This document shows, piece after piece, positions 1 to 64,000 of a stretch of DNA of 64,000 nt. The DNA comes from Candidatus Multivoradales bacterium (GTDB taxonomy: Bacteria; Acidobacteriota; Thermoanaerobaculia; Multivoradales; JAHEKO01), in the NCBI GenBank assembly GCA_965223855.1, contig CBDCXM010000009.1, forward strand, positions 1,792,001-1,856,000. The letters run 5' to 3'. Position 1 is the stretch's first letter; the number at the start of each line of letters is the position of its first letter. The notes under the pieces were generated by a model. The model searched no databases and was not told the origin of the DNA. It saw nothing but the letters and a program-made list of their open reading frames with translations. The translations under genes and the position numbers were made by a program.

Positions 1-426
1 GTCCGGCTTTCGGTCACGAGCGGTGAGCTGACCTACCGCGACGCGGGCGGCGGTGCCGTCTCGCTGCGCCCCGGCTTCTCGGCCAGCCTGCGGCAGGACG
101 ACGGAATCGGCGGCGGCACTCCGGTGAGCGCCGGCGATCCGAACGAAGAGATCGCGATCTGCCACCTCGAGGACGAGAACGATCCGGACGATCCCGACGA
201 CGACGAGTGGGATCGCCGCAAGGTAGAGCGTCGCGACCTTCAGTTCCACTTCGACCACGGTGACGTCTACGCGGACAAGGATCTGCGGACCGACGACATG
301 AGGGACGACGTCGAGTGCGGCAAGGCGATCGCCTGGTGGTGGTGGGGCGGAGGCGCCCTGGCGGCCGGCATCATCCTGGCGGACGACGATGACAATCCGC
401 CGCCGGCGAGCCCGATCGTCCCCTGA
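1..426 (+). CDS. 5'-truncated hypothetical protein, possibly FecR-like, with acidic region and C-terminal hydrophobic segment
   Basis: Frame 1 is open from base 1 (VRLSVTSGELTYRDAGGGAVSLRPG, FecR-like) to TGA at 424-426; ends WWWWGGGALAAGIILADDDDNPPPASPIVP. Confidence 0.55.
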   Translation, partial: VRLSVTSGELTYRDAGGGAVSLRPGFSASLRQDDGIGGGTPVSAGDPNEEIAICHLEDENDPDDPDDDEWDRRKVERRDLQFHFDHGDVYADKDLRTDDMRDDVECGKAIAWWWWGGGALAAGIILADDDDNPPPASPIVP

Positions 427-679
427 CGTTCCGGCTGCAAGAACTTCCTTCTCGGCCCGGTGCTCCTCGACGGAGTCTCCGGGCCGAGTTGTTTCTGGTG
501 AGCGGTGCCGGAGGCCGGCGACGCTCGAACCACCCACCGGGTTGGAAGGCCTTCTTCCGGCGCGCTATCATCGCGCCTCCTGAGCGACGGGGCGGCCTCG
601 CGTCCGACCCGCAATCGCGTCCCTCACGAACCGGTTCCCCCCCAACGTTCCGTTCCTTTCTCCAACGAGGAGTTCTCTG

Positions 680-1756
680 ATGTCGACATCGACCCGCCAA
701 GCCGTCCTTCCCTGGGCTCTGTTTCTCGGAGTCCTGGCCTCTGTTCTCGTTCTCGCCTTCTGGGGGCTCGGCGAGCGCGCCCTGCACGCCGAGAAGGCGG
801 ACGCGTCTGACGACAGCTCCGAGGTTCTGGCGCGGGTCGGATCGACGGAGGTCATGGCGAGCGACGTCGAGGAGAAGATCGCCTCCGAGCTGGCCCAGAT
901 CGAGCGCCAGCGTTTCGAGGCGATGGAAAAGGGGCTCGAGACGGCGGTCCGGGAACGGCTGCTGGAGCTCGAGGCGGAGGCCCGCGGCCTCACCGTGGAA
1001 GAGCTGCTGGAGGCCGAGGTCGGCTCGAAGCTCGCCGAGGTCGACGACGCACAGGTCGACGCCTTCTACCAGCAGAATCAGGCTCAGATCCGGGCGCCGA
1101 AGGAGCAGGTCACCGACCAGATCCGTCAGTACCTGAGGCAGCAGCAGGGACAGGGCCTCTCCGAGACCCTGATCGCCGACCTCAAGGCGAAGTACAACGT
1201 CGAGCGCTTCCTCGAGCCAATGAGGATCGAGGTGGCGAGCGAAGGTTTCCCGGAGAAGGGCCCCGCCGACGCCCCGGTGACGATCGTCGAGTTCTCCGAC
1301 TTCGAGTGCCCGTACTGCTCGCGGGTCCTGCCGACGCTGCGTCAGGTGATGGAGAACTACTCCGACACGGTGCGAGTGGTCTTCCGCCAGTTCCCGCTCA
1401 ACAGCATTCACCCGCGCGCCCAGAAGGCTGCCGAGGCGTCGCTGTGCGCCGAGGAGCAGGGCAAGTTCTGGGAGCTTCACGATCTGATGTTCGAGGAGCA
1501 GAAGGCGCTGGCGGTCGATCAGCTCAAGGAGAAGGCGGCGCGGATCGGCCTCGACTCGACCGCCTTCGACGAGTGCGTCGATAGCGGGCGCTTTGCCGAG
1601 CAGGTGGCGACCGACCTTTCCGAGGGCGCCGCCGCCGGCGTCTCGGGGACGCCGGCGATGTTCGTCAACGGCCGGTTCCTGAGTGGCGCCGTCGCCTACG
1701 ACACGCTGGCCGCGATCGTCGACGAAGAGCTGGCGCGCGCCGACTCCGGTAGCTGA
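680..1756 (+). CDS. DsbA/thioredoxin-family oxidoreductase with N-terminal SurA-like helical domain
   Basis: N-terminal TM; VEFSDFECPYC, FRQFPL and GTP motifs; GAGGAG RBS. Confidence 0.9.
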   Translation: MSTSTRQAVLPWALFLGVLASVLVLAFWGLGERALHAEKADASDDSSEVLARVGSTEVMASDVEEKIASELAQIERQRFEAMEKGLETAVRERLLELEAEARGLTVEELLEAEVGSKLAEVDDAQVDAFYQQNQAQIRAPKEQVTDQIRQYLRQQQGQGLSETLIADLKAKYNVERFLEPMRIEVASEGFPEKGPADAPVTIVEFSDFECPYCSRVLPTLRQVMENYSDTVRVVFRQFPLNSIHPRAQKAAEASLCAEEQGKFWELHDLMFEEQKALAVDQLKEKAARIGLDSTAFDECVDSGRFAEQVATDLSEGAAAGVSGTPAMFVNGRFLSGAVAYDTLAAIVDEELARADSGS

Positions 1757-1767
1757 GCCCGAAGCGC

Positions 1768-3216
1768 ATGCCTGGCGACGTTCCTCTGGACGAGCTGCGC
1801 CGGGCGCTTCACGAGGCCGCCGACCTCGTCGCCGACTACGTCGGCGGGGTCGGCGAGCGGCCCGTGCTGCCGCTCGTCGAGCCCGGCGAGATCTCCGCCG
1901 CGCTCCCCGACGAGGCGCCGGAGCAGGCGGAGGCGATGGAGGCGATCCTCGCCGACTACCGGAGGTGGATCGAGCCGAACGCCGGGCACTGGAACCACCC
2001 CGGCTTCCTCGGCTACTTCGCGATCAGCGCTTCGGCTCCCGGCATCGTCGGTGAGACGCTGGCGGCGGGACTCAACGTCAACGCCATGCTGTGGCGCTCG
2101 GCCCCGGCGCCGACCGAACTCGAGACGACGGTCTGCGACTGGCTCCGCCGGCTGGTAGGCCTGCCGGACCACTTCCGCGGGCACATCAACGACACGGCGT
2201 CGATTTCGACCTTTCTGGCGCTGGCGGCGGCGCGGCACGCGTCGGACCTCGACGTCCGCCGGCTCGGGCTGGCGGGCCGCGCCGAGGTGCCGCCCCTGAC
2301 CGTCTACGCCTCGGACCAGGCGCACTCCTCGGTCGACAAGGCCGTGATGGCGCTCGGCCTCGGGCACGAGAATCTCCGGCGGATCCCGGTCGGCCGCGAC
2401 TTTGCCCTCGATCCGGAGGCTCTGGCGCGTGCGATCGAGAAGGACCGCTCGGAAGGCAGGCGGCCGATCGCCGTCGTGGCGACCGTCGGTACCACCGCGA
2501 CCACCGCCGTCGATCCGCTGCCGGAGGTCGCCGCGCTGTGCGCCGAGCACGAGCTGTGGTTGCACGTCGATGCCGCGTACGCCGGGAGTGCGGCGATCTG
2601 CCCCGAGTTCCGGCCGCACTTCGAAGCGTGGGAGCGCGCCGACTCGATCGTCTTCAACCCGCACAAGTGGCTCTTCACGCCGCTCGACTGCTCGCTCCTC
2701 TACGTGCGGGACGAGACGCTCCTGAAGGCGGCATTCTCGCTCGTGCCCGCCTATCTCGAGACCGGCGATACGGCGGAGACGAACCTGATGGACCTCGGGC
2801 TGCAACTCGGCCGTCGCTTCCGCGCGCTCAAGCTGTGGATGGTCGTGCGGCGCTTCGGCGCCGAAGGACTGCGCGAGCGGATCCGGGAACACTGCCGGCT
2901 GGCGCGGCGCTTCGCCGAACGGCTCGAGGCCGACCCCGACTTCGAGCTGGCGGCGCCGGTGCCGTTCTCGCTCGTCTGCTTCCGCTGGGCGCCGCGCGGT
3001 GTGGCGCCGGAGCGCCGGGATGCGCTGAATCAGCAGCTCCTGGAGCGACTCAACGCCGGAGCGCCGACCTTCCTGTCGCACGCCGTCCTCGACGGCCGCT
3101 TCACGTTGCGGATGGCGGTGGGGAACCTGAGGACCGAGGAGCGGCACCTCGACGAGCTGTGGTCGCGGATGCGTCGCGTCGTCACAGAGCTGGTCGTCGG
3201 GCTGCGGAGCGACTAG
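1768..3216 (+). CDS. PLP-dependent aromatic L-amino acid decarboxylase family protein
   Basis: HWNHP, HSSVDKA, HVDAAY, NPHKW (PLP lysine), RRFRALKLW. Confidence 0.92.
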   Translation: MPGDVPLDELRRALHEAADLVADYVGGVGERPVLPLVEPGEISAALPDEAPEQAEAMEAILADYRRWIEPNAGHWNHPGFLGYFAISASAPGIVGETLAAGLNVNAMLWRSAPAPTELETTVCDWLRRLVGLPDHFRGHINDTASISTFLALAAARHASDLDVRRLGLAGRAEVPPLTVYASDQAHSSVDKAVMALGLGHENLRRIPVGRDFALDPEALARAIEKDRSEGRRPIAVVATVGTTATTAVDPLPEVAALCAEHELWLHVDAAYAGSAAICPEFRPHFEAWERADSIVFNPHKWLFTPLDCSLLYVRDETLLKAAFSLVPAYLETGDTAETNLMDLGLQLGRRFRALKLWMVVRRFGAEGLRERIREHCRLARRFAERLEADPDFELAAPVPFSLVCFRWAPRGVAPERRDALNQQLLERLNAGAPTFLSHAVLDGRFTLRMAVGNLRTEERHLDELWSRMRRVVTELVVGLRSD

Positions 3217-3222
3217 CAGGAC

Positions 3223-3435
3223 TCAGTAGAAGTCCGAGCAGGAGAGGTAGTAGCCGCAGCGCGGGTCGGGGCAGAAGAGTTTGCACTTGCGTTCGGCGAG
3301 TTCGCTGCCGCAGATCGGGCAGGTCCGCTGCACCTCGCCCGGGTCGGACGGGCCTGTCTTCGCCCGGGGCGGCTTGTCCGCTCGTTGCGCCGTCGGTCGT
3401 GGCGAGCGGAGGTCGGCCTTCTCTGCCGGAGTCAC
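3223..3435 (-). CDS. Small Cys-rich zinc-ribbon protein
   Basis: C-terminus CPICGSELAERKCKLFCPDPRCGYYLSCSDFY in the gap between the decarboxylase and manC; GTG start at 3435 is uncertain. Confidence 0.6.
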   Translation of the reverse strand: MTPAEKADLRSPRPTAQRADKPPRAKTGPSDPGEVQRTCPICGSELAERKCKLFCPDPRCGYYLSCSDFY

Positions 3436-3567
3436 GATCAGCAGGGTACCACCGCCCTGATAACCTCCCGCCGCGCCGCGCGGGTGGGGTGCAGTCCCCG
3501 CCCCGGCGGTCATCTGACCGATCTGTAACGGCCCTCGCCGGGCCCTCTCTCGACCGGAGTTCGACCG

Positions 3568-4614
3568 ATGCAAGCGCTGATTCTCGCCGGCGGCAGCGGG
3601 ACCCGTTTCTGGCCGCTCAGCCGCCGGGCAATGCCCAAGCAGTTCCTCACGCTGGAGGGCGATCGCAGCCTCCTCCAGGCGACCGTCGATCGGCTGCAGC
3701 CGGAGATCCGGCCGGAGCAGGTGTGGATCTCGACGACCGAAGCGCTGGCACCGCAGGTTCGTGAACAGCTCCCCGAGGTACCCGCGGACCAGGTGCTTGC
3801 CGAGCCGATGGGGCGTAACACCGCACCGGCGATCGGCTGGGCGGTCGGCTGTCTGCCCGAGGCGGCGCGCGAGGGGGTGGTGGCGGTGCTGCCCGCCGAT
3901 CACAGGATCGAGCAGCGCGCCGCCTTCCGCGACACGCTGGCGCGCGCGGCGCGCGTCGTCGGGAGCGACGATCGCGTGATGACCCTCGGGGTGCAGCCGG
4001 ACAGGGTCGAGACCGGCTACGGCTATCTCGAGCTGGGGGAGGATCTCGAGGGCGATCCCGCGTTGCGGCGGGTCGCCCGTTTCACCGAGAAGCCGGATCT
4101 CGAGACCGCACGCAGCTTCTACGAGTCGGGCAACTACCTGTGGAACGCCGGCATCTTCGTCTTCCGCGGCGCCACCCTGTTGCACCACCTCGAGCGACTG
4201 GAGCCGGCGGTCGGCGAGGGGCTCGCCGCGATCCGCAGCGAGCCGGCACGGACCCGGGAACTCTACGCGGCGCTTCCCTCCACCTCGATCGACTACGCCG
4301 TGATGGAACGGCTCGACGACCTCGGAACGCTACCGCTCGACTGCGGCTGGAGCGACCTCGGCTCGTGGGCTGCGCTTGGCGAGATCCTCGACGGTGACGA
4401 GCGGGGCAACACCGGCCGCGGCGACCTCGTGGCGATCGATTCGAAGGACAATCTGCTGTGGGCCGAGAGCGGCCAGATCGCGACGATAGGAGTGGAAGGT
4501 CTGGTCGTCGTGCGCACCGCCGACACGGTGCTGGTGATGCCGCGCGAGCGGGCGCAGGACGTCAAGAAGGTCGTCGAGACGTTGCGAGCCGGCGGCCGCG
4601 ACGAGCTGCTCTGA
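3568..4614 (+). CDS. manC: Mannose-1-phosphate guanylyltransferase
   Basis: ILAGGSGTRFWPLSR, PKQF, EPMGRNTAPA, FTEKP, WNAGIF, WSDLGSW. Confidence 0.95.
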   Translation: MQALILAGGSGTRFWPLSRRAMPKQFLTLEGDRSLLQATVDRLQPEIRPEQVWISTTEALAPQVREQLPEVPADQVLAEPMGRNTAPAIGWAVGCLPEAAREGVVAVLPADHRIEQRAAFRDTLARAARVVGSDDRVMTLGVQPDRVETGYGYLELGEDLEGDPALRRVARFTEKPDLETARSFYESGNYLWNAGIFVFRGATLLHHLERLEPAVGEGLAAIRSEPARTRELYAALPSTSIDYAVMERLDDLGTLPLDCGWSDLGSWAALGEILDGDERGNTGRGDLVAIDSKDNLLWAESGQIATIGVEGLVVVRTADTVLVMPRERAQDVKKVVETLRAGGRDELL

Positions 4615-5297
4615 TGGTCCTGCCCGCTCTCGTCTGGAGCCGTGGCACGGAGCGGGAGCTGGCACGGTGCGCGCTCCCGCTGGCAGGGCGGGGCGACGGA
4701 GAAGCGGGCGAGTCCGGCCGGCCGCTCGAGATCGAGCTCGGTTTCGGCAAAGGGCGCTATCTGGTCGGACGGGCCGCCGCGCAGCCCGGGGCCGACTTCC
4801 TCGGCGTCGAGATCGCGTCCAAGTACTACCGCCTGGTCCGTGACCGCGCCCGGCGTCGGGGGCTGGCCAACTTGACTCTGGTGCGCGCCGAGGCGGTCTT
4901 CCTGATGGCGACGGCGTTGCCGCGGGCAGAAGCGAGAGCGGTGCACGTCTACCATCCCGATCCGTGGCCGAAGGACCGCCACCACAAGCGTCGCCTCTTC
5001 GACCCGGAGACGGTCGATCTCGTGCTGGGCCTGCTCGAGCCGGGCGGTCGTCTCTTCTTCGCCACCGACTTTCTCGAGTATGGCGACGTGGTGACCGAGC
5101 TGCTGGAGTCGCATCCCGCCCTCGACGTCGAGACGGTCGACGGCTGGCCGGAGGGCCCCCGTACCAACTACGAGGCGAAGTTCGTCGCTCGCGGTCAGCC
5201 GATCACCCGACTGATAGCCACCCGCCGCGGTGCGCCGGACGAGCTGCTGCATCCGGCGGGTCGCGCCGGGGTCGTCGTGGCGCCTCGCCCCTTGTGA
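4614..5297 (+). CDS. trmB: tRNA (guanine-N7)-methyltransferase TrmB-like
   Basis: ATG overlaps manC stop (TGATG); EIELGFGKG, PDPWPKDRHHKRR, TD, TNYEAK. Confidence 0.85.
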   Translation: MVLPALVWSRGTERELARCALPLAGRGDGEAGESGRPLEIELGFGKGRYLVGRAAAQPGADFLGVEIASKYYRLVRDRARRRGLANLTLVRAEAVFLMATALPRAEARAVHVYHPDPWPKDRHHKRRLFDPETVDLVLGLLEPGGRLFFATDFLEYGDVVTELLESHPALDVETVDGWPEGPRTNYEAKFVARGQPITRLIATRRGAPDELLHPAGRAGVVVAPRPL

Positions 5298-5304
5298 ACG
5301 ACGG

Positions 5305-7044
5305 GTGAAGAATCTCGGCACGCTGCGCGGCTACCTGCTGCGCTACCCGGGGCGGCTGACACTCGGGATCGCGGCGATCCTGGGCATGTCGCTCGTCGGG
5401 CTGCTGCAGCCTCTGGTCGTCGGGAGGGCGATCGACGCCCTGTCGCTCGAGGTGTCGGGGCGCGCGCTCTTGCTCTACGGCGGGACGCTGGTCGCGATCG
5501 CTGTCGTGCAGGGGGCGCTGAGCTACGCCCAGCGGATGACCCTCGTCGCGGTGTCGCGCGACGTCGAGTTCGATCTGCGCAACGAGTACTTCGGTCGCCT
5601 CCTCGAGCTGCCACTGTCGTTCTACCAGCGCCAGCACACCGGCGACCTGATGGCTCGTGGCACGAACGACCTGCAGGCGGTGAGGATGCTGTGCGGGCCG
5701 GCGATCATGTACGCCGGCAACACTCTCTTCACCGCCACCGGAGCGCTGGCCTTCATGATCTATCTGCATCCGCGGCTGACGGCGGCGGCGCTCGTCACCA
5801 TGCCGCTGGTCGCGCTGGCGACCAAGGTGATCGGCGCGCGGATCCACGTCCTCTTCGACGCGGTGCAGGAGCAGTTCGGCGTGCTGTCGACGCGGGTGCA
5901 GGAGAATCTCGCCGGCGCCCGGGTCGTGCGGGCCTACGCTCGCGAGGAGAGCGAAGAGAAGGTCTTCGGCGAGCTCAACCGGGGCTACGTCGAGCGCGGC
6001 CGGCGCCTGATCGCCTGGGACGCCGCCTTCCGGCCGCTGCTGCAGTTGCTGATCGGCGCCGGTTTCGTCGTCGTGCTGCTCTACGGCGGGCGATTGGTGC
6101 TGGCGGGGGAACTCACGGTCGGCTCGTTCGTCACCTTCAACTTCTTCCTCATGAAGCTGGTCTGGCCGATGATCGCCATCGGCTGGGTGATCAATCTCGC
6201 GCAACGCGGCAGCGCATCACTGGGCCGCATTCTCGAGGTGCTCCGCACCGAGCCGGAGATCCGAGACCGGCCGGATGCCGCCGCACCGGATCGCCTCGAG
6301 CCGCGGGTCGAGATGCGCGACGTGAGTTTCGCCTACGGCGACGGTCCGGCGGTCCTCCGCGAGATCTCGCTGACAGTCGCACCGGGAACGACGACCGCAA
6401 TCGTCGGCCGCACCGGGAGCGGCAAGAGCACGCTACTGTCGCTCGTCCCCCGGCTGCTCGAGCCGCCACCGGAGAGCGTCTTCGTCGGCGGTCGCGATGT
6501 CCGCACGCTGCCGCTCGCGGCGCTCCGCCGTCACTGCGCGGTCGTACCCCAGGAGACCGTGCTCTTCTCGGCGACGCTCCTCGACAACATCCGCATGAGC
6601 CGACCCGAGGCGTCGCCCGACGAGGTGCTCGACGCTGCCCGAACCGCCGGCCTGGAGCCCGACCTCGAGCGCTTTCCCGAGGGGCTCGACACCCTCGTCG
6701 GCGAGCGCGGGGTGACCTTGTCGGGCGGGCAGAAGCAGCGGGTGGCGCTCGCCCGCGCTCTCGTGCGTCAGCCGCCGATTCTGCTGCTCGACGACTGTCT
6801 CTCGGCGGTCGATACCGAGACCGAGGAGCGCATTCTCACCGGGCTGGCGGGCGCCTTCGAGGGGCGCACGGTGCTGCTCGTCTCGCACCGGATCTCGACG
6901 GTCCGGCACGCCGACTCGATCGGAGTGCTCGACGGAGGGCGCCTGGTCGAGCACGGGAGTCACGAGGAGCTGCTGGCACTCGGCGGCGTCTACGCCGATC
7001 TCGAGCGTCGCCAGCGGCTCGAGGAGGAGCTCGGGGTGCTGTGA
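5305..7044 (+). CDS. ABC exporter, fused permease/ATPase (MsbA/MdlA-like)
   Basis: Multiple TMs; GRTGSGKST, LSGGQKQR, LLLDD; GTG start. Confidence 0.92.
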   Translation: MKNLGTLRGYLLRYPGRLTLGIAAILGMSLVGLLQPLVVGRAIDALSLEVSGRALLLYGGTLVAIAVVQGALSYAQRMTLVAVSRDVEFDLRNEYFGRLLELPLSFYQRQHTGDLMARGTNDLQAVRMLCGPAIMYAGNTLFTATGALAFMIYLHPRLTAAALVTMPLVALATKVIGARIHVLFDAVQEQFGVLSTRVQENLAGARVVRAYAREESEEKVFGELNRGYVERGRRLIAWDAAFRPLLQLLIGAGFVVVLLYGGRLVLAGELTVGSFVTFNFFLMKLVWPMIAIGWVINLAQRGSASLGRILEVLRTEPEIRDRPDAAAPDRLEPRVEMRDVSFAYGDGPAVLREISLTVAPGTTTAIVGRTGSGKSTLLSLVPRLLEPPPESVFVGGRDVRTLPLAALRRHCAVVPQETVLFSATLLDNIRMSRPEASPDEVLDAARTAGLEPDLERFPEGLDTLVGERGVTLSGGQKQRVALARALVRQPPILLLDDCLSAVDTETEERILTGLAGAFEGRTVLLVSHRISTVRHADSIGVLDGGRLVEHGSHEELLALGGVYADLERRQRLEEELGVL

Positions 7045-7139
7045 TTCCGGCTGCGGCGAAATCGACACGCCGACGTCGGCGTCGTGTCGTCGGGCCTTTC
7101 GGGTGAGGGCTGTCTGCCGTTGAGGGTAGGCTTGGGAAC

Positions 7140-8045
7140 ATGAAAGTGATCGTCACCGGTGGAACCGGACTGATCGGCACGGCCCTGGCCGAGGCCCTCG
7201 TGGCACGGGGGGACGCTGTCGTCGTGACCAGCCGCAGTCCGAGCACCGCCTCGGTTCCCCGGGGGGTCGAGACGGCGGCCTGGGACGCGCGCTCGGCCGA
7301 AGCCCTCACTCCTGTCGTCGAGGGGGCGGACGCGGTGGTACATCTCGTCGGCGAGGGGATCGGCGACGGTCGCTGGAGCGCCGCGCGCAAGCAGCGGATC
7401 CGCGACAGCCGGGTCGATTCGAGCGCCGCCGTCGCGGCCGCGATCGCTGCCGCGACGGCGAGGCCACGAACGCTGCTGCAAGGCTCGGCGGTCGGCTTCT
7501 ACGGCGATCGTGGCGACGAGCGTCTCACCGAGGGCTCGGCGGCCGGCGACGGCTTCCTCGCCGAAGTCTGCGGCGAGTGGGAGGCGGCCTCGGCACCGGT
7601 CGAGGAGGGAGGGACCCGCAGGGTGCTGCTGCGTACCGGAGTCGTGCTCGCCAACGAGGGGGGCGCTCTGCCGCGAATGGCGCTGCCGTTCCGCCTCTTC
7701 GCCGGCGGACCGGTGGGTAGCGGCGGCCAGTGGGTGCCGTGGATTCACATCGCCGACGAGGTGGGAGCGATCCTTCACCTGCTCGATACCCCCGCGGCAT
7801 CCGGCCCGGTGAATCTGACCGCGCCGGGAGAAGCGACCAACCGAGCGCTGTCGAAGGCGCTCGGCAAGGTGCTGAGCCGGCCGAGTTTCCTGCCGGCTCC
7901 GGCGTTCGCGATGAAGCTCCTCCTGGGTGAGATGTCGCAGCTCCTGCTCGCTTCGCAGCGCGTCGTCCCGCAGGAGCTCGACGCGGGCGGCTACAGCTTC
8001 CGGTTTCCGTCGATCGAAGGCGCGCTCAGCGACCTCCTCGGCTGA
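7140..8045 (+). CDS. TIGR01777/YfcH-family NAD-dependent epimerase
   Basis: TGGTGLIG, SAVGFYG, LRTGVVL, GSGGQWVPWIH, SQRVVP. Confidence 0.92.
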   Translation: MKVIVTGGTGLIGTALAEALVARGDAVVVTSRSPSTASVPRGVETAAWDARSAEALTPVVEGADAVVHLVGEGIGDGRWSAARKQRIRDSRVDSSAAVAAAIAAATARPRTLLQGSAVGFYGDRGDERLTEGSAAGDGFLAEVCGEWEAASAPVEEGGTRRVLLRTGVVLANEGGALPRMALPFRLFAGGPVGSGGQWVPWIHIADEVGAILHLLDTPAASGPVNLTAPGEATNRALSKALGKVLSRPSFLPAPAFAMKLLLGEMSQLLLASQRVVPQELDAGGYSFRFPSIEGALSDLLG

Positions 8046-8047
8046 CC

Positions 8048-8341
8048 GTGACAAAGCCCGCGGCTCAGGACCCGACGATCTCCGCCGAACTCGAGCGCGC
8101 GGTGGCTCAGGGGGCGACCGTCGCCCTGTCGCGTATCGAGGACGGGCCCAACCGCGGGGCGGAGATGCTGGTATGGGAGAACGGCCAGGCTCTCGGCTCG
8201 CTCGGCCCGCCGAGACTCAACCAGAAGGTCGCCCTCTACGCCGAGGGGCTGATGGCGCGTGCCGGCTCTGAGCGCCGACGCTTCGACACCCCGGAAGGGG
8301 CCGTCCTTCTGCTGACGACGATCTACCCGGAGCGCCCGTGA
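8048..8341 (+). CDS. Small XdhC/CoxI N-terminal-like protein
   Basis: GAEMLVWENGQALGSLG resembles the XdhC_CoxI motif; tightly coupled to neighbours. Confidence 0.55.
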   Translation: MTKPAAQDPTISAELERAVAQGATVALSRIEDGPNRGAEMLVWENGQALGSLGPPRLNQKVALYAEGLMARAGSERRRFDTPEGAVLLLTTIYPERP

Positions 8342-8817
8342 CGGCGCCGTCGAGACCGGAGGCGATCCGGCAGGGGGACATCCCGGGGGTCCAGTTGCGC
8401 CGTCGCGCCGTCCTCGCCGTAGCACCTGCGGTGCTTTGGGAATGGCTGGTGGTGCCCGACCTGCTCGAGCGGTGGGCCTGCCGGCAGGCGGCCGTGTCGC
8501 TCGAGCGCGGCACGACCTTCGACTGGATCGGCAACGCCGAGCTGGGCGAAGAGTGCGTCGAGACCTGCGAGACGGTCGACGCCGCCCCGCCGTGGCGCTG
8601 GCGGCTCGCCCTGACGCAGCCCGGCTGGGACGCGGCGACGCGACTGCAGTTCGATCTCTCGGCGGCCGACGGCGGCAGCGGGATCTCGGTGCTGCAGAAC
8701 GGCTTCGAGCACCTGTCGCTGTCGCTGAGTCTCACCGTCTGGGAGGCGTATCGCCGGCGCTGGACACAGGCGCTGGAAGCTCTCGACCGGGCGATCGCCG
8801 CGGCGGCCGGCTTCTGA
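8338..8817 (+). CDS. SRPBCC/AHSA1-like domain protein
   Basis: LWEWLVVPDLLERW, C-terminal W..ALEAL helix; GTGA overlap. Confidence 0.7.
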   Translation: MTAPSRPEAIRQGDIPGVQLRRRAVLAVAPAVLWEWLVVPDLLERWACRQAAVSLERGTTFDWIGNAELGEECVETCETVDAAPPWRWRLALTQPGWDAATRLQFDLSAADGGSGISVLQNGFEHLSLSLSLTVWEAYRRRWTQALEALDRAIAAAAGF

Positions 8818-8871
8818 GTGCAGGGCCGGCACCTGGTAGCCGGCATCCGGTGCCGAGAAGGTGAGACTGGT

Positions 8872-10083
8872 TCAGGCGCCGGCGCGATCCCACGCCGCGC
8901 GCAGGTCGCGGCCGACCTGCGCGGCGACGTCGTGGGCGGCGTAGACACGGAAGCGGTCGATCTTCTCGAGGTGACCGATGAAGTGGCTCGCCTCGGCGAT
9001 CGGGGCCAGCGTGCCGTCGAAGCGCCGGGCGAAGACCCGTGCCTGGCGGAGCCGGTGAGGGTCCTTGGCCGAGTTCGAGATGATGAGGTTCTCGGCGCCG
9101 TAGGTCGCTTCGATCTCCGGCACCAGGCGCTGGAATCGTTTGCGCTCCTTCTTGCGCAGGTGCTCGCCGGTCTCGAAGGCGAGCGGGAAGCCACGTCGCC
9201 GCACGACGGCCTGGGCGTGCCTCGACTTCGAGGCCCGCATGCGGGTCCAGGTGGTGATGTCGTCGTGCTCTAGAAAGCGCTCCGGATCGACCGGCCACCG
9301 CAGCCCCTCGTCGATCAGCCAGCGTGAGAGGTGGTGCTCGTACGCCTTGCCGGTGACGTTGAAGTACACCTGCGTGAACATGTAGTAGCGGGCCATGACC
9401 AGCCCCTCGAGGGCGTGCACGCCACCCTCCTCGACACCCAGCCCCTGCTCGCCGGTGACCGGGTCCTCGAGCGCCTCCATCGTGTGGAGGAGCCGGTCGA
9501 GGTCGTAGCTGCCGTAGCGCACGCCGCAGTAGAGGCCGTCGCGCAGCAGGTAGTCCATCTTGTCGACGTCGAGCTCACCGGCGACGATCTGCGACAGCAG
9601 CCGCTCGCGCGAGTCGCGCGGGGCGGTGAGCACCCGCACGACGTCGTCCGGCTCGATGCCGTCGCCGAGCCGGTCGAGCACCTCGGCGACGGCGGGCGAG
9701 CGGATCAGCCGGCAGGTCATCTCCTCGTGGTGGATCGGCTCCTCGAACAGCTCCTCCGCGGAGTGGGAGAACGGCGGATGGCCGATGTCGTGCAGCAGCG
9801 CCGCGGCCCGCACCAGGCGGCGATCGGGGCTCCCCGGCGACGGGTCGAGCAGGCCGCGGCTGCCGGGTGCGACGGCGTCGAACACCCGGCCGGCGAGGTG
9901 CATGACACCGAGCACATGGCTGAACCGGCTGTGCTCGGCGCCGGGGAAGACGAGATACGCCATCCCGAGCTGACGGATCGAGCGCAGCCGCTGCAGGGGA
10001 GCGCTGTTGATGAGCGCCGTCTCGAGCGGATCGGCGTTGATGAACCCGTGGATCGGGTCGCGGAAGGAGGCGGTATCGGCCAG
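8872..10083 (-). CDS. HD-domain phosphohydrolase (SAMHD1/YwfO-like)
   Basis: RDPIHG, QRLRSIRQLG, HSRFSH, LLHDIGHPPFSH, DVDKMDYLLRD; probable CTG start after GGGAGA. Confidence 0.9.
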   Translation of the reverse strand: MADTASFRDPIHGFINADPLETALINSAPLQRLRSIRQLGMAYLVFPGAEHSRFSHVLGVMHLAGRVFDAVAPGSRGLLDPSPGSPDRRLVRAAALLHDIGHPPFSHSAEELFEEPIHHEEMTCRLIRSPAVAEVLDRLGDGIEPDDVVRVLTAPRDSRERLLSQIVAGELDVDKMDYLLRDGLYCGVRYGSYDLDRLLHTMEALEDPVTGEQGLGVEEGGVHALEGLVMARYYMFTQVYFNVTGKAYEHHLSRWLIDEGLRWPVDPERFLEHDDITTWTRMRASKSRHAQAVVRRRGFPLAFETGEHLRKKERKRFQRLVPEIEATYGAENLIISNSAKDPHRLRQARVFARRFDGTLAPIAEASHFIGHLEKIDRFRVYAAHDVAAQVGRDLRAAWDRAGA

Positions 10084-10112
10084 AGCAGGTCTCCCGGGAA
10101 GGTGCCCGGATT

Positions 10113-10634
10113 CTAGCGCTCGGCGCTGCCACCGCCGTGACCCGACCGCGGCCAGGCCACTCGGGTCAGGCTCGAACGCCCACCGGCCTGTTCGAGAGCC
10201 TGCTCGACGCTCCTGCCCGATCCGGGAAGTCGCAGCCCCGGCGCCGCGTCGGCGAGCGGGGCGAGGACGAACGGGCGTCGCTCGAGCTGCGGGTGGGGGA
10301 GGGTGAGTTCGGCCCGCGAGGCGACCACGTCGCCGTAGAGGAGCAGGTCGAGGTCGAGCGCTCGCGACGCCCACCGCGCAGCGCTGCGCCTGCCGGCCCG
10401 CCATTCGAGGAATTTCAGCATCGCCAGTAGCGGTTCCGGTTCGAGGCGGGTGTGGCCGACGACGACGCTGTTGAGGTAGTCGGGCTGCTCGCCGCCGCCG
10501 AGTGCCGCCGAGCGATAGAGCCCGCCCCGCCGGGGCTCTTCGAGCAGCCGCTCGAGGAACGCGGCGGCCTCGTCCAACCGCTCCTCAAGATTCCCGAGAT
10601 TGCTCCCCAGACCGATGGCGACAGGCACGTTCAT
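10113..10634 (-). CDS. folK: HPPK, 2-amino-4-hydroxy-6-hydroxymethyldihydropteridine diphosphokinase
   Basis: IGLGSNLG, QPDYLN, RALDLDLL, LPHP, RPFVLAPL. Confidence 0.93.
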   Translation of the reverse strand: MNVPVAIGLGSNLGNLEERLDEAAAFLERLLEEPRRGGLYRSAALGGGEQPDYLNSVVVGHTRLEPEPLLAMLKFLEWRAGRRSAARWASRALDLDLLLYGDVVASRAELTLPHPQLERRPFVLAPLADAAPGLRLPGSGRSVEQALEQAGGRSSLTRVAWPRSGHGGGSAER

Positions 10635-10778
10635 GACGGACGGTTCGAGCGTAACCCGCGCCGCCTTCGTGATCGACAGCGGCCGCCCGTTTTGCAGCCG
10701 AGGCGCCCGTGCCGTACCATCCGACGTCCGAGTCGCGGCGGGAACCGATCCCGGCCGCACCGCTCGAAGGTACGCTCG

Positions 10779-11483
10779 ATGAAGACGCTGCAATGGGCCG
10801 TGGCCGGAATCGCCTTCGCCTCCCTGGCGGGGGCCCAGCCGCCGTCTCCCTACGACGTCGCCGCCGACGAGCGCCTGCCGGCGCTGGTCGAGCGGATGCG
10901 CTTCGAGCAGGAGCAGCTCGTCACTCTCGAGGCGAACTTCGTGCAGCGCAAGGAGAGCGCGCTGCTGCTCGAGCCGGAGGAGGCGACCGGTGTCTTTTCC
11001 TATGCCTCGCCCGATCGGGTCCGTTGGGAGTACCTCGAGCCGAACCCGATCTCGATGCTGATCGACGGCGAGCAGATGACCACCTGGTATCGCGACCTCG
11101 ATCAGGTCGAGGAGGTGGAGATCGGCCGTCATTCGCAGCGGGTGCTCGAGTACCTCGGCGCCGGCAGCTCGCTGGCGCGGCTGCTCGAGTACTTCGACGT
11201 GCGCCTGACGCTGCCGGACGATCGTGCCCGGCCGATGCGCCTCGAGCTCGATCCCAAGTTCGAGCGGGTTGCGCGGCGCATCGAGGGGATGCAGATCTGG
11301 GTCGATCCGGACACGTTCCTGCCGTTGAGGCTGCGCTACCTCGAGCCGGGCGGCGACGTCACGGATTACGAGTTCGCCGACTACCGGATCAACGGCGAGA
11401 TCCCCGGCGAGCGCTTCGAGCTCGACCTGCCCTCCGACGTTCAGGTGCGCACCATCGACCTGCGCCGCGCCGGCCTGCGTTGA
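10779..11483 (+). CDS. lolA: Outer-membrane lipoprotein carrier LolA family
   Basis: Signal peptide; ANFVQ, PDRVRWEY, IDGEQM, FELDLP. Confidence 0.85.
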   Translation: MKTLQWAVAGIAFASLAGAQPPSPYDVAADERLPALVERMRFEQEQLVTLEANFVQRKESALLLEPEEATGVFSYASPDRVRWEYLEPNPISMLIDGEQMTTWYRDLDQVEEVEIGRHSQRVLEYLGAGSSLARLLEYFDVRLTLPDDRARPMRLELDPKFERVARRIEGMQIWVDPDTFLPLRLRYLEPGGDVTDYEFADYRINGEIPGERFELDLPSDVQVRTIDLRRAGLR

Positions 11484-11508
11484 TCGCGGCCTGTCAGCCG
11501 GTAGAGCC

Positions 11509-12648
11509 GTGAGCGTCGGTTTCGAGGTGCTCGCCCGCGACGGCGAGGCGCGGCGCGGCAGGCTGTCGACCCCTCACGGCGCGGTGGAGACGCCGGCCTT
11601 CATGCCGGTCGGCTCGCTCGGGGCCGTGAAGGGGGTGACGCCGGCCGCGCTCGAGGAGGCGGGGGCCCAGGTGATGCTGTCGAACCTCTACCACCTGTCG
11701 CTGCGGCCGGGGATCCAGGTCATCGAGTCGCTCGGCGGCATCCATGCCTTCACCGGCTGGAATCGCCCGATCCTCACCGACAGTGGCGGGTTCCAGGTGT
11801 TCTCGCTGGCCCGCATGCGGCGGATCGACGCCGACGGGGTGACGTTTCGCAATCACGTCGACGGCGACGAGATGCGGTTGACCCCCGAGAGCGTGGTCGA
11901 CGACCAGAAGCGGCTCGGGGTCGATCTCGCCATGGTGCTCGACGAGTGTCCGCCATGGCCGGTTTCGCGCCACGAAGCCGAGGTCTCGCTCGATCGCACG
12001 CAGGCCTGGGCACGGCGCGCCCGCGAGGCGTGGACCGGCGACCCGCCGTGGCTGTTGGGGATCGTTCAGGGTTCGGTCTTCCCCGAGCTGCGCCGCCGTG
12101 CGATCGAGGAGCTCGCGGCGATGGACTTCCCCGGCTATGCCGTCGGCGGCGTCAGCGTCGGCGAGCCGAGCGAAGACCGCCGGCAGGTGGTCGAGTGGTC
12201 GGCCCCCGCGCTGCCGGAGACGAAGCCTCGTTACCTCATGGGCGTCGGCACCCCCGACGACATCGCCCACGCCGTCGCCCACGGCATCGATCTCTTCGAC
12301 TGCGTCATGCCGAGCCGCAATGCGCGGCACGGCCAGCTCTTCACCCGCGAGGGCCCGCTGAGGATCAAGAACGCTGCGTTCAAGAAGGACGAACGGCCGG
12401 TCGATGCCGGGTGTGGCTGCCCGTGCTGCAGCCGTGTGAGCCGGGCGTTTCTGCACCATCTGTTCCGCACCGGAGAGATCACCGGGGCAGTGCTGGCGAC
12501 GCTCCACAACGTCCGCTTCTATCTTGACTTTATGGGGGATCTCCGGGAAGCTATCGCGTCCGCCTCACTGGCGGAAATGCTGGCATCGAGGCGGTTCCTC
12601 GATCGAGCGGTCGCCGGCCCCTCGCCGGAATCTCCCCCGTCCAGGTGA
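11509..12648 (+). CDS. tgt: Queuine tRNA-ribosyltransferase
   Basis: ETPAFMPVG, TDSGGFQVFSL, YLMGVG, FDCVMP, CGCPCC Zn site. Confidence 0.97.
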   Translation: MSVGFEVLARDGEARRGRLSTPHGAVETPAFMPVGSLGAVKGVTPAALEEAGAQVMLSNLYHLSLRPGIQVIESLGGIHAFTGWNRPILTDSGGFQVFSLARMRRIDADGVTFRNHVDGDEMRLTPESVVDDQKRLGVDLAMVLDECPPWPVSRHEAEVSLDRTQAWARRAREAWTGDPPWLLGIVQGSVFPELRRRAIEELAAMDFPGYAVGGVSVGEPSEDRRQVVEWSAPALPETKPRYLMGVGTPDDIAHAVAHGIDLFDCVMPSRNARHGQLFTREGPLRIKNAAFKKDERPVDAGCGCPCCSRVSRAFLHHLFRTGEITGAVLATLHNVRFYLDFMGDLREAIASASLAEMLASRRFLDRAVAGPSPESPPSR

Positions 12649-12760
12649 TGTTCTCCCGGGGTACCTCCGGGGGCGGACCGCAACGTCGCCGGCCGAGCAC
12701 GGAAGCCGTTCGTCGCACCCCAACCTCTCAGTCGCCCAAGCAGCCAGCCCGGAGTTCGAT

Positions 12761-13066
12761 ATGAGTTCGCTCGTGACCCTTCTCGCTCAGACGACCGGCC
12801 CGTCCGGCCTCATGAGCTTCCTGCCGCTCGTCCTGATCTTCGCGATCTTCTACTTCCTGCTGATCGCGCCGATGCGCAAGCGGCAGAAGCAGTTGCAGGA
12901 GATGATCGCCGAGCTCAAGAAGGGCGACAAGGTGGTGACGACCGGCGGCATCCACGGCGAGGTCTACGCCCTCGAGGAGTCGACGCTCTTGCTCAAGATC
13001 GCCGACAACGTGCGGATCAAGATCGCCCGGTCGGCGATCTCCGGCAAGGAAGGCGAGGAGATCTGA
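12761..13066 (+). CDS. yajC: Preprotein translocase subunit YajC
   Basis: FYFLLIAP, LKKGDKVVTTGGIHG; lies between tgt and secD. Confidence 0.95.
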   Translation: MSSLVTLLAQTTGPSGLMSFLPLVLIFAIFYFLLIAPMRKRQKQLQEMIAELKKGDKVVTTGGIHGEVYALEESTLLLKIADNVRIKIARSAISGKEGEEI

Positions 13067-14634
13067 TGAATCGAAGCCTGCTCTGGCGCGGCCTGACGAT
13101 CGTCGCCGTCGCCGCGATCGTTCTGCTCTCGGCGCTGCCGCTCGAAGAGAACATCAAGCTCGGCCTCGACCTGCGAGGCGGCATTCACCTCAAGCTCGAG
13201 GTGGCGACCGAGGACGCTCTGCGCTCCGAGACCGACAAGGATCTGGAACGGCTCCTGGCCGAGCTCTCGGACAACGGTGTTTCGACCGCCAGCGGCGATC
13301 GACTCGACGACTCGAGCTTCGTGGTTCGCGGCGTCACCTCGGCCAACGACGACGACGTGAGAACGATCGTCGACGACTTCCTCCCCGGCTGGAACTACCA
13401 GAGGAGCGGCGACGAGCTCACCTTCCGGATGGAGACGACGAACCGCAACACGATCACCAATCTGGCGGTGGTGCAGGCGGTGGAGACGATCCGCAACCGG
13501 GTCGACGCCTTCGGCGTGGCCGAGCCGGTGATCCAGCGCCAGGGTGCGAAGCGGGTGGTCGTCGAACTGCCGGGCGTCGATGACCCGGAGCGCGTCAAGG
13601 AACTCATCGGCACGCCGGCTTTCCTCGAGTTCCGGCTCGTCGACTATCCGCTGCGGGGCGCGGGAGCGATCAGCGAGGGGGATGTGCTGGCCAACTATGG
13701 CGGTGTGCTCCCCGCGAACCTCGAGATGAAGACTCAGATCGCGCGGGACGACGACGGGCAGGAGACGGGGCGCTTCTACTACGCGGTGGAGAAGCGGGCG
13801 GCGATCACCGGTCGCGATCTGCGCAACGCCCGCCCCGGCCTCGGCGACTTCAACCAGCCGGTCGTCAACTTCTTCCTCACCCACGAGGGGGGGCAGCGGT
13901 TCGGCGAGCTGACCGGCAACAATGTCGGCAAAGGGCTCGCCATCGTGCTCGACGGCTTCGTCGTGTCGGCGCCCAACATCAACAGCCGGATCAACGACCA
14001 GGGGATCATCGAGGGCGGCTTCACCCAGCGCGAGGTCGAGGATCTCTCGACGGTGCTGCGCTCCGGTGCACTGCCGGCTGGGATCTCCTACCTCGAAGAG
14101 CGCACGGTCGGCCCGTCGCTCGGTCAGGACTCGATCCGCCGGGGGCTGCGCGCGGGACTGCTCGGGCTCGGCCTCATCATCCTGCTGATGGTCGTCATCT
14201 ACAAGGTCACCGGCTTCAATGCTGTGCTGGCGCTGGTGCTCAACATCGCCGTGATCTTCGGTGCCCTGGCCTACTTCGACGCCACGCTGACACTCCCGGG
14301 CATCGCGGGGATCGTCCTCATCATCGGCATGGCGGTCGATGCCAACGTGCTGGTCTTCGAGCGGATCCGTGAGGAGCTGCGCAAGGGCCGCACCGTCAAG
14401 TCGTCGATCGACGCCGGCTTCGCCAAGGCGCTGTCGTCGGTGCTCGACGCCAACATCACGACGCTCATTGCCGCGCTCTTCCTCTTCCAGTTCGGCACCG
14501 GGCCGATTCGCGGCTTCGCGGTGACGCTCTCGATCGGCATCCTCGCCTCGGTCTTCACCGCCATCTTCGTCAGCCGCTGGATCTTCGATCTGGTGATCTC
14601 GCGCCGTCGCAAGGTCGACCGACTCTCCATCTAG
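13066..14634 (+). CDS. secD: Protein translocase subunit SecD
   Basis: LGLDLRGG, RVDAFGVAEP, LRSGALP, GMAVDANVLVFERIREE. Confidence 0.97.
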   Translation: MNRSLLWRGLTIVAVAAIVLLSALPLEENIKLGLDLRGGIHLKLEVATEDALRSETDKDLERLLAELSDNGVSTASGDRLDDSSFVVRGVTSANDDDVRTIVDDFLPGWNYQRSGDELTFRMETTNRNTITNLAVVQAVETIRNRVDAFGVAEPVIQRQGAKRVVVELPGVDDPERVKELIGTPAFLEFRLVDYPLRGAGAISEGDVLANYGGVLPANLEMKTQIARDDDGQETGRFYYAVEKRAAITGRDLRNARPGLGDFNQPVVNFFLTHEGGQRFGELTGNNVGKGLAIVLDGFVVSAPNINSRINDQGIIEGGFTQREVEDLSTVLRSGALPAGISYLEERTVGPSLGQDSIRRGLRAGLLGLGLIILLMVVIYKVTGFNAVLALVLNIAVIFGALAYFDATLTLPGIAGIVLIIGMAVDANVLVFERIREELRKGRTVKSSIDAGFAKALSSVLDANITTLIAALFLFQFGTGPIRGFAVTLSIGILASVFTAIFVSRWIFDLVISRRRKVDRLSI

Positions 14635-14816
14635 GCCTCAACTTCTCGCACCACTGCACTCCGGTAGGCCGTATGTCACTGCATCTACTTCGTTTTCCGT
14701 TCGCTGCGCTCCTCGACGTAGCTACGGCTATGCCTGCGGTGCTCGCGACCGGAAGCCTTGTATCTCCAGCAACCTACGACCTACCAAAGCGCAGTGGCGT
14801 GAGAAGTTCAGGCTAG
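14631..14816. mobile_element. 186-bp palindromic MITE-like element with CTAG at both ends
   Basis: Left CTAGGCCTCAACTTCTCGCACCACTGCAC is nearly the reverse complement of right GCGCAGTGGCGTGAGAAGTTCAGGCTAG; left CTAG contains the secD stop. Confidence 0.8.
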
Positions 14817-14856
14817 CGCGCCAGCCGCGGCCCCGACCGGGCCAGGAGCCTTTTCC

Positions 14857-15795
14857 ATGGAATTCTTCCGCAACACTCAGATCGACTTCATGCGCTGGCG
14901 GCGCATCTGCTTCGGGATGTCGATGATCCTGCTGGCGGTGGTCCTCATCTCCGATTTCGCCCGCAAGTCGCTCAATCTCGGGATCGACTTCGTCGGCGGC
15001 ACGCAGCTCACTGTGAAGTTCGCCGAAGTGCCTTCGATCGAGGACGTTCGCTCGCTGATGGAGGCGAACGGCATCGAGGACTCGGTGATCCAGCAGTTCG
15101 GCGAGGCGAGTGAGAACTCTCTGCTGATCAAGACGCCGCTGATTGAAGGGGCCGAGGAGGGGAGTCGCTCGCAGATCGTCAGCGTGCTCGAGACCCGCTT
15201 TCCGGACGGCGAGGCGACCGGAGCGTTCGAGGTTCTCGGCGCGGAGAACGTCGGCCCCCAGATCGGCTCGGAGCTGCGTCGCAGCAGCCTGCTGGCACTG
15301 ACCTGGGCGCTTCTTGGCATGCTCGGCTATATCTGGCTGCGCTTCGAGTTGCGCTTCGGCATCGGCGCCCTCGTGGCGGTGGTGCACGACGTGATGATCA
15401 CGCTCGGGCTCTTCGCGGCGGCCGGCTACGAGTTCAACCTGACGACGATCGCCGGCTTCCTGACCCTGGTCGGCTACTCGGTGAACGACTCGGTGGTGGT
15501 GTTCGACCGGGTGCGCGAGAACCTGCGCCAGAACCGGCGACTGACGCTGGTCGAGGTGATGAACCAGTCGCTCAACCAGACCCTCTCGCGCACGGTGCTG
15601 ACGTCCGGCACGACGCTGATCGCGGTCGGATGCCTGCTGTTCCTCGGCGGCGACGTGCTGCGCGGCTTCGCGTTCATCATCTGCGTCGGCGTGCTCATCG
15701 GTACTTACTCGTCGATCTACATCGCCTGCCCGATCGCGCTCCTGTGGGAGCGCTGGTTCGGCCGCGAGGCGCGCTCCCGCCGTCGCGCCGCCTGA
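14857..15795 (+). CDS. secF: Protein translocase subunit SecF
   Basis: IDFM, LGIDFVGG, VGPQIG, GYSVNDSVVVFDRVREN, GTYSSIYIA. Confidence 0.97.
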   Translation: MEFFRNTQIDFMRWRRICFGMSMILLAVVLISDFARKSLNLGIDFVGGTQLTVKFAEVPSIEDVRSLMEANGIEDSVIQQFGEASENSLLIKTPLIEGAEEGSRSQIVSVLETRFPDGEATGAFEVLGAENVGPQIGSELRRSSLLALTWALLGMLGYIWLRFELRFGIGALVAVVHDVMITLGLFAAAGYEFNLTTIAGFLTLVGYSVNDSVVVFDRVRENLRQNRRLTLVEVMNQSLNQTLSRTVLTSGTTLIAVGCLLFLGGDVLRGFAFIICVGVLIGTYSSIYIACPIALLWERWFGREARSRRRAA

Positions 15796-15890
15796 TCGCC
15801 GCACCGATCTCGCCACGACGCTGACGGAGCCTGCACCGCTCTGAGGGGCAGCGGGCGCACGCCTTGCGGCGGCGGTATATTGATGCCGCC

Positions 15891-18122
15891 ATGCCCTCCG
15901 TGCGCGAAAGACTGACGGGTGGAGGGGCGCCGCGACCGCCGGTCGAAGCGCCCGCGCGGGTGTCGTTCGACGACATCGTAGAGAGGCTCGAGGCGTCGGG
16001 TCGTGATTTCGATGCCGGGCTCCTCGCCCGCGTCCACGAGTTTTCGGCGGAGAAGCACGTCGATCAGAAGCGTCGCTCCGGTGAGCCGTACGTGACCCAC
16101 CCTATGCAGGTCGCTTTTGCGCTCGCGGACCTCGGTTTCGACGCGACCTGCGTAGCCGCCGGCCTGCTGCACGACGTCCTCGAGGACACGCTCGCCACCC
16201 GCGACGAGCTCGAGGAACGTTTCGGGCCGGACATCGCCGAGCTCGTCGAAGGCGTCACGAAGATCGGCCGTCACGAGTACGTACGGCGCGACCAGGCGCA
16301 GGCGGAGACCTTCCGCAAGCTCATCCTCGCCTCCGTCAAGGACGTTCGGGCGATTCTCGTCAAGCTTGCCGATCGCTGGCACAACATGACGACTCTCGAA
16401 CACCTGCCGTCGGAGTCGCGGCGCCGGATCGCTCGCGAGACGCTCGAGATCTATGCACCGATCGCACGCCGCCTAGGCATGTCGCGGGTCCAGGGTGATC
16501 TGGAAGATCTCGCCTTCTTTCACCTCTACCCGCACCAGTACACCGACCTCGCCGCCGGTCTGGAGGAGAAGAAGAAGACGGGTCGCAAGGTGGTGGAGGA
16601 GGTGCGAGAGCGCCTGGTGGAACGGCTGCAGGAGGCCGGAGTCGAGGCGGAGATCAGCTATCGGGTCAAGCGTTTCTACTCCATCTACACGAAGATGAGG
16701 CAGCGCGGGCTCGAACTCTCGCAGCTCTACGATTACGTCGCCTTTCGCATCCTCACGGCGGAGGTGAAGGACTGCTACGCAGCCCTCGGCGTGGTGCATC
16801 AGACCTGGCGACCGGTGCCCGGCCGGATCAAGGACTACATCGCGATGCCGAAGCCGAACCTCTATCAGTCGCTTCACACGACGCTGGTCGGCCGCGACGG
16901 CCACCCGTTCGAGGTGCAGATCCGCACCCGCGAGATGGATCGGATCGCCGAGCAGGGGATCGCCGCGCACTGGAGCTACAAGGAGGGTCTGCATCGTCCG
17001 GACGATCCCGAGGCCAACGTCGTCTGGCTGCGGCAGCTCGTCGAGTGGCAGAAGGAGGTCGAGGATCCGCGCGCCTTCATGACGGCCCTCAAGGTCGATC
17101 TCTATCCCGACGAGGTCTACGTCTTCACGCCCAAGGGAGACGTCTTCGCCTTCCCCTACGGTGCGACGCCGCTCGACTTCGCCTACCGGGTGCACACCGA
17201 GCTCGGACATCGATGCTCCGGTGCCAGGGTCAACGGCAAGTTGGTGCCGCTGCGTACGCGGCTCGAGAACGGCGACATCGTCGAGATCCTCACAGCGCAG
17301 AACCGGCAGCCGAGCCGCGACTGGCTCAAGTTCGTCGGCACGTCGCGGGCGAAGAGCAAGATCCGGCACTGGCTCAACACCGAACAGAAGAAGAGGTCGA
17401 TGGAGATTGGCCGCCGGTCGCTCGAGAAGGAGCTCAAGAAGCACCGTGTCGCCTACAAGCGCTTCGTCGACGAGCCGCGCCTCGCCGAGTTGCTGGTGCG
17501 CGACGGCTACGGCAACGTCGAGGATCTGCTGAGTGCGATCGGCTTCGGCAAGATCACGGTGCGGCAGGTGCTCGCGAGGGTGCTGTCCGAAGAGCAGCTC
17601 GAGACTCGCGAGGAGAAGCCGGGTCTGCTGCGCCAGGCGGTCGAGCGGATCCTGCCGTTCGGCAGCGACGCGGTGACGGTGAAGGGGCACGGCGACCTGC
17701 TCGCCTATCTTGCCAAGTGCTGCTCGCCGGTGCCGGGCGAAGAGGTGGTGGGGTACATCACCCGCGGCCGCGGGGTCTCGGTGCACTCGGTCGATTGCCC
17801 GAACGTGCAGAACCTGCTCTACAACCCTGAGCGCGAAATCGAGGTCGAGTGGGCGGGCGAGAAGGGGGAGGTCTTCCCGGTGGTGCTGAGGATCGAGACG
17901 GAGGATCGGCCGGGAGTGCTGGCGCGACTCACCGAGATCATCGCCAAGCACGGCAGCAACATCACGCAGATGGAGACCGACACGCGGGAGGCTCGGGAGA
18001 CGGGGCGGGCGACGATCGAGGTGGCGGTGGAGATTCGGGATCGGCGGCATCTGGAGAGGATTCGGCGGGCGGTGGCGGACAGTCCGGGGGTGCTGGCGGT
18101 GGATCGGCCTATGCGGGGGTAG
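15891..18122 (+). CDS. relA: Bifunctional (p)ppGpp synthetase/hydrolase Rel
   Basis: HD hydrolase (LLHDVLED), KLADR, YQSLHT, EVQIRT, TGS, ZFD and ACT domains. Confidence 0.95.
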   Translation: MPSVRERLTGGGAPRPPVEAPARVSFDDIVERLEASGRDFDAGLLARVHEFSAEKHVDQKRRSGEPYVTHPMQVAFALADLGFDATCVAAGLLHDVLEDTLATRDELEERFGPDIAELVEGVTKIGRHEYVRRDQAQAETFRKLILASVKDVRAILVKLADRWHNMTTLEHLPSESRRRIARETLEIYAPIARRLGMSRVQGDLEDLAFFHLYPHQYTDLAAGLEEKKKTGRKVVEEVRERLVERLQEAGVEAEISYRVKRFYSIYTKMRQRGLELSQLYDYVAFRILTAEVKDCYAALGVVHQTWRPVPGRIKDYIAMPKPNLYQSLHTTLVGRDGHPFEVQIRTREMDRIAEQGIAAHWSYKEGLHRPDDPEANVVWLRQLVEWQKEVEDPRAFMTALKVDLYPDEVYVFTPKGDVFAFPYGATPLDFAYRVHTELGHRCSGARVNGKLVPLRTRLENGDIVEILTAQNRQPSRDWLKFVGTSRAKSKIRHWLNTEQKKRSMEIGRRSLEKELKKHRVAYKRFVDEPRLAELLVRDGYGNVEDLLSAIGFGKITVRQVLARVLSEEQLETREEKPGLLRQAVERILPFGSDAVTVKGHGDLLAYLAKCCSPVPGEEVVGYITRGRGVSVHSVDCPNVQNLLYNPEREIEVEWAGEKGEVFPVVLRIETEDRPGVLARLTEIIAKHGSNITQMETDTREARETGRATIEVAVEIRDRRHLERIRRAVADSPGVLAVDRPMRG

Positions 18123-18137
18123 GTGTGGCTTGGAGCC

Positions 18138-18313
18138 GGTCCTCCTCGGGGATGGGATCGGCCGGCCGGGGGGACGCTCGCGCGTACTCGGTGATTGGGT
18201 GGGCAGCGCGCGGCTCTCTTGGCCTTCGCCGGGGGGCGGTTCAGGTAGCTGTGTGATCGGAGGGCTCGGCCAAGAGCCCCCCGGCTCGGTCGATCCCATC
18301 CCCGCGGAGGACC
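18138..18313. repeat. Large intergenic fold-back element with about 35-bp terminal inverted repeat
   Basis: GGTCCTCCTCGGGGATGGGATCGGCCGGCCGGGGG (18138-18172) pairs with CCCCCGGCTCGGTCGATCCCATCCCCGCGGAGGACC (to 18313); internal CTCTTGGCC/GGCCAAGAG stem. Confidence 0.75.
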
Positions 18314-18528
18314 TACGGTTGGTGAAGTGACGCCACGGTTTACGTGGCCTCTCGCCCGGCTCGAGCCCTGTGTCGGCGAGCGGGCGCGCAGCTTCGTGTT
18401 CCAGGAGGCGTGGCGGCCGCCGATCCCGAGGGGTGGAGGGAGGAGGGAGAGGGAGAGCGAATGCGCTCGAAAAACGGCTGATCGGGTGCCGGATTTTGTG
18501 AGATCGGCCGTTCCTGTGCATGCGTGCC

Positions 18529-18557
18529 TTGACACCCCCAGGGCATGCTGCTACGTT
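18529..18557 (+). promoter_or_regulatory. sigma70 promoter for pilMNOPQ
   Basis: TTGACA-17 bp-TACGTT, 64 bp upstream of the pilM ATG. Confidence 0.7.
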
Positions 18558-18621
18558 GCGATCGTTTCTGACCCCAAGCCGGTAACTGCGATAATCAAAG
18601 TGTTTTTGGGATCGCGAGGGC

Positions 18622-19680
18622 ATGTTCTGGAATAAGACCAAAGGAGTCGTCGGCCTCGATATCGGGAGCTCGTCCATCAAGCTGGTCGAGCTGAAGGCGC
18701 GCAAGAATGGCGAGTACGTCCTGCAGCGGGTCGGCATCGAGCCGCTGTCTCAGGAGGCGATCGTCGATGGGTCGATCATGGACTCGTCTCTGGTCGTCGA
18801 TGCGATCGCCAAGCTCGCCGCCGAAACGGGGGCTCGTTCGCCGAGTTTCGCAACGTCGGTTTCCGGACACTCGGTGATCATCAAGAAGATTCAGATCCCT
18901 CCGATGTCGCAGGAGGAGCTCGCCGAGTCGATCCAGTGGGAGGCGGAGCAGTACATCCCGTTCGACATCAACGACGTGCGGCTCGACTACCTGGTGCTGT
19001 CCGACGGCGAGTTCGGCAACGACTCGATGGAGGTGCTGCTCGTCGCCGTCAAGCGCGACAAGGTCAACGACTACGTGTCGGTGATCACGCAGAGCGGCAA
19101 GACGGCCGCGGTCGTCGATCTCGACGCGTTCGCCGTGCAGAATGCCTACGAGCTGAACTACGACGTGCCGACCTCGAAGGTCGTGGCGCTGGTGAACATG
19201 GGCGCGGCGGTGACGACGATCAACATCCTCGCCCGCGGCCAGACGGTGTTCTGGAGAGACCTGTCGATCGGCGGCAACGACTTCACGGAGGCGTTGCAGC
19301 GCGAGTACGGGCTCTCGTTCGAACAGGCGGAGCGGGTCAAGCGTGGCGAGCAGGTCGAGAAGTGCTCGCCGGCCGAGGCGCGCCCGGTGCTCGACGCGGT
19401 GTCGAGCGACATGGCGGCCGAGGTTCAGAAGACGTTCGACTTCTTCGCCGCGACGGCGGCGGAGGATTCGGTATCGCAGCTCGTGCTCTCTGGAGGCTGC
19501 GCCCTGACGCCCAACCTCCAGAACGTGCTCGAGGAGCAGTTCGGGGTCCCGACGGAGTTCATGGACCCGCTGCGCCGTGTCGAGTACAGCGAGAGCAACT
19601 TTGACGGGCAGTGGCTTCGATCGGTGGCGCCGACCTTGTCGGTGGCGGTCGGCCTGGCCCTGCGCAGGTTGGGGGACTGA
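18622..19680 (+). CDS. pilM: Type IV pilus assembly protein PilM
   Basis: VGLDIGSSSIKLVEL, WEAEQYIPF, VLSGG, AVGLALR. Confidence 0.96.
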   Translation: MFWNKTKGVVGLDIGSSSIKLVELKARKNGEYVLQRVGIEPLSQEAIVDGSIMDSSLVVDAIAKLAAETGARSPSFATSVSGHSVIIKKIQIPPMSQEELAESIQWEAEQYIPFDINDVRLDYLVLSDGEFGNDSMEVLLVAVKRDKVNDYVSVITQSGKTAAVVDLDAFAVQNAYELNYDVPTSKVVALVNMGAAVTTINILARGQTVFWRDLSIGGNDFTEALQREYGLSFEQAERVKRGEQVEKCSPAEARPVLDAVSSDMAAEVQKTFDFFAATAAEDSVSQLVLSGGCALTPNLQNVLEEQFGVPTEFMDPLRRVEYSESNFDGQWLRSVAPTLSVAVGLALRRLGD

Positions 19681-19686
19681 CCGGCC

Positions 19687-20361
19687 ATGATTCGCATCAA
19701 TCTAGTCGGTGAGGCCAGAAAGCCGGTCGCGGTTCGCACGAGCGGGCCGTCGTTCGGCGGCGACGGCGAGAGCCGTGCGGCCGACTGGGCGCTTCTGGCC
19801 GTCGCTGTGCTCGGGCTCCTGGTGGTGCTCGGGCACTTCCTGATGTTGCGGCATCAGATCAATCAGAAGAAGGAAGAGGTCGCCGAGGCTCAGGTCGAGG
19901 TCGATCGACTGGAGCCGATCATCCGCGAGGTCGAGGCGTTCAAGGCGAAGAAGAGGCGGCTCGAGAACAAGGTTCAGGTGATCTCCGATCTCAAGGCGAA
20001 CCAGGAAGGGCCCGTCTCGGTCATGGACAAGGTCTCCCGGGCCTTGCCGCAGTTGACCTGGCTGACGCGGATGGAGGTACGGACCACGAGCCTCCGGCTG
20101 ACCGGGCAGGCGTACAACACCAACGCCATCGCCTCGTTCATCGAGAACCTGGATCGGGTGCCGGAGTTCAAGGAACCTCGCCTGCGAGACACGACTCAGC
20201 GCGGGGAGGTGTACACCTTCGTCATCGAGTGTCAGTACCTGACGCCCGCGGTGTTGCGGCGCCAGGCGCTTCAGGAGGCGAGCGCCGCGCAGGCGGGCTC
20301 TGCGGCGCCGGCGACCGACGACGGCGCTCTCGACGAGACAAGTGAGGGGCAGGATGGCTGA
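19687..20361 (+). CDS. pilN: Type IV pilus assembly protein PilN
   Basis: MIRINL, TM, coiled coil, LPQLTWL; operon position. Confidence 0.9.
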   Translation: MIRINLVGEARKPVAVRTSGPSFGGDGESRAADWALLAVAVLGLLVVLGHFLMLRHQINQKKEEVAEAQVEVDRLEPIIREVEAFKAKKRRLENKVQVISDLKANQEGPVSVMDKVSRALPQLTWLTRMEVRTTSLRLTGQAYNTNAIASFIENLDRVPEFKEPRLRDTTQRGEVYTFVIECQYLTPAVLRRQALQEASAAQAGSAAPATDDGALDETSEGQDG

Positions 20362-20968
20362 TTTCAATACCGGCCTGGAAGGCAAGCCCTGGTACATGGG
20401 CGCCGTCCTCGGGCTCGTCCTCGTGGGCGTCATCTACTTCCTCGTCCATCAGTTCAAGCTCGAGGATCAGAAGACCCAGCTCCAGCGCCAGGAGAACAAG
20501 CTGGCGGAGCTGCAGCTCAAGATTCAGGAAGGTCGCGCCGCTCAGGCACAGCTCCCTCGCTTCCGCGAGGAGGTTCGCCAGCTCGAGCTCGAGCTCGACC
20601 AGCTCCTCCGGATTCTGCCGGCGCGCCGCAACACCCAGGAGCTCCTGCGCCGCATCCGCTCGCTGACCGAGCAGGGTGACTTCAACCTGCAACGCTTCAC
20701 CCCCGGCGGCGAGATCGACAAGGACTTCTACAGCGAGTGGCCGATCCAGATCAATCTTCAAGGGACCTACCACAACCTCGCTCAGCTCTTCGACAAGGTG
20801 AGTCGCTTCTCGCGCATCATCAACATCGAGAACCTGAAGATCGACCAGCTCAAGCGGGAGGGGAGTCGGCACTCGCTGTCGGCGAGCTTCCGGGCGAAGA
20901 CCTTCATCTACAAGGATCCGCCCCTCGAAGAGACGACCGCCGGGACGGGTGCGGGGGCCGGGCGATGA
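20354..20968 (+). CDS. pilO: Type IV pilus assembly protein PilO
   Basis: TM + coiled coil, ILP, FYSEWPI, GTYHNL, SRIINI. Confidence 0.92.
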   Translation: MADFNTGLEGKPWYMGAVLGLVLVGVIYFLVHQFKLEDQKTQLQRQENKLAELQLKIQEGRAAQAQLPRFREEVRQLELELDQLLRILPARRNTQELLRRIRSLTEQGDFNLQRFTPGGEIDKDFYSEWPIQINLQGTYHNLAQLFDKVSRFSRIINIENLKIDQLKREGSRHSLSASFRAKTFIYKDPPLEETTAGTGAGAGR

Positions 20969-21471
20969 AGCGCTGGTGGATAGTGGTCGTGCTGGCGGTC
21001 CTGGCTCTTCCGGCGGCACCGGTCGTCATCGCTCAGGACGACTTCGACGACGAAGACGAGACCTCGCGTCCCCGGCTGGACGAGGCGGCGATCGACGCCA
21101 TCCTCGAAGAGGACGAGCAGGTGTTCGCCGGGCGCGGCTACGGCTACGACCCGGGCGACCGACGAGATCCGTTCCGCTCGCTGCTGCGGGATCCGGGCAA
21201 TCTCGCCGATCGTGGACCCCGGCCCGATGGGATCCCCGGCCTGATGATCGGGGAGATCGACGTCACGGGCGTGTACGTGCTGCCCGAAGGGCCGGTGGCC
21301 CAGGTGCAGACTTCCGATCGCGATCGCAGCTACCTGCTGCGCGCTGGCGACAAGCTCTTCGACGGCGACGTCGTGAGCGTTTCACTCGACGAAATCGTGT
21401 TTCGTCAGATTCTCGACGATCCGACCGCGCTGACCCCATTCCGAGAAGTGGTCAAGCGGCTCAATCCGTAG
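20965..21471 (+). CDS. pilP: PilP-like protein
   Basis: Signal peptide; YDPGDRRDPF motif; between pilO and pilQ. Confidence 0.75.
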   Translation: MKRWWIVVVLAVLALPAAPVVIAQDDFDDEDETSRPRLDEAAIDAILEEDEQVFAGRGYGYDPGDRRDPFRSLLRDPGNLADRGPRPDGIPGLMIGEIDVTGVYVLPEGPVAQVQTSDRDRSYLLRAGDKLFDGDVVSVSLDEIVFRQILDDPTALTPFREVVKRLNP

Positions 21472-21489
21472 CCTGAGGGAGGCGGCAGG

Positions 21490-24207
21490 ATGCGAAGCAA
21501 CGGGAACAGATTTGAACCGGCGGTCGTCACGCTCTGCGTGGTGATGCTCCTTGCGGGGTGTGCCTCGAGCGGTCCGACGGAGATGCTCGCGACACGGCCC
21601 GAGCCGGTCGAACCGGAAGGGCAGGTCGCTAACGCGGTCGAGCCTTCGAGCGTTTCGATCGACGGCATCGAGGTCGATCAGGACGGCTCGGCGGCCCGCA
21701 TCGCCGTTCAGACCAGTGAGGCTCTGGTCTGGACGACTTATCGGGACGACCAGGGACGGCTCGTGATCGAGCTGCCGAACTCTCGTCCGGCCGACAGGGT
21801 CGCGGGAGCTCAGGCTTACGACGGACTGGTGGAGAGCCTGCTCGTGACCAGCGAGTCGGTCGCCAATCGCCCTTTGACCCGCGTGACGATCGTCACCCGC
21901 TCCGAAGCCGAGCACGCCGTGACCGCTGCCGAAGGCGGTCTCGAGATCGAGCTCGGCTCGGCTGCCGCCCTCGCCGCTCTCGCCGGCAGCGCCGCGCCGT
22001 CGACCGAGACGGTCGCCGCTGTGGCGCCGGTGATGGAAGAGGAGCTCGGGACGGTGGATGAAGCTGCGGCGGTCGAATCCGAGGTTGCCGAGGTCGCGGT
22101 CGAGGAAACCGGCGCCGCCGACACCACCGTCTGGCAGGCTGCGGACCTGGCGGATGACGCCGTGCCGCTCGAGGAAGCCGAGGCGGTCGCCGCCACCGTG
22201 GAAACCGAGCCGTGGACCGAGAACGGCCGCTCTCATGAAGCGGTCGGACAGGCGGCGACGGAGCTGCGCGACATCGATGTCGTCAGCATGGACAACAGCG
22301 TCGTCGTGCGGATTCTCGGAGACGGAGAGTTCAGCTACGAAACACTCTCTCTGGAGGCGCCCTATCGCTATGTGATCGATCTGGCGGGCGTCGCCAATTT
22401 CGCGCCCCGCGGCACCTATTCCGCAGGCGGTGCGCCGGTCGAGCAGGTGAGAGTCGCCCAGTTCAAGTCGGAGCCGACCCCCGTGTCGCGCGTCGTCGTC
22501 GATCTCGCCTACCCCTCGACCCCGGAACTGGTCGGCCTTCCCGACGGCCTGGCGCTGAGCTTCGGCGGTGAAGCCGCAGCCAACTGGTCCGAGCCGACGA
22601 CATTGTGGGAGGACGTCAGCACCGACGCCGCTGCGGAGGACGTCGCGGCGACCCAGGTATACGAGGAGGCCCCGGCCGCCTACGAAGAGTCCGAGTGGCA
22701 GGAGAGCGCCGATACCGCCGCCTTCGAGCCGGTGGTCGAATCGGCACCCATGGAGCCGACCGTCGTGACTCAGGTCGCCCAGGTGGCCGACGAGCCCATG
22801 GCCGACGAGCCGATGGCACCGGAGCCGATGATGGAAGAGCCGGTCGAGGACTACACCCCGGTCGTCGAGGCGACGCCCGAGGCTCCGATGCCGCCGCCCG
22901 CGCCCGTGAACATCCAGCTGTCCGAGACTCCGGCCGGCGACCAGTCGGACGTGCTCACGGCACGCGAGAGCGACACGGGCGGTCAGAAGGTCTACCGCGG
23001 CGAGCCGATTACGCTGCGTCTGCGCGACGCCGACATCCGCGACCTGCTCCGCTCGTTCTCCGAGTTCAGCGGTCTCAACTTCGTGATCCAGCCGGGTGTG
23101 CGCGGCACCGTGACGGTCGAGCTGACCGACGTCCCGTGGGACCAGGCGCTCGATCTCATCCTCAAGACGAACGACCTCGGCTACGAGCTCGAGGGCAACA
23201 TTCTGCGCATCGCGCCGCTCTCGAAGCTGCGGGCAGAGGCTGAAGAGGAGCAGAAGCTCAGGGCGGCGCAGGCGGAGGCGGTACCGCTCGCCTTCGTGAT
23301 CCGCCGCATCAGCTATGCCAACGCGGCGTCGATCGCCAACGTCCTGCGCAGTGGCAACGCCAGCGTCATGAGCCGCCGCGGGTCGGTTGCCGTCGATCAG
23401 CGCACCAACACCCTGATCATCAAGGAGCTGCCGAACTTCATCGACACCGTGATCGCGGTGATCGAGACGCTCGACATTCCGGAGCCGCAGGTGATGATCG
23501 AGGCGCGCATTATCGAGACCACCAAGCGGTTCAGCAGGACGCTCGGTATCTCCTGGGGATTCGACGCCATCGCCAGCGCTGCCACGGGGAACACGACCAA
23601 CCTCGTCTTCCCGAACAACGGTACCGCTTCGGGTGGAGTGAATCTCGGCACGGCCGGCAACGGCTCGCTCGGCATCACGCTGGGTAACGTGCTCAACACC
23701 TTCCAGCTCGACGTGGCGTTGCAGGCCGCGGAGAACGAGGGTCTGATCAACATCCTGTCGGCGCCCAAGATCACGACGCTCAACAACGAGGCTGCGTCCA
23801 TCCAGAGCGGTCTCCAGATCCCGATTCAGACGCTGTCGAACAACACGGTGAGCGTGCAGTTCGTCAACGCGACCCTCCAACTCCAGGTCACGCCTCACGT
23901 GACGGCGGAGGGGACGGTGCTGATGGACATCGACATCCAGAAGAAGGAGCCGCTGCTGGCGTTCGCCGTGCAGGGCGCTTCGAACGCCCCGATCTCGACC
24001 AAGGACGCCCGCACGCGGGTTCTGGTTCGCGACGGTGGCACGACGGTGATCGGCGGAATCTACGAGGTGACCTCGGACGAAGGCTCGGACAAGGTGCCGG
24101 GTCTGTCGAGGATTCCGCTGCTCAGGAACCTGTTCAAGAACAATCGGCAGAGTGAAGAGAACGAAGAGCTACTGATCTTCATCACGCCGCGCGTCATCAA
24201 ACTCTAG
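21490..24207 (+). CDS. pilQ: Type IV pilus secretin PilQ (lipoprotein, two AMIN-like domains)
   Basis: LLAGC lipobox; YRGEPITL..DADIR, VPWDQALD, QVMIEARI, LLIFITPRV. Confidence 0.96.
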   Translation: MRSNGNRFEPAVVTLCVVMLLAGCASSGPTEMLATRPEPVEPEGQVANAVEPSSVSIDGIEVDQDGSAARIAVQTSEALVWTTYRDDQGRLVIELPNSRPADRVAGAQAYDGLVESLLVTSESVANRPLTRVTIVTRSEAEHAVTAAEGGLEIELGSAAALAALAGSAAPSTETVAAVAPVMEEELGTVDEAAAVESEVAEVAVEETGAADTTVWQAADLADDAVPLEEAEAVAATVETEPWTENGRSHEAVGQAATELRDIDVVSMDNSVVVRILGDGEFSYETLSLEAPYRYVIDLAGVANFAPRGTYSAGGAPVEQVRVAQFKSEPTPVSRVVVDLAYPSTPELVGLPDGLALSFGGEAAANWSEPTTLWEDVSTDAAAEDVAATQVYEEAPAAYEESEWQESADTAAFEPVVESAPMEPTVVTQVAQVADEPMADEPMAPEPMMEEPVEDYTPVVEATPEAPMPPPAPVNIQLSETPAGDQSDVLTARESDTGGQKVYRGEPITLRLRDADIRDLLRSFSEFSGLNFVIQPGVRGTVTVELTDVPWDQALDLILKTNDLGYELEGNILRIAPLSKLRAEAEEEQKLRAAQAEAVPLAFVIRRISYANAASIANVLRSGNASVMSRRGSVAVDQRTNTLIIKELPNFIDTVIAVIETLDIPEPQVMIEARIIETTKRFSRTLGISWGFDAIASAATGNTTNLVFPNNGTASGGVNLGTAGNGSLGITLGNVLNTFQLDVALQAAENEGLINILSAPKITTLNNEAASIQSGLQIPIQTLSNNTVSVQFVNATLQLQVTPHVTAEGTVLMDIDIQKKEPLLAFAVQGASNAPISTKDARTRVLVRDGGTTVIGGIYEVTSDEGSDKVPGLSRIPLLRNLFKNNRQSEENEELLIFITPRVIKL

Positions 24208-24227
24208 GTGGATCGGGAGGCTCTCCA

Positions 24228-24776
24228 ATGACCCGTGTCAGCAAGCTGCTTCTTGCGCTCCTTCTCGTTCTCGTCGTTCCGGCGTGCGACAACCGCACCG
24301 AAGGTACGGACGGCGGCGGCGTGCTGCTGTCGATCGAAGACTTCGACGGCCTGCCGATCGTGGTCGGCGTCAACACCACGAATCTCGTGCAGATCGGAGA
24401 GCTGACGATTTCCAACGTGCCGAAGATTCCCGGTGGGCAGACGAGCGATCTCATGAACGTCGAGATTCACTCCTACGAAGTGACGTACACCCGAGCCGAC
24501 CGCGGCACCCGGATCCCGGTGCCATTCGTTCGCGGCATCTTCGGCGTGGCTCCGGTCGGTGGCACCTACACCCTCGAGGGCGCGCCGATCATGGGCCTCG
24601 ACCAGCTCGACAGGTTGCCGCTTTCGGACCTGCTGTTCGAGAACGGCGGCGTCGACACCGAGACCGGAGAATCGCGCATCGTCCTCAACTGCCGCCTGCG
24701 CTTCTTCGGCAGAACACTCTCCGGAGACGAGGTCGAAACGGCCCCCGCCTCCTTCACCATCGACTTCGTACCCTGA
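24228..24776 (+). CDS. Hypothetical lipoprotein
   Basis: GGAGG RBS; signal peptide with VVPAC lipobox; beta-rich. Confidence 0.8.
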   Translation: MTRVSKLLLALLLVLVVPACDNRTEGTDGGGVLLSIEDFDGLPIVVGVNTTNLVQIGELTISNVPKIPGGQTSDLMNVEIHSYEVTYTRADRGTRIPVPFVRGIFGVAPVGGTYTLEGAPIMGLDQLDRLPLSDLLFENGGVDTETGESRIVLNCRLRFFGRTLSGDEVETAPASFTIDFVP

Positions 24777-24795
24777 TCGGATCCGGGAGAAGACC

Positions 24796-25533
24796 ATGAG
24801 CCGCAAGAGACATTTCCTCCGTCTGCTCACCCTCGCCGGGGTGCTGGGTGCGATCGCGTGGGGTTGCTCCACCGACTCGCCGACGGCGCCCCAGCAGACA
24901 CCGGCCCCGCCGAGCGACGGCCCGCCAAGGGTCTATCGCGTGACCGTTCAGCCGCAGGCGCCCGGCGGGATCGTCATCGACGACCTCGCCAACAGCGGGG
25001 ACGAGAACCTGTCGATCAAGATTCGTGCCGTGAATCTCGCCACCGGCAACCCGGTGCCCGACGGCACTCTGCTCAACGTGACGACTTCGCTCGGCTCGTT
25101 CGATCCCGCGGCCACCCTGCGCGAGGTCGGTGTCGGCGTCGCCAACGGCGAGGCGTTCGTCACCCTCTTCGCCGACGGTCCGCCGAGTCAGCTCGGTGTC
25201 GCGACGATCGCGGCGACGCTTCAGGCGTCGCGCGGTACCGCTGAAGTGCCGATCCAGATTCTGGTGGCTGACTTCTTCACCAACAACCCAGAGAACAACC
25301 TGTCGGTGCGCTTCACCGACAACTCGCGCGGCAATCCGCGCAGCTTCTTCTGGGAGTTCGGTGACGGTGCGACCAGCACGCAGCAGAATCCTCTGCGGGA
25401 GTTCGTGGACCCCGGTACTTACACGGTCCGGTTCACTTGCTACAAGACGGTGGCCGGTGTGAGGCTGTCGTCGACCACGATCCAGAACATCACGGTTGCC
25501 GAGGAAGAAGAGCCGCCGATGGGCGAGCTCTGA
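24796..25533 (+). CDS. Lipoprotein with Ig-like and PKD domains
   Basis: AWGC lipobox; VPDGT..TTSLG; FTDNS..WEFGDG..QNP...PGTYTV PKD signature. Confidence 0.85.
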   Translation: MSRKRHFLRLLTLAGVLGAIAWGCSTDSPTAPQQTPAPPSDGPPRVYRVTVQPQAPGGIVIDDLANSGDENLSIKIRAVNLATGNPVPDGTLLNVTTSLGSFDPAATLREVGVGVANGEAFVTLFADGPPSQLGVATIAATLQASRGTAEVPIQILVADFFTNNPENNLSVRFTDNSRGNPRSFFWEFGDGATSTQQNPLREFVDPGTYTVRFTCYKTVAGVRLSSTTIQNITVAEEEEPPMGEL

Positions 25534-25558
25534 CCCGAGAAACACGAACCTCCTTGGC

Positions 25559-25592
25559 CGGCGGCGGCTTCCTAGACGGGAAGCCGCCGCCG
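25559..25592. terminator. GC-rich hairpin (terminator or attenuator)
   Basis: CGGCGGCGGCTTCC-TAGACG-GGAAGCCGCCGCCG, 14-bp stem; weak U tract. Confidence 0.55.
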
Positions 25593-25610
25593 TTCGTATA
25601 CTGAATCGAG

Positions 25611-26885
25611 ATGAAAAGGCTCGCTCTGCTCGCCGTCTGCCTGATGCCCTGGGCACCCGCCTGCGACCGCCCGACCCCGGTCGCACCCGAAGGCTCGACG
25701 CTCACCGTCACCGCGAATCCGTCGAAGATCGAGATCTTCGGCTCGTCGCAGATCACGATTCTGGCGAGGAAGGCGGATGGGACGCCGGTGAATGAGGGGA
25801 CCGAGGTCAGTTTGTCGACGAACCTGGGGACGATCGCAGAGCTGGTGCGTACGGACGCCGGCGGTGTGGCCAGGGCTACCCTCGAGGGCGACGGGAGAAT
25901 CGGCACGGCAACAGTACAGGCCTTCTCGGGTGCTGCTGGTGAGGCGATGCTCGATGTTCAGATCGGAGCGCTCGCTGCCTTCATGGAGTTGACCGCGCAA
26001 CCAAGTGTGATCCCGAGAGAGGGCGGTTCCTCGACCATCACGGCGACCGCGATCGACACAGACGGCTTGCCGATCGCAGGGGCGAACATCACCTTCTCGA
26101 GCGAGATAGGAGCTTTGGAATCAGGTGGTCAGGTACTGCAGGCCAACCAGAACGGGCAGGTGACAGATGTCGTCACCGTGGCGCCGGAAGACCTGGCCAG
26201 CCTCGCTGACGATTTTTTCCTGATCACAGCGACGACCAGTGGCGATGGAGGGGCGCCCATTGAAGAGGTCGTCGAGATTACCGTGGGCGGGACGCCGGCA
26301 ACCATCGCCTTCCAGGCTACACCGACGACGATCCCCATCAGTGGCGGAAGCGTAGGCCTTTTCGTCCTCGTGCGCGATGGGCTCGGCCTGCCATTGCAGG
26401 GGATCTCTGTCAACTTCCTCACCGATATCGGCAGCCTTGCTTCCGGAGGGAGCAGCATCATCACCGACGGGGCGGGGGAGGCTCGCGACACCCTCACGGC
26501 GACCGAGAGTGACCTGACGGCGTTCGGCGGGACCTCGTTCACCGTCCGGGTGCAGGCGGCGGGTATCGGAGGCAACATTCTCGAGAGTTCCTCGACGATC
26601 CGGATCCAGACCGGGATTCCGAGGGCTTCCTTCACTGCCGATCCGGTGGCGGACAGTTGCCTGGAGTATGTGTTTGCGAGCACCAGCACGGGGCAGGCAC
26701 CCCTCACCTGCGATTGGGTGCTGGACGGGGCTTCGCGCACGGGTTGCAACGGCTTCAATCAGACCTTCAACCAGGGTGGTCCGACGGAGAGACAGGTTTC
26801 ACTGACAGTGTCCAACTCTCTGGGGCAAGACCAGATCAATGGCACTGTCACCGTTCCCCACAGCAATGGGGACACCTGCCCCTAG
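25611..26885 (+). CDS. Lipoprotein with three invasin/intimin-type Ig-like repeats and a PKD-like C-terminus
   Basis: APAC lipobox; repeated A(N/Q/T)P..I, G.P..G..(V/I)..(T/S)..G, TD..G.A..TL; Cys-containing C-terminal domain. Confidence 0.82.
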   Translation: MKRLALLAVCLMPWAPACDRPTPVAPEGSTLTVTANPSKIEIFGSSQITILARKADGTPVNEGTEVSLSTNLGTIAELVRTDAGGVARATLEGDGRIGTATVQAFSGAAGEAMLDVQIGALAAFMELTAQPSVIPREGGSSTITATAIDTDGLPIAGANITFSSEIGALESGGQVLQANQNGQVTDVVTVAPEDLASLADDFFLITATTSGDGGAPIEEVVEITVGGTPATIAFQATPTTIPISGGSVGLFVLVRDGLGLPLQGISVNFLTDIGSLASGGSSIITDGAGEARDTLTATESDLTAFGGTSFTVRVQAAGIGGNILESSSTIRIQTGIPRASFTADPVADSCLEYVFASTSTGQAPLTCDWVLDGASRTGCNGFNQTFNQGGPTERQVSLTVSNSLGQDQINGTVTVPHSNGDTCP

Positions 26886-26925
26886 AGCAGGGAGCCCTCC
26901 AGCCCGCATTGGTGCCTCACCAGAT

Positions 26926-27322
26926 AGATAGAAGCCTCAGAGGAATACCAGATAGAAGCCTCAGAGGAATACTGTGGGAGGGTGAGTTCAGTGCGGCTCT
27001 GGATCGGCTGCTCCGGTGAGGGGCCGCCCCGTTTGCGTGCGGGGAGTGCGGATGCCGCGACTCCGCAGCGAGCCGAGGCCGAGTCGGTGCTCCTCGGGTG
27101 TTCTCGACTTCAAGGCGCGACACTTCGGGACGCCAGCAGATAGAAGCCTCAGAGGAATACTGTGGGAGGGTGAGTTCAGTGCGGCTCTGGATCGGCTGCT
27201 CCGGTGAGGGGCCGCCCTGTTTGCGTGCGGGGAGTGCGGATGCCGCGACTCCGCAGCGAGCCGAGGCCGAATCGGTGCTCCTCGGGTGTTCTCGACTGCA
27301 AGGCGCGACACTTCGGGACGCC
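26926..27322. repeat. Tandem 188-bp repeat (two copies) preceded by an extra copy of its 5' motif
   Basis: Units start CAGATAGAAGCCTCAGAGGAATACTG at 26949 and 27137 with about 3 substitutions; AGATAGAAGCCTCAGAGGAATAC also at 26926-26948. Confidence 0.95.
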
Positions 27323-27375
27323 GCAGCTCGCCATCGTATCGACGACAGCGACGAGGGAGCGAAGGAGCGTCCAGT

Positions 27376-28281
27376 CTAGATTCTGAGGGGCACGTATCGC
27401 CCGGATGGGAGGAACGAACCAGGCGGGAACTCGGCCGGTCTGCCGGCCTCTAGGGCTGTGGCAGCACGCCGGTAGTCGATCACGAACCACTGGTAGGCCT
27501 CTTCGAGCGCCTTGCGAACCGCTCGATCGATCGCATGGAAGCGCGGCGCCGGAGTTCGGTCAGGACGGGTGGACGGGCGATCGTGGGGATGCTGTCTGAG
27601 GATCGCCTCTCTGCCCAGGACTTCGTGGCCTTCGACCTCTTCTTCGATCTCGCGAACGATGGCTCGCACCCTCGCCTGACGTTGCGATTCGCTCAGGTGG
27701 CTCCAGGTCGGGAGCGGTGTGATCTCGAGGCGCTCTTCCTGTGCGAACTCGGCGTCTGGGGCGCGATGCCCGTTCTCACGAGCACGATACTGAGCGCTCC
27801 GATCGATCCAGACTCCTTTGAGCTCTCGCCCCTCCGTCAAGGCTCGTAGGCACGTGACGCCGGGCCAGTGCCTGGGAGAGGCGACGAGCCGCTCCTTGCA
27901 GCCGTGAGCCAGCAGGTAGCGAAGGCGCTTTTCCGACATCTCCCGTTCTTCGCTGAGATCGATACTCGTGTAGCGGCGCTCGAAGATGCCGCCGCGCCAG
28001 TCGTGGAGCCGACCGAGCTCCTTGGCGACCTTCGAGTGGGCGTAGCGCATGAAGTCGGCGAGCTGCTTGCCGTCGTCGGGCCACAGCAGCAAGTGGGCGT
28101 GATTGGAGAGGTAAACGCAGTAGCAGACCTTCATGCCGTACTTACGCTGGGCTCTGGCGAGGGCACCCACGACGATGTCGTTGACCTTGCGGGAAGGTCG
28201 CAGCAGGAACCGGCGCTGAACAGCGCGAGTCGTGACCTCGACAAGGCGTGGACCGGGCAGATGGCGAAGCTTGTAACCCAT
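27376..28281 (-). mobile_element. Y1 HUH transposase, REP-associated tyrosine transposase (RAYT)-like, 301 aa
   Basis: EVTTR..RRFLLRP, YLSNHAHLL (HUH), FERRY, LRYLLAH (catalytic Tyr), LVASPRHWPG. Confidence 0.88.
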
Positions 28282-28318
28282 ACTCGTCCCTTCAGACGCA
28301 AAGCGAACCCATCTCCTT

Positions 28319-28377
28319 GCAGTATTCCTGTGACACCTGCTCTTGGGGGCAGTATTCCTGTGACACCTGCTCTTGGG
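28319..28377. repeat. Direct repeat, 29 bp x2 (period 30), upstream of the transposase
   Basis: GCAGTATTCCTGTGACACCTGCTCTTGGG at 28319 and 28349. Confidence 0.95.
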
Positions 28378-28533
28378 CGGCTCCAGACTGGGGGCTTGAA
28401 GTAGCGACAGCAGGGGTGCGAAGGCCAGGGCGGCTCGCCCTGCTGTTGTAGAGTTGTCGGTCTCGGGAGTTTTCGACGTACCGCTCCTCGGCTTCACCCT
28501 GGCCCCGGGAGCGGCTGTAGCCGTCTGATCGCC

Positions 28534-29697
28534 ATGCCTGAAGACTTCACCTCCACTCAGATCGAGATGCTCGACCGCCGTTGGCGGGAGGATCCGAGCC
28601 CTCATCTGTCGCTGCAGCTGGCGGATCTCTACCGCCAGGGGGGGAAGCTCAGAGAGGCGTTGCCGGTGCTCGAGAAGGGCCTGGAGCGTCATCCGGAGAG
28701 CGTCTCTCTGCGCGTGGCGCTCGGCCGCTATCAGATGGAGCTCGGGGACCCGGAGAGCGCCGCGGAGTCGCTGCGTTCGGTGGTCGATGCCGACCCGGGC
28801 CACCTGGTTGCCAACAAGCTGCTGATCCGGGCCCATCTGGCCGTCGGGGAGGTTCAGCGGGCGACCGATCGGCTCGATCTCTACGCTCTGCTCAACGACA
28901 GCGATCCGGAGATCGAGAGCCTGCGCTCCGCCGTCGAGGGGAGGGCGAAGGCGAGTCCCCAGGTCGCGGCGAGCGAGTCGCTCACCTCGTCTCCGGCGAT
29001 CGAGCGTGCCGGTCCGGTAGCCGTCGGGACGGCGACACCGGGAGGAGCGAAGGACGGGGGCCTGCTGGGGGGCGACCTGCGTACGGTTCCACCTCCGGTG
29101 CGGCGCACTCTGAGTGGACGTTTCGACAGCGGGCCGTTCGAGGTCGGAGTACGCGCCGCGTCCCCGAGTCTGCTCGAGCTTCTCGGGCTTTCCTCCGCGG
29201 CGGCCCCCGCGACCGGGGCCGAGAGCATGGTGCGCGAGAGCCCCGGCATCGAGAGTTCCGGCATCGAAAGCCCCGGGGCCGTGGATGTTCAGTTCTCGCC
29301 GGAGCCGCCGCCGTCCGAACCTCGGCCGGAGCCGGAGGCGACAGTGGAGCCGATCTTCGATGAGCCCGCTTCCGAGATCGAAGAGGCCTCGGAGCCGGAG
29401 GGTGAGAGCGATGGCCCGACATCGGTCGACGCCGGTGCCGCCGCGACGTCGACGCTCGGCATGCTCTATCTGGACCAGGGCCACCTCGACGATGCGGAGG
29501 AGACGTTTCGTCGGGTTCTCGAGCGGGATCCCGAGGACGCGGAAGCGCAGGCGGGCCTGGCCGAGATCGAGGCGCGCCGCAGCGGCCCGATCGAGACGCG
29601 AACCGATTCGCCCGACGACGACGCAGACGGCGACCCGCGCGTGGTCGCCTTGCGGCGCTATCTCGGTAGAATCCGCGCTGCGGCGAAGTCGGGCTGA
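28534..29697 (+). CDS. Tetratricopeptide repeat protein
   Basis: N-terminal TPRs (LADLYRQGG..EA, LGR), disordered acidic linker, C-terminal TLGMLYLDQGH TPR. Confidence 0.85.
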   Translation: MPEDFTSTQIEMLDRRWREDPSPHLSLQLADLYRQGGKLREALPVLEKGLERHPESVSLRVALGRYQMELGDPESAAESLRSVVDADPGHLVANKLLIRAHLAVGEVQRATDRLDLYALLNDSDPEIESLRSAVEGRAKASPQVAASESLTSSPAIERAGPVAVGTATPGGAKDGGLLGGDLRTVPPPVRRTLSGRFDSGPFEVGVRAASPSLLELLGLSSAAAPATGAESMVRESPGIESSGIESPGAVDVQFSPEPPPSEPRPEPEATVEPIFDEPASEIEEASEPEGESDGPTSVDAGAAATSTLGMLYLDQGHLDDAEETFRRVLERDPEDAEAQAGLAEIEARRSGPIETRTDSPDDDADGDPRVVALRRYLGRIRAAAKSG

Positions 29698-29714
29698 GTC
29701 GCCGGAGGTCACCT

Positions 29715-30068
29715 ATGTTTCGAGAGCGCTTGAACGATCTACGCCGGCAGGTCCCCGAGGCCGAGGCCGTCTGCCTCGTCGCCGAGGACGGGATCGCCGT
29801 CGAATCGGTAGGAGGCGACGACCTCGATCTGGAGGTGCTGGCTGCGGAGCTCGTGGCGATGGCTCGTGCGGTCTCGAGCGAACAGCGCGGCCTCGGAATC
29901 GGCGAGGCCGCAAGGCTCGAGCTCGACACGCCGAAGTACGGCGTGCTGCTGAACCAGCTGCAGGCCGGCTACTACCTGATCGTGGTGACGGCACCCGGAG
30001 CCTTCGCCGGTAAGACCCGCTTCGAGGCGCGCCGGGCGGCTCTGACGTTCGAAGACGAGCTGATTTGA
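29715..30068 (+). CDS. Roadblock/LC7 domain protein (MglC-like)
   Basis: [15 protein letters not shown]; position between pilQ region and accB. Confidence 0.8.
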
Positions 30069-30147
30069 GGACCCCAGCGGCTTTGCGGTCTCCGTACCGG
30101 CGTCGTACGGCGGAGACGGCAGAGCGCTCCATTCCCGGAGGAAACCC

Positions 30148-30645
<498 letters not shown>

Positions 30646-30686
30646 GGCAGCCGCCTCGGCCGCCGTAGAGACGGGGAAGCGCCTCC

Positions 30687-32032
<1,346 letters not shown>

Positions 32033-32036
<4 letters not shown>

Positions 32037-32692
32037 CGCCGGCGCATCCGCGCTCTGCGCCGATCCCGCGCCTCTATGCCATCGCGGATGCCGACGCGCT
32101 GCGGCCGGCAGAGCTTTCGGAGGGAGTTGCGCGCCTGGCCGGGGCCGGGCTGGGGTGGATTCAGATTCGGGCGAAGGGGCTCGCAGACGCCGCGCTGTGG
32201 GCCGAAGTCGAGAAGAGCGCGCGGGCCGCGGAGGAGCACGGCGCCTGTCTGTGGATCAACGACCGCGTGGATCTCGCGCTCGCGTCGGGCGCCTTCGGGG
32301 TTCACCTGGGGCAGCAGGATCTCGCTGCCGAGGCCGCCCGGCGGATCCTCGGGCCCGAGACGTGGATCGGCGCCTCGACCCATCGCCGATCGGAAGTGAC
32401 GGCAGCGGTCGGCAACGCGGCGGTCGACGTCGTCGCGGTAGGGCCGGTCTTCGCGACATCGAGCAAGGAGAATGCGGAGCCGGTAGTCGGTCTGGAACTG
32501 GTGCGTTGGGCCGCGTCGAGAACGGACAAGCCGATCGTCGCGATCGGCGGCCTCGACGCGGGCAGGGCTTCGGAGGCGCTGGCAGCCGGTGCCTCCTCGG
32601 CGGCGGTTCTCGGCGCGCTCACGGCTGGCCTTTCCTCCGGACACTCGCTGGAGGCCAACGTGCGGGCGCTGCTCACCGCGGTCGACGCCTGA
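32033..32692 (+). CDS. thiE: Thiamine phosphate synthase
   Basis: Frame extends 5' of the listed ORF: [49 protein letters not shown]; CTG start overlapping accC TGA. Confidence 0.88.
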
Positions 32693-32750
32693 TCGGGGTG
32701 CGTGCGAGAATGCCTCGAAATCCGTAGAAGTTGGAGATCCGGAGGTTGCG

Positions 32751-34190
32751 ATGAGTGCTCGAGAGCAGTTCGGCAGTCGCTGGGGGCTGGTGCTCGCCAC
32801 CCTCGGGATGGCGGTCGGTACCGGCAACATCTGGCGCTTCCCGCGCATCGTCGCGACCAACGGCGGCGGCAGCTTTCTCGTCGCGTGGGTCGTCTTCCTG
32901 CTGATGTGGTCGATCCCGCTGATGATGGCGGAATTCGCCTTCGGCAAGCGCACCCGCAAGGGGACGATCGGTGCGGTGGGAGAGCTCGCCGGCGAGAAGT
33001 TCGCCTGGATGGGTGGCTGGGCGGCACTGTGCGCCACGGCGATCGGTTTCTACTACTCGGTCGTCGCCGGCTGGTGCGTCCGCTACCTGTGGGCCTCGCT
33101 CACCGGAGAGCTGGCGCGCGTCCCCTCGGCACAGCTCTGGGCGAGCTTCACCGGCTCCTGGCAGCCGGTGGTCACCCATCTGATCGTCATCTCGACCTGC
33201 GTCTCGATCGTCTGGTTCGGCGTTCGCGGTATCGAGCGGGTGGCGAAGATCCTGATCCCGACGCTCTTCGTCCTGGTGGTGGTTCTCGCCGTGCGGGCGC
33301 TGACCCTGCCGGGCGCCGAGCGCGGGCTTGATTTCCTGTTCCGCCCCGACTGGTCGGCACTCGCCGACTACCGCATCTGGCTGGCGGCGCTCACCCAGAA
33401 CGCCTGGGACACCGGCGCCGGCTGGGGGCTGATCCTCACCTATGCCGTCTACATGAAGCAGCGCGAGGACGTTCCGCTCAACGCGTGCCTGATCGGCTTC
33501 GGCAACAACTCCGTGTCGCTCCTTGCCGGCATCATGGTGCTGTGCACCGTCTTCGCCATCAATCCGGACGCGCAGGCGGAGATCGTCGGTGCCGGCAACG
33601 AAGGGTTGACCTTCACGTGGATGCCGCAGCTTTTCGCCGAGATGCCGGGCGGCTCGTTCTTCATGATCCTCTTCTTCCTGGCGCTGACCTTCGCCGCGAC
33701 GACCAGCATGATCTCGATGCTCGAGCTCGCGGCGCGCAATCTGATGGACCGCGGCATTCCTCGCCGGAAGGCGGTGGCGACCATCGGTGCAGCGGTGGCG
33801 GTGTTCGGTATCCCGTCGGCGTTGTCGCTCGATGTCTTCAACAACCAGGACTGGGTGTGGGGGGTCGGCCTGATGCTTTCGGGTCTCTTCTTCGCCCTCG
33901 TCGCCCGTCGTTTCGGCCTCGAGAAGCTGCGCAACGAAGAGCTCAACGGTGAGGGCAGCGATCTGAGGGTCGGTCGCTGGTGGAACTTCGCCCTCGGGGT
34001 TCTGGTGCCGGTTCAGGCGGTGATCCTGATGGTCTGGTGGCTCTACTCGGCCGCCCAGGACAATCCGGACTGGCTGAAGGTCCTCCATCCCTACAGCGTC
34101 GGCACGGTGCTGGTGCAGTGGGCGATCGGCCTGACGGCATTGATTCTGTACAACCGGTGGCGCCTCAAGCGCCGGGGGGCGAAGTCATGA
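32751..34190 (+). CDS. Sodium-dependent transporter, NSS/SNF family
   Basis: REQFGSRWG..AVGTGNIWRFP..NGGGSF; about 12 TMs. Confidence 0.93.
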   Translation: MSAREQFGSRWGLVLATLGMAVGTGNIWRFPRIVATNGGGSFLVAWVVFLLMWSIPLMMAEFAFGKRTRKGTIGAVGELAGEKFAWMGGWAALCATAIGFYYSVVAGWCVRYLWASLTGELARVPSAQLWASFTGSWQPVVTHLIVISTCVSIVWFGVRGIERVAKILIPTLFVLVVVLAVRALTLPGAERGLDFLFRPDWSALADYRIWLAALTQNAWDTGAGWGLILTYAVYMKQREDVPLNACLIGFGNNSVSLLAGIMVLCTVFAINPDAQAEIVGAGNEGLTFTWMPQLFAEMPGGSFFMILFFLALTFAATTSMISMLELAARNLMDRGIPRRKAVATIGAAVAVFGIPSALSLDVFNNQDWVWGVGLMLSGLFFALVARRFGLEKLRNEELNGEGSDLRVGRWWNFALGVLVPVQAVILMVWWLYSAAQDNPDWLKVLHPYSVGTVLVQWAIGLTALILYNRWRLKRRGAKS

Positions 34191-34294
34191 GCCAGAGCGC
34201 CGTGGTGATGATGGTGCTGATGTGCGGGTTCGTCTGGGGCGGCTTCCTGCTGCTGCTGCGCAGGGCGATCCGCAGCGAGAGTCGAAAGCGCTGA
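34187..34294 (+). CDS. MetS-type NSS transporter small subunit (35 aa)
   Basis: MSQSAVVMMVLMCGFVWGGFLLLL, WGG motif; ATGA-coupled to the NSS gene. Confidence 0.8.
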   Translation: MSQSAVVMMVLMCGFVWGGFLLLLRRAIRSESRKR

Positions 34295-34797
34295 CGCCAC
34301 TGCGGGTCTTCCTGACCGGCTTCATGGGAGCCGGAAAGACGACGCTCGGCCGGGCGCTCGCCGAGCGGGCCGCGGTTGCCTTCATGGACGTCGACGCCGA
34401 GATCGAGGCGGCGGACGGGCGAACGATCGTCGAGATCTTCGCCGAGGAGGGAGAGGAGGCGTTCCGGGCGATCGAAGGCTGTGTCCTGCGGGAGCTCGAC
34501 CTGCCGGCGGAGTTCGTCGTCGCGACCGGTGGCGGCGTGCCCGTCGAGCCCGAGCAGCGAGCGTGGCTGCGCGATCGGGGGACGATCGTGTGGGTCGATG
34601 TCCCGTTCGAGGAGTTGGAGCGGCGCCTCGCCGGCGACGCGACCCGGCCGCTGTGGCGCGATCCCGGGCGGGCCAGGGAGCTGCTCGAGGCGCGGAGGGA
34701 GAGCTATGCCGACTGTGACGTGCACTTCGAGCCCGGCGATGTCTCGATCGCCGACACGGTCGACCTTCTGTTGGAGCGGCTCTCGAAGCCGGCCTGA
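34291..34797 (+). CDS. aroK: Shikimate kinase
   Basis: LTGFMGAGKTT, EGEEAFR, VATGGG, RPL; likely CTG start overlapping the previous TGA. Confidence 0.92.
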   Translation: MTPLRVFLTGFMGAGKTTLGRALAERAAVAFMDVDAEIEAADGRTIVEIFAEEGEEAFRAIEGCVLRELDLPAEFVVATGGGVPVEPEQRAWLRDRGTIVWVDVPFEELERRLAGDATRPLWRDPGRARELLEARRESYADCDVHFEPGDVSIADTVDLLLERLSKPA

Positions 34798-34884
34798 CCA
34801 CCCCGGCCGGTTGCACCCACCGGTTGCCTCCGAAGGGGTGCACGGCTACGCTGTGAGCCGGAAGAAGGAGCTGAGGAAACGGCA

Positions 34885-35598
34885 ATGGCGACCAGCACGG
34901 TAGAGGACTATCTCAAGACCATTCTCCTTGCCGAGAGCGGCAGCTCCGGGCTGGTGGGGATGGGACGGATCTCCGAGGACCTGAGTGTCGCCCCCGGCAC
35001 CGTCACGGCGATGGTCAAGACGCTGTCTCAAAGCGGATTGGTCGACTACGAACCGTACGCCGGCGTGCGTCTCACTGAAGCGGGGCGGCAGCTCGCTCTT
35101 CACGTGCTGCGCCGGCATCGGCTGGTCGAGCTGTTTCTCGTAGAGGTGCTGGGGCTGAGCTGGAGCGAGGTACACGAGGAGGCCGAACAGCTCGAGCATG
35201 CGGTCAGCGACCGGATGATCGAGCGGATGGACGAGATGCTCGGCTTCCCGTCCGTCGATCCTCACGGGGACCCGATTCCGGATGCCGACGGGGTCCTCTC
35301 CGAGGTCACGGCGGCCGCGCTCGCGGAGAGCAGTTCCGGTGCGGTGGTCGAGATTCGACGGGTGGGAGACCAGGGCGCCGACTTTCTCAGGCTCCTCGAT
35401 CGATTGTCCCTGGTGCCGGGATCGACCGTCGAGGTGGTCGAGATCGATCCCGCCGCCGACACCGTGACCCTGCGCAACCCCTCCGGTGAACGGGTGCGCC
35501 TCGGGCTGCGCGCCGCGCGCAAGATCTTCGTCGAGCCGGTCGGACAACCCGGGCACCCGGGGCGTTCGGGGCGACTCGAGCGACCCGTCGGTGCCTGA
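34885..35598 (+). CDS. DtxR/MntR-family metal-dependent regulator with FeoA domain
   Basis: VEDYLKTI, RRHRLVELFL, VHEEAEQLEH, DPHGDPIP. Confidence 0.93.
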   Translation: MATSTVEDYLKTILLAESGSSGLVGMGRISEDLSVAPGTVTAMVKTLSQSGLVDYEPYAGVRLTEAGRQLALHVLRRHRLVELFLVEVLGLSWSEVHEEAEQLEHAVSDRMIERMDEMLGFPSVDPHGDPIPDADGVLSEVTAAALAESSSGAVVEIRRVGDQGADFLRLLDRLSLVPGSTVEVVEIDPAADTVTLRNPSGERVRLGLRAARKIFVEPVGQPGHPGRSGRLERPVGA

Positions 35599-35605
35599 GA
35601 GGGAC

Positions 35606-37609
35606 GTGGGCCTGTCGAGGAAGCTCTTCGGCGCCGTTGCGGTAGCGGCGACGGTCGTCCTGTATGGGTGCGCGGGCGGAGGCGCCCTCGAGGCGCCTGC
35701 CTCGGTACCCGGCCTCGAGGCTGCACCGCCGCCTCACCTCGAGGAGCGGGCGATGCTGCTCCTGCTCGTCGATCAGCAGCTGTTCGACCCGTTCTCGGCG
35801 CGGCGTGCTCTCGAGTTGGGGCCCGCGATGAGGATCGAAGCGGCACGGGCGATCGGCCGCGCGGGAGACCCACGAGGACGGTCGGTGCTCGAAGAGCTGT
35901 CGGTCGACGACAACGCGGAGGTTCGCAGGGAAGCGGTCTTCGCGCTGGGGGTGCTGGGCGATCCGTTGGGAGCCCAGGCGTTGCGCCGGGCGTCGAGAGA
36001 TCCCGACAGCGAGACCGGCCGGCTAGCCGTCGAAGGGTTGGCGAAGCTCGAGATCCCTCTGGCGCGCGTGCTCGAAGCCCTCGAGGGACTCGACCCGGTG
36101 GAGATGTGGAGCCGCCTGACGCCGGCGTTGCTGCGATTCCCGATCGAGACCTCGCTGCCGGTCTTGAGAAGGGCGCTCCTCGAAGGAGGGGACAACGCCT
36201 ATCGGGATGCGATGTACGTGCTGGCACGCAAGGGAACGGCCGACGTACTGCCGATTCTGCGGGAGCTGGTCGGGGACCCCGACCCGTGGCTTCGGGGTTG
36301 GGCGGCGAGGGCGCTCGGTCGCCTCGGAGGAGGAGAGGACGTCGCGCGTCTCGAGCCGCTGACGAACGACCGCGATGCGGGCGTGGTCATCCAGGCGCTG
36401 CGCTCGGCTCGACGCCTGGTCGGCGCCGGCGCCGTCGCTCCGCCGGAGTCCTGGCGGCCGGTGTTGCGGCGGTTGATGGACGATCCGCGCCCTGGAGTGA
36501 GGTTCGCCGCTATCGAAGCAGCTGGAGCGTGGGGGCGGGACGGCCTGACGGCCGAACTCGCGGAGCGGTTCGACCGCAGCAGCGGACGTGATCGCGAGCT
36601 CGCTCTGCTCGCACTCGCGGCCGCCGGAGACCCGGGGATCGCCGAGCGGGCCGGTCGTGCGGCGGCCGGAGATTCGATTGCGCTCCGCCGCAGCGCCGCA
36701 GCGGCGGCGGGCCTTGGAGGTCTCGACGCGCTGTTGGCACGCCTCGCCACTGACGAGTCGCCGGCCGTTCGGACAGCCGCGTTCGCCGAACTGCTGCGGG
36801 AGGAGACGACGTCCCGCCCCTGGGCGGTGGAGGCGCTCGCGGATCCCGACGCCGTGGTCCGCTCGCTCGGCTTCGACTGGGCGGCCGAGCATCCGGTCGT
36901 ATCGGCCGCGGAGCTGCTCACCGCCCTGGCGGGCGTCGGCAGGAGTGACGTCGATGCGCAGAGCTCAGCTGTGGCCGCCATCGCGGCGAGAGCCACCGCG
37001 GCGGAGCAGGAGCGTGAGTTGGTGGTGCCGGCGCTCGAGCTGTTCGCCCGCGAGGGAGCCGAGCGGGTGGCGGAGCGGGCGGTGGAGGCTCTCGAAGCAC
37101 TGGGGGAGAGCGTGCCCCCTCGCGCGGTGGCCGATCGCCATCGCGGGATGGAGGCGTATCGCCGGATCGCCGTGCGGGCGTCCGAGCCCCGTCGCGTGCG
37201 CTTCGAGACGGCAGCGGGCAGCTTCACTATCGAGCTCGACTGCCCCGCGACACCTCTGACATGCGTGAACTTCCTTCAGCTCGTGGGACAGGGCTTTTAC
37301 GACGGTCTCGCCTTTCATCGGGTGATTCACGACTTCGTCGTCCAGACCGGTGACCCGCGCGGCGACGGCCACGGGGGGCCCGGCTACTCGATTCGAGACG
37401 AAATCCACCATGATCGCTACGAGCGCGGCAGCGTCGGCATGGCCCTGTCCGGCCCCGATACCGGTGGTAGCCAGTTCTTCATCGCCCTTTCCGCGCAACC
37501 GCATCTCGACGGTGGCTACACCCGATTCGGCGAGGTGGTGGCAGGAGACGACCTGCTCGACTCCATCGAGCAGGGGACTGTGATCACGAGAGCGTTCGAG
37601 ATCGAGTAG
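35606..37609 (+). CDS. Lipoprotein with HEAT repeats and C-terminal cyclophilin PPIase
   Basis: LYGC lipobox; VRREAVFALG-type repeats; FHRVI..FVVQTGDP, GSQFFI, HLDGGYT. Confidence 0.88.
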   Translation: MGLSRKLFGAVAVAATVVLYGCAGGGALEAPASVPGLEAAPPPHLEERAMLLLLVDQQLFDPFSARRALELGPAMRIEAARAIGRAGDPRGRSVLEELSVDDNAEVRREAVFALGVLGDPLGAQALRRASRDPDSETGRLAVEGLAKLEIPLARVLEALEGLDPVEMWSRLTPALLRFPIETSLPVLRRALLEGGDNAYRDAMYVLARKGTADVLPILRELVGDPDPWLRGWAARALGRLGGGEDVARLEPLTNDRDAGVVIQALRSARRLVGAGAVAPPESWRPVLRRLMDDPRPGVRFAAIEAAGAWGRDGLTAELAERFDRSSGRDRELALLALAAAGDPGIAERAGRAAAGDSIALRRSAAAAAGLGGLDALLARLATDESPAVRTAAFAELLREETTSRPWAVEALADPDAVVRSLGFDWAAEHPVVSAAELLTALAGVGRSDVDAQSSAVAAIAARATAAEQERELVVPALELFAREGAERVAERAVEALEALGESVPPRAVADRHRGMEAYRRIAVRASEPRRVRFETAAGSFTIELDCPATPLTCVNFLQLVGQGFYDGLAFHRVIHDFVVQTGDPRGDGHGGPGYSIRDEIHHDRYERGSVGMALSGPDTGGSQFFIALSAQPHLDGGYTRFGEVVAGDDLLDSIEQGTVITRAFEIE

Positions 37610-37651
37610 CGGTGGCTCGTCCTTCCCTGGGGCCTCTTTGGAACGGGGCGG

Positions 37652-37970
37652 AGGACGGTCGTCTTCAGAAGCCGTGAGTGCCGAGACCGGCAGAGGCTGG
37701 TGAGAAGGGACTCGGGTAGGGAAGGGGTAGCGGCGACGGTCTTCGGCTGCGACTCCCCGTGGTCGAACGAAGGGTCGCGGCCGCGTCCTTCGGGAGCCCG
37801 CGTGCGAGGGCTCGGCGATCGCAACCCGAAGGAGGCGAGTCTCCGGAAGGCGAAGAGGACTCCTGGCCCACCTGGTGGCAGAGCAGAGCTGCATGCTCGC
37901 CGGACGCCTTCCCTACCTGGACAGCGAAGCTGCATAAGTCTCGTCCGCTTCGGTCTCGAGAACGTCGTCC
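37652..37970 (+). other. Highly structured intergenic element (candidate ncRNA or non-autonomous repeat)
   Basis: Nested stems CGAGACCG/CGGTCTCG, GGTAGGGAAGG/CCTTCCCTACC, CGGCGA/TCGCCG; internal hairpins incl. TCC-TTCG-GGA; ends approximate. Confidence 0.55.
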
Positions 37971-38044
37971 CGACCACGGTCGAGAGCTCGAGGTGCGTCA
38001 ACCTGTCGAGTCTCTGGATCGCGGTTATAGACTCGCGGCGCTCG

Positions 38045-38209
38045 ATGAAAGAGACGATCGGATTCACTCTGCAGTTCCTCGCGCTGGTGCTGGTGGGTAC
38101 GGCCCTTCTGGTGGGTCTGCTCTACGATGCCCTGCGGACAGAGCTGGTGATGCTCGCCGTCGGCGGGGCGATGTTCCTGCTCGGTCGCGAGATGCAAGGC
38201 CCTCACTGA
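38045..38209 (+). CDS. Small two-TM membrane protein (54 aa)
   Basis: MKETIGFTLQFLALVLVGTALLVGLL...; genome-typical codon usage. Confidence 0.7.
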   Translation: MKETIGFTLQFLALVLVGTALLVGLLYDALRTELVMLAVGGAMFLLGREMQGPH

Positions 38210-38237
38210 GGGTCGATCCGGAATCTTGAATCGAAGC

Positions 38238-38263
38238 TGCAACCTTGATCGGCGGCGAGCGTA
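38238..38263 (+). promoter_or_regulatory. ECF (SigW-type) autoregulatory promoter
   Basis: TGCAAC-16 bp-CGTA, ending 6 nt before the sigma factor ATG. Confidence 0.7.
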
Positions 38264-38269
38264 GGAACC

Positions 38270-38854
38270 ATGGCAAGGGAGAGTCCGACACCGACCGATG
38301 TGGAGTTGGTGAACGCGACCCTCCAGGGCCGCCAGGAGTGCTTCGGTGATCTCGTCGATCGATACCAACGACCGCTGGTCAACTACCTGCACCGCATGCT
38401 GCGTCAGGCCGACGACGCGCACGACGTGGCGCAGGAAGTCTTCGTCAAGATCTATCGGGCGCTCGACCGCTATGACTCGCAGTACAAGTTCTCGACCTGG
38501 CTGTTCAGGATCGCTCAGAACGCGGCGATCGACCGCATCCGAAAACGTCGGCTTCAGGTGGTCTCTATGGACCGGCCGACCGACGATTCGGAGGACGGAA
38601 CCTGGGAATTTGCCGACGACAGTCCTGATGCGTATGCCGACGCGCGCAACCGCGAACGGCGGGACGCCATCCAGGAGGCGATCGACGCCCTCCCCTGGGA
38701 GTATCGGGAGCTGATCGTGATGCGGCACTACGGAGAGCTCTCCTACGAGGAGATCGCCCGGGCGAAGGACATGCCGTTGGGCACCGTGAAGAACAAGCTC
38801 TTCCGCGGCCGCAAGATGCTCAAGGAAGTTCTGGACGACTACCTCACGGATTGA
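38270..38854 (+). CDS. ECF RNA polymerase sigma factor (SigW/RpoE-like)
   Basis: DAHDVAQEVF, FSTWLFRIAQN, LSYEEIA, GTVKNKLFRGR. Confidence 0.95.
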   Translation: MARESPTPTDVELVNATLQGRQECFGDLVDRYQRPLVNYLHRMLRQADDAHDVAQEVFVKIYRALDRYDSQYKFSTWLFRIAQNAAIDRIRKRRLQVVSMDRPTDDSEDGTWEFADDSPDAYADARNRERRDAIQEAIDALPWEYRELIVMRHYGELSYEEIARAKDMPLGTVKNKLFRGRKMLKEVLDDYLTD

Positions 38855-38861
38855 TGCGACG

Positions 38862-39506
38862 ATGACAGACAGCACGAAAGATCGTGACGCCCTCGAGGAG
38901 CTGCTCTACCTCGAGTCAGACGGCTTCCTCGGCGAAGAGGACAAGAGCCGGTTGGACGAGGCGTGCCGCGACAACGCCGACCTGGCCCACGAGCGCGAGG
39001 AGCTGCGACTCCTGGCGACGAAGCTCGAAGAGTCGCGCATCGAGGTACGGGAGGGCTTCCGCGAGGAGTTGATGGAGTCGCTGCCGGCGGTGGGCTGGAG
39101 CTCACGCCATCCGCGCACCTGGTGGCTGGCGGCGTCGGTGCTGGCCCTGCTCGGCGGTGCGGCGGCGATGCTCACGGGTCTGAGCGCGGCCCGTCTCGAG
39201 CCGAGTTCGCCGTTCGTGGGAGCGATGCGGGCGGTGGCGGACATGATGGCCGCTTCGCTGGCCGCGGGAGCTGGGCTGGTCGGTGCGTCCTGGCAAGGTC
39301 TGGCGATGGCTCTGGAAGAGTGGATCGGCCTCTCGGCACCCAACGCGATCGCCTTCGGCGTGCTCGTCGTCGGTGTCAACTGGATGGTGTGGCGCAGTCT
39401 GCGGCGACGGGAGCGTGCGGTCGAGGCCCCTACAGCCGGACGCGTCCAGAACAGGGTGGGCCACGACAAGTCCGGCGGCGAGACCGACCGTCACGAAACC
39501 GACTAG
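38862..39506 (+). CDS. Probable membrane anti-sigma factor
   Basis: Follows ECF; degenerate ASD-like N-terminus without HxxxCxxC; TM helices. Confidence 0.7.
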   Translation: MTDSTKDRDALEELLYLESDGFLGEEDKSRLDEACRDNADLAHEREELRLLATKLEESRIEVREGFREELMESLPAVGWSSRHPRTWWLAASVLALLGGAAAMLTGLSAARLEPSSPFVGAMRAVADMMAASLAAGAGLVGASWQGLAMALEEWIGLSAPNAIAFGVLVVGVNWMVWRSLRRRERAVEAPTAGRVQNRVGHDKSGGETDRHETD

Positions 39507-39612
39507 GCGGGCTCCTCGCCACAGGTCGGGGGCGCGGGCCGGGAGCGGGTCGAGTAAGCTCTCCTTCCATGGGGGGCTCGTTCGTTTCTCTTACACCCTT
39601 GCGGGAGCGAGT

Positions 39613-40527
39613 GTGAAGTCGACCGTGTTCGCCGCCCTGCTGCTCGCCCTCTCCGGCGTGCCGGGAGCTCGGGCCGAGACGGCGATGAAGATCGTCGCCG
39701 GGTCGATTGCACGCAGCGAGGTCGTCGCCCTCGGGCGTGACCTCGTGGTGGAGGGAGAGGTGACCAGCGACGTCGCCGTAGTCAACGGCGACGCGACGGT
39801 CTCGGGGCGGATCGCCGGCGACATCGTCGTCCTCGGCGGGTCGGTGCGCCTCGAAGAGGGTGCGCAGGTCTCGGGAGACGTCTTCGCCCTCGGCGGAACG
39901 ATCGATACCGCCGGGGCGATCGAGATCGGCGGCCGCCTCGTCGCCTATCCGACGATCGGCGCAGCGTGGCTCACGCTGCTCGAAGGGCCCAGTCTCGGCC
40001 TCTCTGCCGGGTCGCGGGTGGTGCTCGCCGCAAAGCTGGCGTTGCTCACCGCCTGGCTGGCGTTGTCGCTGCTGCTCCTGGCGGTCAACGGTGGAGCGGT
40101 GCTGGCGACTTCCCAGTGGGTGCTCGCCGAGTCGCTACGCAACTTCCTGGCCGGGCTGACCGGAGTGCTGGCCCTGTTTCTCCTGGCGTTGGCGCTCGTC
40201 ACCTTCGTGCCCGGCATCGCCGGCGTGCCTCTCCTCGTACTCGTGGTCGTCTTCGGGCTGCTGCTGAAGCTCTGGGGAATGGTCGCTGTGTTCCATGCCC
40301 TCGGAGAGTGGGTCGGCAACGCGGCGCTGCGCCGCCGGATGCAGCCGCTCAACGCCGCCACCCTGGGGCTTGTGATCCTCGGCGCGATCAAGCTCCTGCC
40401 ATGGGTGGGAACGGTGGTCTGGTGGACGGCGACGTTCGTCGGAATCGGCGTCGCCCTGCGGACGAAACTCGGTCGTCACGAGCCGTGGATCGAGCCGGCG
40501 CCGCTGGCGGAACCTTCGCTGTCCTGA
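39613..40527 (+). CDS. Membrane protein with bactofilin-like beta-helix repeats
   Basis: Signal peptide; G.V.(S/G)D V...GG repeats; about 5 C-terminal TMs. Confidence 0.8.
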   Translation: MKSTVFAALLLALSGVPGARAETAMKIVAGSIARSEVVALGRDLVVEGEVTSDVAVVNGDATVSGRIAGDIVVLGGSVRLEEGAQVSGDVFALGGTIDTAGAIEIGGRLVAYPTIGAAWLTLLEGPSLGLSAGSRVVLAAKLALLTAWLALSLLLLAVNGGAVLATSQWVLAESLRNFLAGLTGVLALFLLALALVTFVPGIAGVPLLVLVVVFGLLLKLWGMVAVFHALGEWVGNAALRRRMQPLNAATLGLVILGAIKLLPWVGTVVWWTATFVGIGVALRTKLGRHEPWIEPAPLAEPSLS

Positions 40528-40584
40528 GGCGGCGCTCGCCGCGGCCTCCGGGTGTCCGAACGTAAGGGCGGCTCCAGCCTGAGT

Positions 40585-42843
40585 TCAGGCCGGGTTCAGC
40601 TCGTGTCCGTCGGTGTCGCCGCAGTCGGGGCGGCCCGAAGGGTGTGTGGAGCGGGCTCGTGTCGGCTCCAGGCGGTCGGCAGGGCGCGCGGTTGCGGTGG
40701 GCTCGAGCACCACGGAGAGGGAGTTGAAGCCCAGCGAGAGGGTGAGCTTCCAGAACCGTTGCCACCAGGTCGCCAGACCGCTCCGATAGGCCGGGCGGAC
40801 GGTGAAGCCGTAGCGGGCGGCGAAGCGAACGAACTCGCGATAGCCGAAGTAGTGCATCTCGGCCAGTGTCTGCCGATCGCGATAGGAGCGCTTGGTGCGG
40901 CGGCGCCAGCCGATGTAGCGCTCGGCCCAGGAGCGCGGCATGAAGTTGATCCACCAGAGGTGGTAGTGGGGGTCGTAGTGCGCCCAGCGGTTGATCACCG
41001 TGACCACGCAGCGGCCGTCCGGCCGCAACACCCGAGCGATCTCCGAAAGCAGCGCTTCCGGGTCGTCCACGTGTTCCAACACCTCCATGCAGGCGACCGC
41101 GTCGAAGGTGTCGTCGGCGAACGGAAGGCTGCCGGCAAGCGCGTTGACCGAGGTGGCGGCGAAGCCGTAGCGGCTCGAACGCCAACGGGTCACGGCACAG
41201 TTGCGGAATCTCAGGTCGACGCTGGTGGTGGAGAGCCCTGTCGCCTGCAGGGCCACCGCAAGCCCTCCGCGTCCGCAGCCGAGGTCGAGGACTCTGGCGT
41301 CCCTGCGCCCGCCCGTCAGCGCCGGGAGGAGTTTCGGCAACCGACGGGCCTTGATCACTTCGTCCCACATCCGTCGCCGGGCCAGGCGGTCGAGGTCCGG
41401 CCGCCACGCGTTGGCGTCGAGACCCGGGCGGATGGCGCTGCGAATTCCCGACTCGGCCGACTCCCGGCGGCGCGGTCTGGTGCCCAGCAGCTTCTTCGCC
41501 TTGCGAGCGAGTCCGCGTTCCTTCCAACCCGCCGTGTCGGCAGCGTCGAGCGCCCGAAGAACCGGTGCGCCGACGATCGCGTGGAATCGCCGGGCGAGCG
41601 GCCGGTTGGTGGAGCGATAGTCGAGCTCCGCGATCCGCTCGGAGGCGGCGCGGCCGAGCGCTTCGGCGCGGACAGGGTTCGCCAGCAGCGAGTCGATCGC
41701 CTGAGTGAGCTCCTCGCGGCTGCCGGGCTCGCACAGCAGGCCGTGGACCCCGTCCTCGATCCTCTCGCGGAAGCCGGGCAGGGACGTGCCGACGATCGGG
41801 GTCCCGGTGGCCATCGCTTCGATCAGGACGTTCGGGACGCCGTCGCGATTGCCGTCGGCGAGCTCGCGGAAGGGGAGCACGACCATCGCGGCGCGGCGGT
41901 AGAAACCGGGCAGCTCCTGCTGATCGACGAAACCGTGGAGCCGGACTCGATCCTCCAGTCCGAGCGTGCGGACGGACGCTTCGAGGTCAGGCCGCAGGCG
42001 GCCGTCGCCGACGACGTCGAGGGAGAGGTCCGGGTAGCGGTCGACGAGCCCGGCGCAGGCTTTCAGAAGGAGGGGCCATCCCTTCTTCTCGGTGAAGCGA
42101 CCGACGGCGAGGAGCCTCGCAGGCTGCGGCTGCCGGTCGCCGGCCGAGAAGAGATCGCGGTCGAAGCCGTGCGCCACATACAGCACCTTGGCCCGTTCGT
42201 CGGCAGGCAGGAGCCGGCGCATCGTCTCCACCCCGTGGTGGTGGCATCCGACGGCGAACTCGGCATCGCGGAGGCGGCGTCGCAGGCGCGTCTCCGGCGC
42301 GAGATACAGGTCTTTCGCATGAGCGGTGAAGGAGTAGGGCAGCCCGATGAGCTTGCGCACCAGATGCGCGACCCGCAACGGCTCCCCTGCGTAGTGAGCG
42401 TGGAGGTGGCGCACCCCGCAGCGGCGCGCCTGGCGCGCTACCGATACCGCCCAGGAAAAGCGGCGCAGCCGCTTGCGCAGGAGGGTCCGGTTCTTCCGGT
42501 CGGGGCGTGCGATCGCATCGCGGACGATCGTTCCCATCGCGCTCGTCCAGCACCTCCGATAGCCGGCCCGCTCACCGAGGAGGAAGCGCACATGCGCCAT
42601 GAGATGGCGCGGCCATGCTGCCGGCCGCGACCAGGCGGCCCTGGCGACGGTCGACCCGATCTCCGCGGTCGCTCCCTGGCGCAGGGTGGCAGGAGGAGCC
42701 TTGAGCGAGAAGAGAGCGAGCGGCACCCCCTCCTGCTCCATCGCCCTGACCTCGTTGAGGATGAAGGTCTCGGAGACGACGGGGAACTCCTTGAGCAGGT
42801 AGCCGATCCGCGCCCGCCCGGACTCCTCGTTCAGGGGAGGCAT
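40585..42843 (-). CDS. GT4 glycosyltransferase fused to SAM-dependent methyltransferase
   Basis: GYLLKEFP..SETFI, HAHYA, DGVPNVLIEAMA; then VLDLGCGRG, LPFADDTFD, EVLEHV. Confidence 0.9.
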   Translation of the reverse strand: MPPLNEESGRARIGYLLKEFPVVSETFILNEVRAMEQEGVPLALFSLKAPPATLRQGATAEIGSTVARAAWSRPAAWPRHLMAHVRFLLGERAGYRRCWTSAMGTIVRDAIARPDRKNRTLLRKRLRRFSWAVSVARQARRCGVRHLHAHYAGEPLRVAHLVRKLIGLPYSFTAHAKDLYLAPETRLRRRLRDAEFAVGCHHHGVETMRRLLPADERAKVLYVAHGFDRDLFSAGDRQPQPARLLAVGRFTEKKGWPLLLKACAGLVDRYPDLSLDVVGDGRLRPDLEASVRTLGLEDRVRLHGFVDQQELPGFYRRAAMVVLPFRELADGNRDGVPNVLIEAMATGTPIVGTSLPGFRERIEDGVHGLLCEPGSREELTQAIDSLLANPVRAEALGRAASERIAELDYRSTNRPLARRFHAIVGAPVLRALDAADTAGWKERGLARKAKKLLGTRPRRRESAESGIRSAIRPGLDANAWRPDLDRLARRRMWDEVIKARRLPKLLPALTGGRRDARVLDLGCGRGGLAVALQATGLSTTSVDLRFRNCAVTRWRSSRYGFAATSVNALAGSLPFADDTFDAVACMEVLEHVDDPEALLSEIARVLRPDGRCVVTVINRWAHYDPHYHLWWINFMPRSWAERYIGWRRRTKRSYRDRQTLAEMHYFGYREFVRFAARYGFTVRPAYRSGLATWWQRFWKLTLSLGFNSLSVVLEPTATARPADRLEPTRARSTHPSGRPDCGDTDGHELNPA

Positions 42844-42845
42844 CG

Positions 42846-43748
42846 TCAGAAAGCGAAGAAGATCCCGACCTCGGCGACGTTTCCGGTGTAGTTGCGATCG
42901 AGGCGGGTCGAACTGCCGTCGCGGTAGTTGTCGCGCACGTAGAGCCCGAGTTGCTCGGTGACGGTCCACCGCACATTGAAGTTGATCTCGTCCGTGGTGT
43001 CCGATCGGCCGAAGTTGCGATCGTCGGGGAGAGCATCCAGGTAGTCGCGATCGCGGGATCGGAAGCGCAGGAACCAGGTCAGCGTCTCGGAAGGGGTTCC
43101 CTCGAAAGCCACCTCGAAGCCGTCTCCCTCGCGGTTGTTCTCGGGACCGGTCGCCGTACGGCTTTCGTCGATCCACCCGAAGCGAAGACCGAGTTTCGGA
43201 TGAACGGCGACCCTGGCGGTCAACGAAGTGCGATCGGTGTCCGAGTCTCGCTCGTTCTCGGCGGCGTCGAAGTCCCATTCCGACGTCTGGAAGCGGAGCC
43301 TGACCCACCAGCGGGTCCCCAGTGTGACCCGCCACTGGAGGTCGAATGCGCTCTCGTCGAAGAAGACCGCTTCGCCCGACTCCGAGTAGAGACGGTTGAG
43401 AAGCTGCGAGTGGCCGAGCTGGAAGCGGTGGCTCCCCCGGCGATAGGTGCCGGCGATACCGTAGCTCTGGTAGTTGGCATTCGGAATGTCGGAGACGTCG
43501 ACCGCCGAACCGGAGAGCTCCAGAGCGAAGCGGGAGGCGTCGCGCTTCCAGGTTCTCTCGGCGACGACGTAGCCCGTCAGGAGATCCGACTCCGGCGCGG
43601 GATTCCCCTCGCCTCGGAAGAAGAAGTTGTCGTGCTGGCCGAAGAGCAGGCCGACCTCTCCTTCCCAGTCGCCTTCGGCGGCCGCCGGCGAAGTCACGAC
43701 GATCGCCAGGCCGAGCAGAAACCAACAGAACTTTCGGGAACACTTCAT
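42846..43748 (-). CDS. Putative outer-membrane beta-barrel protein
   Basis: Signal peptide; HDNFF motif; alternating amphipathic strands; C-terminal Phe. Confidence 0.75.
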   Translation of the reverse strand: MKCSRKFCWFLLGLAIVVTSPAAAEGDWEGEVGLLFGQHDNFFFRGEGNPAPESDLLTGYVVAERTWKRDASRFALELSGSAVDVSDIPNANYQSYGIAGTYRRGSHRFQLGHSQLLNRLYSESGEAVFFDESAFDLQWRVTLGTRWWVRLRFQTSEWDFDAAENERDSDTDRTSLTARVAVHPKLGLRFGWIDESRTATGPENNREGDGFEVAFEGTPSETLTWFLRFRSRDRDYLDALPDDRNFGRSDTTDEINFNVRWTVTEQLGLYVRDNYRDGSSTRLDRNYTGNVAEVGIFFAF

Positions 43749-44977
43749 CCGGACTTCCTCCATGGTTCGGCCCCCCGGCCGGAAGTGCCTTCGGCGGAGC
43801 CGAGGCTGCGTGTCTGATCGCCAGCCCAGCGGGCGAAGTCTTCGACGGAACCGCCCCGACAGGCGTGAACGCAGGCAATGCGGATGGCTGCCGCGGCCCG
43901 GTACCATCGCAACCGCCGTCGGTCGGGCACGCTCCCCGCAACCTCACTGTAGGCGGCGACGAGAGCTTCCTCGAAAGCGACGGAGGCCTGGCGCCCGTCG
44001 AGATGGTCGAGATGTGCGAGAAGGTTGCCGAGGTCGAGCTCGGGCTCGGCGAGCGCGCAGGTATCGATGTCGAGCAGGGTGAGGGTGTTCTCGTTCACGA
44101 GGATCTGGGCGTCGTGAAGGTCTCGGTGCGAAACTACCCCGCGATGTCGGTCGAGGCGGTGTGAATGCCTCCGCAGTCTCGCAGCGGCCTCTCGCAGCGC
44201 TTTCGGGCAGGCGAGGAGTGGCGCAGCCACCGCGATCCAGCGGTCGAGCGTTTCGAGCTCGTCCTCCCGGGTATGTCGTGTCGACAGCCCGACCGGACAG
44301 AGATGGAAGCCGCCGATCGCCCGGCCGACCCTGTCGAGCAGCACGTCGGACCGCTGCGGCGACGAGGCGAGCGCTCGCGCCAGCGGCCGGCCGGCGGCGG
44401 GCGACCAGGTGAGGGTGTCCGGGCGCAGAGCGAGGTCGGTCAGCCGGGCCACCTCGAAGGTGCCTACCGTGCGTGCCCAATCGCCGAGCACCGCGTGCCG
44501 TTCGGCGAGCCGGGCGGCACTGCCGTCGCGCAGATGCTTGACGTAGGCGATCCGCTTGCCGCTGCGGTCCCGGTAGCGCACGACCGCTCTGCGCATCGGT
44601 TTGTAGCTGATCAGCCGCGCCCTCAGATCGCGGTATTTCGCGGGGTCGGCCCGGCAGGAGCTCGGCCTCAGTCTACCGAGCGCCGCCGCTCCGACGACCG
44701 GGTCGTCGCGGAGTCGCCAGGCGAGTGCGCCGATCTCCAGCAGCCAGACGGCTCGTCCCTCCTGGTGGAGGCGGCGCAGCGACCGCGGCAGCTTTCCCCC
44801 GGGCCGCAGCAGAGCCCAACTGTCGCCGTCGAGGCGCCCGTCCACCCGCGCCCGCGCCAGCCAGCCGCCATCCAGCGGCCAGATCCGGTCACAGACCGGG
44901 GTGTCGCCGGACTCGGAGGCCCCGAGCCGCGCGAGGGTGCCGGATCCCCGGGTGAGGAGACTGTCGAGAACCTGCAT
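43745..44977 (-). CDS. APH/choline-kinase-like phosphotransferase
   Basis: SYKPMRRAVVRY, SHRDLHDAQILV, LLDID, DLGNLLAHL. Confidence 0.82.
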   Translation of the reverse strand: MQVLDSLLTRGSGTLARLGASESGDTPVCDRIWPLDGGWLARARVDGRLDGDSWALLRPGGKLPRSLRRLHQEGRAVWLLEIGALAWRLRDDPVVGAAALGRLRPSSCRADPAKYRDLRARLISYKPMRRAVVRYRDRSGKRIAYVKHLRDGSAARLAERHAVLGDWARTVGTFEVARLTDLALRPDTLTWSPAAGRPLARALASSPQRSDVLLDRVGRAIGGFHLCPVGLSTRHTREDELETLDRWIAVAAPLLACPKALREAAARLRRHSHRLDRHRGVVSHRDLHDAQILVNENTLTLLDIDTCALAEPELDLGNLLAHLDHLDGRQASVAFEEALVAAYSEVAGSVPDRRRLRWYRAAAAIRIACVHACRGGSVEDFARWAGDQTRSLGSAEGTSGRGAEPWRKSG

Positions 44978-46854
44978 CACGAGCCTTCGCCGCTCTGCAG
45001 CCGTCTCGGTCCGGAAGGTGCTGCGCCGTCTTCGCCGGAAGGATACTCGGAAGCCTGGCGCCTCCAGTTGCGCCGGTACCATCCGTCGGCCTCGAGCAGG
45101 CTTTCGTGGGTTCCCTGCTCGACGATCCGCCCCTTGCGCAGCACCGCGATCCGGTCCGCGTGCTGAACAGTCGCCAGCTTGTGAGCGACGATCACAGTCG
45201 TCTTGCCTCGGGTCAGCTTCTCGATCGCAGCGAGCACCTCGGCTTCCGAGGTCGCATCGAGGCCGGTGGTGGGCTCATCGAGCAGCAGAATCGGGCTGTC
45301 GCGCACCATGGCGCGAGCGATTGCGATGCGCTGGCGCTGACCGGCCGAGAGGTTGGCGCCCGCCTCGGCGATCGGGGTGTCGATGCCGTTCGGAAGGCGG
45401 GCTGCGAAGCGATCGACTCGCGCGTGGCGCACCGCCCTCGCGATCTCGTGCTCCGAGGCATGGGGACGGCCGAAGGCGATGTTCTCGCGGATCGAGTCGC
45501 CGAACAGGAACGGCTCCTGCAGAACGACACCGAACTGGTGGCGTATCGTCTCGATCTGATAGCGCCTGAGGTCGCGGCCGTCGATGCGGATCTTGCCTGC
45601 CTTCGGGTCGTAGAGCCGCAGCAGCAGGGAGAGCAGCGTCGACTTGCCCGATCCGCTCGGACCGACGAGGGCGACGGTGCTTCCCGGCTCGATGTCCAGG
45701 TGGATTCGATGAAGAGTCCGACGGCGGCCCGGGTAGGCGAAGGAGACCTTGCGCAGCTCGATCCGCCCCTCGATCCGCCGGGCCCGCTTGGCGCCGGGGA
45801 GGTTCCGCACTTCCGGCTTCTCGCGCAGGATCTCCTTCACCCGGCTCGCGCAGACCGTCGCCTTGGCCATGCGGCTCGACACTCTCGAGAGCCGCCTCAC
45901 CGGCTTGAAGCTGGTGGCGACGTAGGAGACGAAGACCAGCAGGTCGCCGGGGGTAAGCGCGCCCGCCTGAACCCGAACGACGCCGAACCACAGCACTGCG
46001 GCAGTTCCGGCGGCGAGCAGTACCTCGATGGTGCGCGACATCGACGCCTCGAGCCGGGTCGTTCGCAGCCCGGCGCGCAGCCCGCGCTGATTGACGCGCC
46101 CGAGCCGCTTCTCGCGCAGCCGCTCCTGGCCGAACGACTGAATGACCGGGAGGTCACTCAAAGTTTCGTCGAGGATCGCGGCGACCCTGCCTTCGTGGCG
46201 GCGCTGGCGCTTCGCTGCCGAGCGGATGCGGGAGCTGAAGCGGAACGTCGTGATGACGAGCACCGGCAGGAGCGCCAGGACGACGAGTGCGAGCTGCCAG
46301 TCCATCCACAGGAGCACCGAGAGCATGGCGACGAGCAGCAGCGTCGAGGCGACGCCCTGCATCGCCGAATTGACGAGCATGTCGCGCAGGAGATTGATGT
46401 CGCCCGTCAGTCGCATCAGCAGATCTCCCTTGCGACGGCGACGCAGATAGTTCAGGGAGAGTCGCTGCAGGTGGGAGTGGACTCGCTCCCGCAGCTCGTA
46501 GACGACCGTCTGACCCGCGCGCGCGGTAAGGAGGCTCTGCCCGAACGAAAAGGTCCCCCACAGCAGGGAGATGGTGAGCAGGGCGCCACACGCGAGGAGC
46601 AGGATCGTGGAGGTCGAGAGCTCGCCCAGCAGCGGCCAGCGCTCGAGCAGGGTGTCCGACGGCAGCAGGACGCCGTCGAAGATGACCTTCATCGGCCAGG
46701 GGCGCAGCAACTGCATGGCGACGGCGCCGGCGCCGCATCCGAGCGCACCGGCGAGCCAGGGAGCGCTTGCCTCGAGGTGGCGGGCAAAGTAGCTCCAGGC
46801 GCGCGAGAGCTTCGCGGGGTTGAGGTCGTTGATGCGAAGGCGCTCGAACATCAT
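44977..46854 (-). CDS. ABC exporter, fused permease/ATPase
   Basis: LLRPWPMK, GPSGSGKST, LSAGQRQR, LLDEPTTGLD. Confidence 0.93.
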   Translation of the reverse strand: MMFERLRINDLNPAKLSRAWSYFARHLEASAPWLAGALGCGAGAVAMQLLRPWPMKVIFDGVLLPSDTLLERWPLLGELSTSTILLLACGALLTISLLWGTFSFGQSLLTARAGQTVVYELRERVHSHLQRLSLNYLRRRRKGDLLMRLTGDINLLRDMLVNSAMQGVASTLLLVAMLSVLLWMDWQLALVVLALLPVLVITTFRFSSRIRSAAKRQRRHEGRVAAILDETLSDLPVIQSFGQERLREKRLGRVNQRGLRAGLRTTRLEASMSRTIEVLLAAGTAAVLWFGVVRVQAGALTPGDLLVFVSYVATSFKPVRRLSRVSSRMAKATVCASRVKEILREKPEVRNLPGAKRARRIEGRIELRKVSFAYPGRRRTLHRIHLDIEPGSTVALVGPSGSGKSTLLSLLLRLYDPKAGKIRIDGRDLRRYQIETIRHQFGVVLQEPFLFGDSIRENIAFGRPHASEHEIARAVRHARVDRFAARLPNGIDTPIAEAGANLSAGQRQRIAIARAMVRDSPILLLDEPTTGLDATSEAEVLAAIEKLTRGKTTVIVAHKLATVQHADRIAVLRKGRIVEQGTHESLLEADGWYRRNWRRQASEYPSGEDGAAPSGPRRLQSGEGS

Positions 46855-48098
46855 CAGCCTCCAGCCGCCACGAGCCCGGGCGTGTCGCGGTCGCGCAGGA
46901 GTTCTTCGATCCGGCCTGCCACGCGGTCCCAGGTGCACTCGGCGAGCGCGAGACGGCGCGCCTGACTTCCCAGCCTCTGAACCTCCAGGGGGGCGGAAGC
47001 GAGTTCGACGAGCTCGGCCGTGAGAGCCGAAATGTCACCCGGTGGCACCAGACGGCCGGTCTCGCCGTGGACGATCTGCGCCCGCAGGTGCCCGAGGTCG
47101 CTGGCGACGACCGCCAGTCCGGCAGCCTGGTACTCGACCACCTTCATCGGCGAAAAGTAGAAGTCCTCGAGAGGCGGATAGGGAGCGACACCGACGTCGG
47201 CGAATGCGAGCCAACCGGCGACCTCTGAGTGATCGATGGCGCCGGTGAGGGTGATCCGGTCGCTGCCGAGCTCGCGAGCGAGGTCGGCGACGCCGCCCCC
47301 GAGAGGGCCGTCTCCGATCACCAGCAGGTGCGTCTCCGGGCGGGCCTTCGCCAATTCGCGAAAGCTCTCGAGCAGAATCTCGACACCGTGCCACGGCTTG
47401 AGGCTGCCGGCGAAGGCGACGACGAATCGTCCTTCGAGCTGCGGCGCTTCGGGTCGAGCCGGGTGGCGGAAGAGCTCCGGATCGACGGCGTTCGGCAGGC
47501 AGCGGATCGTCTCCGGTCGCGCCCCGAGGCGGGCGGCATGGCGCTCCAGCGCCCGCGACGGCACGACCACTCCGCTCGCCCGTCGCAGTAGATCGTGCTC
47601 GAGGACCCGCGCGATCTCGAGCAACTCGAGACGCCGGTAGCGCTGTTGCTCGGCGACGAGCGGAGCGTTGCACTCGACCACGTGGGGGATTGCCCGCGAA
47701 GCGGCAAACTCGAGCGCTCCCCAGGACCAGAGACTGTGCCGCTCGTAGAGGGCATCGATCTTCTCTTCACGGTCGAGCGCTTCGAGACGCTCCACGAGCA
47801 CCAGGCCGAGCAGGATGGCGTAGGTTTCGCGAGCCGCCTCGCGCCCGACGCCCCGGGCGATCATGCGCTCCCGAAGCCTCTTCAAGGCGGAGTGGTGACC
47901 GGAGGGGACGATCTGTGGCAGGAAAGCGTCGCCGACGTCGGGGCCGGGATGGGTCGCCACGATCGAGACCCGGTGCCCACGGCGGGCGAGGGCTTGCGAC
48001 ACGGCTCGCACGTGGACCGAGGCGCCCTTGGTGCCGCCGATGGGCACGCCGCGATCGCTGCACACGTAGGCGATGTGAAGGGGGCGGTCCATGTTCAT
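46854..48098 (-). CDS. GT4 glycosyltransferase
   Basis: GTKGASVHV, YERHSL, GSLKPWHG, YFSPMKVVEY. Confidence 0.92.
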   Translation of the reverse strand: MNMDRPLHIAYVCSDRGVPIGGTKGASVHVRAVSQALARRGHRVSIVATHPGPDVGDAFLPQIVPSGHHSALKRLRERMIARGVGREAARETYAILLGLVLVERLEALDREEKIDALYERHSLWSWGALEFAASRAIPHVVECNAPLVAEQQRYRRLELLEIARVLEHDLLRRASGVVVPSRALERHAARLGARPETIRCLPNAVDPELFRHPARPEAPQLEGRFVVAFAGSLKPWHGVEILLESFRELAKARPETHLLVIGDGPLGGGVADLARELGSDRITLTGAIDHSEVAGWLAFADVGVAPYPPLEDFYFSPMKVVEYQAAGLAVVASDLGHLRAQIVHGETGRLVPPGDISALTAELVELASAPLEVQRLGSQARRLALAECTWDRVAGRIEELLRDRDTPGLVAAGG

Positions 48099-49354
48099 GC
48101 TTCGACGACTCTCAGCGGCTGAGCGGCGATCGGGCGCTCGGCCCGCGAGGCCGAGAACCACTCTGCAAGGCGGCCGACGTTCGTCGAGAGGTCGAAGAGC
48201 TCTTCCGTCCGTCGCCGTCCGGCGGCGCCCATCTGCCCCCGAAGATGCGGGTTTTCGGCCAGCTCCGAGATCGCTTCGGCGAGAGCGAGCGGGCGATCGC
48301 TCGGCACGATGAGCCCGGTCTCGGAAGGTACGACGATCTCGGCGATCCCGCCAACCGGGGTCGAGATGCACGGCCGGCCCAGCGCCATTGCTTCGAGCAG
48401 CACCGTCGGCAGCGCGTCCTGGTCGCCCGACCGGGCAACTCGCGCCGGCAGCACGAAAAGGTCGCTCGAGCCGACGTGCGCGAGGGCATCCTCGTGGGGC
48501 AGCAGGCCGGTGAAGGTCACCCGTTCGCCGAGGCCTGCTTCGTCGGCCTGCTGCTCGAGTTCATCGCGCAGCGGGCCGTCGCCGACGATCACAGCCCGCG
48601 TCTCGACTCCGCGCCTGGTCAGCAAGGACAGGCCTTCGAGAAGGGTGTCGATCCCCTTCTTCTCGATCAGTCGCGCGATGCAGGAGATCGACACCACCGA
48701 GTGTCCATCCGGTCCGGCCTGCGGAGGCGACAGCCGTGTCAGGTCGACGCCGTTGTGAAGCATGAGAATCCGGCGGGACGCCCGCTCCGACAGCACCCCT
48801 TGGAGATGGCGCCGGTTGTCCTCGGAGACTGTGACGCTGAAGCTCGATCGCAGGACGATCCTCTCGAGCAGCGGTGCCGGCAGCGCCTTGGCGTAGAGGT
48901 CCTTGGCATGAGCGGTAAACGAGAACGGTAGCCCCGACGCGAGATGGCCCAGGTAGGCGACGAAGGCGGGGTCGTTCGCAAAGTGCGCGTGGAGGTGCCC
49001 GACGCCGCGCTCGAGCGCGGCTGCGGCGACGGCGACACTCTCCTTGAGTCGGTGCCGCCCGCGGCGGTCGGGGTAGGCGAACGCCTCGAGCACGGCTCGC
49101 TCGGCACCTCCCTGCGCCTCGGGGCGCCGTCGATGCAGCCACTTCCACGCTTCCGACAGCGGCAGGTCGCCGCAGTGGACGACCTCGGCCTCGATCTCCC
49201 CGAGCCATCCGTGCTCCGCCGCCGAGTCGTTGGGCCACAGGGTGAAAACGGAGACCTTCACCCCCTGCCTCTCCAACTCGAGGATCTCCTGTGCGATGAA
49301 CGTCTCCGAGGAGCGCGGGAAGCGCTTGACGACGTAGCCGACATGGAGCGTCAT
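48095..49354 (-). CDS. GT4 glycosyltransferase (WcaL-like)
   Basis: GYVVKRFPRSSETFI, HAHFA, TAHAKD, DALPTVLLEAMA. Confidence 0.92.
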   Translation of the reverse strand: MTLHVGYVVKRFPRSSETFIAQEILELERQGVKVSVFTLWPNDSAAEHGWLGEIEAEVVHCGDLPLSEAWKWLHRRRPEAQGGAERAVLEAFAYPDRRGRHRLKESVAVAAAALERGVGHLHAHFANDPAFVAYLGHLASGLPFSFTAHAKDLYAKALPAPLLERIVLRSSFSVTVSEDNRRHLQGVLSERASRRILMLHNGVDLTRLSPPQAGPDGHSVVSISCIARLIEKKGIDTLLEGLSLLTRRGVETRAVIVGDGPLRDELEQQADEAGLGERVTFTGLLPHEDALAHVGSSDLFVLPARVARSGDQDALPTVLLEAMALGRPCISTPVGGIAEIVVPSETGLIVPSDRPLALAEAISELAENPHLRGQMGAAGRRRTEELFDLSTNVGRLAEWFSASRAERPIAAQPLRVVEA

Positions 49355-50505
49355 GCCGCGGCTCCTTCGAGCAGAATCGCCGCCCGTCCTGCCGCTGCCG
49401 GCCCGCCGGGGAAGGCGTGGCGGCTCGAGGGCGGTTCCCCGAGCAGCCGTTCGACCGAGGCCCACAGCGCGTCCGGCGAGAGCTCGTCGGGCGCCAGGAG
49501 GAGCGTCCGGCCGCTCCGGGCCCATCGGCGAGCGCGCAGCAGCTGCTCCTGACGGGGGGTGACCCGCGGTACGAGCACGGCAGGGCGGCCGCTGGCGAGG
49601 ATCTCGCAAACGGTGTTGTAGCCGGCCATGCTGACGATGACGTTGCTCGCGGCGAGCCGGCGAGGGAGGTCCGTCACGAACGAGGCGACGTCGAGCCGGC
49701 GTCGGGGCCTGGGCGTGAGGACCGGACGGTCGTCACGCGGGTAGTCGGGACCGAGGACCAGGTGGCTCGTGACCGGCGGGCGGAAGGTCTCGACCGCGTC
49801 GAGGTAGGTCTTCATCAGCGGTGAGGCGTCGCGCCCTCCACCGCCGGTGACGAGCACGACCGGCCGACTTCCGGAAGAGCGTTCCAGGTCGACGCTCCCT
49901 TGCTCGTTCTCGTCGACGAAGCCGATGCGACCGCAGCGGTGGACCTTCGCCGCGACGTCGGCGAGCGGACCCTGCTCTACCAGCGTTGTCGTGTCGCCGT
50001 CGTCGCCGAACACCCAGACCTCGTCGAACAGCTCCTCGACCGCTTCCAGGCCGCCCGAGAGCTCCCACTGCACCCGCACCGTTCCGAGCTCGTCGAGCAC
50101 GTCGCGCAGCGCCAGGACCGAGCGCCCCCCGAGAGCTCGCACGCTCCTGAGAGCCGGCAGCGCCTCCCCCATGAGGCCGCAGGGCACGTTGTCGACCACG
50201 AACAGGTGAGGTCTGTAGGCGGTGAGCCGTTCCTCGATCCGCTCCCGCCTTCGGGCCAGAAGCCCGACGAAGTCGGCTCCTGGGTCACGACTGCGATAGC
50301 GGCCGTCGCGGCCCTTGACGACCGGTGGGAGCGGATCGAATCGAAAGCCAGGTGGTGGCGTGAACAGACGATGCCAGGGCGATCCGGTGAGGATGTACCC
50401 CTCAGCCGACGGGAAGTGGTGCCGCAGGTGCTGAGCGATCTTCAGGCAGCGACGCAGGTGGCCGAGCCCGAGCGTGTCGTGGGAGTAGAGAGCGATTCGC
50501 GGCAT
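49351..50505 (-). CDS. GT28 C-terminal-type predicted glycosyltransferase
   Basis: YSHDTLGLGHLRR, LRDVLD, GGGRD, MAGYNTVCEI, EQLLRA. Confidence 0.9.
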   Translation of the reverse strand: MPRIALYSHDTLGLGHLRRCLKIAQHLRHHFPSAEGYILTGSPWHRLFTPPPGFRFDPLPPVVKGRDGRYRSRDPGADFVGLLARRRERIEERLTAYRPHLFVVDNVPCGLMGEALPALRSVRALGGRSVLALRDVLDELGTVRVQWELSGGLEAVEELFDEVWVFGDDGDTTTLVEQGPLADVAAKVHRCGRIGFVDENEQGSVDLERSSGSRPVVLVTGGGGRDASPLMKTYLDAVETFRPPVTSHLVLGPDYPRDDRPVLTPRPRRRLDVASFVTDLPRRLAASNVIVSMAGYNTVCEILASGRPAVLVPRVTPRQEQLLRARRWARSGRTLLLAPDELSPDALWASVERLLGEPPSSRHAFPGGPAAAGRAAILLEGAAA

Positions 50506-50520
50506 GGGGCCGCATAGAGT

Positions 50521-50536
50521 TGCAGGATACGAGCCA
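50521..50536 (-). promoter_or_regulatory. sigma54 -24/-12 promoter of the glycosyltransferase operon
   Basis: Minus strand TGGCTCGTATCCTGCA fits TGGCACG-N4-TTGCW with exact GG/GC spacing. Confidence 0.75.
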
Positions 50537-50573
50537 GGTGCGGTGGAGGGAGAAGGCCGTGCAAGCCGCACCG

Positions 50574-50586
50574 AATCAACAAGTTA
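50574..50586. promoter_or_regulatory. IHF binding site
   Basis: AATCAACAAGTTA is an exact WATCAANNNNTTR match, about 40 bp upstream of the -24 box. Confidence 0.75.
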
Positions 50587-50633
50587 CGCCTTGCCGGGCA
50601 GCTTGCACCGGGCCGGCCGGCCGTCTCAGCGTC

Positions 50634-52345
<1,712 letters not shown>

Positions 52346-52349
<4 letters not shown>

Positions 52350-54196
52350 TGCACCGTCTCCGAGCTGCGGCGGAAGGTCACGCCGAAGCGGGTCGATCCT
52401 TCGGCGCTGCCGTACTCGAGCTCGCCGCCGATCTGCTGGGCGAGGGCCGTGACGAGCCTGAGGCCGAGCGATCGAGTGGCGCCGATGTCGAAGCCGTCGG
52501 GCAGGCTGCTGCCCTGGTTGCGGACCTCGAGCCTCCGCTCGTCCCCCTCGGTACCGAAGAGCACCTCGACCGCTCCAGCCTCGTCACCGTCGCCCGCACC
52601 GTGCTCGAGGGCGTTGGCCACCAGTTCGTTGACGATCATCCCGCAGGGAATGGCGGTGTCGAGATCGAGCGGCTCGGAGGCGACGTCGAACCGGGTCTTC
52701 ACGTGACCGAGCCGGTCCCCGTACGAGGCGATCAGGTTCTCGACGAGTTCCTCGAGATAGGCGCGGAAGTCGATGCTCGCGAGGTCGGGCGAGCGGTACA
52801 GGTGCTCGTGAATGAGCGCCATCGAGCGGATGCGGTTCTGGCTCTCCACAAGCCCCTTGGACGACTCCGGAGAGTCCCCCTCCTGGAGGCGCAGCAGGCT
52901 GGAGACGATCTGCAGGTTGTTCTTGACCCGGTGGTGGATCTCCTTGAGCAGGAGATCTTTGTCCCGCAACGATTCGCGCAGCTCCTCCTCGGCCTGGCGG
53001 CGCTCGGTGATGTTGCGGGCAACGACGAGGAAGCCCTCGGTCTCGCCGCCGGACGATCGGAGTTCCGAGCGCGACAGCGATGCGGGGAAGGCCTCTCCGG
53101 TGGCGGCGCGCATCTCGAGCTCGGCGGTGCCTTCGACGAGGAGCGCTTCGGGCTCGGCGACGAAGTCCTCGAGAAGCCTGCCGCGCAGATCCTCCTCGGA
53201 GGCGGCGAGCTCGCGGGTGGCGACCTCGTTGGCCATCCGCAGCCGCCCGTCGACGTCGAAGACGAGCACCATCTCGGTCATCGACTGCAGGACATTGTCG
53301 AGGTAGGCGCGCGAGACCGTGGTTGCCTGGAGATTGGCCGCCATGTCGTTGAACGCCCGTGCCAGCAGCTCGAACTCGCTGTGGCCGCGGACCTCGACCT
53401 GCTGCTCGAGGTCTCCCTCGCCGAGCCTCAGCGCCGCGTCGCGAAGCTGGCCGAGGGGGCGCGAGATCGCACGCGAGAGCAGCAGTCCCAGCAGCACGGC
53501 GAGGGCGAAGGCGGCACCGGCGAGCCAGCGGTTGCGGCGCGTCGCCCGGTCGATCAGCGCCTCCGCCGCCTGCGCCTCGGTCGTCAGGTCGACCCGAGCC
53601 GCTGCGGCGAAGTCGCGGATCAGCGGCCGCAGCTGCTGGCGGTAGTGCGGTTCGAAGTCCTCGACGATGAACTCCCGGACCTGCTCGGTGGGGTGGTATC
53701 GCATCAGGTGGACGAGCCGCTCCTGGAGCTGCTGATGGACGGCGAACTCCCGCTCGATGGCACGCAGCCGCGAGCGGCGTTCCTCGAGCCCGCTGCCAGG
53801 AGGACTGTCGGCGCCGACGCTCTCGGCTCCCGGGCTCAGCCGGCTCGAGAGAGCCAGCGCCTGCCGGCTGCGCTCGAGGGAGTCCTCGAAGAGCTCGAGG
53901 CCGTCCTCGATCGCCTCGAGGTCGAGCCGTGGCACGGCGCCCCACTCCTCCTCGTGCGAGGCGTCGCCGGGACGCTGTCGATAACGCTCGCTGAGGATGC
54001 GGTAGGCGGCCGCCTCCGTGGTGCGCAGGGCCTTGTCCATGCCGTCGGCCGCCATGACCTCCTCGATCGAACTGCTGCGCAGATCGTTCATCTCCCGGCC
54101 GACGGCGGCCGAGGTGCGCTCGAGCAGAGCGCCGAGGATTCCGACCAGCAGGGCGATTCCGAGCAGCGAGATGGTGAGGAGGTGGCCGATGCGCAC
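52346..54196 (-). CDS. Membrane sensor histidine kinase (HAMP-PAS-HisKA_2)
   Basis: Two TMs, HAMP, KEIHHRVKNNLQ, NELVANALEH, SLGL. Confidence 0.93.
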
Positions 54197-54303
54197 GTGG
54201 GTCGAACTCCGAAGCAGTTGTGGACATGACGCCCCAGCAAGCCCCCTGCCAGCATCGGCAGGACGTCAGGTGAGGCTTTCGAAGGCCTCCGACTGTATCA
54301 AAG

Positions 54304-54330
54304 TGTCTCAACGTGAGACACCGTGAGACA
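54304..54330. promoter_or_regulatory. TGAGACA palindrome plus direct repeat (putative activator site)
   Basis: TGTCTCA-ACG-TGAGACA-CCG-TGAGACA between the divergent kinase and hbd genes. Confidence 0.65.
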
Positions 54331-54428
54331 GATTGGCCGTGAAGGCTCCGGCAACCGCCGTCCCTTTCCTTTTGGCAGCCGATCCCGTAGCCTTGAAGCG
54401 CTCTCGAACCGTGGAGTGACTTCCTGAA

Positions 54429-55337
54429 ATGAGTGAGATGGACACTGTCGGCGTCGTCGGCGCCGGAACGATGGGACATGGCATCGCCCAGGTGGCGGCG
54501 CTGGCCGGCTACCGGGTGATCCTGAGCGATGTCGCGGCACCGGCGCTGGAGCGCGGACTCGAGCAGATCGAAAAGAGCCTCGGCAAGCTGGCTTCGAAGG
54601 AGAAGATCACGGCCGAGGCGGCGGCTGCGGCGGGAGAACGCGTCAGCGGCGCCACCGGGCTCGATGCTCTCAGCGAGGCACAACTCGTCGTCGAGGCGGT
54701 CGTCGAGCGCTTCGAGGTCAAGCAGCAGGTGCTGACGGAGCTCGACCGCCTCTGCCCGGACGAGACGATCCTGGCGACCAACACGAGCTCGATCTCGATC
54801 ACGAAGCTGGCCGCCGAGACCGGGCGGCCTGATCGGGTGATCGGGATGCACTTCATGAACCCGGTGCCGTTGATGAAGCTCGTGGAGATCATCCGTGGCC
54901 TGGCGACGAGCGATGCGACCTACGAAGCTGTGGCGGCCGCCACCCGCGCGATGGGGAAGACGCCCGTCGAGTGCAACGACGCACCCGGCTTCGTCTCCAA
55001 TCGCGTCCTGATGCCGATGATCAACGAGGCGATCTACTGCCTCTACGAGGGCGTCGGCGACCCGCCCGCGATCGACGAGATCATGCGGCTCGGCATGAAT
55101 CATCCGATGGGGCCGCTGGCGCTGGCCGACCTGATCGGTCTCGACGTCTGTCTCGACATTCTCCGCGTGCTGCTGGACGGCTTCGCGGACAGCAAGTACC
55201 GCCCGTGCCCGCTGCTGGTGCGGATGGTCGATGCCGGCTACCTCGGGCGCAAGGCGGGGCGGGGCTTCTACACCTATGACGGCGACGAGCAGTGTGCGTT
55301 CCACCCGACGCGCGGCTACGTTCCCGTGGCGCGCTGA
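54429..55337 (+). CDS. hbd: 3-hydroxybutyryl-CoA dehydrogenase
   Basis: [39 protein letters not shown]. Confidence 0.95.
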
Positions 55338-55376
55338 GTCTGGCGCGCTGAGACTGGTGAGCTGAGACCGCGCTCC

Positions 55377-57221
55377 ATGCTGTGCCAATCGTGCGGCGCC
55401 GAGAACGCCGAGGATCGCGAGCACTGCCTGCGCTGCCACCAGCGGCTGCTGGTGGTTTCGGGCACGCTGACCGAGGAGGACCTGTCCCTCGAGGCGGAGG
55501 GCGAGGAGGAGTTCTCGTTCGACGAGCACCTTCTGGAGCGGATCTCGATCCTCGAAGAAGCGGTGAAGCGCACCGCCGGCACCGTGCGGCAACTCCTGAC
55601 CGCCCTCGCATCCCAGGAGCGCGGCATGGTGGCGCAGCAGACCGGGCTGGCGACGCTGCGTGAGCTGCTGGAGGAAAAGCGGCTCCTCCATCGAGCCGAG
55701 TGGTTGGAGCGCTGGGAAGGCAAGATGGAGTACCAGCTCCTCGCGCTCGAGAAGCGGGAGCGCTTCGGGGAGCTCAAGGAGCGCATCGAGGCGCTCTTCC
55801 AGGGGAAGAAGGAGAAGCTCTTTCGCGAGCTGATCGAGGACGCCGAGTACGCGCTCTTCGCGGTCGACATCGAGCGGGCGCTCGCTGCGCTCGAAGCGGC
55901 CTACAAGCTCGACCGCGACAACTACGAGCTGGCGTTCTTCCTCGGTGAGACCCACTTCAACGAGGGCGACACGACGATCGCGCTGTCGTACTTCGAGCGG
56001 GTGCTGCGGGTGCGGCCGGAGCACTTCGAGGGACTCGTCTACAGCGGTGTCATCCATCAGGAGCGGGGTGACGCCGGTCGCGCGGAAGACCTCCTGCGAC
56101 GCGCCGTCGAGCTCTATCCGGACGAGTTCCTGCCGCTCTTCAGCCTCGGCGCCGTCTTCGCCGGCCAGGGGCGACTGACCCATGCCGTGACCCTGCTCGA
56201 GCAGGCGGTCGAGATCGACGGCGTCACCCAGGCGAGGTATCTGCTGGGCAACTGTCTCTACGAGATGGGCCGGCTTGGGCAGTCGATCCGGCAGCTCCAG
56301 GAGGTCGTCCGACAGGATCCCGCCCACGAGGAGGCGCACTACCTTCTGGGGCTCGCCTACCTGGACCGGGGCTGGAAGCGTAAGGCGCTCGATGCCTTCC
56401 GTCGTGCCCAGCAGCTCAACCCGAGCCGGATGCGCTACCAGGATCTGGTGCGCTACCTCTCCGGCCAGGGCGGCTCGCCGCTGCCGGCGGTCGGGAGCGA
56501 CGCACGCCGCTGGTTCGACGAGGGAGAAGCGCTCGCCGCCGATCATCCGGCCCGCAGCCTCTCCGCCTACCGCCGGGCGATTCAGGAGGAGCCGGAGAAC
56601 CCGACCCTCCTGATGTCCTATGCGATGGCGTGCATGAGGGCCCAGCGCCATCAGGAAGGGGAGCTCGTCAGCCGGCGGGTGCTCGAGCTCGATCCCGACC
56701 CGATGCTCAAGGCGACCGCGTATGCGACCCTGATCGAGGCGCTGCGCTCGTCTGGCCAGTATCGGGAGGGGAACCGGGTCGGGCGCCAGCTCCTCGACGA
56801 GGGAAGTTCCGACTACGCGCGCACGATCGCCTATTACGAGATGGCGTTCAATCTCGCCGAGATGGAAGAGGATCTCGACGTAGCCCTCGACTACGCCCGG
56901 CGGGCGCTCGACCTCGCCCCCGAGGAGCTGCGCCAGTTTCCGCTGGCGGCGGTCGGCTGGGTGCACTACAAACGCAAGGAGTTCGACCAGGCGATCGAGT
57001 ACCTGGAGCGCTCGAGCGACCTCGGACCCTCGGCGACGACCCTGACCCATCTCGGCATGGCGCTTCTCGCCTCGGGAGACGAGGGGAAGGCACGGCGGGC
57101 TCTCGCCGAGGCGAGGGAGTACGATCGCTCGGGTCCGTCGCTCGAACGGCGGATGATGGAGTGCCTGAAGGCCAGTGATCGACTGATCGCCCGCGTGCAG
57201 GACGCGCGGCGGAGGAGCTGA
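55377..57221 (+). CDS. Zinc-ribbon + coiled-coil + TPR protein
   Basis: CQSCG..CLRC; many TPR motifs. Confidence 0.85.
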   Translation: MLCQSCGAENAEDREHCLRCHQRLLVVSGTLTEEDLSLEAEGEEEFSFDEHLLERISILEEAVKRTAGTVRQLLTALASQERGMVAQQTGLATLRELLEEKRLLHRAEWLERWEGKMEYQLLALEKRERFGELKERIEALFQGKKEKLFRELIEDAEYALFAVDIERALAALEAAYKLDRDNYELAFFLGETHFNEGDTTIALSYFERVLRVRPEHFEGLVYSGVIHQERGDAGRAEDLLRRAVELYPDEFLPLFSLGAVFAGQGRLTHAVTLLEQAVEIDGVTQARYLLGNCLYEMGRLGQSIRQLQEVVRQDPAHEEAHYLLGLAYLDRGWKRKALDAFRRAQQLNPSRMRYQDLVRYLSGQGGSPLPAVGSDARRWFDEGEALAADHPARSLSAYRRAIQEEPENPTLLMSYAMACMRAQRHQEGELVSRRVLELDPDPMLKATAYATLIEALRSSGQYREGNRVGRQLLDEGSSDYARTIAYYEMAFNLAEMEEDLDVALDYARRALDLAPEELRQFPLAAVGWVHYKRKEFDQAIEYLERSSDLGPSATTLTHLGMALLASGDEGKARRALAEAREYDRSGPSLERRMMECLKASDRLIARVQDARRRS

Positions 57222-57224
57222 AAG

Positions 57225-58934
57225 ATGCGTTGGAGCCGCTACTACCTCTTTACCAGCCGTGAGGTGCCCAAGGACGCCGAGGTGACGAGCCATCAGCTGA
57301 TGGCGCGCACCAGCATGATCCGCAAGGTCGCCGCCGGGATCTACAGCTACCTGCCTCTCGGCTGGCGCAGCATTCGCAAGCTCGAGTCGATCGTCCGGCG
57401 GGAGATGGAGCGGGCCGGCTCGGTCGAGCTGTCGATGCCGGCGGTCCATCCGGCCGAGCTGTGGCAGGAGTCGGGGCGGTGGGACCTCTACGGCCACCTG
57501 CTGCTGAGGATGCAGGATCGCAACGAGCGCGAGTTCTGCTTCGGGCCGACCCACGAGGAGGTCGTCACCGACATCGTCAGGCGCGACGTCAAGAGCTATC
57601 GCCAGCTGCCGCGCAACCTCTACCAGATCCAGACCAAGTTCCGCGACGAGATCCGGCCGCGCTTCGGCCTGATGCGCGGCCGCGAATTCATCATGAAGGA
57701 CGCCTACACCTTCCACGCGAGTCAGGAGTCGCTCGACGAGGCGTACGAGGCGATGCGGGCGGCCTACTGCCGGATCTTCGAGGCTTGCGGGCTCGAGTAC
57801 TCGATGGTGCAGGCGGACAGCGGCACGATCGGCGGCTCTTCCTCCCACGAATTCATGGTGCTGGCCGACACCGGCGAGGACGCGATCGTTCGCTCGCCCT
57901 CCGGCTCCTACGCCGCCAACGTCGAGCGGGCCTCGATCGCCCCGCTCGAGGCTCCGGCGGCCGAGTCCCCGGCCGAGATCACCGAGGTCGAGACTCCCGG
58001 CAAGACGACGGTGCCGGAGGTCGCACGGTTCCTCGACGTGCCGATCGAGCGCTTCGTCAAGACTCTGCTCTACGAGACGGAGGAGGAGTTCGTCGCCGTG
58101 CTCATTCGCGGAGACCGCGAAGTCAACGAGGTCAAGCTGGGCAACCTGCTCGACTCGACCCATCTGAGCCTCGCGGCCGAAGCCAAGGTGCGCGAGCTCA
58201 CAGGTGCGCCGGTCGGCTTCGCCGGGCCGGTCGGCCTGCCCGAGTCGGTCCGCCTCGTTGCCGACGAGTCGGTGCGCGCTCTGACGAATTTCGTCTGCGG
58301 TGCCAACGCCGCCGACCATCACTACACCGGCGTCAACTGGGATCGCGACACGACTCCCGGCGAGTGGGCGGACCTCGTCCTGGCCGAGGAGAGCGACGGC
58401 AGCCCCGACGGCGACGGAGCGCTCGAACTCCATCGCGGCATCGAGGTCGGCCACATCTTCGATCTCGGCACCAAGTACTCGACATCGATGCAGTGCCTCT
58501 ACGCCGACGAAAACGGCGAGCTCCAGCCGATGCTGATGGGCTGCTACGGCCTTGGGATCGGACGCACCGTAGCGGCCGCGGTCGAGCAGAACCACGACGC
58601 CGACGGCATCATCTGGCCGGTGCCTCTGGCGCCGTTCGAGGCGCTGATCGTCTCGCTCGACCCGGACGACGAGGCGGTGTCGAAGACCGCCGATCGCATC
58701 TACGAAGGGCTTCTCGAGGCGGGAGTCGACGTCTTCTACGACGACCGCTCGGAGCGCCCCGGAGTGAAGTTCAAGGACGCCGACCTGATCGGCTTCCCGG
58801 TGAGAGTGGTGGTCGGCGCGAGAGGGCTCGCCGAGGGGAAGGTCGAGGTGTCGTTGCGTCGCGACCGCGAGAAGCACCTGATCGACCCCGCCGAAGCGGT
58901 GGCGGCCGTCCGGTCGCGGCTGGCGGAAGGCTGA
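57225..58934 (+). CDS. proS: Proline--tRNA ligase
   Basis: WQESGRW, GPTHEE, FRDEIRPRFGLMR, GIEVGHIF, INS editing domain. Confidence 0.97.
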   Translation: MRWSRYYLFTSREVPKDAEVTSHQLMARTSMIRKVAAGIYSYLPLGWRSIRKLESIVRREMERAGSVELSMPAVHPAELWQESGRWDLYGHLLLRMQDRNEREFCFGPTHEEVVTDIVRRDVKSYRQLPRNLYQIQTKFRDEIRPRFGLMRGREFIMKDAYTFHASQESLDEAYEAMRAAYCRIFEACGLEYSMVQADSGTIGGSSSHEFMVLADTGEDAIVRSPSGSYAANVERASIAPLEAPAAESPAEITEVETPGKTTVPEVARFLDVPIERFVKTLLYETEEEFVAVLIRGDREVNEVKLGNLLDSTHLSLAAEAKVRELTGAPVGFAGPVGLPESVRLVADESVRALTNFVCGANAADHHYTGVNWDRDTTPGEWADLVLAEESDGSPDGDGALELHRGIEVGHIFDLGTKYSTSMQCLYADENGELQPMLMGCYGLGIGRTVAAAVEQNHDADGIIWPVPLAPFEALIVSLDPDDEAVSKTADRIYEGLLEAGVDVFYDDRSERPGVKFKDADLIGFPVRVVVGARGLAEGKVEVSLRRDREKHLIDPAEAVAAVRSRLAEG

Positions 58935-58967
58935 TTCGCCTCGAGCCAGCTCTGCCCGAGGCCGCCC

Positions 58968-61151
58968 TCAGGGCCGCCATCGGAGAGTCAGTCGGCCGCT
59001 GCGGCGCTCGAGAGGATGGAAATGTACGTCCTCGACCCCTTCGACCGGCTCGCCTCGAAGCCGTGAGGCGTAGTAGTACTCGATGTCGCTGTCCTCGCGG
59101 TCGAGGAGGTTGAAAGCGGCGAGTTCCAGGTCGAGGCCCGGTCGGAGCTTCCAGGTCGCCTTCGCGGTGACGTTGGAGGCGGACGCCCAGACCGCGGATC
59201 GATCCTCGATGAGCGGGGTGTCGGCGAAGTAGCGCCAGCGGAGGCTGCCGGAGAAGCGACCGAGGTCGCGCACGGTCACGCCTGCGGCGACCGTTCGGCC
59301 GATCGCTCCCGGGATGGCGTCGCCCGCGGGATCGGTGTCGGTGAACTCGGCGTCCGTCCAGGTGGCATCGGCGTCCAGGGTGAGCCAGCGGCGAGGGCGC
59401 CAGGTGTGGCTCCACTCGACGCCGAGTCGATGGCTTGGGCGGCTGGCTTCGGTCGCCCCGCCGTCGCCGACGAAGAGAAGCTCGGAGTCGAGCTCCAGCG
59501 AGAAGAGCGAGAGCGCCGTCGTCCAGACGCCGGATCCGGTCCGGACTCCGATCTCTGCACCGCGTGCGGCGACGAGCGGATCGACCGCTTCGACCGACTC
59601 TCCCGACGCCGGATCGACCCGGATCGTCGCCCCGCGGGCGTCGTTGCTGTGAAAGCCGCCGCCGTAGCCGAGGAAGTACTCGGTTCTGCCGAAGGGACCG
59701 AAGACGAGCGCGAGCTTGGGGGAGACGATGAGGTCGTCGGCGCTTCCCGAGTTCTCGGGGCGGGTGGCGGCGACCGTCGCGTCGTAGCCGTCGATGCGCA
59801 GGCCGAAGGTGCTGCGGAAGCGGTCGCTCCAACGCACGACGCTCTCGGCCCAGACTCCCACGCCCAGCTGCTCGATGCTGTCGTCGCGGACCGTGTCGAA
59901 GCGCTCGAGCTCGGTGGTGCGGAAGAGTCCGTTGTCGATGTCGTCGTAGCGCAGGTCGAGACCGGTTCGATTCGTCACCCGACGCTCGCCGAAAGAGCTC
60001 AGCCACTCGTGTCGGGTGCCAAAGCCGAGCACGGTCCGGTCGTCGACCTGCTCGAACTGGTCGCCGAGAGCAGGGTTGTCGAGGAGATAGGTGAAGTTCG
60101 AGATCAGCCGGAAGTCGTAGGAAACCAAGTAGCCGGCGACGGTCGTCAGCGACTGTTCGTTGCCGCGATGGAGCTCGGCCGAGAGCTGCAGCCGTCGGGT
60201 TTCGCCTCGCGGCCCGGGGTCGATCAGGTCGAAGCGACCGATCGCGCCCGACTCGACGGCGCGCAACGGCACCTGGTCGGTCGACAGCCAGGAGCCGTCG
60301 TAGGCGAGCGCGCTGACCGAGAAGCCGCGGGCGGGATCGCCGCGATGAAAGCTCACGAGAGCGTTCGCCTTCTCGAACGAGCCGGGCCGGGTCCAGGGAC
60401 CGTCTTCGTGCGAGAGGTCGAGGGCCGCGGTCAGGTCGCCGCCTCCGGTCGTCGTGCTGCCGGCAACGAGCGCTCTGCCAAAGCCGAAGCTGCCGCCCGA
60501 AAGCTGGATCAACGGCTCATCGAGCCTTCTCACGAGCCCGAGGTCGGCCGAACCGGCGGCCGAGAAGTCGCCGACCTCGGCATCGTAGGTGCCCTTGCGA
60601 TAGGAGACTCGATCGACCAGCTCCGGGATCAGGAAGGAGACGTCGATGTACCCCTGGCCGTGCCCGTGCGACGGCATGTTGACCGGTACCCCGGCGACGC
60701 GGATGCTGAAGTCGGTGCCGTGGTCGAGATTGAAGCCGCGCAGGAAGTACTGATTCGCCTTGCCGCCGCCGCTGTGCTGGGTGGCGATGATGCCGGGGAC
60801 CGTCTCGACGAGCTCTCCGGCGCGCTGGATCGGCCGCTGTTGCAGATCTTCGGCGCCGGTCGTGCCCTCGCTGGCGGCGTCGGTGAGCCCGGTGAGGTCG
60901 TCGGTGCGCCCTCGCACTTCGACCCGGTCGTAGACGTCGAGACGATCGTCCTCCTGGTCGGGGTCAGGGTTGGCGGTTTCGGCCGGGGCCTCGTTGTCGA
61001 CCGTCCGAGGTGCTTCGACACCGGCAGGAGCGGTCTCCTGAAGGGGCGCGGAGGGCGCGGAAGACACCTCGGCGCCGGCAGGCCAGCCGACGAGGAAGAT
61101 CGTTGCCAGAACGGGGGGCAGGATTCGGATTCGTGTTCGGATTCGGAGCAT
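58968..61151 (-). CDS. TonB-dependent receptor (probable metal uptake)
   Basis: Signal peptide; plug TQHSGGGKANQYFLRGFNLDHGTDF, HGHGQGY; FNLLD; C-terminal barrel strand. Confidence 0.92.
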   Translation of the reverse strand: MLRIRTRIRILPPVLATIFLVGWPAGAEVSSAPSAPLQETAPAGVEAPRTVDNEAPAETANPDPDQEDDRLDVYDRVEVRGRTDDLTGLTDAASEGTTGAEDLQQRPIQRAGELVETVPGIIATQHSGGGKANQYFLRGFNLDHGTDFSIRVAGVPVNMPSHGHGQGYIDVSFLIPELVDRVSYRKGTYDAEVGDFSAAGSADLGLVRRLDEPLIQLSGGSFGFGRALVAGSTTTGGGDLTAALDLSHEDGPWTRPGSFEKANALVSFHRGDPARGFSVSALAYDGSWLSTDQVPLRAVESGAIGRFDLIDPGPRGETRRLQLSAELHRGNEQSLTTVAGYLVSYDFRLISNFTYLLDNPALGDQFEQVDDRTVLGFGTRHEWLSSFGERRVTNRTGLDLRYDDIDNGLFRTTELERFDTVRDDSIEQLGVGVWAESVVRWSDRFRSTFGLRIDGYDATVAATRPENSGSADDLIVSPKLALVFGPFGRTEYFLGYGGGFHSNDARGATIRVDPASGESVEAVDPLVAARGAEIGVRTGSGVWTTALSLFSLELDSELLFVGDGGATEASRPSHRLGVEWSHTWRPRRWLTLDADATWTDAEFTDTDPAGDAIPGAIGRTVAAGVTVRDLGRFSGSLRWRYFADTPLIEDRSAVWASASNVTAKATWKLRPGLDLELAAFNLLDREDSDIEYYYASRLRGEPVEGVEDVHFHPLERRSGRLTLRWRP

Positions 61152-61354
61152 GAGCCTTCTCTCTCTCCGGGCTTCGTAACCCACCCGGACGCCTCGGGTT
61201 CGCTCCCGCAAGGCTCGCGTTGCGAAGATCCGCGCGCACTCCGCGCGCACGAGCCTGCCGGGGAGAGGATCCGGGCAATCCGGAGGCCGGAGAATCGGGT
61301 CGATCGAGTCGGGTCGCTCGCCTTGCGGCGGGCGGCACGGCGGTCAGACGACTC

Positions 61355-61771
61355 TCAGGCGGGGCTGGGGGGAGCCCGGGCGGGTGACCCCGTGTGGTGA
61401 CGGTGGACGCTCGCCTCCCAGGCTTGCGCGACCGTTTCCGTGGTGACCGTGGGCTCGAGCAGGTCGTGCTCGGCGGCAGCGACGCCGAGCGAAGCTGCGA
61501 GCAGACTGACGAACCCCTCAGAGTCCTGCTCGTCCTCCGCAGGCGAAGGTCGTCCCTCCGGCTCCGATCCTCGGTCCGAGCGATCAGGCTCGTAAGCCCC
61601 TCCACCACCTGGCTCATGGCGATGCTTCCCCAGGTGCGGGTGGGTGTGGAACCCCTCGAACCCGCCGAGTAGGTGGAGGTGGCCGTGCGAGACGATGCCG
61701 AGGACACCCAGACTCGCCGCCGCCGCAACAGCCAACAGCAGAAGGAGGCGGGTCTGGGGGGCGGCTCTCAT
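61355..61771 (-). CDS. His-rich exported leader protein with C-terminal RAPP motif (DUF2946-like)
   Basis: Hydrophobic N-terminus; HGHLH..HTHPH..HRH; ends HRHHTGSPARAPPSPA; directly upstream of the TBDR. Confidence 0.78.
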   Translation of the reverse strand: MRAAPQTRLLLLLAVAAAASLGVLGIVSHGHLHLLGGFEGFHTHPHLGKHRHEPGGGGAYEPDRSDRGSEPEGRPSPAEDEQDSEGFVSLLAASLGVAAAEHDLLEPTVTTETVAQAWEASVHRHHTGSPARAPPSPA

Positions 61772-61881
61772 GGGCAGCCAGCTTAGCAGTGTGCCACGGA
61801 CGGCGGACCGTGTGCCCGGTTCTTCCTCTCTACCTGAAGAGCGTAGTTCCGATCAGAGGGACCGTCTCGATTCCTCGAGTG

Positions 61882-62694
61882 CTACCGAGGCCGCGGACTG
61901 TACTGACGCGCCAGCAGCCGGCACAGTCCGTCGAGACCGGGGAAGAGCACCCTCTCGTTGACGTTCGCCTGGTCGAGCTTGTCGCGGATCTCCCATTTGA
62001 GCTCGTGCGGGATCTCGATCCGGCGGTAGACCTCGGGTCTCGGCAGCAGCCACTCCTCGACCGTCATGCGGGCGCTCGAGAGCACCGAGAAGAGGGCGAA
62101 CTGGTTGACGATTCGCGGGCTCAGAGACGGCGGTTCGAAGAAGACGAGGAAGGGGTCCTCGCGCAGCCCCTCGAAGTCCGGCAGGGAGGCGGCGACCTCG
62201 CCGAGCATCTCGGTGGAGAAGGCGTCCGCCTCTTCCCGGCGCAGAGACTTCAGCAGCTCGGGTGGGAGCTGCTTGTTGGTTCGCGTGTAGTCGATGCACC
62301 AGATCGTGCCGTCTTCGTCGAAGCGGCGGATGTCGTCGGTAACGAAGTGGAGCGCGACGAACGGGGAGTAGGTCCAGTCCAGCAGCCGGGTCGGCAGGCC
62401 GTGGTGCTGGGCCTGGGCGAGCAGGTTCCACATCGACCTCTGCTCGCCACCCTCGAGGTAGGCGTACTTGCGGAAGTTGCGGATCAGGTGACGCTCGAGG
62501 CGGGCGTAGTCCCCTCCCAGTCGCGAGAGGCTGGTCTGGAGCGGCCAGTCGCGCGACGCCATGCCGCGGAAGGCGTAGGTCGACCGGTAGCGCCCGATCG
62601 CCGGCTGCCACGATCCCTCGAAGAGCTCGTTCTGAAGCTCCGCCCAGCTCCCGACCCGGACGACCTTCGCCGGGCGTGCCCTCTTCTCCGGCAC
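61882..62694 (-). CDS. FRG domain protein
   Basis: AFRGM, LQTSL.R, AQHHGLPTRLLDWT..P.VAL.F, RIVNQ, LFPGLDG. Confidence 0.9.
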   Translation of the reverse strand: MPEKRARPAKVVRVGSWAELQNELFEGSWQPAIGRYRSTYAFRGMASRDWPLQTSLSRLGGDYARLERHLIRNFRKYAYLEGGEQRSMWNLLAQAQHHGLPTRLLDWTYSPFVALHFVTDDIRRFDEDGTIWCIDYTRTNKQLPPELLKSLRREEADAFSTEMLGEVAASLPDFEGLREDPFLVFFEPPSLSPRIVNQFALFSVLSSARMTVEEWLLPRPEVYRRIEIPHELKWEIRDKLDQANVNERVLFPGLDGLCRLLARQYSPRPR

Positions 62695-62702
62695 CGGGTC
62701 GC

Positions 62703-64000
62703 CTACTCCCCGGTCTCGGTGAGCGGCTCTTCGGAGTCCTGAAGGACGGCGCGCAGGCGGGTGATGCGGTTGCCGTCGAGATCCTGGATCTCGACCGACA
62801 TGCGACCGACCTCGACCTTGTCTCCCACCCGCGGCTGCCGCCCCAACTCCGAGAGGACGACGCCGCCGATCGTGTCCTCGTCGCGGTCCGAGAGCTCGGT
62901 CGCCAGCTCGTCCTCGAAGTCGGCGACCAGCATCGATCCGGCGACGTCGAACGTGTTGTCACCCCGGGCGACCAGCTCCGGCTCCTCCATGTCGAACTCG
63001 TCCTGGATGTCGCCGACGATCTCCTCGAGCACGTTCTCCATGGTGACGATGCCGCTGACGCCGCCGTACTCGTCGAGCACCGCGCTCATGTAGACGTGCT
63101 CGAGCCGCATCCGCCTCAGCAGCCGGTCGAGGCTCAGCGTCTCGGGAACGAACGTCATCGCCCGTTTCACCTCGAGCAGCGACGACGGCGGCGATTCGGC
63201 CCTGAAGAGATCCTTGATGTGGACGAGGCCGATCACGTGATCGAGGTCGCCGTCGCACAGCGGGAAGCGGGTGTGCCCGCTGTCGCGCGCCAGAGAGAGG
63301 CTCTCTTCGACGGGGTTCTGGATGTCGAGGAAGATCACTTCGTTTCTCGGCACCATCGCCTGTCGGGTGATGCGGTCGGAGAGCTCGAAGATGTTGTCGA
63401 GGAGCTCCCGTTTCTGGCCCGAGATGTGGTCGTCGTCGGCGCTCGCGAGCATCCTTCTGAGCTCCGCCTCGTCTCCCACCGAGTGGTGCTCGCTCATCGG
63501 TCGCATGCCGATCAGCCGCAGCAGCATGTTGGACGCCTCGTTCAGCACCCAGATCGCCGGGAAGGTGATCTTGTAGAAAAGCCACAGCGGCCACGAAATC
63601 CACAGACTCGTGCGCAGGGGCTTCCTGATCGCCACCGTCTTCGGCGCCATCTCGCCGAGCACGATGTGAAGGATCGTGATCGTCAGGAAGGAGATGACGA
63701 TCGCCACCTGATGGACGTTGGCGTCGGTCGCGCCCGGAAAGAGCCGCACGACCGGTTCGACGACCCAGGCGAACGCCGGCTCTCCGATCCAGCCGAGGGC
63801 GAGGCTCGCCAGTGTGATTCCCAGCTGACAGGCCGAGAGATAGGCGTCGAGATGCTCCACCATGTGGCTGGCGACCCGGCCGCTTCCACCGGCGGCGTGC
63901 GGCTCGAGCTGCGTCGGCCGAACCTTCACCAGCGCGAACTCGGCGGCGACGAAGAAGCCGTTGAGAAATACCAGGAGCATGCCGAAGAACAGGCCCCAGC
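62703..64000 (-). CDS. CNNM/hemolysin-family protein (CNNM-CBS-CorC), 5'-truncated
   Basis: NGFFVAAEFA, CQLGIT..LG, GEMAPK, HTRFP, DEYGG, EEIVGDI; frame open to window end. Confidence 0.93.
   Translation of the reverse strand, partial: WGLFFGMLLVFLNGFFVAAEFALVKVRPTQLEPHAAGGSGRVASHMVEHLDAYLSACQLGITLASLALGWIGEPAFAWVVEPVVRLFPGATDANVHQVAIVISFLTITILHIVLGEMAPKTVAIRKPLRTSLWISWPLWLFYKITFPAIWVLNEASNMLLRLIGMRPMSEHHSVGDEAELRRMLASADDDHISGQKRELLDNIFELSDRITRQAMVPRNEVIFLDIQNPVEESLSLARDSGHTRFPLCDGDLDHVIGLVHIKDLFRAESPPSSLLEVKRAMTFVPETLSLDRLLRRMRLEHVYMSAVLDEYGGVSGIVTMENVLEEIVGDIQDEFDMEEPELVARGDNTFDVAGSMLVADFEDELATELSDRDEDTIGGVVLSELGRQPRVGDKVEVGRMSVEIQDLDGNRITRLRAVLQDSEEPLTETGE

Follow-up and report, generated by a model that had tools for sequence, protein, structure and literature searches.

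A cysteine-free, histidine-rich leader peptide with a putative ribosome-arrest motif precedes a TonB-dependent receptor in Candidatus Multivoradales and may sense nickel

The analysed 64,000-nucleotide stretch of DNA from Candidatus Multivoradales bacterium (the window) contains a leader open reading frame (ORF) which, to judge by its sequence conservation, is a member of a conserved family and not a chance frame. The leader precedes the same family of TonB-dependent receptors wherever the genomic context is visible. We consider it probable, at roughly 0.6, that the leader works as an arrest-peptide switch of the CruR type, with a histidine-based sensor, probably for Ni(II), that acts in the role of NikR, and that its product is a regulatory peptide and not a stable protein. 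To our knowledge, the only experimentally studied metal-sensing leader peptides are CruR and CutF, which are both cysteine-based and respond to copper. If our reading is correct, the leader described here, which is cysteine-free, has six conserved histidines, and is coupled to a NikR-associated receptor family, would be a first tangible candidate for an arrest peptide that responds to nickel.

Architecture of the leader peptide

The leader ORF (positions 61355–61771, stop codon included, on the minus strand, as are all features described below) starts with ATG and encodes 138 residues. The first-pass annotation had described an ORF of this length with an N-terminal transmembrane segment or signal, a histidine cluster, an HRHH stretch, and a RAPP motif three codons before the stop, and had claimed that the peptide is cysteine-free. 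The ORF list and the DNA agree with this description, and the translation contains no cysteine.

The leader can be divided into an N-terminal helix, a histidine motif, a linker, an arrest motif, and a short tail. Residues 5–27 (61691–61759) form a hydrophobic helix, which may be a signal peptide or a signal anchor, as predicted by AlphaFold2 (AF2) with a block pLDDT of 86–94 and by the Kyte-Doolittle scale, on which the leader reaches a maximum of 2.6 when averaged over 15 residues. The helix is followed by the histidine cluster SHGHLHLLGGFEGFHTHPHLGKHRH, residues 28–52, in which residues 29–52 (61616–61687) form the motif HxHxH-x8-HxHxH-x3-HxH. Residues 30–35 and 38–43 are predicted by AF2 to form a beta hairpin. 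The linker, residues 53–131 (61379–61615), is rich in proline, alanine, serine, aspartate, and glutamate, is variable in the family alignment, contains the HRHH stretch (residues 123–126), and was modelled mostly as coil with a block pLDDT of 52–67. The AF2 model of the whole leader thus contains a helix and a histidine hairpin, with the rest in coil, and no globular domain is predicted. The putative ribosome-arrest motif R132-A-P-P135 (61367–61378), identified from the DNA and from its conservation in the family, is followed by the three-residue tail S-P-A and a TGA stop codon (61355–61366, with the TGA at 61357–61355). Eighty residues separate the last core histidine from the arginine of the arrest motif. 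A Pfam search with the leader gave no match.

Conservation of the leader family

The R[AG]PP motif alone is weak evidence for an arrest peptide because it is frequent in ORFs of this genome, which has a G+C content of 68%. Among the 15189 ORFs of 70–250 residues in the whole genome, 441 contain the motif anywhere and 68 within their last 19 residues. It had been proposed to check whether homologues of the receptor keep a histidine-rich RAPP ORF, and the ORF with its R[AG]PP motif is indeed kept upstream of seven of the ten receptor orthologues in relatives, besides the locus in the window. Ten residues are invariant among the leader orthologues, at an overall identity of 22–31%. His31, His33, His42, His44, Gly48, His50, and His52 are invariant in the eight syntenic orthologues; in an alignment of 121 family members, His31, His42, His44, His50, and His52 are invariant, and His33 and Gly48 are at least 90% conserved. 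The arginine and both prolines of the arrest motif are invariant in both alignments. The family does not keep the HRHH stretch, and the mean column identity of the linker in the 121-member alignment is 13%.

The leader family comprises at least 134 sequence-cluster representatives at E ≤ 1e-3. Its members begin with a membrane helix, continue with six near-invariant histidines spaced as HxH-x8-HxH-x5-HxH, and end in a linker of variable sequence and an R-[A/G/P]-P-P motif near the stop. The histidine core is present in 124 of the 134 representatives, and in 111 of these 124 it is preceded by a hydrophobic segment that ends a median of six residues before the first histidine. R[AGP]PP occurs in 131 representatives, as RGPP in 64, RAPP in 57, and RPPP in 10, and is missing from three. 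The tail from the motif to the end of the protein is 1–18 residues long in 128 of the 131, the commonest length being one residue (39 members). Cysteine is absent from 44 of the 134 representatives, and CxxC is found in only six, in five of which it is positioned 47–49 residues before the arginine.

The distance from the last core histidine to the arginine ranges from 65 to 207 residues, with a median of 77, a steep rise at 69–71, and values of 65–95 in 118 of 124 members. The spacing of at least 65 residues fits the need for the histidine motif to have left the ribosome tunnel and translocon by the time of arrest, and the sharp lower limit of about 65–70 residues between the sensor and the arrest site provides a testable geometric prediction.

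A protein search with the 121-member alignment, in which 8000 word-sharing candidates were scored, identified 14 proteins for which 'hypothetical protein' is the only name given and which have no precomputed Pfam domains. In the protein atlas, leader-related clusters with this name are commonest in Myxococcota, which is at odds with the nearest receptor loci being titled Acidobacteriota and is reported here as a lead only.

The receptor and its pairing with the leader

The TonB-dependent receptor (58968–61151) is a protein of 727 residues with the Pfam domains Plug (E = 1.9e-13) and TonB_dep_Rec_b-barrel (E = 2.9e-16). Its ATG at 61151 is preceded by a purine tract at 61155–61168, and the intergenic region between the leader stop and the receptor start is 203 nt long (61152–61354), in agreement with the earlier claim of a co-directional receptor at this distance. 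The receptor model predicted by AF2 (pTM 0.76) has a generic TBDT fold, and a Foldseek search with it returned PqqU, FecA, and FhuA with TM scores of 0.65–0.73. The closest solved structure is that of PqqU/YncD, with 17% identity; PqqU/YncD and BtuB, the nearest solved structures, are too distant to tell the substrate of the receptor. At least 587 relatives of the receptor were found in a contig search, and the reading proposed here would assign a likely substrate to this widespread family, which has no close solved relative.

Genome searches based on the leader detected it in seven other genomes, always directly before a receptor of the same family, and the leader–receptor pair has no other conserved neighbours. 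In a tree of 90 receptors, the 12 that bear a leader all belong to one clade with a support of 99. Records titled Acidobacteriota or Thermoanaerobaculia fall into this clade as well. Residues His126, His144, His164, and His501 of the receptor are invariant in the 90 family members.

Association of the receptor family with nickel

Relatives of the receptor are linked to nickel. Among the best 80 homologues, NikR lies within 2.5 kb of the receptor in 14 cases (four confirmed by Pfam), and a NicO permease is encoded just upstream of it in six (one confirmed by Pfam). A NikR-box-like palindrome is located just upstream of the receptor or NicO gene at 13 of the 80 loci, compared with one in a reversed-sequence control. 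At least one of these nickel marks (NikR, NicO/NiCoT, or a NikR-box-like site) is present at 19 of the 80 loci, which belong to Proteobacteria, Verrucomicrobiota, and one Thermoanaerobaculia record. The homologues from Bradyrhizobium and Dechloromonas adjoin NikR, NicO, and NikR-box-like sites, and the known Ni(II) TBDTs include Bll6948 and Daro_3944 (PMC11247825). NikR is described as a repressor of such receptors in the presence of nickel (PMC3856676). Seven receptor histidines are common to the leader-bearing and NikR-linked members.

Inside the leader-bearing clade of the 90-receptor tree we found no nickel mark, and the substrate could therefore differ there. NikR, NikR-box-like sites, and nickel permeases were found neither at the locus in the window nor at those of nine relatives, and a search of the window's genome for NikR_C gave no match. 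From these absences it follows that the receptor is a relative of NikR-controlled receptors and is itself not NikR-controlled. A search of 41 genomes detected NikR in none of the nine that bear the leader and only in two others. None of the 80 loci combines a leader with a nickel mark, while about 1.4 such loci are expected by chance given six loci with a leader and 19 with a mark; as the loci are related, no significance is claimed for this difference. The window's genome encodes Sod_Ni, which occurs in three of 11 relatives with the receptor and four of 30 without it, showing no clear association among the 41. NicO, HupE_UreJ, CbiM, the NiFe-hydrogenase large subunit, urease alpha, HypA, and Lar_N had no match in the genome.

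The same genome encodes leaders with CxxC and RAPP that precede other receptors, one of which is ZnuD-like at E = 1e-69. The presence of histidine-type and CxxC-type leaders in one genome suggests separate sensors for separate metals, and because CxxC-type leaders precede a ZnuD-like receptor, zinc looks less likely than nickel as the ligand of the histidine-type leader. If the tentative evolutionary extension given below holds, arrest-peptide metal sensors would be modular, with ligand modules that can be exchanged according to the metal. The two types of leader would form a natural pair for the question of how ligand binding outside the membrane reaches the catalytic centre of the ribosome.

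Comparison with known leaders and receptors

CruR (Bp2923) of Bordetella pertussis, which belongs to DUF2946 (PF11162), is reported to control the receptor BfrG/CrtA as a copper-responsive leader (PMC9426467; PMC12914433). It is described as a RAPP leader with the motif three residues before its end and a 162-nt intergenic region; it works with Rho, copper releases it (PMC9426467), and its arrest is reported to occur in vitro (PMC12992588). The leader from the window resembles CruR in that it is a putatively exported peptide of about 140 residues, first in its unit, with a C-terminal RAPP and a long spacer (203 nt, compared with 162 nt) before a TonB-dependent receptor. We propose the same logic for both: arrest keeps the receptor on, and metal turns it off. 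In contrast to CruR, the leader lacks CxxC, and its sensor would be the three HxH pairs that immediately follow the membrane helix. The sensor is positioned at least 65 residues from the arginine in the histidine-type family and 45–49 residues in CruR; this distance varies from 65 to 207 residues in the former, whereas the CxxC–RAPP spacing of CruR is described as constant within one or two residues (PMC9426467). The metal is probably a different one, and the receptor is of another family, as neither CrtA nor BfrG is named among the PDB sequence and fold matches listed, although the PDB copy used may lack such an entry.

The first-pass annotation regarded the leader as a histidine-based variant of DUF2946 leaders. 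This view is supported in part: the leader is conserved, histidine-rich, cysteine-free, and equipped with an export signal and a C-terminal R[AG]PP before one receptor family, which is linked to nickel in other lineages. Membership in DUF2946 was not borne out: the leader did not match the family model at E ≤ 10, and a genome-wide search with it returned nothing at E ≤ 0.01, a threshold at which the model also misses the two CxxC and RAPP leaders of the genome and is thus insensitive in this lineage. Only 10 of the 121 leader-family members match DUF2946 at E ≤ 1. Alignment of the 121-member profile by hhalign to nine CxxC-type leaders, all of which match DUF2946, covered only 11 C-terminal columns that correspond to the arrest motif (probability 94.9). 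Because hhalign found no homology beyond the arrest motif, the mechanism of CruR cannot be transferred to the leader by descent. Five weak matches of the eight-orthologue profile pair the histidine-rich N-terminal part with CxxC and would be compatible with a distant link to DUF2946 leaders.

CutF-like leaders were defined as proteins of fewer than 150 residues that start with a signal, contain PP among their last 15 residues, and are followed on the same strand by another gene within 1000 nt (PMC9973294). The leader from the window fits this definition with its 138 residues, P134-P135, the helix of residues 5–27, and the 203-nt spacer. Compared by description, its histidine-only putative metal site is like that of the CutF-like SSN clusters 14 and 17, for which nickel or cobalt sensing has been suggested (Ozturk et al. 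2023, PMC9973294); those leaders adjoin HupE/UreJ permeases, whereas the leader from the window adjoins a receptor.

Ribosome stalling by RAPP and RGPP is reported as established (PMC12992588; PMC10951233), and a 2025 paper describes RAPP/RGPP upstream ORFs before TonB-dependent receptors across Gram-negative bacteria, nearly all with signal sequences (PMC12992588). ApdA, ApdP, the RQH family, and the 'TonB-related' class of upstream ORFs (Fujiwara, Chiba; PMC10987492; PMC12992588; PMC10951233) resemble the leader in that they lie upstream of a regulated gene and combine an N-terminal localisation signal with R-[A/G]-P-P at the C terminus. These class features recur in the leader family, in which 121 of 134 representatives carry RAPP or RGPP and a further 10 carry RPPP, together with the N-terminal helix and same-strand synteny. 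The best-studied members are described as monitoring Sec or YidC and not a metal, and the main text of the 2025 paper describes neither a histidine-rich, cysteine-free receptor leader nor a link to nickel (PMC12992588). A literature search found no nickel-linked RAPP leader among the matches listed, which is weak evidence, as 'Rapp' is also an author name. Histidine-only CutF-like leaders and RAPP/RGPP upstream ORFs before receptors are already in print, and the leader from the window is a new variant of them.

The NikR-repressed receptors FrpB4 and FecA3 of Helicobacter pylori, Bll6948, and Daro_3944 resemble the receptor from the window, as compared by description, in being outer-membrane TonB-dependent receptors with expression tied to nickel, putatively so for the receptor from the window. 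The control proposed here differs in that it would use a nascent peptide after the start of transcription and not a DNA-binding repressor.

Proposed mechanism of the switch

In the scheme that follows, the export topology, the arrest, the binding and identity of the metal, the involvement of Rho, and the sign of regulation are all inferred. The N-terminal helix would bring the nascent leader to the inner-membrane translocon, and the hairpin with the three HxH pairs would end up in the periplasm. The ribosome would stall at R132-A-P-P135, three codons before the stop, as in known RAPP/RGPP peptides, and the histidine motif 80 residues upstream would by then be outside the ribosome and translocon. 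When metal is scarce, the ribosome stalled at the leader's C-rich 3' end would block Rho, which would enable the transcription and translation of the receptor 203 nt downstream. Metal binding to the histidine hairpin, most likely of Ni(II), would pull or refold the nascent chain and relieve the arrest. The ribosome would then terminate, Rho would stop transcription between the two genes, and the receptor would be switched off. In this manner the leader may do the job of NikR in a clade in which NikR was not detected, while elsewhere NikR appears to control the same receptor family. An evolutionary extension of this scheme is tentative, and we hold the odds to be somewhat against it: a nickel-sensing nascent peptide replaced NikR. 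In it, an independently arisen module of three HxH pairs, not homologous to the CxxC module of DUF2946, would have joined the same R[AG]PP arrest module and would regulate an outer-membrane receptor for nickel, after the start of transcription, in an acidobacterial clade without detected NikR.

A 78-nt stretch over the 3' end and stop of the leader (61330–61407) is rich in C and poor in G, with (C−G)/78 = 0.26, and may be a Rho loading site. The best C-rich and G-poor segment starts 32–89 nt before the leader stop at all eight loci compared. As evidence for Rho loading the tract is suggestive only, since it is partly a by-product of proline, alanine, and arginine codons; Rho dependence is not predictable from sequence. 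The genome encodes Rho. The leader–receptor intergenic regions of the eight loci are 87–215 nt long. In the spacer of the window we found no terminator-like site on the leader strand and no sigma-70-like promoter. A search for known RNA elements found no Rfam family at E ≤ 1 except a chance snoRNA-like match on the opposite strand, and the spacer folds no better than shuffled sequences (z-score −1.0).

Alternative explanations

The direction of control could be the opposite one, known from CutF, in which metal would induce or prolong the stall, open an mRNA structure that hides the ribosome-binding site, and make the receptor ligand-induced. CutF of Rhodobacter is described as stalling upon metal and unmasking a ribosome-binding site in this way (10.1101/2025.02.05.636593), and pairing between the stall footprint and the receptor ribosome-binding site is predicted at three of the eight loci, with 8.5–9.6 expected pairs compared with shuffle means of 1.5–2.3. 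This pairing is absent from five of the eight loci, however, and is 0.00 at the locus in the window, where the pairing of the ribosome-binding site does not exceed that of shuffled sequences (0.55 compared with 0.65) and the spacer has no unusual fold. Furthermore, an uptake receptor turned on by abundant metal would be hard to justify physiologically and would be regulated contrary to the NikR-repressed receptors, and we consider this logic improbable. A sensor for Zn(II), Co(II), or Cu(II), with a receptor that imports this metal or its chelate, is unlikely. Histidine-rich motifs bind zinc, cobalt, and Cu(II) too, and HxH clusters are not selective in themselves. Seven of the 121 leader-family members weakly match Pfam ZIP zinc transporters owing to their histidine-rich stretches, the leader clade is free of nickel marks, the genome has few nickel enzymes or importers, and NiCoT permeases and histidine-only CutF-like leaders are described as tied to cobalt as well (PMC9973294). 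Nickel is favoured over these metals by the NikR, NicO, and NikR-box marks of homologues from three phyla, the receptor histidines common to both groups, the CxxC-type leaders before the ZnuD-like receptor, and the presence of Sod_Ni.

The leader could also be a stable histidine-rich metal-binding protein, membrane-anchored or periplasmic, that serves as a chaperone or store, with R[AG]PP merely tuning translation or coupling the genes. A length of 138 residues is long for a leader, the histidine motif is its best-conserved part, and small histidine-rich nickel-binding proteins such as Hpn and Hpn-like exist. Nevertheless, beyond the helix and hairpin the protein consists of a low-complexity linker with no predicted fold, apart from these parts only a known stalling motif, at a set distance from the stop, is invariant, and the intergenic regions are long. 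As the products of CruR and CutF are also reported to be undetected in vivo (PMC9426467; PMC9973294), a stable protein appears quite improbable. The probability is smaller still that the leader monitors export or membrane insertion through Sec or YidC, as SecM, ApdA, and ApdP do, with its histidines being incidental. Most characterised RAPP/RGPP peptides are described as such monitors, with an arrest released by translocation force (PMC12992588), and the leader has an export signal. However, the downstream gene encodes a receptor and not a sec or yidC product, and a pure export monitor would have no need of six invariant or near-invariant histidines, which are maintained over 121 divergent family members.

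Organization of the leader–receptor locus

The His-rich ORF upstream of the TonB-dependent receptor is best read, at a probability of about 0.6, as a His-based metal-sensing arrest leader that controls the receptor. The leader ORF (window positions 61771..61355, reverse strand) has 138 codons, starts with ATG, and encodes a hydrophobic N-terminal stretch, as described in the first-pass annotation. The His cluster SHGHLHLLGGFEGFHTHPHLGKHRH comprises residues 28–52, and the HRHH segment residues 123–126. The sequence R132-A-P-P135, encoded by positions 61378–61367, is followed by S-P-A and a TGA stop codon, and the claimed absence of cysteine from the leader holds. The co-directional receptor ORF (58968..61151, reverse strand) starts with the ATG at 61151, 203 nt past the leader stop codon, is preceded by a purine-rich tract, and encodes the Plug and TonB-dependent barrel domains of Pfam. 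The gene immediately upstream of the leader (61882–62694, reverse strand) encodes an FRG-domain protein (Pfam 3e-27), and is not conserved beside the leader in other genomes.

The structure of the leader, predicted by AlphaFold2 from an alignment of 121 family members, contains a confident helix formed by residues 5–27 and a beta hairpin across the His motif, with strands 30–35 and 38–43. The remainder is mostly low-confidence coil (block pLDDT 52–67) with a short helix at residues 114–121, and confidence recovers solely over the final eight residues. RAPP alone is weak evidence, because the genomic DNA is 68% G+C and ORFs containing R[AG]PP are common: in the whole genome, the motif occurs anywhere in 441 of 15189 ORFs of 70–250 aa, and within the last 19 residues in 68.

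The leader belongs to a conserved family with a lower limit on spacing

The leader is a real, conserved feature. Searching 40 relatives for the receptor identified 10 clear orthologues with 48–64% identity, and the expectation that receptor homologues keep a RAPP uORF was borne out in seven of them, which have an ORF of the same build just upstream on the same strand. These leaders end in RAPP in genomes G001, G020, and G029, and in RGPP in G019, G024, G026, and G033; no leader-like ORF was found before the receptor orthologues of G038, G040, and G005. Genome G005 is flagged as unpublished and contributes nothing beyond this negative result. The eight leaders, including that of the window, are 22–31% identical, and share the invariant residues H31, H33, H42, H44, G48, H50, H52, R132, P134, and P135.

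A profile built from the eight syntenic leaders was searched against 1.84 billion representative proteins and produced 134 matches at E≤1e-3, 17 of them at E≤1e-10, with a median length of 146 aa. The C-terminal motif is RGPP in 64 of these representatives, RAPP in 57, RPPP in 10, and missing from 3, two of which look truncated, and the His core of three HxH pairs is present in 124, counts that are not fully independent because the search profile itself held the motif. The syntenic set is independent of the motif, because it was found via the receptor. The tail after the motif has 1–18 residues in 128 of 131 cases, most commonly a single residue (39 cases). The arginine of the motif is preceded by proline in 83 of 131 members, and the two prolines are followed by alanine or serine in 77. 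Cysteine is absent from 44 of the 134 representatives, and CxxC occurs in only 6. The linker, enriched in Pro, Ala, Ser, Asp, and Glu, has a family-wide mean column identity of 13%.

Of the 124 members that carry the His core, 111 have a hydrophobic segment, whose end lies a median of 6 residues ahead of the first histidine. The distance from the last core histidine to the arginine is never shorter than 65 residues in these 124 members, rises sharply in frequency at 69–71, has a median of 77, and lies within 65–95 in 118 of them. The lower limit may reflect how much chain is required to reach through the ribosome tunnel and the translocon, which would place the His hairpin outside by the time the ribosome arrives at the motif. 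RAPP and RGPP uORFs in front of TonB-dependent receptors, nearly all with signal sequences, are described in PMC12992588, and His-only CutF-like clusters adjoining HupE/UreJ, with nickel or cobalt sensing suggested, in PMC9973294. In the texts consulted, we found no earlier description of the lower limit on the His-to-Arg spacing, nor of the family with three HxH pairs, which the supplements of these two papers may hold.

Two loci depart from this arrangement. In a record of an Acidobacteriota MAG (locus L057, 1571–4546, forward strand), a His-rich leader with RGPP at residue 189 is fused in frame to the receptor without an intervening stop, forming a single 991-codon ORF; the fusion reflects either natural read-through or a faulty assembly. 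A weak family match (E=3e-6) in genome G283 (locus L042, 1495–1887, forward strand) is a His-rich exported ORF that ends with SPAPPSAA, lacks the arginine, and is directly followed by a gene whose product by eye resembles a CzcC/TolC-type outer-membrane efflux factor.

Relation to cysteine-type leaders and DUF2946

A scan of the window's own genome for ORFs ending in R[AG]PP left five, the His leader among them, once a hydrophobic N terminus and a base pattern resembling that of coding DNA were required. Two others, 119 and 117 aa long, are of the CxxC+RAPP type and are located on contig C6 (3755–4114, reverse strand; locus L052) and contig C9 (3063130–3063483, reverse strand; locus L054, 5131–5484), and each is followed by a TonB-dependent receptor that includes a CarboxypepD_reg domain. 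On C6, this receptor is clearly homologous to ZnuD (E=1e-69), a hint that the leader there is a Cys-type arrest leader related to zinc. That Cys-type and His-type leaders precede distinct receptor families within a single cell is consistent with one sensor per ligand. The fourth ORF (contig C8, 353378–353800, reverse strand; locus L053, 4879–5301) has 140 aa, an N-terminal hydrophobic segment, and the end PRGPPVLLS, and lies upstream of a Phenol_MetA_deg-like outer-membrane protein, which is followed by a ClpX-like gene. The fifth ORF looks spurious.

The proposal that the leader is a variant of DUF2946, the domain of the Bordetella copper leader CruR, did not gain support: the leader has no Pfam match, and PF11162 has no match at E≤0.01 in the genome and none above its cut-off in 41 relatives. 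At E≤1, PF11162 matches 10 of 121 family members. The model is insensitive in this lineage, because even the two unmistakable CxxC+RAPP leaders of this genome lack a DUF2946 match at E≤0.01. Therefore, we compared the profile of the His family with nine CxxC-type leaders, all nine of which match DUF2946; only 11 C-terminal columns around P-R-[AG]-P-P could be aligned. In five weak matches of the syntenic-leader profile, a His-rich N-terminal part occurs together with a CxxC 47–49 residues before the arginine, which is the CruR spacing, and a distant or mosaic link is therefore conceivable. The sequences do not support placing the His family in DUF2946; a CruR-like mode of action is conceivable.

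Genome G020 contains a second leader (locus L043, 11870–12277, forward strand), which ends with GRAPPQV, has a weak DUF2946 match (E=0.0097), and precedes a CarboxypepD_reg-type receptor (12321–14855, forward strand). It is located about 2 kb from the His leader–receptor unit, on the opposite strand. In genome G035 (locus L030), a 91-aa CxxC leader ending with APRGPPAA lies directly before an ORF with a P-loop in its N terminus, which by eye resembles a CobW/G3E-type metallochaperone GTPase.

Part of the receptor family carries nickel marks

AlphaFold2 predicts a 22-strand transporter fold for the receptor (pTM 0.76). No structure of a close relative has been solved: PqqU/YncD and BtuB come nearest by sequence profile, and PqqU by fold, with 17% identity. 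A scan of one genome per species identified at least 587 receptor relatives, the best 80 of which, 42–59% identical to the window receptor, were used for the comparison of loci. The titles of these 80 include Acidobacteriota, Verrucomicrobiota, Alpha-, Beta-, and Gammaproteobacteria, Planctomycetota, and Leptospira, and the closest relatives among them are records titled Acidobacteriota or Thermoanaerobaculia.

Within 2.5 kb around the receptor gene, a homologue of the nickel repressor NikR is present in 14 of the 80 loci, and a NiCoT permease directly upstream of the receptor in 6, so that 18 loci have one or the other. The domains NikR_C and RHH_1 were confirmed by Pfam in the four homologues tested, from Bradyrhizobium, Methylophilus, a Thermoanaerobaculia record, and a Verrucomicrobia record, and NicO was confirmed in Dechloromonas. 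The operator motif of E. coli NikR is GTATGA-N15-17-TCATAC. With at most one mismatch allowed, operator-like palindromes were found in 13 of the 80 loci, compared to one match in the reversed sequences, and all are positioned just upstream of the receptor or of a NicO gene preceding it. Twelve of these loci also have NikR or NicO, and the remaining one is from another Bradyrhizobium. Seven receptor histidines are common to leader-bearing, NikR-linked, and remaining members; four of the seven, H126, H144, H164, and H501, do not vary across the 90 sequences. Bll6948 of Bradyrhizobium and Daro_3944 of Dechloromonas, counted among Ni(II) TonB-dependent transporters in PMC11247825, are candidate members that probably belong to the family of the window receptor. 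NikR-repressed nickel receptors are established in Helicobacter (PMC3856676).

The leader apparently replaces NikR in one clade

In a FastTree phylogeny of 90 receptors, which omitted those of G019 and G178 (both with leader and receptor), the 12 leader-bearing receptors form one clade with support of 99. The leader is present in every member: the window's own genome, G001, G020, G024, G026, G029, G033, G041, and loci L056, L057, L059, and L062. The nearest receptors outside the clade, from G038, G040, L058, and L060, have no leader. The nickel-marked receptors are dispersed across the rest of the tree, and none has a leader. NikR_C has no match in the window's genome, which is 92.5% complete, and among the 41 genomes is found only in G028 and G032, both without receptor and leader. 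The overlap of leader and NikR is zero, which is not statistically meaningful because the loci are few and related. The leader apparently replaces NikR in one clade. Neither this replacement nor the leader's exclusive association with a receptor family connected to the NikR regulon was described in the texts consulted.

The NikR-linked Thermoanaerobaculia record L065 is sister to the Acidobacteriota MAG L088 (support 99), in which the ORF upstream of the receptor is Cys-free, His-rich, and RGPP-ending, and differs from the leader family. Such Cys-free, His-containing ORFs with a hydrophobic N terminus precede the receptor matches of both L088 and the Verrucomicrobia MAG L081; they end with ARGPPAPLSLPSTT and GRAPPIRS, respectively, and lack the core of three HxH pairs.

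Candidate metal and mode of control

Nickel is the best-supported candidate metal because of the role of the receptor family elsewhere. Zinc is less likely for the His type, since a CxxC+RAPP leader precedes the ZnuD homologue in the same genome. The evidence that the organism needs nickel is mixed. The genome encodes Sod_Ni (E=4e-30, above the cut-off), and the genome search found no NiFe-hydrogenase large subunit, urease alpha, HypA, Lar_N, NicO, HupE/UreJ, or CbiM. Among the 41 genomes, Sod_Ni is present in 3 of 11 with the receptor, compared to 4 of 30 without it. Literature searches found no nickel-linked RAPP leader, which is weak evidence of absence from print. We regard nickel as a tentative assignment, at slightly less than even odds and not settled for the leader clade.

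Bacterial ribosomes stall at RAPP and RGPP with the two proline codons in the P and A sites (PMC12992588; PMC10951233), and arrest by CruR was demonstrated in vitro (PMC12992588). In the CruR system, arrest protects the transcript from Rho as long as copper is absent; copper ends the arrest and turns the receptor off (PMC9426467). The Rhodobacter copper leader CutF works in the opposite way: copper-induced stalling melts a hairpin over the ribosome-binding site of the next gene (10.1101/2025.02.05.636593). Pairing between the stall site and the ribosome-binding region of the receptor is predicted in three of the eight loci (L011, L013, and L015 of G020, G029, and G033), with 8.5–9.6 expected pairs compared to 1.5–2.3 in shuffled sequences; the partners are the proline-codon-rich stall site and the purine-rich ribosome-binding region. 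In the window locus, no pairing of the stall footprint with the receptor ribosome-binding site is predicted. In the 203-nt spacer, neither a terminator-like site on the leader strand nor an Rfam element was found, and its predicted folding is not significant. The genome has a gene for Rho, and the most C-rich, G-poor 78 nt span the 3′ end of the leader in all eight loci. We therefore favor the CruR logic, given the presence of Rho, the spacer without such elements, the C-rich leader end, and the lack of predicted pairing in the window locus. Under the CruR logic, the receptor would be on when metal is scarce, and the exported His hairpin would bind metal and turn the receptor off. The proposed control has the same sign as that of NikR, in which the receptor is off when metal is plentiful.
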